In this document: positions 1 through 64,000 of the stretch, one piece after another
How positions within the stretch are numbered: position 1 is the first letter of the stretch
How the letters are laid out: each line of letters begins with the position of its first letter
Assembly: GCA_964016885.1 (NCBI GenBank)
Contig: OZ024753.1
Coordinates: 4,960,001 to 5,024,000 of the forward strand
From: Eledone cirrhosa
Taxonomy: Eukaryota
Direction of reading: 5' to 3'
Length of the DNA: 64,000 nt
Notes under the pieces: model-generated
What the model was told of the DNA's origin: nothing
Database searches by the model: none
The model's input: the letters and a program-made list of their open reading frames with translations, nothing else
Translations under genes and position numbers: made by a program

Positions 1-1427
1 ACTGTGGTACCTTTTGTCAACCACTCTGGTACCTCACCTGACATCAAACAGTCATTGAACATGGTTGTCAGTTTCGGGTGGAGGGATGTTATATTTTTAA
101 TCCAATACCCCTGCACACCATCTGGGCCTGGTGATTTCCAGTTGGTTAGTTTTTTGGCCTGCCCCTTAAGAGTTTCAACTGTGATACTCAAATCAGTTTG
201 TTGGTGTGCCTATTCACTAATCTCCTTTTGTACTGTCTCAATCAACACTGCCTGGTCATTATGTTTAACACCCTGCTCCCATATTCCTCTCCAGAATGTC
301 TTAGTTTGTTTCGCCTCAGGGATCAAGTCGTTGCCTCTTTCTTTCCCTTCAAGCTGTCCAAACAGTATCTTCTGGTTGTTGTCAAACATGCGGTTCTGTC
401 TATACTGACTGACTCTGCTCTCGTATCGCCTAATTTTTGCACTCTTTGCTACAATGCGTTGCTTCAGTTCCTCTATGATAATATTTAGCTTTTTCCTCGT
501 AGTTTTGTACTTTATTTCCAGTCTATTTTTAGTGTCTATGTTTTTTAGTGTCCCATTCAGTAGGGACTCAAGCTTTCCAATGTCATTTCTCATTTCCCTG
601 ATTTTACCATTCAGTCGTTTCTTCCACCAAGGCTCTGATCTTTCTTGTTTGTTGTTTCCTCTCGCTTTTATACCAAGTAATTTCCTCACCGCATTTGCTG
701 TTGCTTTGAGGATATTGTTGCACTGGTGAAGGCTCCTCGCCTCAAGGTATGGGATGACTTTGTTTACCTTAGCTGTTGTTTCTTTTAACTTTTTCCTGTC
801 TACAAATCTTAGGTTCATAGATTTCCCACTATCATTGTTCAATTCATCTACCACTAAGTTTAGGATATCAACCAAATCTTGTCCTAGCCCGTCAGCATTC
901 ATCTCCTGAATGGCCGTATCTTTGTTCCAGGTATTATTTATTTCAACATTCAGATCATTGTCTACTTCGGATGGTTCCTCCGTTCTCTCAACCTCTTCAC
1001 CTTCATTTCCCACTGGCTCGTTTGCCTGGCATACTCCACTCTCCATTTCCAACCTAATCTCTCTGCTCAGTTCCTCCAGTTCCAGCTCGCTTATCCACCC
1101 ATTAGTTCTTATTACCCGAGCCTGCCCGGCCAATTTTTGTTCATCTAATTTAAATAGACCAATCTCGTTCCAGATGTTATGTATCCGTTTCCTATAGCCT
1201 TTCTCCTTGGGGTTACTCTTCAGGTAACATTGCATAACAGTTCTATTCAATTCTTTCGTCCAGTTGGTTCTGGTCCCTTTCCTTCTTCTTCTTCCTCCGA
1301 TACCAGCAGTATTTGGTTGACAGCCAGGTCCCTGCTGCTGAGCCAGGGAGCACCTGCTGGGTGAGAGTCTGTCACATGACATTCCAGTCTCCACTTCACC
1401 GTTATTCGAACTGTTTAGGTTCGACAT
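1..1427 (-). mobile_element. R4/Dong-clade (RLE-type) non-LTR retrotransposon, 5' part of the single ORF; runs off the window
   Basis: 405-aa ORF with an R4-type N-terminus (WTKELNRTVMQCYLKSNP..GYRKRIHNIW, EPWWKKRL, RYESRVSQYRQNRMF). Past a single TAG at 210-212 the same frame continues AHQQ...NWKSPGPDGVQGYWIK...PEWLTKGTT, which is the start of the RT (domain 0). Confidence 0.85.
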
Positions 1428-1806
1428 TTAAACACTCTTATCGAGGATTGGTGAATGTATGGTTTCATCACTCCCGGTGATTTTTGTGTGGCACTATCAC
1501 GCTGTAGACGAACATAAATAAACAAACAAACAAATAGGTAAAAAAAATAAAATTAAAAAAAAAAAAAAGAATAAGCATAAGTTTCATTGTAATGTAATGT
1601 TTGAATGTCTGACTTAGTTTTTCCCTTCCCTTCTCTGTCTGTCTGTTTGTTTTTCTTTTCATTTTTCTTTTCTTTACGTTTTTCGTTGTTGCTGTGCTGC
1701 TTTGATCTTGATTTTTGTTTTTTTGATTTTTTGACCGGGTCATCAAATCAGTATATTTATATCTTTTGATGCCTTCCTCTTTTAGTGGGGACACTACGAT
1801 GCATGT

Positions 1807-1955
1807 CTTAGCAGGAGGTAGTGGGAGAGAATAGCGGCGGTAGTGATAATGAGGCAGTGGTGGTGGTGGTGCTGTGCTAGTAGTACTTAGCAGGAGGTAG
1901 TGGGAGAGAATAGCGGCGGTAGCGATAATGAGGCAGTGATGGTGGTGATGTGATC
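1807..1955. repeat. two-copy ~79-bp tandem duplication
   Basis: cttagcaggaggtagtgggagagaatagcggcggtag(t/c)gataatgaggcagtg occurs twice in tandem. Confidence 0.85.
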
Positions 1956-2056
1956 GTAGTACTGTAGTGATGGTGTTGAAGTTGAAGTAGAAATAGAAGT
2001 TGAGATAACTTGACTAGAGTTTTTAGCGTGGTAGTGGTGGTGGTGTTGGTAGTGAA

Positions 2057-2060
2057 ATTA

Positions 2061-2140
<80 letters not shown>
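2057..2140. repeat. (TTA)n microsatellite
   Basis: Seen directly. Confidence 0.95.
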
Positions 2141-2373
2141 GAGACTGTAACCTGTTCAGAGGTGACTAAATTTGTTCTGAGATTTTTCGAAGATGTTCAA
2201 ATGTAACTGATGGAAATAATTTTTCACTGAAGTTTTGGAAGTCAACCCTGTAAATGAGATATAAAAACAATGCCGGTGTTGTAAGCAGTTCTGTTTCTTT
2301 CTCATACCACTCTAAATATCTATAATGGCGTCCTTCTACGTAGAGTTTCCTCCGCCACCATCACCCCACCCAC

Positions 2374-2526
2374 CACACACAGATACACATGCACACACAC
2401 ATACACACACACACATACACACACACATACATACATACATGCATAATACATACATACATACATACATACATACATACATACATACATACATACATACATA
2501 CATACATACATACATACATACATACA
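2374..2526. repeat. (CA)n/(TACA)n compound microsatellite
   Basis: Seen directly; it explains the MYVC/HTYI spurious ORFs. Confidence 0.95.
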
Positions 2527-4789
2527 AACAAACACGATATCAAACAGAACAAAACAGCACAAAAAAGCTAAAATAAATAGATTTGAACACATCGATTTCC
2601 TAACTCCAGAAAAGGAAAAAAATTATATAATTTTGCGACAAAAAAATCAACATCACTAACAACATGTTGGACAGCAGCAGCAATAACAACATCAGCAGCA
2701 GCAGCAACAATAACAACAGCAACAGCAACAACAACAACAGCAGCAACAACAGAATTCTTTTTCTTAACCAGACCAAGTATTCTTTCAAACAAGAGAATGT
2801 TAGATAAGAAATATTTTGACGAAAGGAAAAAAGCGAGAATAGATGGAAGTGTAGAAAAGTGTGTGTGATTGTGTGAACCAGTATGTGTGTATGTATGGGT
2901 GTATGATCATATGTTTGTGGCCTGTATCTATAAGCGTGTATATATATGTTGGTGAGCACCTATGTAACAAGCTCTACCAACACTGTAACCTCTCTAGAAA
3001 TAACTATTAATCACTATGTCATCGATTTCATTTAACTTTTTTTCATCACCACCACCATTTTTTTTTATCAAATATTTTAGTCTGGTCAACCAGACAACAA
3101 ATTATACATTTTTTCTTCTTTCTCTACTTTTCCATGTTTTCTTCTTCTTCTCCCTCTTCTGTTTTTTCTCACTTTTCTTCTACTTCTAGTTCTGAACATC
3201 CTATTATGTCTTAGCAGAAAATATCTAAAAGCAGGTTTGTTAATTGAACTTTATATAGTATCATTATTGGTGAACATATTCATGTGAAACTTTCATTAAA
3301 CTACAGTAAACACTTCGATTTTTAATGTGATGCAGTCATAATATATTTTTTATGAATATCTGACTTATGCGGTTTCGTGTGATACAGGACGTTAATAAAA
3401 GCATAGTATAGTTAAATGGTTTACTCTAATTCCCCTAAACTTGTCAAAAGAGGCAGTAAACGTTGGCAAACGGTTACAAAATACAAACATTTGATTCAGT
3501 TCATATGTACTTAATCAATTCGACCAGCGACTCTCATAAGAGGAAGGAGGTTTCGAAATAATGTTTACCAAATGTTTAAAAACGGTCTCCTGATCATGAA
3601 ATAAACGATGACATTTTTCGAGTTTGAAATTTATTAACCATCTATATTTAATTGTAAAACAAAATAGTTCAATTGACATATAAATCTAATTTTTCAAGTT
3701 CTTTATATTGACAGATTGCAATTTTTTAAGTATTGAAATAAATCTATTTAATATAGATATATTTTCTATCCCCTTCAAATTCTATTAATGTTATATTTCT
3801 TAAATTTACAATGGAAATCAAAATCAACAATCGTATTAAATCCAAATATGACAAGATATGTTTAAGAATATATGTATTAGCAGAAGAAAACGACATCATA
3901 TTTTAATATAAAGAAACCTTTGACATTTTGAAGATAATGAAGAATGCATGACCCTTGGTGATACTGATATATCTTGCGTCATTGAAGCTGGTTGGTAATA
4001 TATGAGAATTAAACAAGTAATACAATTTATATTCATCAATAATTAATTATTTTTCTAGTCTATAGATAAGTAGATTATACGCATCTTCATACTCAGCCAA
4101 ACATTTCGCTCATCTTCAATGTTCGCAGCAAAGTTATTTAAGTGTGTTTAATAGATGTAGATTTTTTTCTGAATTACAATATATATCGTATTTTAAGAGA
4201 AAAATGAAAGATTCACAATATGTGTGCGTGTGTGTGTGTGTATTTATGTACGCATATATGTATGCATGCCTGAATGTATATATATGGAGGAGTTGTATGT
4301 GTGTATATATACGTAAACGTATATATAAATGTGTATTTTATTTTTAATTTTCAATATTCTGAAAACAATAAATCAGATTTATCGAATTATACAAAAATTA
4401 TTCAACAATAACTGAATTTAAATAAATCATCAGACCATGACATTCTCTATACGAGTGGCTCGATTTATTATTTTCATTCCTTTTAGTGCTGTTATATTCA
4501 ATTAGAACATTCAATCATTTGAATAATTAGTGATTAAAAGCGTTTGGCATCGTTTTCTATGATTTTTTATTTTGATATGTTATGTATGTATTTGTCACCT
4601 TCTAATTCTCTCACTGAAGGTACCAATATATTAAAATTAGCAATCATCATCAAAAGAAATAGATACTTAATATATCGCATTTTCAGTCAGATGAATCTTC
4701 ATTTCGATTTCACATGAAGTATTATTATGGTTGCTTCTAGTCATGCATTCTGTAATATTGGTTTAATAAACTTTTACTACAGTAATAAT

Positions 4790-4977
4790 TGTTTCTACCA
4801 TTGGCACAAGGCCAGCAATTACCCAGTACATTACTGGTACTTTATTTTATCGACCCCGTAAGGATGAAAGGCAAAGTTAACCTCGGCGGGATTTGAACTC
4901 AGAATGGCCAGGGCCGTGACTCTATGCGACAAAACATGGTGTCCGAGCCTCTACCGATACTGCCAATTCACCGCCCA
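4790..4977 (-). mobile_element. tRNA-derived SINE with 16-bp TSD
   Basis: On the minus strand: box A-like TGGCAGTATCGG, box B GAGTTCAAATCC and core aactttgcctttcatcc..ggggtcgataaaataaagtaccag. TSD ttactacagtaataat at 4774-4789 and 4978-4993. Confidence 0.9.
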
Positions 4978-5022
4978 TTACTACAGTAATAATATAAACA
5001 CGTAAGGACGCTCACATGCACA

Positions 5023-5059
<37 letters not shown>

Positions 5060-5426
5060 ATAATAAAAATTTGAAAACTAAAATCCAACGTAGAGCAAAT
5101 ATTTATTAAAATAACAGATTCTTTGCTTAAACTTTAATCTGTTACTTTAATAAATATATATATATATATAATTTTAATACAATAACAGAGATAGTTTAAA
5201 GCTAATCTCTGACTGGTAACCATCTCACTCAACAAACATTAGGTTATATTTTAATATAAACCCAATTTAAGTGTTTCGGGTGCTAACAATATGTATTATG
5301 TGGAAAAGCCAGTTGTATTATTTTATGAGATATAATTAAAGTTAAAATATATCTCTCTTTCCAAACAATTGTTTCATTATAAGTTTTCTACAAATTCGGA
5401 GAATATTTCCAGTTTATGTAGAAGCC

Positions 5427-5461
<35 letters not shown>

Positions 5462-7901
5462 TTTAACGTATATACAGTTTCACGTTTTATATTGGAAAGA
5501 GTAAAGAGATTTCGACGAGTCGGACTTAAGCCCTTCTTCGGGAGTAAAAAATAGAGAGAGGATCACAATGGAAAAACAGAAAAAAGGTCCAGTAAAGACA
5601 AAACAAAATTGGTGAATAAACATTGTTGTCTCTGATCGAAACGGAGCAAGCGTATATTTGAATTCATAGAAAAACTTTAAAAGTTCATCGCTAGAACAGC
5701 TGTTAAAACTGCCAAGTGCTGTCAATGAAGGACAAAATGTTTTCTTTCGTCCTTCTATCTGTTCTATTTGTTTTATCACACACACACATATCATATCAGC
5801 AGAAAGACTTATTTTTCTATTGCACGCTCCAACTTTGCCTTTCATCTTTTCGTGATCGATAAATATAGTATTAGTCCAGATGTGGTGGATTAGCAGAATT
5901 GTTAAAGCTGCGTGCCTCCATTACTGTTTATAACAATGTAAGGTGACGAGCTCCCATCAAGCATAGTGTTGACAGGGTCCAGAAGATATGGTTAAATATT
6001 TAAAACTTTCTTTGTCTAGATATCCAAATGCCATCATCCTTCGAGAGTGCTACATTGCTTCTGGCATTTTAGTTAAATTTAAGCCTAACAACAATATAGT
6101 TCTTCTTTTTTTCATTTTAAGACAGACCCTGTGGAAGAAAAATAATTAATTCCAGAGTCTACATGCCTATCTAAAAGATCTGTTCAAGTGTTATCAGGTA
6201 TTTCCAAGCCCCATATGTATATTGCCGAATAAAATCCCGATTAAATGAAATCTTAGCTTCTATATGTAATTCTGTTTACAAACGTATGTGAGACTCTATA
6301 CACATCTAACAATGGAGTGTTGGGTGCTTTTAGTTTTTTTTTTGGGGGGGGGGGGGGGGGGCTGCGACGAAATAAGTAAAAACTATGTTTTACTACCATA
6401 AACAAAACAAAAACTATACATGTGTGCATGTATCTGTGGGTACTTGTGTGTGTGGGGGGGGCGTGAGTGTGTGTGTGTGTATGTGTGTGTGTGTGTGTGT
6501 GTGTTTGTGTAACCGAAACCAATAAAAATATATTCTACTTTGTCAGGAATATATATATTTATTTCTGATATCATTTCCCATCTTATCGATCACATCATTA
6601 TATATTTTCGATGAGCTTACTGTTTTCTTTATTGTTCTGCTATAACAAGCCTTTAAACACATGCATCTATATATTTGAATATTGCTAAATTGCTTTTTCA
6701 AAAGATCTGGCTAAATCGAGCAATTTGCCGTCAATTTTTGCACTCAACACTCATACAAATGCATATTTCATATCTAAAGATGGAATCGTACTACCAAACA
6801 TTTTCCGAGTTGTACAAAAATACATATTCATAAAATTGAACATTCAAAACAAATTTTACCGAATATAATTTAACAAAATAAGCCAATAATCGTATGGTGC
6901 ATCATCTAATGTCTTCATTAGACCAATTAGCGTTCAATTTCGGTTCTTAACATTTATTTCAATTAGTTATTAAACATATATGCCATGATTTTCATACGTA
7001 TATAATGCCTAAACATAGAACCCAATTTCTGTTTTCTCAATAAATTTATATTGAATTCGGGGATGCTTTTATTCAATATATAGGCGCATAAAATTGTCAC
7101 AAGATTATTGATATTATTTTTAACCTTTTTTCAAACAAACTTGACTTGATTATAGACTCAATGTCAATCTTTCCCGTGACTCCGATCAATAGATATTGTG
7201 CATCGATATATGGAACCTGTTGGTTTGGTTTTGTTATTGATTAGTCGTACTTCATTGACCCAGCTGTGACTATCATATCATTTATTCTGACATAATATAC
7301 ATACGAGCACAGTATCTAATGTGCCCTCTCTTTTTTTAACTGTAGGATTTAATTTAAATTTTGTGTTATCTTTTTCAAGTCTAAAGGAGTTGTGCAATCA
7401 TTAACCGAAGTCTGTTTCACTAGAAGCTCAGCTCAAAGAGAAACCAATCAAGTTATGTTAAATGAAGTCTGTTTCACTAGCAGCTCAGCTCAAACCCGAT
7501 CAAGTCAACGAAGTTCCGAGCAGATAAAATGCGGAACGATATCATAAATCATCAAACTCTGTAGAACAACATTTAAACGCATAGTGAAAGGAAATATAAT
7601 ATATTAGTCACTGAAATTGACAGTTTCTTGTCTTGTGTAAAACAAATGAGAGAATGTTTCATATTTATAGGTTTAAATAGCATATATTTAAGTTTATACA
7701 TTCGATGATTTGATTACTGGTGTACATATTATGTGCGAAGTGTTTACAGCATTGAATGTAGATTGTACTTGTGCGAGGAGTTATGAATTTGAGAAAGTAA
7801 TTAATGGTCGCAGTCGCGGTTTACGTGGATGAATTGGCGTCAAGTAAAATACAGCGTCAGCTAGAATATCTTGTGGTATCCGTCCCGGTTTTCTGCAATT
7901 T

Positions 7902-7988
<87 letters not shown>
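7902..7988. repeat. (GA)n microsatellite
   Basis: Seen directly. Confidence 0.95.
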
Positions 7989-7997
<9 letters not shown>

Positions 7998-8442
7998 CGC
8001 GTTCGAGAATAAACAAGAGAAACACGGATGTACAATAACGCAAAGTCTTATTAGTTTCACGTTTTTAGAAGAAGTAAATGGAGGTTTTTCAACGTATCAG
8101 ACGTAAATCTTTCTTCAGAAACTTGCGTTCGGAGTGAGAGAGGAAAGAATGAAACAACAGAGTTTGAAAAAAGAGAATAAATTGGATTACAGCATCGATC
8201 ACCACCACTAACAACAACAACACTAGCAGCAGAAATAGTAAACAAGTTTTCGATCAACTGAAATATTGTTTTGCAGCATCTACTACAATGTTATTAATGC
8301 CTTATTCTTTCAGGCAGCGTCTGTAATGTAAATGCTTCCGTGATATTGACTCGAAATACAGATTTTTCTTTAGATTTCGTATAATTTATATAGAAACTAT
8401 TTAAATTGTTATAATTTAATCATTTAGAACATATACGAAATA

Positions 8443-8895
8443 CATGTGTTTGTGTATGTTCGTGTATATGTACGTGTATATGTATGTATATGTTCCTGTG
8501 TATGTTCATGTGTCTGTGTGAGCATGTGCGTGTATATGTTCGTGTGTGTGTGTGTGTATCCGTGTGTTTGTGTATGTTTTTGCGTGTATATGTTCGTGTG
8601 CATGTAATGGTATGTATGCGTTTGTGTCTGTATATGTGTATGTGCGTATGTAAGTTTATGTATACGTGTGTGTGTGTGTGTGTGTGTGCACAGGAGGAAG
8701 ATGTATGCGTTTGTGTCTGTATGTGAGTGTGTGCAGAAGAGAAGGATGTATGCGTTGTGTCTGTATGTGAGTGCGTGTGCGTGTGGGGATGTATGTGTTT
8801 GTGACTATATGAGTCTGTATGTTCGTGTGTATGTGTTTGTTCATGTATGGGGTGTATATGTTTGTTCATGTATGGGGTGTATATGTTTGTCTATG
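8443..8895. repeat. degenerate (TG/TA)-rich simple repeat
   Basis: Seen directly. Confidence 0.9.
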
Positions 8896-10024
8896 TTTTA
8901 TAAAAGTGGTTTTAACTTATAAAATGTAAGAATTCTTTTAAAGAAATAAATTACAGTATTACTTCTGTGTCTTTGTAAGGTATAAAATTTTGAATACCAT
9001 CGCTACAACTAATTCTTTTGGAAATATAGGAAAATCTCGTTTTATTTTACTTGACAAATTATCAGTTAAAAGAAACTTAATTTATCCTTGGTTAAAATGA
9101 ACTAATATATTTACGTTATTGAATTTTGTGAAATGTCGGTTATATTATTGAATTTTAAGAAATGTCCCGTATTTTAAATCATTTTCATACAAAATATATT
9201 TGTTTCGAGACTTTTACAGCTGTCTTTTTTCTTCACAGACTTAGACTTGTTTTGAGTTAATTATATTGCTCAGCTTCCATATTTCAGAGATGTAAAACAT
9301 TTAGGATACTTGAAATATCTTCGATATTTTTCTTTTTAATTTCTATATACTATTTTTTTCTCGTTAATTGGAATTTCCGAAATGATAAACATCAGGAAGT
9401 AACAGTGTACAAGAAGTAACATTTACAAATGTTTTGAGCATATCTTCGAATTTTATCTCTTTTTACGCACCCTACAACTTCTAGGGACCGATTCAATTTC
9501 ACTTCCATGGAAAAGCATTTGTTATAATGCTTTGCTAACGAGGTTCTCTTTATGAAAACATATGTTGTTGAACGATAATAACATACATACAAGCAAGAAA
9601 AGATAAAAGTAACTGTTAAAAAATTGCTGCTGGATTCAAATGTTTTGACCTTAACAAGTCAGATGCGTATTCTTTTTCACATTTAAAATTATACACATAT
9701 TTAAAAAGTTAAAACGTTTTCTAATTTTATACGACTGCTGTTTTTTCTGCAGTTAAACTGCCGAATTTGAATAGACATTCCATGTTTAAATTCACTATGC
9801 ACTTCCCCTACTATTTTTGAATCTTTTGATTATCGCTAGTCTCCTATATTTTTTATGATTTGTAAACAAATTCTAGAGTGTATGAGAAATTATATTTCCT
9901 GGTTCTCTTTGACAATGACTGAGCGGGAAGCTTACAAGAATATCGATAAATATAGATTAAATCTGATAGAAGCATGAAAATCGTGACTCAATTTGCAAGT
10001 TATCAACAATGGGTGCAGTAAAAT

Positions 10025-10365
10025 TAAATGGTTAAGAAATTGGCTTTGCATTTATTAGGTCCAGAGTTCGATCCCACAGGCAAGGGTCATTTACCATAAC
10101 TTTAGGTCCATCTATGCCTTGTGAGTGAAATTGGGTCGTCAGAAACTATTTGGAAGCCCATCGGATGGACTGCACCAGTAATATACTAAAGAAAGGTCAA
10201 TCTTATCACACACTGTATCACGTTGAATCTTCTTGATAATTACGTTAAGGGCACACGTGTCTGTGGAATGTTTAGCCGTTTACATATTAATTTCTTGAGC
10301 AGACAGTTCCGTTTATCGAACAACTGCAACGCTCACCGTTGAAACCGATAGAGGTCCATTCCAGC
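10025..10365. mobile_element. degenerate SINE of a second family, related to 26168-26360
   Basis: Box B-like gagttcgatccc near 10064. The segment tacgttaagggcacacgtgtctgtggaatg..gagcagacagttccgtt is the reverse complement of the 26168-26360 repeat. Confidence 0.65.
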
Positions 10366-10533
10366 ATCTCAGACAGGAATCTAAAGTGAGTGTTAGAGCT
10401 CAGGATTATCAATGAAATATTATGAAACAGTAATCAGTTGTAAAATGTAAGGGTCAGTGATCGAATGATATATCAGGATTAGGGAATCAAGTAAATATTC
10501 CAATGTGTGTCTAAGTTCTATTTGGATATATTA

Positions 10534-10594
10534 CTAACCTACCCCTAACCCTAACCCTAAACCTAACCATAAACCTAACCCTAAACCTAACCAT
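10534..10594. repeat. interstitial telomere-like (CCCTAA/ACCTAA)n tract
   Basis: ctaacctacccctaaccctaaccctaaacctaaccataaacctaaccctaaacctaacc. Confidence 0.75.
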
Positions 10595-11619
10595 AATTGC
10601 CCTTATGGTAAAGCATCAGATAAAATGCCATTGCGGTATTTACAGCTATAGTTATAAATTGAAAATAGTTTTCCAGAAAAAAATAGTTAGACTTTGACAT
10701 TGTGAAAAAACAAACGAAAACAGAATCGATCATCAGATCAAAAAACCTAGGTTTCCATTAGGCTTTCCATTACTGATACTATTTACCGATCGCAATTCTG
10801 GCACTTAGGAGACAGAATTTTACTTCAAAACTCACAAAGTTTGAAAAGATATTACAAAGCAATTGTCCGAATATTTAACAATTGCGCCAATTCACTACCT
10901 CCTGACTGGTACAAACCATGTTTATCAGCAAAGAAAGAATGAAGAGCAAAGTTGAGCTCGAGAGGTTTGCACTCGAAATGTAGGGAGCTGTTGCAAATAG
11001 CGAGATATTTGATCCTATGATTTCACCACTCAGCTAATTCACTGCCGTGATTGTAAACAAGCATAAAATAATCAAACAATAAAAAACAAATCAAATAATC
11101 TGAATAAACATATATTTATCAATTAAAACATTTTCACCCATCTATATGAAATTAGTAATAACACTAATTTCTGATGAGAAAAATTAAACATTTAACTTAA
11201 TGAATTATTTTATTGCAAGTGGCAAGCGAAATGAATAAATCGAGACAGACCATTCGTTGTTTCATGAAAGAATACAAAACTTCTAGTAGCATTATACGTT
11301 AAAACCCCTGTTATCGAAAAATAATTTTAGAAACATTGCCAAGAAATAGGCAATTTCTTGGACTATTTAAAGAAAAGATTTCAATTACTTCTAAAATGTT
11401 ATTTTGTAAATGTTATCTTTTCGGACGAATGAAAATTGACGGAATCTGAGAAGAGCATAATAGACGTCTGAGAAAATGAAATAAAAAAACTTCTGATGAA
11501 AATTTAGTATACTATTATACTTAGTCGTCAAACAATTGAATCACTCTTTGCTGCAAAGCAAGTATCACTGCATGATGTTACAAAAATAATGTTTTATTTT
11601 GTGCAACAACTAATAACTC

Positions 11620-11960
11620 ATTGATAATGTTCATCCCACATTGATCATAAATCAATATGATAATGCTCTGATATGTCACCATGATAATGTTCATACACTG
11701 AGTGGTAAGAAACTATCAGGAGTGCTGGACAGCAGAAGGTCTTCAGAGAAGGAATATACCAACATTATAATAAACCAACCTTCTAATGTTGATATACTGA
11801 TAATATATCTACATTATAATGTTCAAATACTAATAATATGCCAACATTATAATGTTAAAACACTGATAATGTACCAACATGATAATGTTGACACACACTG
11901 ATAATATACCAAGATAATAATGTCCATACACCAATAATATAACATTACAATTTTCAACAA
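11620..11960. repeat. degenerate ~33-bp minisatellite
   Basis: Recurrent unit resembling cattataatgtt(g/c)a(t/a)atactgataatatacc. Confidence 0.7.
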
Positions 11961-12168
11961 CATAATATGTTCCCGGTCATATTTTCTTTTCAAATTAGTC
12001 AAAGCATTTTCAAAAACTCATGTATTTGGGACTTTGTTTTGGTTTGGACAATCTCTTGATGTGTATAACAAATTATTTACAAACAAAATTCAAAATTGTT
12101 TAACCTTGTTTGTTCAGAAGCTCAAGAAGAATGGTAAAAATATTCGTCTGCATTATTGAAAAAGCTTG

Positions 12169-12347
12169 TATTGGCAGAATCGGTAGAGGGTCGGACGCCA
12201 TGCTTTGATGCATAGAGTTACGGCCCTTGCTATTCTGAGTTCAAATCCCGCCGAGGTTAACTTTGCCTTTCATCCTTACGGGGTCGATAAAATAAAGTAC
12301 CAGTAATGTACTGGGTAATTTCTGGCCTTGTGCCAATAGTAGAAACA
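12169..12347 (+). mobile_element. tRNA-derived SINE with 17-bp TSD
   Basis: Same family as 4790-4977. TSD attattgaaaaagcttg at 12152-12168 and 12348-12364. Confidence 0.9.
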
Positions 12348-13224
12348 ATTATTGAAAAAGCTTGCTGGCAATTTGATTAAAAAGATTCCTACAAAGAACA
12401 AGACAAATACTTCAGAATCATTGATTGTTCCGTTGAGGTTATAAATAAATTCACAGACCATTTTTAAAATACCCATAAATGATTTCACAAAAAACTACAT
12501 TCTTTAAATTCAATTTTGCATTTTTTCTATCCGTGTATATTTTTGCTGGCAAAGCTGTTGGTTACTACAATTTAAGTTTTCTTTCTTTTTTTTTTTTTTT
12601 TTTATTTTATGGGGTTTTTTTAACATAACATTTTTTTTGTTTATATATTAGAGAATTTGCTTTGTAGTTCTTTGAGGGTTAATATACGCTTTTTATTCGT
12701 AGATGTTTGGGGGAAGTTATGGTGAAAAGATCGGATTTAAAACTACATTTTTTATTGTTGTTGTTTTCCTTTACAAATTTATTCAGTTTAATTTCATTCC
12801 GAAATATCTTGCTTGAAATAAAATATCTTTCTAGATACGTGGTGTCATGATATTTTGTTATAGTCGCGCATAAATAAAGATTTATTTACAACAACAAAAA
12901 ACAATGATTTTCTATTGACTCTATCATCATGTTTTTAATTTCTTTCTTCGTCTTGTATTTGTGATAAAAAAAACGTGTGAGCTAATAATAATAATATACA
13001 TGTCCAGTATATATATATATAGAGAGAGAGAGAGAGGGGAGAGAGAGCGAGAGAGAGGAGGGAGAGGGGGGACAATAAAAAGTCAGATTTGTAGCTTGTT
13101 AAGAAACTTTACTGTATATTAGAACTGTTTCAATATCGATCAGCCCGGGTTTGATCCGGTGATCGGATCCCGACTCTTGATCGACACCTCTTCAGATATG
13201 CAAGTTTACATGGGTGGTCCCATG

Positions 13225-13259
<35 letters not shown>

Positions 13260-13775
13260 TTAGCACACACACCTCCAACACCCACCCACCCCCCACCCAC
13301 CCCCCACACACACACACACACTCTCAATCCCAAATCTGTAACGGAAGCTCTGAGTCCAGGTGTGTGAGAACTTCTTGCAACGTGTTGCCTGCTGTTTTAT
13401 CCTTTTTTAAATAATCCATTAGTTAATGATTTCCTCTTGATTGGTACATTTTTCTATTAGTTATGTTGATGTATTTTGAGTGGGTTTACACCTATTTATT
13501 TCGCATCTCCAGTGTATTGCTCAACAACTAAAGAAAAGAGATATGAATAGGAATTTATTTACAGGAAGTCTACTCGATATTTTGTAACGTTTCTTTCTGT
13601 ATGTCATCTATAAAACAGAATCAACGATTGAGTTCATTTATTAATAACAACTACACAGATTATAACTTTTAATGGTAGATTTGAGGGAACATTTTTCTGG
13701 AAGTTTAGTGAGTATTTTTATAAAGAATCGTGGTGGGAAAGAAGAGCGTTTAATACATACAGTGCATAATAACGA

Positions 13776-13974
13776 TTTCTACTATAGGCACAAGGCCAGC
13801 AATTTGGGGGAAGGGGAAAGTCGATTAAATAGATCCCAGTGCATTACTGGTGCTTAATTTTATCGACCCCATCCGGATGAAAGGCAAAGCTAACTCAGAA
13901 CGTAAAGGGCCATAACTCTATACTGCAAAACATGGTGTCTCACGCTCTACCGATATTGCCAATCCACCGCCCTC
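13776..13974 (-). mobile_element. tRNA-derived SINE with 20-bp TSD
   Basis: Same family; TSD catacagtgcataataacga on both sides. Confidence 0.9.
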
Positions 13975-14929
13975 CATACAGTGCATAATAACGAGGTTTT
14001 AGACGGTGGTTACGCCGATTTATACATTATCGCTCTTCACTGTGGCTAATATTTAGTTGTAACTTACCATCATATACGGGTAGTATAAATTTAATGAAAA
14101 CGAAACCCATAAATGATACTAATAACGACACTAATATGTTTACGTTTAAAGGCTCAACAATTTAACATTTTATATTTTGACTGTTTACAAGGCAAATTAT
14201 TGTTTTAAATGAAAATAAGAAACTATATGACAGTGGAGAAGCAAGGGAATATGATATAAATAAGATATAAGGTAAAAGAGAAAAGGCGAAGAAAGGAATG
14301 GAGATGCGAAAATGAGGCAGAATAGACAAATAAATAGAAAATAAAAAGCAATTAACAAGTGTCTGCAAGAAATATATTAAAACATATTCACGTATTAGAT
14401 TGAGCAGTGATGGAAGTAAATATGGTATGTGTGTATATAATTAAAGAGGAAAAGGAAAAATAAAGTATCGAAACAGAAGGAAAGAAGAAGGTAAATGTAA
14501 AGGAGGGAAGAAAGAGGTGAGGTATACTAACGTGTTTATACACAAAGGCGAGAAGAAAAGAAAATAAAGTCACACATTGTGTGAAGGAAATAAAACAAAC
14601 TAAATGAAAAGAAACAGATTAAAGATTAAAGCCATGAATGAAACAATTGATCAGTACTTAAATAATATAGAAAAATCAATTTAAAAAAAGTAATTTCGAG
14701 TTCTTTTTCTAATTTTAAGGAAAGAAGATTCCAGCTTACCGAAAAGTCTACAATCTTCTTTGACAACATTTAGCTAACAGAAATTATTTCTCCATAAAGC
14801 TAGGAAGGCGAACTCTAAGTATTCCAAGGTTATTCAAAACACTTTAAACGACTTTCAAATTCCTTTGAAGAAATTCGCAAAATTTTCTAGAAATTCCCCT
14901 ATAAAGGAACAATATATGCAACTTGTGGA

Positions 14930-15134
14930 TGCAAGGATCGGCTGAGAAATTCATAGGCTGAAATGTTCATAGTCTGACCAAGGAATGGTAAAATGAGGTT
15001 TATTTTTCAACATAACCCCTGGAAAGAAACGAGGCAGTTATTAATAAGATTTGAGATAAATGCATGCACAATTTCACAGATCTAGCATCATTCCTTTATA
15101 GTCAGTCTATAAATTTTTCAGTCGAGCCTCGTAT
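14930..15134. mobile_element. mariner-type MITE (~200 bp)
   Basis: Termini caaggatcggctgagaaattcataggctga and cagtctataaatttttcagtcgagcctcgta. Homologous to 40357-40559. Confidence 0.7.
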
Positions 15135-15496
15135 AATAACATTAGGTAGCATGTAGTTAATGTTATGATGGGCTAATTTCTAGAATTTAATTACTTGAAT
15201 GGAAACGTTAGTATGAAGACCTTCTCAGAAGTGCGCAAGCTGCAAAAAATAGAACCATTAAAATATGTATTTGGAAATTCGTACTACTTCATCTTTCACC
15301 GTTCATATTTCTGCGCTGTAGAGGTAGCATTCTATTCTCAGGACACCTAACAGAGATTGTGAGGTGTGTTGAGTACAACTAAATATGTTCATTATCATCA
15401 GCTAACTTCATTTGGGCACAATACAATAATGAGGTGGTTACAACCATTCATCGATTGGTTCGTACTGTTACCGTTGGTCACTACATACACCTATAA

Positions 15497-15647
<151 letters not shown>

Positions 15648-15799
15648 ATATATTGCGTGTATGTGTTTCATACAGTATTTGCTACATCATATGAGACGAT
15701 AGTCCCTTTAAATAGCTTATCACCATTACGGTTTATCCAAAATCTATCTTAAGAATATCATAATAAACTTTCAGAAATGTATTGTAAAATTGATTTTTA

Positions 15800-16060
15800 A
15801 AATTATTAATGGAGATAATATGCTGGTCAAACTCTAAAGTATTGAGAAGTGCCTTACAAATACATGGGAACAATTCCATTACGTCAAACTGGTTGAATTT
15901 AGAATTATATTTATTGTTTATATGGGTAAACCTTTCAATTACAGTAGCACTGTCTTTCCATGCAGGCAAATTAATGAGTTGAATAATTTTAAAGATAATC
16001 ATATCTAAAATATGTTTTCTAACTATGTTCAGTTCGCTTTGAATGGCTTCAATTGCGTCA
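15800..16060 (-). mobile_element. Penelope-like element reverse transcriptase fragment
   Basis: QSELNIVRKHILDMI..WKDSATVIERFTHINNKYNSKFNQFDVMELFPCICKALLNTLEF resembles the PLE RT block (W.NT..VI.WF..I..K....F..FDI.EFYPSI...LL..AL.F). Confidence 0.7.
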
Positions 16061-16164
16061 GCTATTACATGGAAAATTATCCTTAGGAGTTTTAAATGAG
16101 CTTTGTATAATGCCAAATAGAGATGTGCATGTGTTCACGTTTATGTATGTCTTAGGTTTGTGTA

Positions 16165-16234
<70 letters not shown>

Positions 16235-17595
16235 TGTGTGTGTGTATGACAGATGTCGTTTATGTATTCAAGGATTTAAACACAGCTACGATAATTTTAC
16301 GTTTGGGAGGAAAATAGAAATGGGAAGATAGAAAGAATTGGGGTTTTGTTTTATAGAACTAATAAAGAGCTGCTTCATTCATGCGCGCTGTGATGTGTTA
16401 TGCGATATTTACTATTTCAATTATTGCTACGTTTCTATCACATTATTTCCTGATAACTGCAGATATATAGACAATCTAAAATGCAATATGTAATACACTA
16501 TACACTGAATCTAAATGAGACGCAACAACTTTGAAAATATACATAAAGCTTAATGTAGAATACTATCTTTGAAGAAGACTCAATTCGTGTAAACTAATTA
16601 GCGAAATAGGATACGTTATTCTACAAAGGAAATAAAACAGGATGGTAGATTCCTCCGAGCATATGAACTATAAGGAAACGGTGCACAGTGGGAAGAATAC
16701 AATTAATTATATGAACTTATTGTTTACATACACTTCCCACAATTCTCATTCATTCTGTCATGCCATGCTACAATATATATATATATATGAAAATTTTGAA
16801 AGTGTGACCGTCCCAAACGTAGAAAGAAATTTAATAACAATCGACAATAGTTAAGAAAATTAGCTAAAATAGCCTTGGAGACGGAAATATATGCGTGTAG
16901 GGGGTGGGGGTATGTATATGTATGCATGTGTGCGTGTGTGTGTGTGTATGTAACGTAATATCACGAGCTATACGTAAATACAAAAAAAGAGTGATACTTC
17001 ACTTTATTAAAAAATATATATGGAATTCATAGGAATAAACAGAAAACTCGAACGCAAGGAATAGCTCTTGTTAAAACAACCGAACTTCTTGAGTTCGAGT
17101 TTTCAAATGATTCCTATGTATTTCAAATACACTCACACTTCGTCTCGGAGCAACAATGTTTATTTAAAATGCATATAATTTTGTTTAAGAATTCTGAAAG
17201 AATTTTTTTGGTTAAATATCTGTTGATTTGCTATGTAAAAACTAAGAAAATCTTCTAAATGTCTCCAGCTTTGAATAATTCATCAGTAAAGGTATATGAA
17301 AAGGCTTTATAGAAAATGGTCTAAGCAAATACAGTTTTACATGAATAATGATATAACTTGGTCACACAGTTTCTAGATATACACAAAACGTAAGAAAAAT
17401 GAATTAAAAGTTGGATAAGCCAGTGGCAGACAATAATAAAAACAAAGACAACACCAAGTAAAACCAAATAGAAAAATGTCAATGAATCTACAATTTTTTT
17501 TCCAGCACGAATATATAATGTGTATTATACAGTATTTCTGACATTTCTTGTTCAACTTCACGTGTATAAACATATGTATGTATGTATGTATGTAT

Positions 17596-18657
17596 TTGTC
17601 TCTCTTTCTCTTAATTTCGAGTATATTTTTGACCGGCCACCTTCCTGGTGGCAAGGTTATAAAAGAAAAGAAATTGTCATCCCTTGAATCGCAAGAATGT
17701 TTTGCAAACTTTGAAGGTGCCAGCTATCGCAGCCATTTGTAGACTATGAATTAGGGAGCTGCGCTCTTTGTCCGCAAATACAAGTTCAGTTATACATTGG
17801 TCCAAGAGGGTTGGTATATAACCCGTAGCTCCAATAATGATGGGTATGAAGCTAAAGGTGTATCTTGGATACTGGATTTGTAAACTCCTCATCAATGGTC
17901 CGTAGATGTCCTCCTTCTCCTGTATTTTTCTGACAATGTTTACATCAAGTGGGAAGCTGATCTCTACAACAGAACACGTTTTCAATGTGTGGTCCAAAAC
18001 AACAATATCAGGCCGGTTGTGCTTTAATTTGGTGGCAGTTTTTATTTTCAGGTTCCACCAGTATTCTTCAGTGCCATCTGTCTCAATATATTCTTCCTCG
18101 TTTGTTTTTAATTTTGTTTTCCGAAGTGCGTTCCAGATGGTTCTAGCTATCCCATCGTGTCTCATGGGGAGGTAGTAGCGAGATGACATTCTTTCGCAGT
18201 TGGCAACAATGTGGCTTACATCTTCGATCTTTGTTTTACATAGCCTACATTTATTGTCAGCTGATAGCCATCCTCTTTTGTGCAGCAGATATTTGGTAGG
18301 GAGTTCTTGTTCTTGTATTGCATAGAGATATCCCTCAAGGTGATGTCATAAACTTGTCGGAACTCCATGCCAGACTTTTTGAGTGGTTTATCCCCTCTAT
18401 GGTCTGTGTTTTACGTCTCAAGTATCCATGCATAACTTTTCTGTAAATTGGTCAATTTTTTCTTCTTGTTTGAACATTGAATAGGATCTTCCGATTTCTC
18501 AGGGCGAGAGATTTATATCAGGCTTTATTCCATATCTCTCCTCCAGATCAGTGGCTATCCTAATGATATTTTTTCTTCATGCTCATAAAGCTGGGCAAGA
18601 TGGTTGCCAACCTTTTTCCTCTGTTGAAGATGTTGCTTCAGTGTTACTATCCGGGTC
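17596..18657 (-). mobile_element. 5'-truncated R4/Dong-clade retrotransposon: CCHC knuckle, restriction-like endonuclease and 3' UTR
   Basis: Frameshifted EGYLYAIQEQE..CRLC..HIVANC upstream of the 170-aa ORF RHDGIA..HNRPDIVV..VVEIS..EKEDIY..PIIIGATG (PD-D/ExK RLE). Flanked by (TATG)n on both sides. Confidence 0.85.
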
Positions 18658-18685
18658 TCATATGATGTTAATATAGATTTTAGAC

Positions 18686-18716
<31 letters not shown>

Positions 18717-18768
18717 TGTATGTATGTGTGTATGTATCTATGTATGTATGTATAAATGTATGTATGCG

Positions 18769-18850
<82 letters not shown>
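18686..18850. repeat. (TATG)n + (TG)n microsatellite
   Basis: Seen directly. Confidence 0.95.
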
Positions 18851-18853
<3 letters not shown>

Positions 18854-19348
18854 ATGTGTGTATTAATGTATGCATGTATGTATGTTTGTATATTTATATT
18901 CTCCTTGTCAGTTCTAAACATCTCCGCTACTGGAAGGCCAGGACTTGGACTTCTGTTGTCAGGGGCTGTATGAGACGCAATCCATTTGGGGTATTTTAGT
19001 AGAGAGTAAATTGCCAGGCCTACTTCCACTCCTGTAATGACAACCTTGGGAGAACCAAAAATACAGGGCAAAGGTGAGTTACTGGAACCTTAAAACCAAT
19101 TGCTCCGTTGTGACAATTTAAGATAAGGATTACTTTGATTTCAAAACCTTGGTACTGTGTCTGTAGCACTGAGAGAAGGTGGAGTACTTTAGCTGTAGTA
19201 AAAAGCTGTTTATCCGGGAGAAGGGATGTTCTGAAATGAAATCTCATCAGTGCGTGGCCAGGAAATACTGAATATAACGCCTCAGCGTGCAATATACCAG
19301 TGGAAGTAATATTCTCCAAGATTGTTATAGAAGCAAATGTCTATAACA

Positions 19349-19960
19349 CTAGCAGAATGGCCCGGCGTTGCTCGGGCTTCTAAACATAGATTCGCATGTT
19401 TATCCCTCCTTTCTGAAACAGTACAGAGAAGTACGGAATACCTCGGCCTGGAGATGGTGTCTACATTTTGTGCTTAGGCAAATAATTTTCCATTAAGATT
19501 TTTCAAAACCATGTAATTGCGTTCCCTTTCTTTTTTGTTGTTGTTTTTGCTGCTGTTGATGTGATAGCAGCCGTTGGTCGTACTACTAACACAGTCTCGT
19601 CCTTCTTCAGCCAATCGTGTATTTCCCCTTCTGCCTCGTCTACCTAAACAATGATAGTAGCACCTCCTTGTACACAATGTTCCTTGTTCTTCCGTGTCGG
19701 GCATATGCAAAGAGATTTGTCTTGCTTCCCACTCTTGAGCAGCCAACGTATAGTTGCCCGTGTGAAAAACATGACTCTTCCAAAAGAAAACCAGCAACAG
19801 CTAGGGTTGACCCTGGGATTCGTTGATAGACATTGCAAAGCTGACACGGTTCGGCGAATGGCTCGTTGGTTGTCTGTTTCAAGTGCTCTTCTGGTGGCAG
19901 TACGTTCAGCATCTTGCGACCGTCGAATAGCAGATTCCACTGACGATTCGTTTATAACAA
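19349..19960 (-). mobile_element. internally deleted (non-autonomous) Helitron with intact 3' terminus
   Basis: PIF1-type helicase C-terminus (GSTLAVAGFLLEESCFSHGQLYVGCSRVG..NLFAYA..GRTRNIVYKEVL). Minus-strand subterminal hairpin CCCGAGCAACGCCGGG (19361-19376), then the CTAG end (19349-19352) followed by T. The 5' boundary is uncertain. Confidence 0.85.
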
Positions 19961-19983
19961 TGGGTTCATAACAATGGGTTTAA

Positions 19984-20196
19984 TTAGAGGGCGAAGAGCA
20001 GCAAGCTATCACTCTGAAAGGTGCCTTTTTGGTAGACAATGCTATCAGATTCAATGTGCTCCTTATCACCCCTAAGGATAAAAGTGGTGTACCAAGTCAT
20101 GGTCAGGCGTTCGATAGCAGCTACTAATGGTTGTACGACTTTGGATAACTCTAAAGCCTTGAAAATCCACCCTTGTGGTTTATTATCAAAATCCAT
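19984..20196 (-). mobile_element. short R4/Dong RT fragment
   Basis: DFDNKPQGWIFKALELSKV..AIERL..W.T...KGTFQSDSL aligns with DYRKVFDSVPHSWMIEGLQLAKV..AIERL of the adjacent element. Confidence 0.7.
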
Positions 20197-20438
20197 GTAT
20201 GTATGTATGTTCTTCTGGTTTTATAATTTCACACATTTTTTCCAATAGAGAGAGAGTCGGTTTCTAACATAGACACAAGGCTCTCTCATTGGAATTTACA
20301 CAACATCAACTAGGTAGATTATGCATGCATGCCTGCATGTGTAGATATGGATGTTATTGTATGTGTGGATGTGGATGTTTTGAGTTGTATGTGTGCATGT
20401 GTATATGCTTTGTATCTGTACATGTGTATATGCAGTTA

Positions 20439-23400
20439 TTAGATGCAAGCTTTTTGGAATGTTTTACATATTTCTACTGTTCCATTAATGGATTGTACTT
20501 GTAATTTCATAACTAGTTGTGTTCTTTCTGTTCCTGTGAAGCGTAGCTTCTCAAGATGTGTATTGAGGCAGTTACTAACATACCCCAGTGCCCCAATAAT
20601 CACAGGCATAAATCTGAAGGTGTAATCAGGGTGGAGTATCTGCAGATTTCTCATCAGTTCTGCATAAATATTCTCCTTTTCGTTAATCTTTGATATTATA
20701 TTGGCATCTGCTAGGCAGCAAATTTCCACTACTGTGCATGCTTTCTTCTCCCTGTCCCATATCATAATAACTGGTCTGTTATGCCTGCATTTTATTGGAG
20801 TTTTTACCGGAACATTCCACCAGTACTCTTTCATATTATGTACATGGATGTCTTCCACATTGCTGTAGCTTTAAATGTGTTTATTATCGGGGTTATCTTT
20901 TTTACGAACTGCATTGTACAGTGTTTTGGCCACTACATCATGCCTCATAGGTAGATAGTACCGCGATGACATCTATGGACAGCTGCTGATGACATGGGTG
21001 ATATCCTCGATGTTAGTTCTGCAGAGTCTGCACTTGTTATCACATCTAGGTGTTTTGCCTGCATCCGTATCTCTTTTGTGAATCAGGTATTTCGTGTTAA
21101 TCTCCTGTTCTTGGATTGCAAAAGCGTATCCTTCAAAGTGGGAGCCAATATAGCGTTTGTTGGTCCAAGATAGACTACTTTCCTTATCTATATTACTATC
21201 ACTCTGGAGCTTCCTGGCAACATATCCATGCATGATTTTTTGCTGATAAGCATGCAGTTTTTCATCCATGGATTCACTGCGATAGTGCTGAGCGACTTCC
21301 CTGGGTGTGAGTTTTTGATTATCACATAGGGAATATCTCTCGAGGAGTTCCTTCGCAACTCTCATGATCTTATCTGTTTCATGCAGATAGACTTGCTCGA
21401 GAAACGGGCTCCTACGGTTCGATGTTCGTAGATGTTGTCGGACAGATATGATGCGACATTCAAATGTCGTCTGCACTGATGTTTGGCCTCTGCCTCCCTG
21501 CTTACGTTTCAAGTAAAGGCGGTCTATGTCACTGTTGATGTGGAAGTTTCCGGTGTTGTTTAGTATTTTTTCGAGTTCCAACATCAACTGCTCGGATTTC
21601 GTCTATCGTCCAATTGAGTATTCCAAACGTTGGTGTTAGGACAGGCACAGCAAACACATTGTGAGCCACTGATTTGTTTTGCGTAGAGAGTTCCGATGAC
21701 CAGATCTTTCTTAATCGGGTGTAGTATTCCCTGGTTACGCGTTCTTTATTACAGATACCATTATAGGATATGTTCTCATCTATCTCCAGGTATCTGTAGC
21801 AGTCCTCATCAGATATCGGTGAAACAGTTAGGCCATTGATGACAATGTTGCTAGATTGGGTTGTTGTTTTTCCCCGCTTTACAGTCATGTATGAGCATTT
21901 ATCTTGGCCAAACTCCATTCCTATATCCTCTGAGAACGTTGTAACCAGGTCAAGATTTTTCTTCATCCCATCCATGTTCTTGGCATAGAGTTTCAGATCG
22001 CCACAAAGAAATGATGGGTTAGGTTCGTATTTCTGTCCTCCTGTGAGCCAATGATGTATCCCTCACATTTCTTGAGCAGAAAGGACAAGGGGTTTAATGA
22101 CAATATGAATAATATCAGAGAGACTGTCCCCCCGAAATATACCCCTGCAATATTTTATTTTATCAGTGAAAATAGAGTCCTCTCTCTCTCTCTGTCTTTA
22201 ACCTTAGAATAGTAGCCCAAGAAGAAGACAGCCTCTCTATGGCTCTGACAATAATGTCTGGGACTTTAGCAAGTTGGAGGCCCTCTATCATCCAAGAGTG
22301 GGGAACAGAATCGAAAACTTTCCTGTAATCCAGCCAGACTGTAGCCATATTCCTCCTAAGTTATAGCACCTCCGACATCGCAGTTTTGTTGATTAGGAGT
22401 TGTTCAGCACATCCCCAAACCCCTTTCTTTCCAGCTGCTTGTTCATCTGTGATGATGTTATTATTGTCTCAGTGATCGTGGAGGAATAGGTTCAGGCAGG
22501 CTGTATACATCTTATACATCAGGTTCTGGTATGTAATGGGTCGGTAGTTTTTTGCCAAGTGGGTGTCTTTGTTCTTGGGGACCAGTAATGTTTGTGCTAA
22601 TGTCAACCATTCTGGTATAAGTGTACCTCCCTTAAGAACTTGGTAGAGGTCAGGAGGATACCTCCGATAGAATATCAGTTTTTTGTACCAGTAGCCGACA
22701 ATCATGTCTCTTCCTGGTGTTTTCCTATCACAGTCTCAATGGTACCCTCACTTATTTCGTATGTTTTTGTTGTAGTGTAGGAGCAATAGTTCTTTCGGAT
22801 TTCTCTCAGCCACACTGCATTTTGGTTGAAATTCTTCTTTTCACCCCATATTTTGCTCCAAAAGGAATCTATATCTTTCTGGGATGGGGCCTCAGTGACA
22901 CTTATTATTTTGTTCTTCATATCTCTATAGACTGATGTTTGGTTTCGTCTGAATCTTTTATTAAGCACTTTTCTCTCATATACCTTCTTCAGGTATCGGC
23001 GTTTTTCGCTAACAACTCTCAATTCTTGTTTGAGGGTGATCAGCTTATATTGAAGAGTTCTGGTTCTACTGTTACCAAACATCGTCTCTATTTTATTTTT
23101 CACTCCTTGTTGGTGAGGAGTGAGGTTTTTTTGTGTTTATTTGCATGTAAGGAGCATTGTCACATATCCTATGGTTTTTCGTAAGTCAGCAATCTTTTTT
23201 TCTATTTTAGTTATATATGATGGTATTTTTGGTGGTGTTCTGTTCTTGTTAATATCTCTGCTATCACCAAGAAAATGATTCACTGTCGTTGCTAGGGCAT
23301 ATAAACAGGCGTTGAATTGCCTTGTTTTTATCCGTCGTAAATATTCATCCCCTATTTCGTCAATAACACGTAATATTTCATTATTTGTTTTTTTATTAAA

Positions 23401-24292
23401 TATTATCGTTTTAATACGTTCAGCAAGAGAGATATTTATACATGAATTAATTTCTCTCTGGAAGATTTCGTTGGGGGAAATTTTCAATTGTTTATACTTT
23501 TTATTATTATCATTATCGATAGTATTTTCCACAACAGTCGAGGTAGACTCGGATGGTACACGTGGTGTCAAATTTCTTCGATTATTATTATTATCGATAG
23601 TGTTTTCCCCAGCATTCGAGGTAGACTTAGATGGTACACGTGGTGTCAAGTTTCTTACAGGCATAGTTGTTTCAAGGCATTGTTCGACCTGGCTGCTAGG
23701 AAGTCTAGTAGCATGGCGACCTGTAGCACGTGTTGTTGATCCCCTGTTTGTTGTGGGGGACTTACAATTAATAATATTTATCTTATTTTTACGTTCAACA
23801 AACGTCGCTTGTTGGCGTAATTATTTCGCTGTGAAATAATTTAGCTCTGTGTGCATTTCGTCCCAGTGTAACTTCATTCTGTTCATATAGCCAATGGAGG
23901 GATTGTTTTTTGCCATTTTTTAACAATTAATCATTATTAAGTTCGCAACTCCAAGAGAAAGGCGATTTATAATTTCGGTCTCTTCTGTAGCTACAACTGA
24001 ATAAAGTTTGATTACCTTTCTTGTTGGTTGTCTTCGGTACTTCCTTAATGTTGTTGTTGATGTTGTGTTCAGCCATACTGTTTATAGCAATTCCTTGTAA
24101 AATGAATTATGTATTTAGTCGGTTATCTCTACGAATTCGAATAAAAGGTGTCTTCAGAAGATATAGTTAGAAGAATAACCAGTTATTCAACATGACTGTA
24201 GTGATGGCATTACTGTCGGAGATAGTATTCATCTTAAATTTAATAAATAGTCTCCCACGCCAAAATATGCGACTGATCGCGTTGACTGTATA
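20439..24292 (-). mobile_element. near full-length, frameshifted R4/Dong-clade non-LTR retrotransposon
   Basis: Ordered pieces: N-terminal NPSIGYMNRMKLHW (near 23900), FWSKIW, NYRPIT, WLDYRKVFDSVPH, GIFRGDSLS, GMEFGQDKC, DRLYLKRKQGGRG, CRLC..HVISSC, HNRP..WDREKK..VEI RLE. The 5' end abuts (TATG)n. Confidence 0.9.
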
Positions 24293-24293
24293 G

Positions 24294-24358
24294 GTATGTA
24301 TGTATGTATGTATGTATGTATGTATGTATGTATGTATGTATGTATGTATGTATGTATG
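24294..24358. repeat. (TATG)n microsatellite
   Basis: Seen directly. Confidence 0.95.
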
Positions 24359-25102
24359 TGTGTGGGGGGGCGTGTGTGTGTGTGTGAATGCATGTAAGTT
24401 TATGTATATATGTATGTATATCTTTGTGTATGGATGTATATATAGATGTGTGTGTGTATGTACGTATGTGTGTATATATGTATATAAAATTGTATGTATG
24501 AGTGTAGTATGTATGTATGTATTATATATTTATCGCTATTTGAAACAATAGCAACTGCATAACTGTTCTTAAAGGTGTATGTTTGAAACTAGAACTTCGT
24601 AGCTATTTCTGAATTAGGCTCTAAATAAACTTGCTTGTGTTTATATGTGTGTGTACGTTGTATGTGTGCGTTTATATATAATATAAGTATAATATAAGTG
24701 TGTGTGAATGTTTGTTTGAGTATGGGCGGGGTGCGTATAGTTATCTCATCCGATTTTAGTGTTGGTAACGGCTTCATGTAATCTGGCTTTCTCAGTTGTG
24801 AGAAGCGATAGAAAGAATAAATTCTGAATGATCTCCCTTACACTGCAAATAGCTGCTAGAGTTATGCACCTTATGTTTATGCAATTGAAATCTTTATTCA
24901 TACATAGTCTAGCTATCGAGGCTATCGGAAATATATTTGTTACAATTTCTGTTGCTCACAATTACTCACTCAATAAGATATAGTTTGAACGTATAAGCGA
25001 GCTAACTACTCTCTGAGTGCTAACAAAATGTATATTTGTAATGGAGCGGTTGCACTATTGAAACAGCCATCAGGGTCCCGACTCTTTCATATATATATAT
25101 AT

Positions 25103-25572
25103 TAAAAACAACAGAAGACCCGACTGGAAATTTACTTTAAAATTTTAATCCCGTGAAAACACTATGCATATTTTAATAGCCCAGTTTCATCATCTAATCA
25201 TGACACAAGACGTAGACGATGTCATCAGGTGTTGATTGCAGAATTAGTTATATAAGACAACAGGATTACGTCAAACAAAGAATAGAAAATAGAAAATTGG
25301 AAATAGATTACCGATTCGATTCTGAGATGGTCTGCTAATTCAGTGTTATAGCAACGGCAGACCTTCCCCGAATCGAATCGGTCTTCTATTTTCAATTTTA
25401 TATTCTTTGTTTGTGTTCGATGTAATCCTATTGTCTTATGGAACTAATTCTGCAATTAACACCTGGTAAAATCGCCTAAGTCTTGCATTATAATCAGATG
25501 GTAAAGCTGGTCCATCGAAATATGTATAGTGTTTTCTCTAAAGTAAATTTCCCGTCAGGTCTGTTGTTTTTA
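25103..25572. repeat. ~470-bp imperfect palindrome (foldback/MITE-like)
   Basis: Arms of about 230 bp. For example caggtgttgattgcagaattagtt pairs with aactaattctgcaattaacacctg, and accgattcgattc pairs with gaatcgaatcggt. Short central loop near 25337-25355. Confidence 0.85.
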
Positions 25573-25721
25573 GTGAATACTTAACTTCGTTCCTGCACCA
25601 ACACGGGATACCACATCTACGATAGATGATTTGCATAACATTGAGAACTTTGATGTTATTGCATCATCGTTTACTAACAAGTACTACCAGTTCTACCTAT
25701 TGGTAAACAATTCAGTATAAA

Positions 25722-25773
<52 letters not shown>

Positions 25774-26167
25774 GAGATCTTTAATATATCTCATATAAAA
25801 TAATACAGCCAATTATCCACACAATACAATATAGTTAGCACTCCAAACGTTTAATTGGGAATATACTCCGGTATTTCCTAATGTTTGTTGAGTGTGTTGG
25901 AAATTGGTCGGAGTATCGCTAATAGCTTTCTCCGTTTATGTAGTTATGCATGCATACATACATGTGTGTCGATAGTCAGCCAGTCGGACAAACAGACGGA
26001 CAGACTGGCGGATGGACAGACAGACTGCTTCAAATACTGAACATACACAAAAGGATCAGCTACCTTTAGTTTAGCTACTATATTCACCATGGTAAGAAAT
26101 TATAGCGACTCGTGGCATCTTATATTCACTCTGAATAACTTGAAGTTTCAAATAACAGCAGTAATAG

Positions 26168-26360
26168 AACGGTCCTCCATCGGTTTCGACAATGAGTGTT
26201 CTAGTTGTTCGACCAACGGAACAGCCTGCTCATGAAATTAACATGTACCTAATTGAGTATTCCACAGATACGTGTATCCTGAACGTAGTTCTCAAGAAGA
26301 ATCAGAGAGACACATTACGTGACATGGTTGGCCATTTGAATTACAGGTATAATCCATCCG
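26168..26360. mobile_element. SINE fragment (second family)
   Basis: aacggaacagcctgctcatgaaattaac..tccacagatacgtgtatcctgaacgtagttctc; its reverse complement occurs near 10200-10360. Confidence 0.65.
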
Positions 26361-26699
26361 ACGGCCTTCCAAGACCAGTCTCTTTGCAAGATATATGATT
26401 ACAATTAAGTTTTACAAATACGTCTTAAAGATAAAATATATTGCACCCGGAAAGAACTATGTGTTTGATAAACCGTTTAATAAACAGAAATTACCCAATA
26501 CTATCCAAAGATTTCATTAAAATGATTGTACCTCTATATACGTAAGTAAAACCGTCATTTTTATCACAAAGTATCGAAAAAGATTATAGTTAAATGTATC
26601 TGATTTAATAAAGTTCACATCTTTTATGGGATGCGTTCGGTCCTTAGGTTCGAAAATATATTTAGTTTCCATCTAAATCAGAAAATTGGCATTAGTCTG

Positions 26700-28900
26700 T
26701 GACCTGTCCTGGGTGATCTGGGATAGATGCACATAGGTTGCATGTCCCGAGACCCAAAAGCGAGTCCAGGGGTGATCAAACGTTATAAATTTGCAACTGT
26801 GTTGATACAACCCTTACAGAACAGGAGCAGGAATTAGTGGAGGAGGCCAGATGTTATCGGCTAGCTATAGTCGGAGTTTCCTTAATAAAGATTTTGATGG
26901 AGGAAATAACTGCACAGGCGGGAGTAAGGGTACTCACAAGTCCCCGCCTGTTGGAATGTGTTATGAAAGAAAGGTCTCTGTGGATGGTGTAAACTTATGC
27001 GCCAAACAGAGAATCCGAATCCGATCCTTCCTTGATGAAATCGTTGCAACGTTAGCTGTAGTTGATACAGAATCTTTTATCCGACTGATAGACTTCAATG
27101 CACATGTTGACACTGATCACTTTATATAGAAAGGAGTGATTGGATGTAAGGGTGACCCCAATCTAAATGTGAATGCCGAGGCCTTATTAGACTTGTTTTA
27201 TTAATGGGGTCTCTATTATGAACACGTTTTTTCCAGCACAAAGACACCCATAAGTGTGCAGGGTATAAGGGAAATCGGGTACAGTGATCAGTAATTCATT
27301 TTTTAAGTGTCTCTGATCTCTTTGAGACTATGCTGGATGTTCATGTTAAGAGAAGGGGCTAAGCCAACAACTAATCACCATCTAATTATCAGGGAAACCC
27401 ACAAAATTGGCAAGTCTAGCTCAACCTACAGGACAAAGTAGGAATAGCTGGCTGATGAGATTGGACCAGGTATGTGGGTGTTATTGCATCCACATTCAGA
27501 AAACTGCCTGAACAAACTAAGAACGTTGAAACACTGTGTAGACTGTTCAGCTCGATAGCTTCCGCTTTACTTGTTAAATGGTCAATGCGAAAGCGGCATG
27601 GTGTGGCACTGGGTGGCAGTAGGACCCCCTGGATCAATCAGGAGGTTAGATACCATTTGAACAAAGGAGACTTACAAAACTTGGCTTGGAAATAATTCTT
27701 CCTTCTTGGTCTTGCAGTACATGCAGACACACAAAGTCACAGCAGAGACGGGAAAAGCATCCAAGATTAAGACTTGAGAGGATTATGTGGTTAAGCTGGA
27801 ATCCAAATTTAAATCAGCAAATAGAATATTCTGGCAGACCATCCATTGACTCCATAATAAGGAATTGCCCTCCATGGCTGTTATCAAGAACACTTCTCTC
27901 TGCTGTGAAGTGCATCGGAAGTGATAATCCCAATTTTCCAAAAGGGGGACAAGAGAGATTGTTCTAAGTATAGAGGAATCTCCTTGTTAAGCCACCCCGA
28001 TAAAATCTATGCTAAATGTCTGGCAAAGAGGTGTAAGGATATTGTCAAGTCCAAACTATTGACAAACAGTATGGTTTTCACCCTGGACGTACCACAACCG
28101 ACCAAATATTCACTTTGCGGCAGATCTTCAAAAAAGCGTTAGAACATTACCAAAAGGCGTATGCTAGTTTCGTGGACTTCGAAAATGACATGTGCCCACA
28201 TTCCACGGGGCCTGTTGTGGAAGATTCTGCAAGAGTATGGGACCAACAGACAGCTTGAATCACGATACGAATGAGTGTTTAGATAAATGAAGCTATGTTG
28301 AAATCATTCAATGTGTGTGTCAGACTCCGGAAAGGGTGCATATTTTTGCCTCTCCTGTTCATAATCTTCATGAACAGAATTGACATACCCAACCGGTGAG
28401 TGTAGGATCAGTCGGGTGATATTTACAAAAGGCATAGTGGTACTTAACATATTGGAAGTTGATCTTCGACATAGCTTTGCTGACGTGTGCTGCACGGCGG
28501 AAATGAAAATCAGTGCTACGTTGACTGGGATATTCGTCCTCTCTAGACAACCTGCACCGTGTGTTCTGTATGTGAGTGGAGTTACATAGAAGGGGGTGGA
28601 GAAATTCAAGTATCTCGTGGACATTTTCACAAGTGATAGAAGTCAGGAGACTGAATTAAATACAAGAGTTGCTGGAGCTGGTGAAATATTGGGCCAACAC
28701 TCGGTCATCAAAAGCAAGTAGGCCAAACTCACTATCTTCAATTCCGTGTTCATGTCTACTCTTCCCTATGGTCATGAATCTTGCGTAATGACCAAAAAAA
28801 TATGATCACGAATAAAAGTAGCCTAAATGGGACTTACTCCGAAGTCTTTTGAGTAACGTTTCCCGATATGGTGCGTTTATCGTGTAGATCATCAACACTA
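26700..28900 (+). mobile_element. degenerate RTE-clade LINE (APE endonuclease + RT)
   Basis: Fragments DFNAHVD (endonuclease), IIPIFQKGDKRDCSKYRGISLLS, VEKFKYL and LPYGHES, with many stops and frameshifts. Confidence 0.8.
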
Positions 28901-29149
28901 GGGAGGCCCTCAAGTCCATGGTACAACTGAAAGGTCCTCCTGACCCTTTGTTCCTTTAGCAAAATCTTCATGGCTGAAAGTCTTTCCTATCACCAACCAC
29001 ATCATGGGGAGGAGGGCAGCTGCTAGGAATGTGTGCGGGTTTTGGAGTTGAGAATAACTGTTAGGGCATGCTAGTGGAAGGGAATGGATGTTAAGTCACA
29101 TTGTATGCTGCAGGTCGGGTCTTCTTTTACATAATTAAAAATAGGAAGA

Positions 29150-29579
29150 GGCTATGTAGCCGGTCCTGGTAAAATAGACTCCCAGGTTATGTAGCCGGTA
29201 AGAGTGTCAGACACGATGAGTTAAGATAATTTGAAATCTTTTTCCACCATTAATTGTTAAAAAAAAAAGTTTAAATCATTTAGTCGTCCATTCGTAACGT
29301 ACGTTATGTTTTAGTTACATACACACACATCTACAAGTAAATACATAAACAGATACAAACAGAAGTGCAAACCCATACACACACACCTCACGCAAATACA
29401 TAAACGGATACAAACAGAAGTGCAAACCCACACATCTACTCATACATATTCAAAAATAGACATTATACAAAATAATTATTACATACACTCACATCTATGA
29501 TTGGTTAAGGGAGGACCTGGTGAAACACTATAGCGATATGCGTGTTGCGTCCCTTTAGGATCTACCGGCTACATAGCCT
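29150..29579. mobile_element. small inverted-repeat element (MITE-like)
   Basis: aggctatgtagccggt (29150, with a second copy near 29184) versus accggctacatagcct (about 29564-29579). Internal duplication aaatacataaac(a/g)gatacaaacagaagtgcaaaccca. Confidence 0.6.
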
Positions 29580-29595
29580 ATTCGTTAAAAATAAT

Positions 29596-29780
29596 TGTTT
29601 CTACTTTAGGCGCAAGGCCAGCAATTACCCAGTGCATTACTGGTACTTTATTTTATCGACCCCCGTAAGGATGAAAGGCAAAGTCAACCTCGGCGGGATT
29701 TGAACTCAGATCGTAAAGGGACGTAACTATGCTGGAAAGCATGGCGTCCGACCCTCTACCGATACTGCCAATCCACCGCA
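29596..29780 (-). mobile_element. tRNA-derived SINE
   Basis: Near-consensus copy of the 4790-4977 family. Confidence 0.9.
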
Positions 29781-31362
29781 TAATTAACGAGAAATACACG
29801 ACAAATAAACGATAGTTTACAAATCACGGGAGGTAACTCAAAATTTGTAGAAAATTATTTTATATTATTTTCATTATGAAAGCACGACAGTTTAAGATAA
29901 AGAATCCGAGATTGATTCATGATTCCCACCTTTCTTTCTTTCACACACACACGCACTTATGCAGTAATATTAAGAAATATTGTTACACCAATTTCGAAGA
30001 GGGTTGTTTTTTATATAAATTTTAAAGGTAGTTAATTGGTAGGTTTGGTCAAAATTACGAAGGTGAAATTTATTTTTCCTATTTTTTTGTTTTGAACGAA
30101 TATGGTCTTCAAAACTGTCGTAAACTCGTTTTTTGTTATGCACCGACACCCGAGCACGTCTCCAAAAAGTATGTAAAGATAATAAATTACCTTATAAAAC
30201 TACAGCTTTCAAACTTTGACCATCTTATCACATAACACCCAACATTTAGTGAGTCATTAACCATAAATTTTACTAAATTAATGAATATTTATTGTCACCA
30301 TGAAACTTCTAACCAAACCTTTTAATTAACTACCTATCATCATCATCATCATCATCATCGTTTAACGTCCATGTTCCACGCTTACATATATTATGAAATT
30401 ACTGTTGGCTTCACGCTCACAATAATTTCTATACTTTCATTTATATATATATATATATATATACGTATATGTGTGTGTTTCAATTAACTATTCACAGCTA
30501 TAGCAGATACGAGTGTAATAATATAATTTTACTGAAATGTGTTTGCACATGACCCATTTGTTTACTGCATATAATTGAAAACCTCTAGAATAAATTTTCA
30601 GTAAAATCATTTTAAAAATCCAACAAATTTACCGTAAGTAGCCGGTCTGAAATATAAAGTGAGGTTCATATGATCGACTGAACCAATGAAGTCGGTGAAT
30701 GGAACCACCTCGCTACTAATTGCAATAAAGATGATGACCATTCGTAAGATTGAGCCCCACGAAGGGGAGCTAGCTCTTTCGGCGTATCTCACTCGCCATT
30801 TCTGGGAAAATATTTAATATTACACCCACCTCCGATACAGGTACGAGTTAAAAAAAAATTAAGTTTAAGAGTAGTTAGATTTGGTTAGAATACTAATGTT
30901 TGTTTTTTTTGCCCGGTGATTTGGACGAATATGAACTTTAAACCCGTGGTAAATTATTCGTTTTCTGTAATTCGCCGATCCGGGAAATTCATGACACCCC
31001 GTAATGGAGACGGGTGTAATAATAAAATTAACCCAATTTTCTGTCCGCCGGGACAATGAAATATCAACAAGTTGTTATTGTTGTTGCATGCGAATCTCTC
31101 AAGATAAAATGATGACAACTAAAACTGATAATTATCAATAATTTACAAGAAACACAAATACATAGATAAAATGAAGACAATAAAAAAAACAAAGATTACG
31201 AAAACTAGTAACTCTGGTTGGGCAAAAAATATATATAGTCGCTGTACAAGTTGATAGTATCAACAAAATATATCAAATCATACAATTGAGTTTGTGGTAG
31301 TAAGGTTCATACATTCTTTCAAGTCATTTCACATTCACGCCAAGTTTTTTTTTTTTAGGTTA

Positions 31363-31833
31363 TCACGTTTTCATCCGGAGACATTGATTAACAACAGAAA
31401 GTAAATGGGTGTTTTCTAGTGCGGCAGCAACTCTTTCTTTATCAGCTAGTTGTTTGTTGACCGCTTGTTCTGAATTATGTGTGCCTGGTGCTATTGCAAT
31501 GTCCACTTTAAAACGGGTTGGTAACGAACGTAGTAATTTAACACGAATGGATAAACCGATTAGGGTGGCCATACTACAATGTGGAATGGTCGGTGTAAAA
31601 GCTAAAGACACCAGATTACTGTTGTTATCAATATGAATATGATCTTCATCAACCACATTTAATTCCTCCAATGTTAGCGGATGTTCAGGATCATTAATGT
31701 TTCGGACTAAATCAAAAACTTCTCGGACATCGATTTCATCAATTACGTTTTCGTCTTCTTCTGCGGGAAGCACATATCTGTCGTGTTTACGCTGATATAT
31801 TACAGGATTCACATTATCCAGTTTATCTTTCAT
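31363..31833 (-). CDS. CIAO2B: cytosolic iron-sulfur assembly component 2B (MIP18/FAM96B), single-exon CDS, 156 aa
   Basis: Diagnostic motifs [56 protein letters not shown] and [17 protein letters not shown]. Full length and uninterrupted. Confidence 0.97.
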
Positions 31834-31959
31834 GGTTTATATATGTATATATATCTTTGGTAAGCCTTCAGTCAACACAAGAGAAATTACAATTTCATTT
31901 GAACTTTTTTTTCAAACTTCTTAATCTCTTCGAAGTTGAAAGTTTATGTAACATACATG

Positions 31960-32050
31960 CAGCAAGGAGAAGACGGTCATAGCCGAGTAAGATTTCGGTG
32001 ATTTCCGCCACGTGATCTTTCGATTATAACCGGTAATTACCGTTTAAGCA
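31960..32050 (-). promoter_or_regulatory. probable CIAO2B promoter
   Basis: Local CpG enrichment with an E-box CACGTG (about 32009-32014), roughly 130-220 bp upstream of the ATG. Confidence 0.45.
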
Positions 32051-33099
32051 CATGAAAATGCCAATTTTCATTTTAAATAAATGTTTGTGTGTGTTCTTGA
32101 GAATGTAAATGGATATAAATCAGTTAAATATTAACTGAAAGGTTAGCAAAATTTTCTTTCAAAATATTATTCAGTAATTTTCTTTGTGCTAGTATATTTT
32201 CGTATATCATCTAACTGCTTCGTTTGGCGGAATATTTCGCTTTTCACCATAACAATTCCACTTTTTTACTTTGTCGCATCAGCTGGACAACTACTTATAA
32301 AAGCTGGAAATCGGGAAGAGATACGAAGTTTCAAATAAAATGATTTTAAAATAAGATACTAAAGGTAGAGAAAGTTCCCAAACAACGAAGAATTAAACCA
32401 GATATTGCAGTTTCAGAATAAAATGTTGAGAGATTTGGCTGCTATTTCTAACAGACTTGATGACTATTGTAGTTAGAAGCAAACGTGAGAAAAAGTGAAA
32501 TTGTAGTATCAAACGAAAAGCTAATCAGTTTTTATTTAATCGTGCTTTGTCGAAATATTGCTTTAATACTTAAAAAGATTCTCGGCAAAAACAAAACAAA
32601 ATCGTTCGTAAAGATATTTTTTGTTGTTCCGTAAGGAATACAAAACCTGCTGCTTTTGGTTGACACCTACTTTCTCGCTTTTACAATTTTGCTTTTTATT
32701 TTTTCCTTTCGCTTTGTGCGTATCTTCATAAGCTACAAAGCCGCTTGTCCTGCTAGAAATAGCAGCCAAATCTTCCTCAATATTACGGCGCAAATATAGT
32801 CTCCCACCTGACTTAATTGGTTTATTTTTAATTAATTACTTTTTATTCTTTTCTCTCGCTTTATATCCACCTATAATAGCCACGTGTATCTATCGAAATA
32901 AATTTACTTTAAACGTCTTTTTTGTTACGATGATTAGGGTTAGGGTTGGGACTGGTGTTAGGAGGTAAAGAAAACTTCGGGAGGCGGGCACGTCTGGGGG
33001 CACCCCATTTCCCTGCCTTTATGGCTCTATCCACTGTACTGTTCCCCCCCCCCCCCCTAAGTTACTCTTTGTCTGGCTGATGCTTTGTACTAGCGACAA

Positions 33100-33630
33100 G
33101 TCTCTACAGTACTTCGCAATATGTTGTCACGTAAGAATTTCCAATCGCCCTCTATGTCATATATATCTCACTCAACCCCACTCTAATCATATGCATTCCT
33201 GAGAGCTTTTCTACACTTATATTTAACAGACAGAACCTTTAGTTTCCTTACTCTCCTTCTCCATATTTTCCTGCTTGTCTTATTCCATTATGTACTTATT
33301 CTGATGTCACTAATAACTAACTTATGTTGGATGGTGCATTTTTCTCCAGGAAAATCTTAGCATTTATAACCATCTCTCTATCTGGCTTCTGTTCACCTGA
33401 TTGATAGTTGACTAGCAGGTTTCCTGAAATTGGTGTTGCAAATAGTTAGTTTGCTTGTATCACAGAATTCAAGGAGTCTCACTCCATTTCTCAAGCCATA
33501 ACCAGTTTCACCGTGTAATCCAGTGTATTTATCTTATTTTTGCCAAACATGTCCATTGAAGTTGTCTCCTACGAGAATGAGGTCTCTGTCATCAGTAACT
33601 GAGGTTGTCTGTAAAAGATCTTATAAATAG
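33100..33630 (-). mobile_element. degenerate RTE LINE endonuclease relic
   Basis: Minus strand reads DLLQTTSVTDDRDLILVGDNFNGHVWQ, a GDFNGHVG-like motif. Confidence 0.6.
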
Positions 33631-34654
33631 TGCTTCTAGAGCATAGATAGAGATAATTGTTGTCATTCAATTCCACCATAGGTAGCAAATTGGAAGAGTA
33701 GTTAGAATGTTAGATAGAATACTTTACAGTATTTGTTCTAGCTCTCTGCATACCAAATTCGAAACCTGACATGGCTAACTTTGCCTTTCATCCTTTCGAA
33801 GTCAATAAAAAAGTACAAGTCCAGTACTAAAGTTGATTCTTCCTCTATATATCTTTCTCACTTACCCTCTCTTATTCTATAGAAGAAATTAACTATGTTC
33901 ATACCAGGAGATGGATAGGCTCTGCTAGGTTTAATAATCCCAAGACATGCTGTATATCACTATGAGGCCCCTACAACTCCACCAGGAGTTAAAGGCCTAT
34001 ACATAACTTTGATAGGTTTCGGCCAGTACTGGCCGAGCAAATCATTTCATCTCATTTGTTTTTAGTTGTTACAAGTCTTCTTCATACATAAAACAAGTCT
34101 TCTTGAAAATTTTATAATTTTATGGAAAAAAAATTAAGAATCAAATATCATTTATCTTTATAATTAATTTTATTATCAAAATAATAAAACATACAATATT
34201 TAAACATAAATTGCATTGTTTTAATGAATATAATTATTTTTCAGCCAACATTAAAGAATAGCAGTGTTATGCACTGCCTTAGAAAGCTGCTATAGGATAC
34301 TTCAGTATCATCAAATCTAAAGATCCCAAACCAACTGCTATAGATAAAATAACTATCTTACATATTAAAGTATCTATATTGTTGTTCACTCACAATTCTA
34401 TGTAGAACTGTTATTTTGTTCATTAGCTATCATCATCGTGTGTGTTTGTTTAACAATAATAACAGACATTTACTGTTTACAAGTTTACTTCATTGAAATA
34501 TATATAGATACAAACAACAAAAACATCCTATAGATTTAGAAATATACCACAAAAATATAATGGACCCAAAGTGCCTGGTTATAAAGACAGGGTGGTTAGT
34601 GTTTTGTTAGTGTCCAAAATATAGGCATTGATCTGCCATCCTTAGAATTAATAA

Positions 34655-34858
34655 TGGTTTTTTATTTAGGCACAAAGCCAACAATTTTTGGTTAAATCGA
34701 CCCCAATGCATTACTGGTACTTTATTTTATCAACCCCCATAAGGATGAAAAGCAAAGCTAACCGTGACGGGATTTGAAATAAGAACGTAAAAGGACATAA
34801 CTCTATGCCACAAAGCATGTTGTCTGATACTCTACCGATACTGCCAATCCACCACTCT
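34655..34858 (-). mobile_element. tRNA-derived SINE (more diverged copy)
   Basis: Homologous to 29596-29780. Confidence 0.8.
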
Positions 34859-35069
34859 TATAATTAATAATACCAAGTGTTTTGATGAACCAGTAAAAGT
34901 ATACCTCCATTTTACTTTAAACAATGAAGAATGCGTATAATATTTGAACAGAAGCTATTGACTACAAAATGAAATATAATTTTTGTTTTAATGCTATGAA
35001 TATTTTGGTCCATATTTATAAGCCAGTATTTTTTCTTTGATTATGTTTTTTTTGCAAATTGATATTTAA

Positions 35070-35297
35070 CCCTTTTGTGGCCAACCCAGCCAACCCTAGC
35101 TGATTCTATGAGATAAAATCACCCATTTTAAAGGTTTCCAATTTAAATTAGAATCTTTCAAAATGATTTTATATAAGAACCTTACATTAAGTTTACTATC
35201 TTAGTATGAAATATTTAATAATTTTAGTAAATGGTTCAAAATACTTCAATTAATTGAAATAGAGTGTAGTTCATTAAAAAATATGGTCATGAAAGGG
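35070..35297. mobile_element. piggyBac-type MITE with TTAA TSD
   Basis: ttaa|cccttttgtggcca ... tggtcatgaaaggg|ttaa. Confidence 0.65.
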
Positions 35298-36438
35298 TTA
35301 AATATATGGTAAATTTATTCATTTGAGTTGGATAAACAGTTTAGTAAATATAACAGCAAAGAATCATCAGAAAATTATTATAATGGAATAATATCTTAAG
35401 TTTTATAATTCCTAAAAGTTAACTATCAGGGCGGTGCCCCAGCATGGCCTCAGCCGGATGGCTGGAACAGGTAAAAGAATATCAAATAATAGAAGCTACA
35501 ACGAACTTACAAGAGTCTACACAATATGATAAAAGGCAAATAAATCTATTCCAGATGCCACCACCATAAATAAAACTTAAGGGTCAGTCCACCTTGTTGT
35601 CCCGACTGATAGAATGAAATGGAAAAAAAATAATCATAGCATTAAAGATTCATACAAAAACAATTTTTTATCTTAGTTTTTCAACAAAATAAAAATGTCT
35701 TAGTACTTAATAGTTTAGTCAGTAGCTAGCCTTAAAAATAAGCTATCATACTCCATAAAAATACCTATCTACGAGTTTCACAATTATACATATACTTAAA
35801 ATGCTGCAATGAAACCAGTTGTTACTAAACTTTTTAATATTCCTCAAGCTTACAACTTCATATTTCAGTAAATTCAGTATATTGTGCTGAAGTGTGTGCT
35901 GGCTTTATTTATTGAATTTATAGTTAATGCTATATGTACTATCTCTCTAATTTCTGTTAGATTCTTTGACGGTTCTTTTTGACTTTAATGGAAATCTCAT
36001 ATAATAGCAGAATGAGATTTCTATTTTGAAAAATGGAAATCTTTAACTTATCTTGCAATAACTTAACATTGATGTGTATAAAATAAAAATGAATAAAACT
36101 TAAAGGAAGAATTTTAAATAAAAAGTTGACGATAATACATTTTATGTGTGTAACGTTGGAAAATTTCTCTTGCCAAACAACATTAAAATCAAATTCACAA
36201 ACATTATGGATTTTGTCACAGCATCTCATAATATAAATGATATATTGAGAATAGCTTTCCAAAGTGTAACTTCGGAAATGATTAGTAGTTTTATTTGTTT
36301 GTATTTGCATAAAAACATGTTTTAAACAGATTTTACAATACTGAAGCCCTCCATGCATCTTATTACCTTGATTTTAATTTCTTAGTATCTTCATTTGAAG
36401 TGTCTGAAATTCATCAGAAAATAAACCTTTATCATTAA

Positions 36439-36646
36439 CCCTTTAGCATTTAAACTGACCGTATCCAGCTAGAATTCTCTCACCTCTTACTGTTCAAACC
36501 AGCTGTAAGTGGCTGCTCATACTGATGTTAAGGTATTGTTCTCAAAATAAAAAATATCGAAATCTTATAGGTTCGATATTATGTGAGGTAAAGCCTTTAC
36601 CGTGAAAATATAATAGTATATATAGAGTAATGTAAATGGTAAAGGG
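36439..36646. mobile_element. piggyBac-type MITE with TTAA TSD
   Basis: ttaa|ccctttagcatttaa ... gtaaatggtaaaggg|ttaa. Homologs near 44795-44983, at 49661-49881 and near 51981-52146. Confidence 0.8.
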
Positions 36647-37323
36647 TTAAAGAAACTCCATAAATTCAATGTTTGAACTAACTTCATGTGTAGCTACTAA
36701 TAGAGACAATAAAATGTTTTGACAAGGAGATACATGAATGAAAATATTCAAATTACATTAATTTTGATGAACGTAGAACAAATATTAGCAAATTATAAAA
36801 ATCTTCAATAAAAATGGACAGTATTTCCTTCAGTATCATCTCTACTTCTACCAGAAAAGGAAAAATAGTTTCTGGTGGGTCATTCTTTTCTACTTTGCTT
36901 CTTATAACAGTGAAATAAAAAGAATATTCTATTTCTTCCATAAGGTTATTTCATTGTCAACAATTGCTAAAAGCATGAGACATAATAGAGAAATGGCTGA
37001 AAGAAGGAACTATTAACCCTTAATGCCTTGTACCACATAAAACTTCATTAGCAAAGCATTCTTGAAGAGTATAAAACAGCACAATGACTGCATTGCATTA
37101 AAAATCAAAGTCTTTACAGCAAATTTACACAATGATTTTGCCACTAGTAAAGATACTATAAACATTTGAGTTAAAAAACCTATTGTTTTTTTTTAAAGAG
37201 TTTTTCTGCTAAATCATTAGAGAATGTTAAGAGTTAACCTGGTTCCTATGAGACACAAAAAGGAAACCTTAGCAACAGGAATAGAGGTTTTTTTTTTAAT
37301 GCTCTGCATATTCTGGAAAAAAA

Positions 37324-37533
37324 TACTGTATATACTGGAATATAAGCTGATCCAAATATAAGCCAACTGCTTATTTTATATCTGAGAACTGGCAAAAGTC
37401 TAAACGCCCATTTATAAACCGAGGTAGCTAATTGAAAAATTATGTTTAGATGGCGTATATAAGCTGACCTACCCCCATTTTACCATCAATTTTTTTGTCA
37501 CATTTCTTGGCTTATATTTGAGTATATACCATA
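37324..37533. mobile_element. degenerate Tc2/pogo-type MITE
   Basis: Termini tactgtatatactggaatataagc and gcttatatttgagtatataccata form an imperfect inverted repeat. Confidence 0.55.
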
Positions 37534-38057
37534 TATTTTCTAACAGAGATAAACAAATAAATACTTAATGGGAGAAGTTAAGAAAGCTTTTAAAATACTT
37601 CAGCACAAATTAACTGACTTTTTATAAATTAAATATAATCTTAAATACAAAAAAAAAAAAAATGGAGTTTTTTTTTATGTTGTACCAATACAAATAATTA
37701 TTTTAAAGTTATAATCTAATATACTGTAATATTTTTTATATCATACCAATACAAATAATCATTGTTTTAAAAGTATATCCTATAACATTGTAATGAAAAT
37801 CTTTGAAGATTAAGAATTAGCACACACCGATTCCTTTCCTTTTTCTGTTTTGTTTACACTTGATAAGGAGATATGTTTGTTAGACTGATAAACAATTTTC
37901 ATAAAAAGAGATCATTTTCGATTGCATTTTTTTTTTTGTTTTTTTGTTAATCAATCAATGAGTTTTGTTGAAGTGATTTCTCCACTTTCCACAGATTTTC
38001 CAGTTACTTCTGTTCTCGATTATTTCGAAGAATTATGGTAAAAGGGAGGATGGGAAA

Positions 38058-41000
38058 TTATTTCTTCTTTTTAAATCCAATAGTAAATGATGCTAGTTTG
38101 CTCTTACGCTGTTTGTACATATAGTTCATCAATATATATCCAGCTGAAATAAAATGAAAAAGTACATTAAAATACTATAATTCAAGGAGAAAAGTTAGGT
38201 AGTCTCTATAGGAAAGAATCAGTTTGAAAGTTCACAAAATGTAATGCAATAATAAGCCTTCTGGCGCTAAGGGGCTTTCGGGTCTTAGGCTTCCCCACTA
38301 ATGTAGAAACTTGTTGAATGAGCTTGGTTTTTACTACACTGATTTTCTATTGAATCTAAATATGTTAGTATAATCATGTATTTAATTTCTTTTCTAGTCT
38401 AGTATTGGTGATAAAAAAAACATGAGCTAATAATAATAATACATATACTTAAGCACCCCACCCATCCCAAAACTATAACAGAATCTCTGAATAAGCATTT
38501 TCTTTTTATAACCATGTGTATGGCCATCTGTATTTGATTTAGAATTGATACACCATATCCCTGCAAGTTGTAAGGAGTGACTGAAAGGGTTGGTATCAGA
38601 AAGAGCACTCTGCTGAAAAACATTTTCCCCTAAAAAGTCTAGTCTGACACATGCCAAAATGGAAAAGTTGACATAAAAATAGTGGTGGTGGTAGTGATGT
38701 GTGAGTGTGGAAAATTGTGACATTTCTTCTCTGCTGGTTCTCCAAGGCATAACAAAGAAGTTTAAAACAACCAGCTGTTACTAAAACATTTAACATCCTT
38801 CTTCCCTGCTAGCAAGGGTTGGAAAGGTCTTCAATGGCCAAGTCAGTGCTCAAGAGGAGATACTAACCACTCAAATGTGCAGGAGGGCGAAGCACATCAT
38901 GCTTATATATATTCCTGTGTTATACTAAAAGTATGTCATTGTGGTACCAGCACTAGGAAGATTATCATGTTTTTGAAACAACTGAAGAGTCCTGCCGACT
39001 CTTTATTTGACAGATTTTCTATGACTAGATGCCCTTCCTATCATCAACCACTTTACAATGCTAGCATGGAAATTGTGAGACAAGTCAGATCAGATGACCA
39101 TGTCTTTTTCTGGCTTGGTTTTTATGGTTGGATGCCCTTCCCAATGCCAACCTCATTTACAGTGTGGACTGGGTGCTTTTTGCCATGTCACCAACTCAAC
39201 CACTTTACAGTGTGGACTAGAGGCTGGGGTGGATGAGGTGTATGTCTGTAGCATGGTGGTTGGAAAGGTGAAGAGTGGAGTATTATTATTAAGTTTTACC
39301 TGGAATCATTGAGAATAAATAGCCTTTCAAAAACCAAGGAAAGTAGAATGAAAAATTCAAAACATTTGGCAGTGTCAAAGTAAATCTTCCTGAAATTTCA
39401 TACATAGGAGCTCCAGCTAATACAATGGTCCCTGGAAGACAAAGAGAAATTTAAAGTTAAACAAGGAAAAAATAAATGTAATAAAATGCAAAATGATGAA
39501 GAAAAAGAAAGGAAGAGGAGGAGGGGTGGTGCGGAGGAGGAGGATTATGTTTTAATCTCACCTTCTAGAAATATTCCTAAAGGGTAAAGTACAATCCAGG
39601 CTGAATACCGTAACCAAGTAATGAGAGTGGCTTCTCGTTTAATGGACTGCAGCATGTAATAAGGATACCTAAAGATGAAAACAAGTTGTTAAAATATACA
39701 CTCTTTTTATTTCATAGTGGAGTTATATAAACACACAGAAAGCAGCATTGGAAAGGACTATAAATGCCATAAATGAGAGGAAAAGAGTAAGGGCTATTAG
39801 AGAAAGGGGAAAGGAGAGAGGGTGACAGACTCTACACTTAGGTCAGAGCAGTTTTATTAAAATAAACACTCTTTCTATTATCAAGTTTATGACTTCTTTA
39901 TAAGTCTCCCGATAATATTTGGAGATTTATTTCATCAAATACATTCAAATATTTTTCTTGGATAAAATTACACAAAAATAATAAAGAATTTAATATTTAG
40001 TCAAACATATTATAGAAAAAGAAATGCTATAAATGAGAAGAAAAGGAGAGTAAGAACAAGGATTATAAGGTGACAAAAGAAAAAAGAGGGAAGGGTGACA
40101 AACTCTACACCTAAGTCAGAATGGTGTTTCAGCTGCACCTCACGGACAAAATGGCAAAGGCATTTCCACAGACAATAGCCAGCAACAGCCTTATGAAGTT
40201 GCTTACTCAGACGGGCTGCTGTCATTCCAATTTTACAGAGATCAGCTGTACAATATTTCAAAATATAAACAAAACACTAGCAAACTTTTCTTATTGGTTA
40301 TGGTAAGTGTCACATTTTACTATTTAACTAATTTATTTCAAAATCACTTTCAAATTACACTAGGGTCGACTACAAAGTTCTTAGGCTGACTATGAAGGAG
40401 TGATGCTAGTGCTGCGAAATTTTGCAAGCATTAATTTCAACTCTTCTTATTAATAATTGTATTGTTTCTTTCTCAGGATTTGTTGAAAAATAAACCTCAT
40501 TTGGTCGTTCCATGAGAGTATATTGGTCAGCCTATGAACTTTTCAGCCGACCCTTGTATACTGGAAACATGGTTAATGAAAATACGTTACCGTATAACTT
40601 CAGCAAAACTCCAAACAAGAACCAAGTACCAAAGTGATGGGACGTGTTGCAAATGAGTATTGCAAGCGACTAATAGTAAGATGAAGTTTCTTCCCAGAAC
40701 CTAGTTTAAATGAAATTAGTTGTTAATAATAACAATATCTTAGATATATATATAACAAAGATGTGCAAGAATTAAAGGTAAACAAATATAGAAATTACAT
40801 GAAAATATAAATTTACTATATAGAACAGCTAAGTTAACAAAACTGTATTAAGAGATGAAATATGGAAGATATTTTTACCTGAACTAGTGCAGCCATCACA
40901 TTGGAACGTACAATTCCAATTAGAGGATGAAGAATCTCTAAGAATGTTACCAACTGTACACATATTAACTGACTGCCTAAAGTTTCATATATATTCAGTT

Positions 41001-44000
41001 TGGAATCTGAAATAAAAGCCAACAGTATAAGAGGGGGTCGAATCATTATCACAGTTTTAATATCTGCTTTCTCTGCTAGCAAGAATTGGGTGGGCCTACA
41101 TAAACCAAGTCAGTACTGAAGCGGTGAATACTGATCTTCAGAGGGGGGGCCAAATCTCTTTCAAATCCCATCCTACAACCAGCAGTTGTTCCCCTATAGA
41201 TGCTTAAACTGAACATTATCATCCTTTTATGAAGGTAAGCTGAAAAGTTCATAGGCTGACTATGAAATAGTGATGCTAGTGCTGTGAAATCTTGTATGCA
41301 TTAATTTCAACTGTTCTTATTAATAACTGTATTGTTTCTTTCCAGAGACTATGTTGAAAAATAAACCTCCATCACATGAGAGTGTCTTGGTCAGCCAATG
41401 AACTTTTATATATGTTTTGCCAAACTAGAATGGGTTGGACATATTCTTTCTCTTTCTCTCTCAAACTCTTTCATTCACTCGCTCTATTTCTCTTTCTTTC
41501 ATATTCCATATGATGGAGGGTTTTTAGATGAATATAAACATCTATGTGTATCTGGTTCAGAACACACAATACTCACCTTCTCCATATCTGTAGTAATGAT
41601 ACTGCATGGTGCCACAAATATAAGAATAGCCAATAAATTGTAATAAATTATACAGGAACAGGTAGTTAAAGTTGACTGATGATTTAACTAGAATTAGAAG
41701 AATAAAGAGAACCAATAAATAGTAGAAAAATTGCTTTAAGTTGTTTTCATCATCAGAGACAATATTATAAATATGTATGTGTGTATAGACCAGTAACTCC
41801 TGATGGAGTCATAGTGATGCTGTCATGACATACAGTATGTCTAGGGTATTTTAAACCTGTCTGGGTACCCTCTCTCTCCAAGATTATAAATAAGTATGCC
41901 TGCATGGACCAGTAACTCATGATGGAGTCATAGTGATGCAGTCATGAAATATGGCATGATTGAGCATTTTAAACCTGTCCCAGCACATCTCTCCCCAAGA
42001 TTAGAAATACAATACTTTTTAAAAATAGAAACACCACAGTCATTCTTCCATAGGTTTATATTTCTTTGGAACACATTTAAAGTTCACATCTATTCAGTTT
42101 TACAATATTCGTAAATAAAATAATAAAAAGAACAAAAAATTTAAATAACAGACGCAAGGGAAAGGGAGGCTCTACGCCTCAGGTCTATGTGCTATATTTC
42201 AGCTGTGTCCTACAAACTTGATGCCAAAGCATTCCTGTGGGGAATAGCCAACAACACCCACTACAGCAGCCACTCTAATTCACTGAGGTCCCTTCATCAA
42301 GTGGGATGCATCATCCTGATTTTCTCTGAAGCTTCCCCTACATACCCCCTAGATAATGGACGATTAATTCGAAAGATTTGGGGAATAATAAATTGCTAAG
42401 GTAACTTTCAATTACTCACCCTTCTTTTATTTTACTTTCTTTCTCAATTCCCTTCTGATTATTACCTTAGTAATCTAACCTACTTGCATTGCACAGGTTT
42501 CTATACAAACAAACAGGTTTCATACTACACAATGCTTCAAACAAACTATCACACCGTATTTTTTTATAACCGTTTTAGAACATTTTTATCTATAATGCTA
42601 TAGGTTAGATCTGAAAAAGAGATGGGTTCGCCAGGTTTTAAAATACCCTAGAAACACTATATGCCAATACAGCACCCCTACAACTCCTTCATGAGTTATG
42701 GGATTAAATATGGGGTTAGACAGAAAAATTAGTCACAATAACAGCATTTACCTTCAGCTTGTTTAAGATCATTTTCAAGCTTTTTCATTATTGATGTTTT
42801 GGATGGCTTAAAGAAAAAATATAAATGAAATATTATTCAGTTAGAAGCAATAATTGACAGATCATTTTGAAAGAACAATAACTCCTTTAAAATTATTAAA
42901 GTCTAAAAGGCTTCATTGGATGTGCAACATAAATGTGAGAGAAAGGCAGAGCTTGGATGAACTGAGGGAGAAAAAGGATTTAAGAGGAATCTGAAGTGGT
43001 GTGCAAGAAAGAAGATTGTATTTTTGCTCATTTCTTAAACAAATTATCACAGAGAGTCATGGCAAAATTTATGAGAACATAGTTTTGAATGGAATTTTGA
43101 CTCCCACAGCTGGTTATCACTGCATACAAATACAAAATTATTCACCTCATAGTCCGGTTTTTCATCAGAATCTTCTTCGAGTGCAAATTTATCAAAATCA
43201 ATCTTTAACCATGGGTGTTTCTCTGATTTGTATGTTAAACGAGGCCAGACTTCACCAACACTTTTCTTTTGGAAACGAAATTCAACAGCGCGCTCACTGA
43301 TTCGGTAAAAACTTTTCTGAAAACATGAACAATATAAAACAGAGGCATAGTTACTATAATTGTTTCTACTTTGGCACAAGGCCAGCAATTATCCCAGTGT
43401 ATTACTGGTACTTTATTTTATCGACCCTATAAGGATGAAAGGCAAAGTTAACCTCGGCAGGATTTGAACTCAGACCATAAAGGGCCATAGCTCTTTGCTG
43501 CAAAGCATGGTGTCCGACCCTCTACCGATACTGCCAATCCATAGTTACTATAATGTGAACAAAATAGAATTATAAAATAGAACAGTCAATATGATTGTCA
43601 TTACAAACAAGTGTTTGAGTATGTAAATCAAGAAATAGCAATCATCATCATCAGGTGCCAGGTCTGTTCCAGACATCAGTGTTCATGGCTCTCCAGTCCT
43701 TGTTGACAGTGTTACGAATAAGGTCACTCTTTCTCATCCAATTGTATATATGATGAAAAATTACAAGCAATAAGGTAAATTGTTTGTATGGACCTATAAC
43801 TGAAAAATGGAGTCGCAAGGGCACCATTATATTGATGGAGTGTTGGGCACTTTCAACCAAACAGAGCTCATCCCATCTCCAGGTCTGATCACAGCCGATT
43901 TCTCCCAGTGAAGGAGAGAGAGTGTGAGGGAGGAAGTAAGAAAGCGATATAGAGGAAGAATCAATCCCAGTATTAGTATTTTTTTATCGACTTCATAACG

Positions 44001-46073
44001 ATGAAAGGCAAAGTTGAACTCAGAGTATACAGAAGACTGAAGCAAATACCACAAATCTTGTGTCTGATGTTCTAACAACTGTGTCAATTTGCCACCTTAC
44101 AATAAGTTAGAATCATTAAATAAAGTACTCATCCAAGAGGAGGAGGCAGAATTGTTAAAGCATTGGTTAGGATTCCTTGCAGTGTTTGTTCCAGCTCTGT
44201 ACATTCTGAGTTCAAATCTCATCTCTTGTCATTGGAAAAAATTGGTAATGTTTCTGTCAGTTGTGACCGACAGATAGTATCAGTAATGAAAACAGTTTCC
44301 TTGGTCCAGTTTAAAAAATCAGCTTCTTTTGTTAGCTGTCAAGACACTGCACCCTTTAAAACCTCCATGCTTCCTGAGATTCGCCAATATTACACATGAT
44401 GTCTCCCTCCATACACACGCACACATGTATTTCATGACTCATACACAGTTCATTTTCCTGACATTTGTACATTATTCTATGTACTATACATGCACCTTTG
44501 ATGAGTTGTAGTGCACCTGAGCACTACACAATAATTTCATTATTATTATTATTTTGAATAACAGTGAACTGAACAGAATACTTTCATTACAACAATATTT
44601 ATAAAGGAAAACTGAGAAAGAGATATATTTGCTTACCTCTGACTCCACAGGTAAATAGAAGTCAATGTTAAAGCAGTAAACATTTTCACCACGAACCCCA
44701 TGGCCAATAGCGTTAAAACTAACAGAATCTTCAGTGATGTCTATAGTTTCATCCTGAAATTATAAAAAAAAAAAATTGCTGTTTGTTTTTTTAAACCTTT
44801 AGCATTTACATTACTCTATATATACTATTGTGTTTTGAGGGTTTTATCTCACATAATATCGAATCTATGAGATTTTGATGTTATTTATTTTGAGAACAAT
44901 ACCTTAATGTCAGTATAAGCGACCAGTTTGAACAGAAAGAGGTGAGAAAATTCTGGCCAGATATGGTCGGTTTAAATGCTAAATCAAGGGAGTAATCAAT
45001 ACTCCCTTGTTATTAACCGGCAGCACCAATGTTGCTTCGCATTCGATTGTTTACGTTCAGAAGTTATATTCAACTGAATAACCAAGCTGTTACATTGAAT
45101 TGAACACGTAGCCCCACCTTAAATAGACCCGCCCCCAAATCACACGCAAAATACATGAAATAATATTAGAATGGCTTTCAAAACATCGGAAATTACTCGT
45201 TTTCTGTAGTTCACCCTACCTCAGAATTCCATAACAGTCGTCTCCGAGACGAATGTATTTTTTTTTTTTCTTTCTAATAATTGGTACAATTTAGGGAAAG
45301 GGGAAAGCCGATTATATCAACTCCCAATATTTAACTGATACTTTATTTTATCGATCCCGGAAGGGTGAAATGTAAAATTGACCACGGCGGGATTTGAACT
45401 CAGAATATAAAGAGCAGAAGTAAATGCCACAAAGCCAATCCATTAGGCGAGTGGTAACAATGAAAAAAATGTTCCGATCTTAGAGTTTCAGTTTAGAAAT
45501 GTTTAACGTTCAAGAGAGGTTATAAAATAATTTAATAACTATAAAAACCAACCCTAAAATCAGGGTTGACACTATCGCTATAACTGATAATTTTGATACG
45601 CTTCCTAATACATTTTCCAGCGAAAACAACAAAGAAATAAAATGCAAAAATAACATTTTTGTCCCTGAACCTTGGCCTAATGGGATTTTTCATAATTAGT
45701 TAAAGAGAGAATATCAAAACGCACATCTTATAAAATAACTGAAATAATTTCTATATTTTCATTGACGTATTTCACGATATGAATGAGCATCCTCGTAAAA
45801 ATATTCTATTAGCTTCAGATACATGAGAAACTATAACAAAGACAGGTGCGTGTTTTACAAGGCTTTTTGTTTTTGTTGTTGTTTTGTTCAGTGATTCATG
45901 CGTGATTCGACGATCAGTGGAATATAGGACAAAAGGTTAAGACAGAATAGTTAGAAAAGAAAAATACAGAAGTAGATTCAGCTACTCACACAAACATCTC
46001 GTAAATCCACTTTAAGAGATACGTGATCATTTTTTTGTCCCCAATAGACAAAAGGTCGCAAAGTCTCCGCCAT
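38058..46073 (-). CDS. HACD3: very-long-chain 3-hydroxyacyl-CoA dehydratase 3 (PTPLAD1), 10 coding exons, 366 aa
   Basis: Hand-spliced GT-AG exons with consistent phases: 46073-45990, 44753-44637, 43316-43146, 42806-42752, 41687-41577, 41006-40879, 40700-40591, 39668-39562, 39431-39300, 38143-38058 (1101 nt). N-terminal p23/CS domain (MAETLRPFVYWGQ..WPRL..WLKIDFD) and PTPLA domain (YLFLYNLLQFIGY, QVLGRNFIL, EVIRYPYYML, TWLRYSAWIVLYPLG, YMYKQRK). Ends in KKKK, a dilysine ER-retrieval motif. Confidence 0.95.
40357..40559. mobile_element. mariner-type MITE with TA TSD (HACD3 intron 7)
   Basis: TIRs agggtcgactacaaagttcttaggctgac and gtcagcctatgaacttttcagccgacccttgta. Further copies near 41229-41410, 53860-54045 and 14930-15134. 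Confidence 0.75.
43361..43539 (-). mobile_element. tRNA-derived SINE with 15-bp TSD, just upstream of the HACD3 exon 3 acceptor
   Basis: TSD catagttactataat at 43346-43360 and 43540-43554. Confidence 0.9.
43641..43830 (-). mobile_element. RTE LINE 3' end fragment
   Basis: Reading frame ends ..DWRAMNTDVWNRPGT* followed by a (GAT)n tail. Confidence 0.6.
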
Positions 46074-47571
46074 AATTCTGCGATATTTCAGCTGGACTTT
46101 AAACAACCAGACCGAATTTCACCGTCGATACCGGTGAATAGCTAATTAGTTGCCTAGTGGTTATTATTCTGATACGCTTTCTTTGGCATTCTACTAACAA
46201 TTAACTTTAAAAGAATTATTATCAATATTTACAAGTTTTAATTAACGAAATTTCAGAAGCTGATTCCATCCTCCTACTGTGAATTTTATCTGCAGAACGC
46301 TGTTGCAAAAAGTTCACAAGTAGAATAAGTTAGTTTAGCGGAGTTCCAGATTATGCGTACAAACCCTCCCCTTGCTTTGTTATACATTCTATTTAATAAA
46401 TAAAAACAGTTTTTGAATAATTGATTTGAACATCAGATTCAAAGGGGTTTTTTTTTGTTGTTTTTCTATATCAGAATTTTTTTTAGTAAATATCCAAGCT
46501 AAATAATTTAAATAATGTATATTCAGTAATGAAAGTAACATTACTTTCGTACCTTTCGGCAAGATTTTTTTTTTTTTCCAGACAATTTTCCAGAGGAAAA
46601 TATTCTACCCAAATAACAATTTCTAATTTAAGCACAATGCCAGTAATTGTTGCTGTGAGGACAAAGTCGGTTGAATCGAACCAGTACAAGACTGGTAGTT
46701 CGTTTTATCGACCGTAGAAGGACGATAAAACTGACTCTGGTGTTATTTATATTCAGAAAGTAAAGTGCAGAGAATTTTTCCCGATCAAAATACTCTACAC
46801 AAATAATGCACATAATTGTTATTCAATAAAAATGTAGATTTTATTAAATAATGATTTCTTTATTAAGATTTTATTAAATAATGAAACGTGTTTATTCAAT
46901 AATTAGAGCGTTAGTATATTACTCTGAAGGTCTTCGAAGAAGAAATCCCACTCAAGCAAGTGTTTCGATCCTTAACTTCTTACATTACATTCAAAGGGCG
47001 TCGGTCCGCATCCAGCTCGTGGCCCCTGGATACCTTTCTGCTGACATTTAACCATTCGAATATCGGAGATTTGTTGTGTATCTAAACTGTATGAAGATTG
47101 TTTACAAAATCTAGTTGTAACCCCTCTAACAATTAAAGAAAAGGGATGCTGTGAGAGTTATCTTCCCGTAATGTCAGTTACACAAAACACACCTACTACG
47201 CCAACACACCTACTACGCATGCGTAGTATGTGTGTTTTGTGTATACAGATACATAAATAACTCGATATTTCTTTTGTCAAACATTTCTCAATAACTAGAC
47301 GCAGCTATAACAACAATATCCTTCTAAAACACTTCGTAACTATCAGATCAGATCAAGCCAGACACATTTATAACATTTCTGTTTCAAGACGCAGCTATAA
47401 CAACGATATTCTTTATAAAACATTTCCGTAAGTATTAAAGAGTGGAAGTATATGTCCGTTAATATTGTAGCATTGTAAATTTTCATTAACACTTCCAACG
47501 TTTCGGGGTTCATATATATATATATTCATTATTGGAAATATAAAACGCTGTTACGAATATTGGTAACTCAG

Positions 47572-47803
47572 GTGATGCCTGTGAGGGTGTCCTGGTTATT
47601 TCAGCGCCTTAGCCCCGCCATCACCCGTAGTAATGCTCCGAGTGTGTTGGCTTGCCTCAAAGTGTGTAGTTAATCTCTAAGGTGGGAGGTGCGGCCGATT
47701 GTCGCACTTGAAGGTGAATTGCCCCCACTTACCCTATTTTCCGCTTTATCATTATTGTTCAATGAATTATATTATTATATTTTTATACAACTGTGAATAA
47801 AAA
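47572..47803 (+). mobile_element. CRE-clade retrotransposon 3' fragment
   Basis: SWLFQRLSPAITRSNAPSVL plus the 3' UTR tatacaactgtgaataaaaa shared with 57250-57885. Confidence 0.65.
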
Positions 47804-47965
47804 TATATCTAATAAGACCCACAACCAAAGTGAAAGATTTTGATATTGTTAGTCAAACGTCGAAGGGCATCCAGCTGTAGAAATCAAGCCAGAATCAGTT
47901 CCCGTCCCACCCTTGCAAGCAGGGAAAAGCGGACGTAAAATGAAATGATGAAATGATGATGATGA

Positions 47966-49135
47966 AGCCTTTTGCAGCTAGCAGTGGCAGTAGTTCCCTG
48001 AACTTCTTCCATCCCGTTCTTACCCTAGTTACTTTCTGAACACCCACCTCCGCTGCTAATTCGGTCACCTAGGTAGCAGAAGCTGTCTACTGTTTCTACA
48101 GAGCCCTCCCAGAGATTGGTGGTACTTGTTTCCTGTGGCTGTTTGCTGCTTGCTGTCCTAGCACAGCTGATTCATGTGAAGCCTACATTCTTAATTAAGC
48201 TTCCTGAGATCCCGCTAATCTCTTGTGTACCCATTGTTTGCATTTGGGGCAGAGAATGGAGTTCCTACCTACACCTTTCCTACAATCTGAGCAAGGCCAT
48301 TTCCCTGAGGGGATCTGGGTTCTGTTTTCTCGTCTACTTACAAGGACCTTAGTCTTTGTCATGTTGACTTTGAGACGCTTTCTTTCTAGTCCCTGCTTCC
48401 AAGTTTGGAATTTCTTCTCTAGTTCTACCATAGATTCAGCTATAAGTGCGAGGTCATCAGCATACAGGAGTTCCCATGGGCATCCGGTCGTAAACTCCTC
48501 CGTTATTACCTGCAGGACTATGATGAACAGGAGAGGGCTAAGAACAGAGCCCTGGTGGACACCAACCTGCACGCTAAATTCCTTGCTATACTCATTGCTA
48601 ATCCTAACTTTGCTAACTACTCCCCCATACATGGCTTGTACAGCTTTCACAAGCCATTCATCTACTCCTAGTTTTCTAAGAGCCCACCACGTGGAACTCT
48701 GTCAAAGGCTTTCTCGAGATTGACGAATGCCAGGTAGAGTGGCTTACTTTTAGCTAGGTACTTTTCCTGTAACTGCCTCACAAGGAAGAGGGCATCAGTG
48801 GTGCCTCTTCCTGGTACAAACCCAAATTGCATCTCATCTAGTTTCACCCGGTTCCTAATCAATGCTATAACTATCTGTTACTTTCATGACCTGATCCATC
48901 AGCTTTATACCTCTATAGTTTCCTCTATCTAGTGCATCACCTTTACCTTTGTAGCAGTTGACAATGATGCTACTGCACCAATCTTTTGGTATGACACCTT
49001 CTAGTATTACCTGGTTAACAATACGTGTGGTTATAGTGTGACCTACAGACCCAGATGCCTTCAGCATCTCGGCAGCTATACCCGATGGACCGGTTGCCTT
49101 CACCATCTTCATATCTTTGACTGCCTTATTTACAG
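47966..49135 (-). mobile_element. RTE-clade LINE reverse transcriptase fragment
   Basis: KATGPSG, NYRGIKLM, QFGFVPGRGTTDA, FVNLEKAFDRVPR, GVHQGSVLSPLLF and LLYADDL, plus a C-rich insert CSDC..CPKC..WVH. Frameshifted. Confidence 0.9.
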
Positions 49136-49660
49136 CATCATTTCATATATGAGCTAGGCCAATATACTTATACTGCTACAGTTTTTTAGTTTCTAATGTG
49201 AATTTCAGACTCTCAAAAGTAGTATCCATGTAATAGTTAACCACACGATTTTAACCTTTAAAATGTTTGACTTTTATATAAATATAGATGGTAAATGTTT
49301 TATATGAATATATATGGTAAATGTTTATATATAGATATTAGTTTAGAAATGTAATAAAATCTCTTATGTTGAATCTGAAGTTTTTAAGCATTGTCTATAT
49401 ATCTTATACTGTTTCTCTATTATTTCAGAATATCAGATGACATTGGCATGAAAAATGTTTTCACATCAGATACATCATCAATGTTTATCCATTTTTTAAA
49501 GATTAAATGAAGATGTTATACAGAACAGATACAATTGTCTATATAAATTTATGGTGAATTGTAGTGAAATATTTCTTCTGAACTGAGATTAGCAGCAACA
49601 CATCTTTCCATTCTTGTCTTAAACATGTACAAAATATTTTGTATTGTAATCAAATTTTAA

Positions 49661-49881
49661 CCTTTTAGCATTTACATTACTCTATATATAATATTGTATT
49701 TTCATGGTAAAGACTTTATCTTACATAATTATCTCACATAATATCGAATCTACAAGATTTTGATGTTATTTATTTTGAGAAGAATACCTTAACGTCAGTC
49801 TGAGCAGCTGGTTATAGTCGGTTTCAATAGAAAGAAGTGAGTGAATTCTAGCCAGACACTGCCAGTTTAAATGCTAAAGGG
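49661..49881. mobile_element. piggyBac-type MITE with TTAA TSD in the probable 5' UTR of the ZNF gene
   Basis: ttaa|ccttttagcattta ... taaatgctaaaggg|ttaa. Confidence 0.8.
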
Positions 49882-50083
49882 TTAATAGATTTACTAAGGA
49901 CTTTGCAAACCATTTTAGATATGGACAAAGATCACAGTTGATGGAAATATAGCATTAGGAATATTTAATTGACTTCAGAATATATAAAAATGAAAGCAAA
50001 AAATATGTATATATTGAATTGAAAGAAAGGTTATCGAAAAATTATTTATAGAACTTTAATGGATTGAATATTCTTCAAAAGAG

Positions 50084-51037
50084 ATGTCAAAAGAAACTAG
50101 AAAATTATACCAGTGTGATATCTGTGGTATATCATTCTCCCAAAAGGGTAACCGAACTGCTCATAAACGTATTCATACTGGAGAGAAACCATATCACTGT
50201 GATATCTGTGGCAAATCATTCTCTGTTAGTTGTAACTTAACTACTCACAAACGTATTCATACAGGAGAGAAACCATATCACTGCGATATATGTGGGAAAT
50301 TCTTCTCTCATAGAAATGCTTTAACCATACACAAACTTATTCATACAGGAGGGAAGCCATATCACTGTGATATCTGTGGCAAATCATTCTCTCAAAATGG
50401 TGGATTAACTTCTCACAAACTCATTCATACTGGAGAAAAACCATATCATTGTGATATTTGTGGTAAATCATTCTCTACAGGAAGTAGTCTAACTACTCAC
50501 AAACGCATTCATACAGGAGAAAAACCATACCAATGTGATATCTGTGGTAAATCATTCACTCAAATAAGTAACTTAATTGCCCACAAACGTATTCATACAG
50601 GAGAAAAGCCATATCACTGTGGTATTTGTGGTAAATCATTCTCTGTAACTAGTCATTTAACTAAACACAAACAGATTCACACAGGAGAAAAACCATATAA
50701 CTGTGATATCTGTGATAAATCATTCTCTACAGGAAGTAGCTTAACTATTCATATGCGCATTCATACAGGAGAAAAACCATATCACTGTGATATCTGTGGT
50801 AAATCATTCTCTCAAATAAATACCTTAACTATACACAAACATATTCATACAGGAGAGAAACCATATCAATGTGATATATGTGATAAATCATTCTCTCATG
50901 GAAATGCCTTATCTATGCACAAACTTATTCATACAGTAAAGCTATATCACTGTGATATCTGTGGTAAATCATTTTCTGTAAGCAGTAACTTGGCTAATCA
51001 CAAGTGTATTCATACAAGAGAAAATCGATATCAGTGA
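50084..51037 (+). CDS. tandem C2H2 zinc-finger protein, 11 fingers, 317 aa
   Basis: Eleven CxxC-x12-HxxxH repeats, mostly with TGEKPY linkers. Candidate non-coding first exon ending at 47427 (c|gtaagt) and acceptor tttcag at 49428. Decayed finger-like sequence continues past the stop to about 51190. Confidence 0.93.
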   Translation: MSKETRKLYQCDICGISFSQKGNRTAHKRIHTGEKPYHCDICGKSFSVSCNLTTHKRIHTGEKPYHCDICGKFFSHRNALTIHKLIHTGGKPYHCDICGKSFSQNGGLTSHKLIHTGEKPYHCDICGKSFSTGSSLTTHKRIHTGEKPYQCDICGKSFTQISNLIAHKRIHTGEKPYHCGICGKSFSVTSHLTKHKQIHTGEKPYNCDICDKSFSTGSSLTIHMRIHTGEKPYHCDICGKSFSQINTLTIHKHIHTGEKPYQCDICDKSFSHGNALSMHKLIHTVKLYHCDICGKSFSVSSNLANHKCIHTRENRYQ

Positions 51038-51549
51038 TATCTGAGGTGAATGATTCTTGAATATACATGTAGATATTCTTACAAAAAAGAAACATCACTG
51101 TAATATCTATAGTAAATCATTTTCCTCCAAATGTCACTAACTAGACATGTAGGTTTTCAAACAGAAAAGTAAGTGTATCAGTGTCAAAATTTGATTTATG
51201 GCAAATATATCTCGACAAGTGAACCATTTAATCTTTGATGTTGAAAAATTCATTTTGGTATAACTGTAATTTTTAGAACATTCACTCTTTTTCATAAGCT
51301 AATCTAGTAATTTCATCAACACACAGCAAGTGTGCTCCATTTATGAAAGTATAAATATTCATCATCATCATCATAATTATCAATATTGATACTTTTCTAT
51401 ATGGTGGGTCTATGTGCTACTTACAGTGTTTTTGTTTTTTTTCATTCATAAACCTTATTGATCAAATAACTAGAAAAAAGAAAAAAAAATGAATTTTATC
51501 AACACAAAATTTAATAGTAAAGTTACTGCATTCTATTTACAATAAACTA

Positions 51550-53250
51550 TCAAAATCTCATTATCTCCATTGTTACTATCATTTTACATCTACTTTTTAA
51601 GTGAAAATGGCAAGAGCTTTAGCTGTTTAAATTGTTTTGGTTCCTCATACTCACATCATCAACTTTAGCACAGTGCTGTTCCATCTCAATGAGGCCATCA
51701 TTAGATATTTTCTTACCTTGTGATTCAAATTTCTCCATTATATCTTCATTTATTTCATTAAATCCAACTTAATGTGCTAGCCCAGCAATCTCTTGGTATA
51801 CTTTTTGTATTGCCTCCTGAAAACCCCGGAAGTCTGCAATGCAGTCTGGATAGCTTTTACTCCAGACAAGATTTATTGTGATTGTTTTTATCTTTTGTAA
51901 TGTCTCTCTCAGATTTTTCAGTAGCATTTATGATCCTTTACAGCAAGTTTAGTTTTACCATCTAAGAATTTAATTACTTTACCCTTTAGCATTTACATTA
52001 CTTTATATATATACTATTGAGATTTTGATGTTATTTATTTTGAGTACAATACCTTAACATCAGTATGAGCTGCACGTTACAGCTGGTTTGAACAGAAAGA
52101 GGTGAGAGAATTCTGGCCAGATACAGCTGATTTAAATGCTAAAAGGTTAAAGGTGCACTGTAAAAAGTGAGCTTTGAATGTAACAATAACTCCCTAGTTC
52201 ATAGGTTGAATGAATTTGGAAGCAAAAATAGCTACTTGAACATTATGCCAAGACTCGCAGGTTATGAGAGGCCAGGAGAATTACCAACAAGGAACAGGGT
52301 TTTATTTTAAAGGTCCTTAACCAGACAGTATACTCTAACAGTTAGTCTAAAACACAATGTAAACTCATCTTGGAATACTGTTCTGGTGATTAGAAAGATG
52401 AAGTAACTTTTCAAGCAGCCAATGGTTTAAGGTTTAGATTTCCTGAAGCATATTTCATATCATTGTGCAGTATTTTCTTCTTTCGAAATAGAAGTTCATT
52501 TTACCAGTCATTTTCAAAATAAGTATGTCTCAACTGTGTTATAAAACTGTGCTGCTGTGTATATCCTTCATGAATAAAAATGTTCAATAAAACTGGAAAG
52601 CAACTGTGATTTATTTGTCAGCAATTGCAAACTCTTGTTATCTGTATCTTATGGAATTTTGAGTAATTTTTGAAATGATTAAACTAACCAGGACTTGTTA
52701 CAAAATTTTTACTTTCAGCACTAGGACTATTTTTTCTTTAGGCCATCAATTAAACTTAAACCTTTTCTTATTTGCCATGAAAAGGGGTGGTTGGCAGTAT
52801 TGGTAGATTGTCAAACAACATGCTTAGTTGCATAGATTTGTAGACCTTTATGTTCTGAGTTCAAATCCTGCCATGATTAGCTTTGCCTTTTACGGAGTGC
52901 GATAATATAAAGTACCAGTAATGCACAGGGAGCGATTTAATCGAATTTCCCCTCCCCGAAAATTGTTGGACTTGTATATAAATCAGAAACCAGTATTTGC
53001 CATGTAACAAATATAGAGTTACATTGATACATAACCTCCATATACAAGTTTAAAAGTCTCCATATTTAGCATTATATTGGTTCTATTTCTTAGCAGCGAA
53101 AGGTCTTAAAGTTTTTTTGTCATTACTGTGAATTGTTTGTGCAGTCATTGGTTTCACACTGAGAAGTTCTGCAGCTTGCTATCCAATGTCTGAAACGCTT
53201 CTAAGTATTTATTGTGCATAGACAGGTTCAGAGTGCATGTTTAGTATTCA
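51550..53250 (-). mobile_element. decayed Tigger/pogo transposase relic, interrupted by a piggyBac MITE and a SINE
   Basis: Minus-strand pieces LFLVGNSPG, FIQPMN*GVIVTFKAHFL and INLVWSKSYPDCIADFRGF..EIAGLAH*VGFNEINEDIMEKFES match the Tigger DDE and C-terminal blocks. The upstream boundary is uncertain. Confidence 0.7.
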
Positions 53251-54309
53251 TTGCAACAGAAATAAATTAGGAAATAAATACGCAGCAAAAATTGTAAAAA
53301 GCACTTTCTACCAGAACTCAGTTCAAAATCAAATAATAAGAATAATAAAAACTGTTTATTTTTTGGAAAAACCTGGAACACTTAAATTAGTAATTTTGGT
53401 GACATGACAAAAAGTGCCCAGTTTACACAACAAAAAGCACTCAGTCCACACTGAAAAGTGGTTGTATTGGTGACGTGACATGACAAAAAGTGCCCAGCCC
53501 ACACTGTAAATGTGGTTGGTGTTAGGAAGGGTATAGAAACCTGGCCAGAAACAGTTCGGTATGAGGGTCACTTGACCTGACTTTTCTCAAATGGGACAAC
53601 TAGTGTGGAAAAAAGTACGACCCTGTAAATGTTGTCAGCATTTGGTAAGTTATCCAGCCTTAGAAACCAAGCCAGAAATAGTTCTGTATGAACAAGACAA
53701 GCTCACCTGATCTGACTTCTCTCACAATGTCAGCCAAGAAAAATTAACCATGAAATCATGAAGAAATCATTATAAATAAGTTATATAGGTCTTACCAATG
53801 ACAGAATCATTTACTAGATGGAATACATTTATAATAAATTCCACACAAGAATACACATATGATAAGAAAGCCAGTTGAAAAGTTCAAAGGCTGGCTATGA
53901 AGGAGTGGTGCTAGCATTGTCAAATCTTGCATGCATTAATTTCAACTCTTCTTATTAATAACTGCATTGTTTCCAGGGACTATGTCAGAAAATAAACCTC
54001 ATTTAGCCATTCCATGAAAGTGTCTTGGTCAGCCAACCCTCGTATAAGATATTATACATGTACCTTATTACGGAATGATGAAAATTTTTTTTTCACATAA
54101 CTATAAAGTGAGGTAAATCTGATTTATGAAAATACATTGCCAGCTATTTACCTATAACATCAAATAAATGGAGTATTTTTTATTTGAAAATGTTAGATGA
54201 AATATATATATGAGTATTTTGAAAGAATAATTTTATTAAAAATATCACACCAATGTAGATATAGTTGAGTTTATATAAAATAACATCTTATGAAGTTATC
54301 CGAATGTTG

Positions 54310-54735
54310 TATCTTCCTGGTGTGAATACACCTATGGTTATATAGTTTTCCATAGAATGAGTTTTGACATTGATATAGCTACTCTTTTGTATGAATAGCT
54401 ACATGTGTAAGTAAGCGATGTTTGTAAGAGAATGGTTTACCACAGATATCACAGCAATATGGTTTTTCTCATGTATGAATATGTCTGTATTTAGTTAAGT
54501 TACAACTCACAAAAAATGCTTTACAACAGATATCACATGATAAGGTTCTGTATAAATACATTTGTGAGTAGTGAGACTACCTTTTTGTGAAAAAGATTTT
54601 CTAAGGTGATATGGTTTGTCTCCTGTATGAATATGTTTGTGAACAATTAAGTGATTTCTTTGAGTAAATGATATACCACAGATATCACACTGATATGGCT
54701 TCTTTCCTGAATGAATGCATTTGTGTTTAGATATA
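54310..54735 (-). pseudogene. decayed C2H2 zinc-finger array
   Basis: Minus strand reads HKCIHSGKKPYQCDICGISFTQRNHLIVHKHIHTGDKPYH[CxxC lost]KSFSQKGSLTTHKC.., then frameshifted [36 protein letters not shown]. Confidence 0.85.
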
Positions 54736-54818
54736 TTACATCGATTTTTTTCGTCACATATTCCTCAGCTTATATTTGGTTATATATGGGAATTAAAGAA
54801 AGTGATTGAAAATACACA

Positions 54819-55217
54819 TCAACATTGATTTCCGCACAATTCTTCCTCTTGTGTTTGCTTTGTTTTGGCTCTTTTTGCATCAGGTAGCATTTTTATAATT
54901 GATCTTTGAGAGATACCAAGTTCTCGTGAAGCTTGTCTAGTTGACTTTTGTGGATTACAAGCAAAAGCAGCTTCAACAATCTGCTTGTTTTCAAAGGTAC
55001 AAACAGTCCTTGGCCTTCCTGTTCTTGGAAGATCTTCGCATGAACCTGTTGATTCAAAGCGTTGAATGAGACTGGATACTGTTTCTCTTTTTACTGACTG
55101 TTTAAATTTTTCTTGAAATAGACGACATGTCTCACTCTTATTGCATGTTTGGTAAAAAGTTTTTACAATAAAGACACGCTGTTCAATTGTCAATCGTTTC
55201 TTGCCAGCGTCTCCCAT
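54819..55217 (-). CDS. Tc1/mariner transposase N-terminal DNA-binding domain only (DUF4817-like HTH, GRPR, second HTH), 132 aa; candidate domesticated gene
   Basis: LTIEQRVFIVKTFY..CRLFQEKF..TVSSLIQRFESTGSCEDLPRTGRPRTV..NPQKSTRQASRELGIS..IIKML. Intact ATG-to-TGA ORF with no DDD/E domain. Polypyrimidine-CAG acceptor at 55262-55278. Confidence 0.7.
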   Translation of the reverse strand: MGDAGKKRLTIEQRVFIVKTFYQTCNKSETCRLFQEKFKQSVKRETVSSLIQRFESTGSCEDLPRTGRPRTVCTFENKQIVEAAFACNPQKSTRQASRELGISQRSIIKMLPDAKRAKTKQTQEEELCGNQC

Positions 55218-55324
55218 GATTAATTGGGGTTCGGTTTTCAGTGCATAAAATAAACATAGATCTGAAAAAAGAAAAAAAGTGTATTAAGTTAACACTGCAA
55301 CACATCAACAAGCATTATTATTCA

Positions 55325-55515
55325 AAGGGCAGAGGATTGGCAGTATCAGTAGAGGGTCGGACGCCATGCTTTGACGCATAGAGTTACGGTCCTTGCCATT
55401 CTGAGTTCAAATCCCGCCGAGGTTAACTTTGCCTTTCATCCTTTCGGGGTCGATAAAATAAAGTACCAGTAATACACTGGGTTAATTGCTGGCCCTGTGC
55501 CAAAAAGTAGAAACA
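55325..55515 (+). mobile_element. tRNA-derived SINE with 11-bp TSD
   Basis: TSD attattattca at 55314-55324 and 55516-55526. Confidence 0.9.
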
Positions 55516-55638
55516 ATTATTATTCATATTATTATTCATTGAATAGAAAATTCATAAAACATAGTTGATCACACACAAATAGACAAACATTTATAAAATT
55601 ATCAGTGAATCTTGCAATGAAAATGCATTGACTCACCC

Positions 55639-55669
<31 letters not shown>

Positions 55670-55894
55670 CCTGTCACAGTCAACTTTGCATTTCATCCAT
55701 TTAAGGTCAATAAAATAGTACTGGGGTTGATTCTTCCTCTATATCTCTTTCTCCGACTCTCCCTATCCTTTTATTGAAGAAATCTGCCTTATTCCGACAT
55801 TGAGAGATGGACACCACCAGGTTTAAAGGTGCCCTAGAAATCCCGTATGTCAATATGGCGCACCTATGACTCCTTTGGGAGTTACCAGGACCAT

Positions 55895-56104
55895 GCAGGC
55901 ATTTCTTCTGTACCACCATAGATGTTGTTCCTTTTGATATACACATTCAGTATTACAATGTGGACAAACTACAGAATTTGGCAGAACACCATGACAGAAA
56001 AGAAAGTCTACACTTTTTTCGTTATCAAAGAACTTGGTAATATATTCGTAAACAGTAAAACAACAATTTTCACACAAAGACATTTCTAAAGCAACTTCCC
56101 TCAA
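55895..56104 (-). mobile_element. possible Merlin/ISXO2-like transposase N-terminal fragment
   Basis: VDFLFCHGVLPNSVVCPHCNTEC..LWW resembles the zinc-ribbon N-terminus of Merlin transposases. No catalytic domain is visible. Confidence 0.45.
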
Positions 56105-56369
56105 TTGAATTTACTGTGTGTACCTCAAATAAAACAGTTGTGGATAAAGTGAAAATAGCTGAATATTTTCACTTTAGTTCAGAATAGTTTCTTACTGTAT
56201 CTCTCTCTCTCTCTCTCTATTTATCATATTGCTATTGAGATTAATATGATGAGAGAAAGAGAGCCCCCCCCCTCTCTCTCTCTGTTTGACAATATTCAGC
56301 TATTTTCACTTTAATGAATATCTTTCTTACTGTACTTCCCTCTCTCTCTCTCATCTTTAATCATATTAA

Positions 56370-56490
56370 TTGTTTCTACTTTTGGCACAAGGCCAGCAAT
56401 TACCCAGTGCATTACTGGTACTTTATTTTATCTCGACCCCCCCCCCCCCCCCAGAAGGATGAAAGGCAAAGTTAACCTCGTCGGGATTTA
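56370..56490 (-). mobile_element. 5'-truncated tRNA-SINE copy
   Basis: Homologous to the 3' half of 29596-29780. Confidence 0.8.
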
Positions 56491-56512
56491 ATGATATGAT
56501 AAATAGAAAGAT

Positions 56513-57250
56513 TCTGCTTCTGCTTCGCCCACTTATTCCTGAGAAGGTCATGGGAGCAGAGTCCTCAAACACTCAAGCAACCATCACCAATTGATCCGGC
56601 TGGATCCCTAAGCAAGACCAGCTGAGTTCATGGATGTTATCCAACTATTTTGCTCAGGGTCTACCCCTGGGTCTCCTGCTGTTTGGTTGTGCCTTTAAAA
56701 TCTGTCCAGTAATTCTTTCCTGAGATATTCTAACCATATGCCCATAGTATCGGAGCTGTGCTCTCTCAATTCGGAATAGTGGCTGTATCTGGAGCCATCA
56801 AGTAACATTATTCCGAAGACCCTTCGGAGGAACCCCAATTTCAGCCACTCACTTGTATTCACAATCCTATTTTTTCAGTCTTTACCCAAGATTCATGACA
56901 ATAGGTAAGGGTTGGCACAAAAACCAAATTGAAGATAGTGAGTTTGGCTTTTACATCACCTCCCTTCTTCTGATTACCGAATGCTGAAGCTGGCGCATTA
57001 CTGCACTAGCTCTTGCAATTCTTATACTTAATTCAGCTTCCTGCCTTCCATTACATATGAACAAAACCCCAACATACTTAAATTTCTCCACTTGCTTCAG
57101 TGGATCTCCATTCATATGTAGAGTGCACTGTGCAGGCTTCCTTGCGAAGATGAGTGACTCAGTTTTTGCAGCACTGAGCATCAAACCTATCAAGTGCATT
57201 TTGGAGATCACCTTCTGACAAGTCAAGTAATACTATGCCGTCTACAAATC
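56513..57250 (-). mobile_element. RTE-clade LINE 3' fragment
   Basis: SAAKTESL..LKQVEKFKYVGVLF..EAELSIRIARAS. Similar to the C-terminal part of the 26700-28900 element. Confidence 0.75.
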
Positions 57251-57885
57251 CCAGCAGACTGATACCTCACATGCAAGTCATGATACCACTTCCAACCTGG
57301 CTGGATTACCCATAATTGATGGGAAGAGACCAGATGACCTTACCCTTTGTCCCTAGGTGAGAAGCAGTTGTCTCATCTGGGACAACACAGTCAGTGAATT
57401 TTTTGCTCCCTCCCTCATCATCGATACCTCTGCAAATGTGAGGGCCATTGCTTCTGTTGAAAATCCTTACATACCAGAAACTATCAAATAACTATTTTTC
57501 CAGCCTGTGTTGTTTGGTGGAGCTGGGCGATGATAACGAAGTTCTTCTCATCGTTGGCGACTCACCTTACAGAGGTGTCAGGAGGGTCCATGAGTGTGCT
57601 TGGTTGTTTCAGCGGCTTAGTCACGCCATCACCTGCGAGTGTGTTGGCCTGTCCCAAAATTTTCTGCTGATCCTTGTGATGTGTGGACGATTGTCGCACT
57701 CGGTGGTGAATTTATGGTTGTTTAGTTTATTTTATTCCCTTTTCTCTCACTTTGATCATATATTTTAGTGCATTTGTGATGTTCTTGACAATAATTAATT
57801 GTATTTATTATGTGTTTATATTTCCATTCAGTAAGAATTATAAACGATTTGTAATTTTATTTATACAACTGTGAATAATAAAAAT
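57250..57885 (+). mobile_element. CRE-clade retrotransposon 3' fragment
   Basis: DGKRPDDLT..LIWD..AWLFQRLSHAIT plus an AT-rich 3' UTR. Confidence 0.7.
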
Positions 57886-58029
57886 ATCCTAAATATCGCT
57901 AAGAAAAAAAAATGCAAAGATACAAAACTCTAATATATTAAAACTTACTTATTAATTCGTTTCGATAATTTCAGGAGAACCAAATTATATTTTAACATGA
58001 CACATTATTTCTCGTTTTCATTTTAATTA

Positions 58030-58202
58030 CCGCATTTCCCGGCGCCGAAGATGCTTCGCCCTCGAGAACGCACCCTAATTTTGACAACTAAAATTTTGAA
58101 AAAAAAAATAATAAACAACTTTCGGTCTCCAGGACGCATGGTAGATTTTTGAGACTTATTTTAGGGGGGAAAATGTAGCGTCTTCGATGCCAGGAAATAC
58201 GG
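58030..58202. mobile_element. Tc2/pogo-type MITE with TA TSD
   Basis: ta|ccgcatttcccggcgccgaagatgc ... gcgtcttcgatgccaggaaatacgg|ta; TIRs of about 25 bp. Confidence 0.8.
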
Positions 58203-58414
58203 TACGTTGTCTTCTATAATAATTTAATCTGGTGTTGTTATTTTTTAATATTCAATTAGACACTGTTAGAGACATAATCACAATGATAGCAGCTGAACTT
58301 ATACAACGCGTGCCTTAAAAAATCTTTTTGTGTCATGGCTTTAGAAGCAGTATAGATACACTCAAATTTTATCAATTAAATAATTCTGTAGAAAACAAGT
58401 TGTATCTTTCGTCA

Positions 58415-59175
58415 GTAACCTCGTGCCGCGTCCTCGTCAGCAGAGTTATTCAAAGCACAACCCTCTGTGTTCAGAGAACGTGAGGCCGCCTGTGAGACGT
58501 GGGACCGGCTGGGACTTAGCCTAGTAGACGTCCCTCCTCCTTCTCTCCCTGTTGACGTCAAGTCCCTCCAACGCACTTGGGATGCCATCCAGTGCAGCCT
58601 GGCCTCAGACAAGATCAAGCGCCAGCTCGACCAGCACCGCCTTGCTTGTTTTCGTGCAGCCTCCAAACCCCACAGTGGTGCCTGGCTCCATGCCCTCCTT
58701 CTCCACTGGCACGCAGTTAGACAACCATAGCCTGCGAATCGTCGTTTCCCTGAGGCTCGCCCCCCGGATCTGCCAGCCACACCAATGTCGCTGCGGTTCC
58801 ACCGTGGACTCTTTCGGCCTCCTCCCGCTTTCCTGTCACCACAGTGCCGGCCGCATTCCACACCATGCTGCCCTCAACGAGGTCATAAAGCACGTCTTGG
58901 ACGCTGCAGGCTTCCCTTCCCAGCTCGAGCCAGTGGGGCCGGATCGAGGGGACGGCAAAAGGCCAGATGGCATGACCATCTTCCCGTTCAGCGGTGGCAA
59001 ACCCCTCGTCTGGGATGCCACTTGCACCGACACTTTCTGCAGCCGCAATCTGGTGCACTGTATTTGTAAGGTTCCTAGCAATAGTTAATTGTATTTATTA
59101 TATGTGTTTATATTTTCGTTGTGAAACAATTGTGAACAATTTGTAATGTTATTTTTACAACTATGAATAAAAAAC
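58415..59175 (+). mobile_element. CRE-clade non-LTR retrotransposon fragment (Zn knuckle + RLE)
   Basis: HSGAWLHA, CRCGSTVD..LSC..GRIPHHAALN..LEPVG.DRGDGKRPDGMTIFPFSGGKPLVWDATCTDT, joined to the CRE 3' UTR through an internal deletion. Confidence 0.85.
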
Positions 59176-59679
59176 AAATCTTAGATACACGTTGTAGATT
59201 GAATAAATTGGTATTACTTTGAATATAGAGGCAGTAGAATTGAAATTACTGGATTTCTATTGGTTAGTTTAGGTGAAATTAGAAGACGGATATTCAATTA
59301 ATATAATTGAGCATTATCTAATAAAAATAAAAACACATTATTAAAGGGAACAGAAAAAGAAAAAAAGATCAAGCAAAGAAAGAAAATGCGAGAGGGGAGG
59401 GACAGACACTATACCTCAGTCTAAGGGTGTATATTAATTAACAGTGGAAATGGTATAGGCTCTGTTGATTTTACACGTAAAGAGGTAAATATAAAAATTA
59501 GACCAAAATAATCATCGGATTTTTTAAATACTTTCACAGATTCAAAACCTGCAAAATATTCATAAACTGATTTCTGCTAGATTTACAGTTGCAGTACTTA
59601 CTTATTTGTGTTTATAAATAGTGGAACCTCGTCTTACAAACTTAATTCGTTAATAAAGACCATTCATCATCCGAAATGT

Positions 59680-60640
59680 TTCCATCTCTCTCTCTCTATT
59701 TCATAATTCTCAAATCCTTCTTTCTCTTTTTGTCCCTCTTCTTCTCTCTCGTACCACTGCCTTATCTCCTATTCACTCAACATCCTTCGCTCTCTATCTG
59801 TTTGTCTCTCTCTCTCTTTCTCCAGCTCCTCTATATTTCTCGGCCTCTAACCCCCTTTCTCTGTCTTAACATCTGAACTCCTTCTACCACTACCCTATCT
59901 CCTTTCTCTCTCTCTCTCTCTCTCTCACCAACCAAACATAAACATTCTCTCTCCTAGAATAAAATTGCGGGTGTGCAAATTCAGATCAATTTTACAATCA
60001 AAGGGGAAGTAATTATGTAAACAAACAGGAAGACTCCCCCTCCTACTACAACGCTATTTCCTTTCTGTTTCTCTCACCAAAAATATAAACACTCTCACCT
60101 CCCCTCTTCTCCGTTTGTGGGTGTGCAGTCAATTTTACAGTCAAGGAAGAACTGTAAACATACAAAACGACTCCAAATCCCTACTGGGCGCTCTACCAGG
60201 TGAAAATATCTCGAACAAAATAAATAAATTAATAAAACCGAGAATGAAACATTAATATATTCGCCATAATTGCATTCACAGCTTTATAACAAAACATTGA
60301 TGAAGGAAGATAACGAAGTAATCGTAAAATAAAAAAACTAAACTCTGTTAAAAGTATTCGTGTTATATTGGCAGACGATAGTTAGAAATGTGTTTATATA
60401 TATATAAATATACCTGTAAACATATGTATATATTAATTGTTTCTACTTTTGGCACAAGGCCAGCAATTATCACAGTGCATTACTGGTACTTAATTTTATC
60501 GACTCCGTAAGGATGAAAGGCAAAGTTAACCTCGGCGGGATTTGAACTCAGAATGTATATATTCAGATATGCAACTGCGTGTATAAAGTATTGTCTTATT
60601 TACAAAATTATATTTCTAATATCGTGTTTAATATTTCATA
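59680..60640. repeat. diverged copy of the terminal tandem unit, carrying a truncated SINE at about 60438-60555
   Basis: Shares ctagaataaaattgcgggtgtgc and aataaataaattaataaaacc with the 61580-64000 units. Confidence 0.8.
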
Positions 60641-60789
60641 TAAGTCATTTCAGGATATTTGTTTTGGTCAGTATTTTATATTTAGACATATATTGTTTAA
60701 TTTGTTTTGTCAGGCGGGATAGCGCTCTAACGGGAATAGATCTGGTAGCTGTGGATTAATACGCAATTAGGTTTCCCAAATATAATTCA

Positions 60790-61570
60790 TTAGTAGAGAA
60801 AAGCAATGAAGAATGACATGATGCTAAATGAAAAAAAAGCGATATATACAAACACCCACACGCCGACCACAATTGAATATGGAATGATACGCGATGGGGC
60901 TCCGCCACAGCCTCGACGGACAGGATGGAGAAGGCGTTTCCTCGGAGGACAGCAAGGGAGATGCGCTGGAAAAGCCACTCCAACTCGCGGGGCTCACACC
61001 TGCGGCTGGCCAGCTCAGCGCCTATGGTGGTGAGTAGGGAGGTGGGCCAAGGACACCAGAAGTCTCCACTGCCAGGAGTACAACCGCAAACCTGTCGGAG
61101 AGCGACCGGTATTTGAGGAGTTTAGCCTCCTCAGCCCGACGTGCAGCAAAACCCGGGTTAATCGCAGACTGCACCAGGTTACGGCTATAGAAAGTGTCGG
61201 TGCAGGCGGCAACCCAGAGGAGAGGTTTACCACCGCGGAACAGGAAGATGGTCATGCCATCTGGCCTATTGCCGTCCCCTCGGTCCAGCCCCACCGGCTC
61301 CAGCAGGGAAAGGAAGCCTGCAGCATCCAAGCCATGCTTTATGACCTCGTTGAGGGCAGCATGGCGTGGAAGGCGGCTGGCACTGTGGCGACAGGAAAGC
61401 GGGTGGAGGCCGAAAGGGTCCACGGTGGATCCGCAGCGACATTGTTGTGGCTCGCAGATCCGGAGGGCGAGCCTCAAGGACACGCCTATGCGCAGGCTAT
61501 TATTGTCTAGCTGCGTGCCAGTGGGCAAGGAATGGGTGGGGGGACATGGAGTCAGGCATCACTGTAGGGT
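60790..61570 (-). mobile_element. CRE-clade non-LTR retrotransposon 3' fragment
   Basis: CRCGSTVDPFGLHPLSC..RHAALN..DGNRPDGMT..AVETSGVLG..WLFQRISLAVLRGNA. Confidence 0.85.
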
Positions 61571-61579
61571 TTGGAATGT

Positions 61580-64000
61580 ACTTATTGTTTCACTCTCTCT
61601 CTCTCTCTTCCTTTGTTTTACCCCTTCTCACACAACATGTCTTTCTCTCTCTTTCTGCCAGCCCCTTCTCTCACTGAGACCTTTCTCTATCTCTTACTCT
61701 CTGTCGCTGTTTCACTCCTATAGTCACTCTCTATCTCTTTCTTTTTATCTGCACTTTCTACTTGCCTCACTTTCTCTCTCTCATTCTCAATTCCTTCTTT
61801 CTTTTTTTATCCCTCTTGTTCTCTCTCTTTGTCTCTTCTTCTTTCCCCGTCTCTGTCTTTAATCATATGCACCCCAACATACCCCCTCTCTTTCTCTCTC
61901 TCTCTTTCTCTTTCTGCAGCTCCTGTGTATTGATCTGCCTTTCTCTTCCGCTCTCTCTGCCTATATTTGACCTCCTCCTACCACTACCCAATCTCCTTTC
62001 TCTATTTCTCACCAGCCATATATAAACACTCACTTCTTTTCTCTATTCTCTCTCCTAGAATAAAATTGCGGGTGTGCAAAATCAGATCAATTTTACAGTC
62101 AAAGGGGAAGTAATAATGTAAACAAAAAAGCAGACTCCCCCTCCGACCACAACGATATTTCCTTTCTGTCTCTCTCACCAAGATTATAAACACTCTTACC
62201 TCTCCCCCTCTTCTCCGTTTGCTAAATATATCCCGGCCAAAATAAATAAATTAATAAAACCCGACAATGAAACATTAATATATTCGCCATAATTACATTC
62301 ACACCTTTATAACAAAACATTGATAAGGAAAAATAACGAGGTAATCGTAAAATAGAAAGATTAACTTCGTGAAATTCCGTTAAAAGTATTCGTGTTGTAT
62401 TTGGCAGAGGATAGTTATAAGTATGTGTGTATACATAGAAATATAACTGTAAACATATGTATATTTATGTATGCATTTACGTGTATAAATTATTGTCTTG
62501 TTTACAAAATCATATTTCTAATATCGTGTTTAATATTTCGTATTGTGTCGTCTTGTTTTCTTCCATTCAATCACGAATTGACTCTCGACTCACTCCCCTT
62601 CATTTACTTATTGTTTCACTCTCTCTTCCTTTCTTTTTCCCCCTCTAACACAACATGTCTTTCTTTCTCTCATTCTCAAATCCTTCTTTCTCTTTTTATC
62701 CCTCTTGTTCTCTCTCTTTGTCTCTTCTTCTTTCCCCGTCTCTGTCTTTAATCATATGCACTCCACATACCCCCTCTCTTTCTCTCTCTCTTTCTCTTTC
62801 TGCAGCTCCTGTGTATTGATCTGCCTTTCTCTTCCGCTCTCTCTGCCTATATTTGACCTCCTCCTACCACTACCCAATCTCCTTTCTCTATTTCTCACCA
62901 ACCAAACATAAACGCTCACTTCTCTCCTCTATTCTCTCTCCTAGAATAAAATTGCGGGTGTGCAAAATCTGATCAATTTTACAGTCAAAGGGGAAGTAAT
63001 AATGTAAACAAAAAAGCAGACTCCCCCTCCGACCACAACGATATTTCCTTTCTGTCTCTCTCACCAAGATTATAAACACTCTTACCTCGCCCCCTCTTCT
63101 CCGTTTGCTAAATATATCCCGGCCAAAATAAATAAATTAATAAAACCCGACAATGAAACATTAATATATTCGCCATAATTACATTCACACCTTTATAACA
63201 AAACATTGATAAGGAAAAATAACGAGGTAATCGTAAAAGAGAAAGATTAACTTCGTGAAATTCCGTTAAAAGTATTCGTGTTGTATTTGGCAGAGGATAG
63301 TTATAAGTATGTGTGTATACATAGAAATATAACTGTAAACATATCTATATTTATGTATGCATGTACGTGTATAAATTATTGTCTTGTTTACAAAATCATA
63401 TTTCTAATATCGTGTTTAATATTTCGTATTGTGTCGTCTTGTTTTCTTCCATTTAATCACGAATTGACTCTCGACTCACTCCCCTTCATTTACTTATTGT
63501 TTCACTCTCTCTACCTTTCTTTTTCCCCCTCTAACACAACATGTCTTTCTCTCTCTTAATGCCAGCCCCTTCTGTCACTGAGACCTTTCTCTATCTCTTA
63601 CTCTCTGTCGCTGTTTCACTCCTATAGTCACTCTCTATCTCTTTCTTTTTGTCTGCACTTTCTACTTGCCTCTCTTTCTCTCTCTCATTCTCAAATCCTT
63701 CTTTCTCTTTTTATCCCTCTTGTTCTCCCTCTTTGTCTCTTCTTCTTTCCCCGTCTTGTCTTTAATCATATGCACCCCAACATACCCCCTCTGTTTCTCT
63801 CTCTCTCTTTCTCTTTCTGCAGCTCCTGTGTATTGATCTGCCTTTCTCTTCCGCTCTCTCTACCTATATCTGACCTCCTCCTTCCACTACCCTATCTCCT
63901 TTCTCTATTTCTCACCAGCCATATATAAACACTCACTTCTCTTCTCTATTCTCTCTCCTAGAATAAAATTGCGGGTGTGCAAAATCAGATCAATTTTACA
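61580..64000. repeat. long-period tandem repeat (units of ~886 and ~1017 bp), continuing beyond the window
   Basis: ctagaataaaattgcgggtgtgc recurs at about 62056, 62941 and 63958, and gctaaatatatccc at 62221 and 63107. Copies are near-identical. Confidence 0.9.

Follow-up and report, generated by a model that had tools for sequence, protein, structure and literature searches.

On the minus strand of the 64-kb stretch of DNA that was analysed (all 64,000 nucleotides of it, hereafter the window) lies an ORF of 132 codons that encodes the N-terminal part of a Tc1/mariner transposase (Table 1). An initial annotation, made from the letters alone, had described it as an uninterrupted frame with a bipartite HTH-GRPR-HTH DNA-binding domain, and this is borne out by the ORF coordinates, by matches to two Pfam families and by a GRPR linker motif at aa 67-70. 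Its expectation of DUF4817 and HTH domains also agrees with the HMM search, in which DUF4817 matched aa 10-60 (E value 7e-10, 38.8 bits, exceeding the cut-off of 22.6) and HTH_32 matched aa 46-107 (E value 1.6e-7, slightly below its cut-off).

Table 1. Features of the locus and of related elements in the window (a dot stands where no strand is assigned)
Feature	Positions	Strand	Remarks
ORF	54819-55217	-	ATG 55217, stop 54819-54821; 132 aa, no interruption
Codons 1-114, bipartite HTH-GRPR-HTH domain of DD41D transposase	54876-55217	-	starts at the family's own Met
18-codon non-transposase tail and stop	54819-54875	-	low pLDDT; no family match
TIR-like left end of DD41D element	55628-55640	-	resembles rosa DD41D TIR start
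(TA)n/CA microsatellite	55641-55669	.	directly abuts the TIR-like end
High-copy SINE-like repeat	55324-55523	.	inserted into the element's 5' region
Polypyrimidine tract and AG acceptor	55262-55278	-	first exon base 55261, 44 nt before the ATG
Leader	55218-55261	-	44 nt, two weak-context upstream AUGs
Likely terminal exon	53662-55261	-	at least 1.6 kb; strand taken from the acceptor; relic in predicted 3' UTR
Candidate poly(A) signal	53355-53360	-	from AATAAA list
Truncated left end of TIR-bearing MITE	54733-54786	-	fuller copy at 37315-37535
Fuller MITE copy	37315-37535	.	~220 nt, terminal inverted repeats of ~25 nt
Branch point	54745-54746	.	A7 run between ORF and relic
Decayed C2H2 array (relic)	54342-54742	-	~5 fingers, begins mid-finger, no start of its own; predicted 3' UTR
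Intact 11-finger C2H2 ORF	50084-51037	+	convergent neighbour; closest relative of the relic in the window, 68-76% nucleotide identity

The source of the ORF could be assigned to a family. A phmmer search against 1.84 billion representatives gave 913 matches at E <= 0.001, the closest of which cover aa 1-114 at 55-65% identity and begin at the same methionine; a profile search gave 723 matches, and the best 120 of these 723 reach at most 62% identity. Catalytic spacing was parsed in 84 full-length relatives and was D-41-D in 72, D-40-D in 11 and D-44-D in one, with the closest full-length relatives (P0154, P0155, P0156, P0157, P0159, P0160, P0162 and P0170) all having a spacing of 41. Since 72 of the 84 parsed relatives are D-41-D, we assign the ORF to a DD41D (rosa/Visitor) element. 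A near-complete DD41D element was found at 588-2368 of the DNA sequence L001, with TIRs of at least 134 nt that are 97% complementary, and in TIR length it resembles a long-TIR clade described in PMC5490172.

Searches for a closer protein were negative within their reach. No protein more than 65% identical to the ORF was seen among the matches listed in four database searches of limited sensitivity, and a near-length protein search with P0001 scored none of three candidates, this being a weak search that also missed P0003. Atlas searches returned generic DUF4817/HTH_48 and C2H2 clusters only, and a tree of 30 DNA-binding domains, in which the focal branch (0.30) sits in an unresolved fork, was not discriminating. 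Exact look-up in a protein collection of the ORF, of the neighbouring ZNF and of a Fe-S assembly ORF found none of the three. The last of these, at 31363-31836 on the minus strand, looks intronless, matches Pfam FeS_assembly_P (E value 2e-11) and presumably resembles CIAO2B/FAM96B. Separately, aa 774-846 of P0035, annotated as a Nymphon striatum calcium-channel subunit model, hold a 55%-identical piece of the DNA-binding domain of the ORF, which is either a gene-model artefact or a further exonisation from the same family.

Transposase homology stops at aa ~114, after the second HTH, and gives way to an unrelated tail of 18 codons, much as had first been noticed. The tail has no match to the family HMM, to the DNA of L001 and L002, or elsewhere in the window, and its length is what chance would provide, 36% of local 18-codon stretches being equally open. 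The possibility that it represents the transposase C-terminus in another frame, reached through an internal deletion, was ruled out by the HMM scan and by DNA alignments to L001 and L002 that stayed at the level of shuffles. An HMM built from 90 full-length relatives and run over six frames of the 64-kb window found no other significant transposase piece (best other E value 0.6), and nothing of the catalytic DDD domain appears past aa 114. The element as first described, with neither a catalytic domain nor a 3' TIR, is thus upheld by the six-frame scan and by the lack of a TIR partner in the window.

The predicted model of the protein consists of two three-helix bundles (mean pLDDT 82.8, pTM 0.51), with pLDDT of 85-97 across most of aa 11-110 and of 73 in the linker, and by fold it most resembles the SETMAR DNA-binding domain 7S03 (E value 9e-4), Mos1 and Pax5. 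With its break directly behind the second HTH, the ORF retains the same unit as the SETMAR DNA-binding domain. The protein departs from the consensus at 5 of 29 conserved columns (24 are kept), about the median among 101 relatives. Arg109, found in 93 of the 101, is replaced by Lys, and Arg95, found in 77, is replaced by Gln; the AT-hook arginines 65 and 68 and Arg94 are retained, and by alignment these correspond to SETMAR R392, R395 and R417. Residue 109 aligns with SETMAR R432, which contacts bases and whose change to Ala lowers affinity for the TIR about sevenfold, from 42 to 302 nM (PMC9062482). The main AUG has an A at -3 and a G at +4.

Upstream of the ORF, the TIR-like left end resembles the start of the rosa DD41D TIR as published in Table 1 of PMC5490172. 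No partner for it was found in the 64-kb window, where the motif occurs exactly only once and, with up to 3 mismatches allowed, 11 times (13.4 expected); paired TIRs and a TA target-site duplication are absent from the window, which has one TIR-like end beside a (TA)n run. This microsatellite is likely an expanded TA target site. Since alignment of the 134-nt TIR of L001 to 55524-55660 did not rise above shuffles, the call at 55628-55640 is that of a putative TIR, based on resemblance to the motif.

The element's 5' region carries a high-copy repeat that we take to be a SINE. Full-length copies of it in the window are 80-93% identical and its summed contig depth exceeds 1e6. At 11 of 184 sites this copy departs from the majority letter of 7 others in the window, and its divergence sets a minimum clock for the insertion of the element. 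Without the SINE the TIR-like end would stand ~220 nt from the ATG, and the acceptor therefore lies inside the element.

A strong acceptor had been placed about 45 nt before the ATG, and the distance is in fact 44 nt; on the minus strand of the 64-kb window only 3 YAG sites, this among them, have 14 of 14 upstream pyrimidines. The alignment of a sister-copy contig continues through the ATG as far as 55268, past the exon start at 55261. The acceptor is likely transposon-borne, since the TIR-like end (55640) and the transposase ATG flank it and the sister copy aligns through 55268, and it is likely used. The same two observations leave the idea that the acceptor was the ZNF gene's own without support. 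In the sequencing run X2 (described below), the focal contig and a 13%-diverged sister contig both stop at 55268, and the focal and sister copies may share an identical 30-mer around the acceptor (55239-55268) that is more conserved than the remainder.

Within the leader, the upstream AUG at 55257 opens 24 codons, out of frame and overlapping the main start, and that at 55246 opens 2 codons. The leader is open in the frame of the ORF back to the acceptor, where a 14-codon open stretch is expected by chance in 45% of cases; the openness of leader and tail in frame is at chance level. Rfam gave no matches in 52500-57000.

Taken as a whole, the locus is a patchwork made up of the 5' part of a DD41D element, ~90 nt of unassigned sequence, the end of a MITE and the remnant of a ZNF gene. 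The MITE end scores 58 against the fuller MITE, compared with a mean of 24 and a maximum of 47 in 1000 shuffles, and 74 related contigs in the run X1 show T>G at window position 54780, within the MITE end. The ends of the fuller copy are, as we presume, pogo/Tc2-like. We also considered 54745-54790 as a first ZNF finger, which would have placed the ORF and the fingers in one ancestral fusion frame; this was ruled out by a score of 48 against the MITE and of 17 against the finger consensus. A second MITE-like element, with imperfect inverted ends recognised by eye, occupies 58030-58205.

The initial annotation saw a frameshifted C2H2 array beginning past the stop. This holds for the relic, whose homology begins ~76 nt past the stop of the ORF and which has five alignment gaps in 400 nt, a net frameshift and one stop; the stretch 54733-54786, however, is MITE and not ZNF. 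Conserved columns are hit in 37 of 256 cases in the relic versus 39 of 621 in the 11 intact fingers of the neighbour, an excess decay of ~8 points that is to be read with the caveat that terminal fingers may have begun decaying earlier. The 3' flank of the intact C2H2 ORF (51038-51210) holds further decayed fingers, which align with the end of the relic. The ZNF cluster in which the locus was said to lie amounts, in the window, to this one intact 11-finger ORF and the relic. The style of the fingers, like the SINE, suggests an octopus-like host.

The ORF and the relic are also separated by a break in the reads. In record 12 of X2, which is 938 nt long, letters 416-938 match 54746-55268 exactly and the 415 before them do not, and record 4 of X1 also stops at 54746, at single-copy depth. 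At 54746 there is therefore likely heterozygosity for a structural variant, an insertion or a deletion, that measures 415 nt or more and likely segregates in the predicted 3' UTR. With the MITE end and this likely polymorphic breakpoint lying between them, the ORF and the relic were likely joined by deletion, and the idea that the element had inserted into a ZNF coding exon is not supported.

Other repeats lie further along the window. At 61640-64000, head-to-tail units of ~1 kb with purine-rich blocks run past the window end. Oppositely oriented at 58528-59094 (plus strand) and 61022-61558 (minus strand), two GC-rich open frames that resemble each other look like C-terminal fragments of retroelements; the latter frame has no Pfam match.

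Seven sequencing runs were listed for the stretch, and four contain it, all from one study and none recorded as RNA, a record that was counted neither for nor against transcription. Four of the seven were compared with 53000-56350 at 80% likeness. X1 and X2 come from one sample (1.4 Gb of contigs each) and are possibly the source of the assembly, hence not independent; X4 comes from another sample (88 Mb of contigs) and was selected because it contains the stretch. Such contigs show neither strand nor level, and holes in their coverage prove nothing. X5, a RAD-seq run, has almost no depth over the ORF and is uninformative.

X1 and X2 have exact contigs over the ORF and in both flanks. The exact contigs of X4 are 54674-55261 (depth 8.0), 54031-54456 (6.1) and 53662-53925 (3.1), the first of which takes in the ORF with the beginning of the ZNF relic and stops exactly at 55261, the predicted first exon base; the contigs of X1 and X2 continue to 55270 and 55268. 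Depth in X4 is 0 at 53000-53223, and none of the exact contigs listed for X4 lies upstream; X1 and X2 have such a contig at 55830-56350. Over the ORF, X4 shows the focal copy only, at a flat depth of 8.0. Transcription with splicing at 55261 and extension into the relic, as first envisaged, is therefore likely, given a contig that ends at the site and reaches from the ORF into the relic.

Seven repeat bins have an X4 to X1 depth ratio of 0.03-0.06, 2 SINE bins 0.11-0.15, 4 ZNF bins 0.16-0.19 and the ORF exon 0.58, so that the repeat bins stand 10-20 times below the exon. Because these ratios differ between repeat, ZNF and exon bins, X4 is unlike shallow genomic sequencing, and from the contig ends and the depth ratios we infer that X4, whose library type is not on record, is RNA-seq and that the branch at 55261 is a splice. 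The junction itself is absent from the 15 joints listed, a list that the SINE dominates and beyond which 1295 further joints stand.

The family is low-copy by contig depth, which is a rough bound. In the DNA-like runs X1 and X2, summed depth over the ORF is 29-34 in X1 versus 13.9 for its own contig, and 20-30 in X2 versus 6.6; read as such a bound and not as a copy number, this indicates a few copies at 80% likeness or more. The sisters are gapped and 10-13% diverged: one piece has 16 differences in 160 letters and 11 gap letters, another has 34 in 262 and 12 gap letters. The copy check thus found a few decayed sisters, in line with the early view that the ORF is not a young high-copy fragment.

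The 114 homologous codons of the ORF contain no stop and no indel relative to P0154. In simulations of neutral decay (4000 runs per setting, with assumed indel rates), the frame survived in 10-21% of runs at 5% divergence, 5-13% at 6.5% and 1-5% at 10%. Conditional on the frame being intact, conserved residues have been lost to a degree that fits neutrality (P ~0.4-0.7 at d=0.065). We place the age of the element at about 6-10%.

We propose, with a confidence that falls just short of even, that what remains at the locus is one third, the 5' one, of an old, low-copy DD41D element, likely spliced into a transcript as a passenger exon, selection on its protein being no more than possible. The anatomy, the family, the low copy number and the contig end at the acceptor are what the analysis shows. 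Exonisation is favoured because a site named in advance is exactly where the X4 contig stops, X1 and X2 running past it, because X4 has no listed contig at 55830-56350, zero depth at 53000-53223, distinct depth ratios and the focal copy alone over the ORF, and because transposon-borne acceptors are usual in host-transposase fusions, the transposon supplying an acceptor just upstream of its ORF in 8 of 9 cases (bioRxiv 2020.05.07.082677). It is weakened by the absence of the junction from the listed joints and by the unrecorded library type of X4.

That the exon is neutral is favoured by the changes of Arg109 to Lys and Arg95 to Gln and by the two upstream AUGs. The lack of a listed protein more than 65% identical points the same way, as do the persistence of the TIR-like end, the SINE and the MITE debris, the structural variant that likely segregates in the 3' UTR, and a conserved-site loss that fits the neutral model. 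The passenger reading is weakened because 114 codons are intact while the sisters, 10-13% away, and the relic carry gaps, because neutral survival of the frame is low at 6.5% and at 10% divergence, and because the break comes directly behind the second HTH, the AUG context is good and 24 of 29 conserved columns are kept.

In the history that we infer, the element would have inserted upstream of a C2H2-ZNF gene or within one of its introns, and a SINE would then have entered the element's 5' region. One or more deletions would have removed the catalytic two thirds and the 3' TIR, most of the adjacent MITE and the 5' part of the ZNF gene. The element's own acceptor would capture a transcript from an upstream exon, giving a composite terminal exon of at least 1.6 kb, and leaky scanning past the two weak AUGs would allow translation of a 132-aa, catalytically dead HTH-HTH protein, which is predicted to bind left-over TIR-like DNA, possibly weakly. 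If the exon is a passenger, its frame would have stayed open by luck, at about one chance in ten.

It is also possible, and to us a serious if less probable alternative, that the locus is a young domesticated gene, encoding a selected DNA-binding protein that either stands alone at 132 aa or carries an N-terminal host piece. Such a protein would bind DD41D TIR-like sites, its role being that of a transcription factor or of a dominant-negative brake on the family. The leader, open in frame from the acceptor, would allow for the host piece, although the openness of both leader and tail is at chance level and the leader contains upstream AUGs. An intact frame beside decayed sisters and a decayed relic, a break exactly after the second HTH and a good start context all suit domestication, as does a confident two-HTH predicted model that matches the SETMAR, Mos1 and Pax folds. 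Arginines 65, 68 and 94 are kept, but Arg109 and Arg95 are not. The exon is likely spliced and is the sole copy visible in the RNA-like run X4; however, no effector domain was seen in the protein, no orthologue was found among the matches listed in four protein searches, and only a few sister copies remain to repress. Precedents exist in the Caenorhabditis F-box A2 genes (PMC12062965) and in the host-transposase fusions (bioRxiv 2020.05.07.082677). The further suggestion of a lineage-specific transcription factor in the making, in which a stand-alone, Pax-like paired-HTH protein derived from DD41D took over the transcription unit of a dead C2H2 ZNF gene and so replaced a finger array by a transposase domain, we regard as less likely than not.

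Improbable in our view is a silent transposon fossil, for which X4 would have to be DNA from an enriched library, or else noise from pre-mRNA, and its contig would end at 55261 by coincidence. The library type of X4 is unrecorded, the run was chosen because it contains the stretch, its contigs are blind to strand and level and their holes prove nothing, and the junction is not among the 15 joints listed, with 1295 further. Yet the coincidence would have to fall on a single base named in advance, coverage is limited to the exon with depth falling toward the 3' end, and the depth ratios of repeats are 10-20 times under that of the exon.

We consider very unlikely a clean exchange of DNA-binding domains, in which the element would have landed in a coding exon of the ZNF gene and taken over that gene's acceptor: the ORF and the relic do share a strand and one X4 contig, the excess decay of the relic (~8 points) is of the same order as the age of the element, so that both events were possibly near in time, and the upstream exon could still derive from the old ZNF gene, but the element itself contains the acceptor, 55262-56200 holds no ZNF sequence upstream of the element, the MITE end and ~90 nt of unassigned DNA separate the ORF from the relic, and the relic begins mid-finger. 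The weights given to these four readings are our judgement and were not computed.

Returning to the passenger exon of DD41D origin, a likely expressed and still TIR-flanked domain that is ~6-10% old would offer a snapshot of the earliest stage of capture, in an animal whose ZNF family is apparently expanded. Should it be neutral, the locus would be an exonised transposon relic of the ordinary kind, illustrating the ease with which candidates of this sort arise from mariner acceptors.

Tetrapods offer well-documented cases, and nematodes a single one, of transposase DNA-binding domains captured through splicing, and the paired domain of Pax genes probably originated by such capture. Neither a DD41D-derived host gene, nor a transposase-derived gene of octopus, nor a case of this type at an octopus-type ZNF locus was found in the literature searched, the coverage of which was incomplete; the word 'transposase' is unused in the main text of two papers, one on octopus TEs and one on metazoan ZNFs (PMC12988792, PMC10547256). 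Under the rule given in PMC7386202, by which a domesticated gene has lost its flanking TIR and TSD, the persistence of the TIR-like left end at 55628-55640 would file the locus as a transposon. To intact DD41D (rosa/Visitor) elements it is similar in its N-terminal DUF4817-HTH domain (55-65% identity) and its TIR-like start; unlike them it has no catalytic domain or 3' TIR, carries a SINE in its 5' region and cannot self-transpose.

With SETMAR, KRABINER and other KRAB-transposase genes (bioRxiv 2020.05.07.082677, where Pax is also named as a host-transposase fusion) the locus would share the first step of capture. It differs from SETMAR and KRABINER in that no fused host domain is visible, the catalytic domain is deleted and dead ZNF fingers lie downstream, and in its source, which is DD41D here and DD34D there. 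Because no host domain was seen, the locus falls outside the class of host-transposase fusions on present evidence. The locus has both HTHs and no visible partner domain, whereas the Caenorhabditis F-box A2 genes (PMC12062965) have a single HTH, fused to F-box and FTH domains, under purifying selection and serving as a protein-binding surface; what the two would have in common is the exonisation, in an invertebrate, of an isolated mariner HTH.
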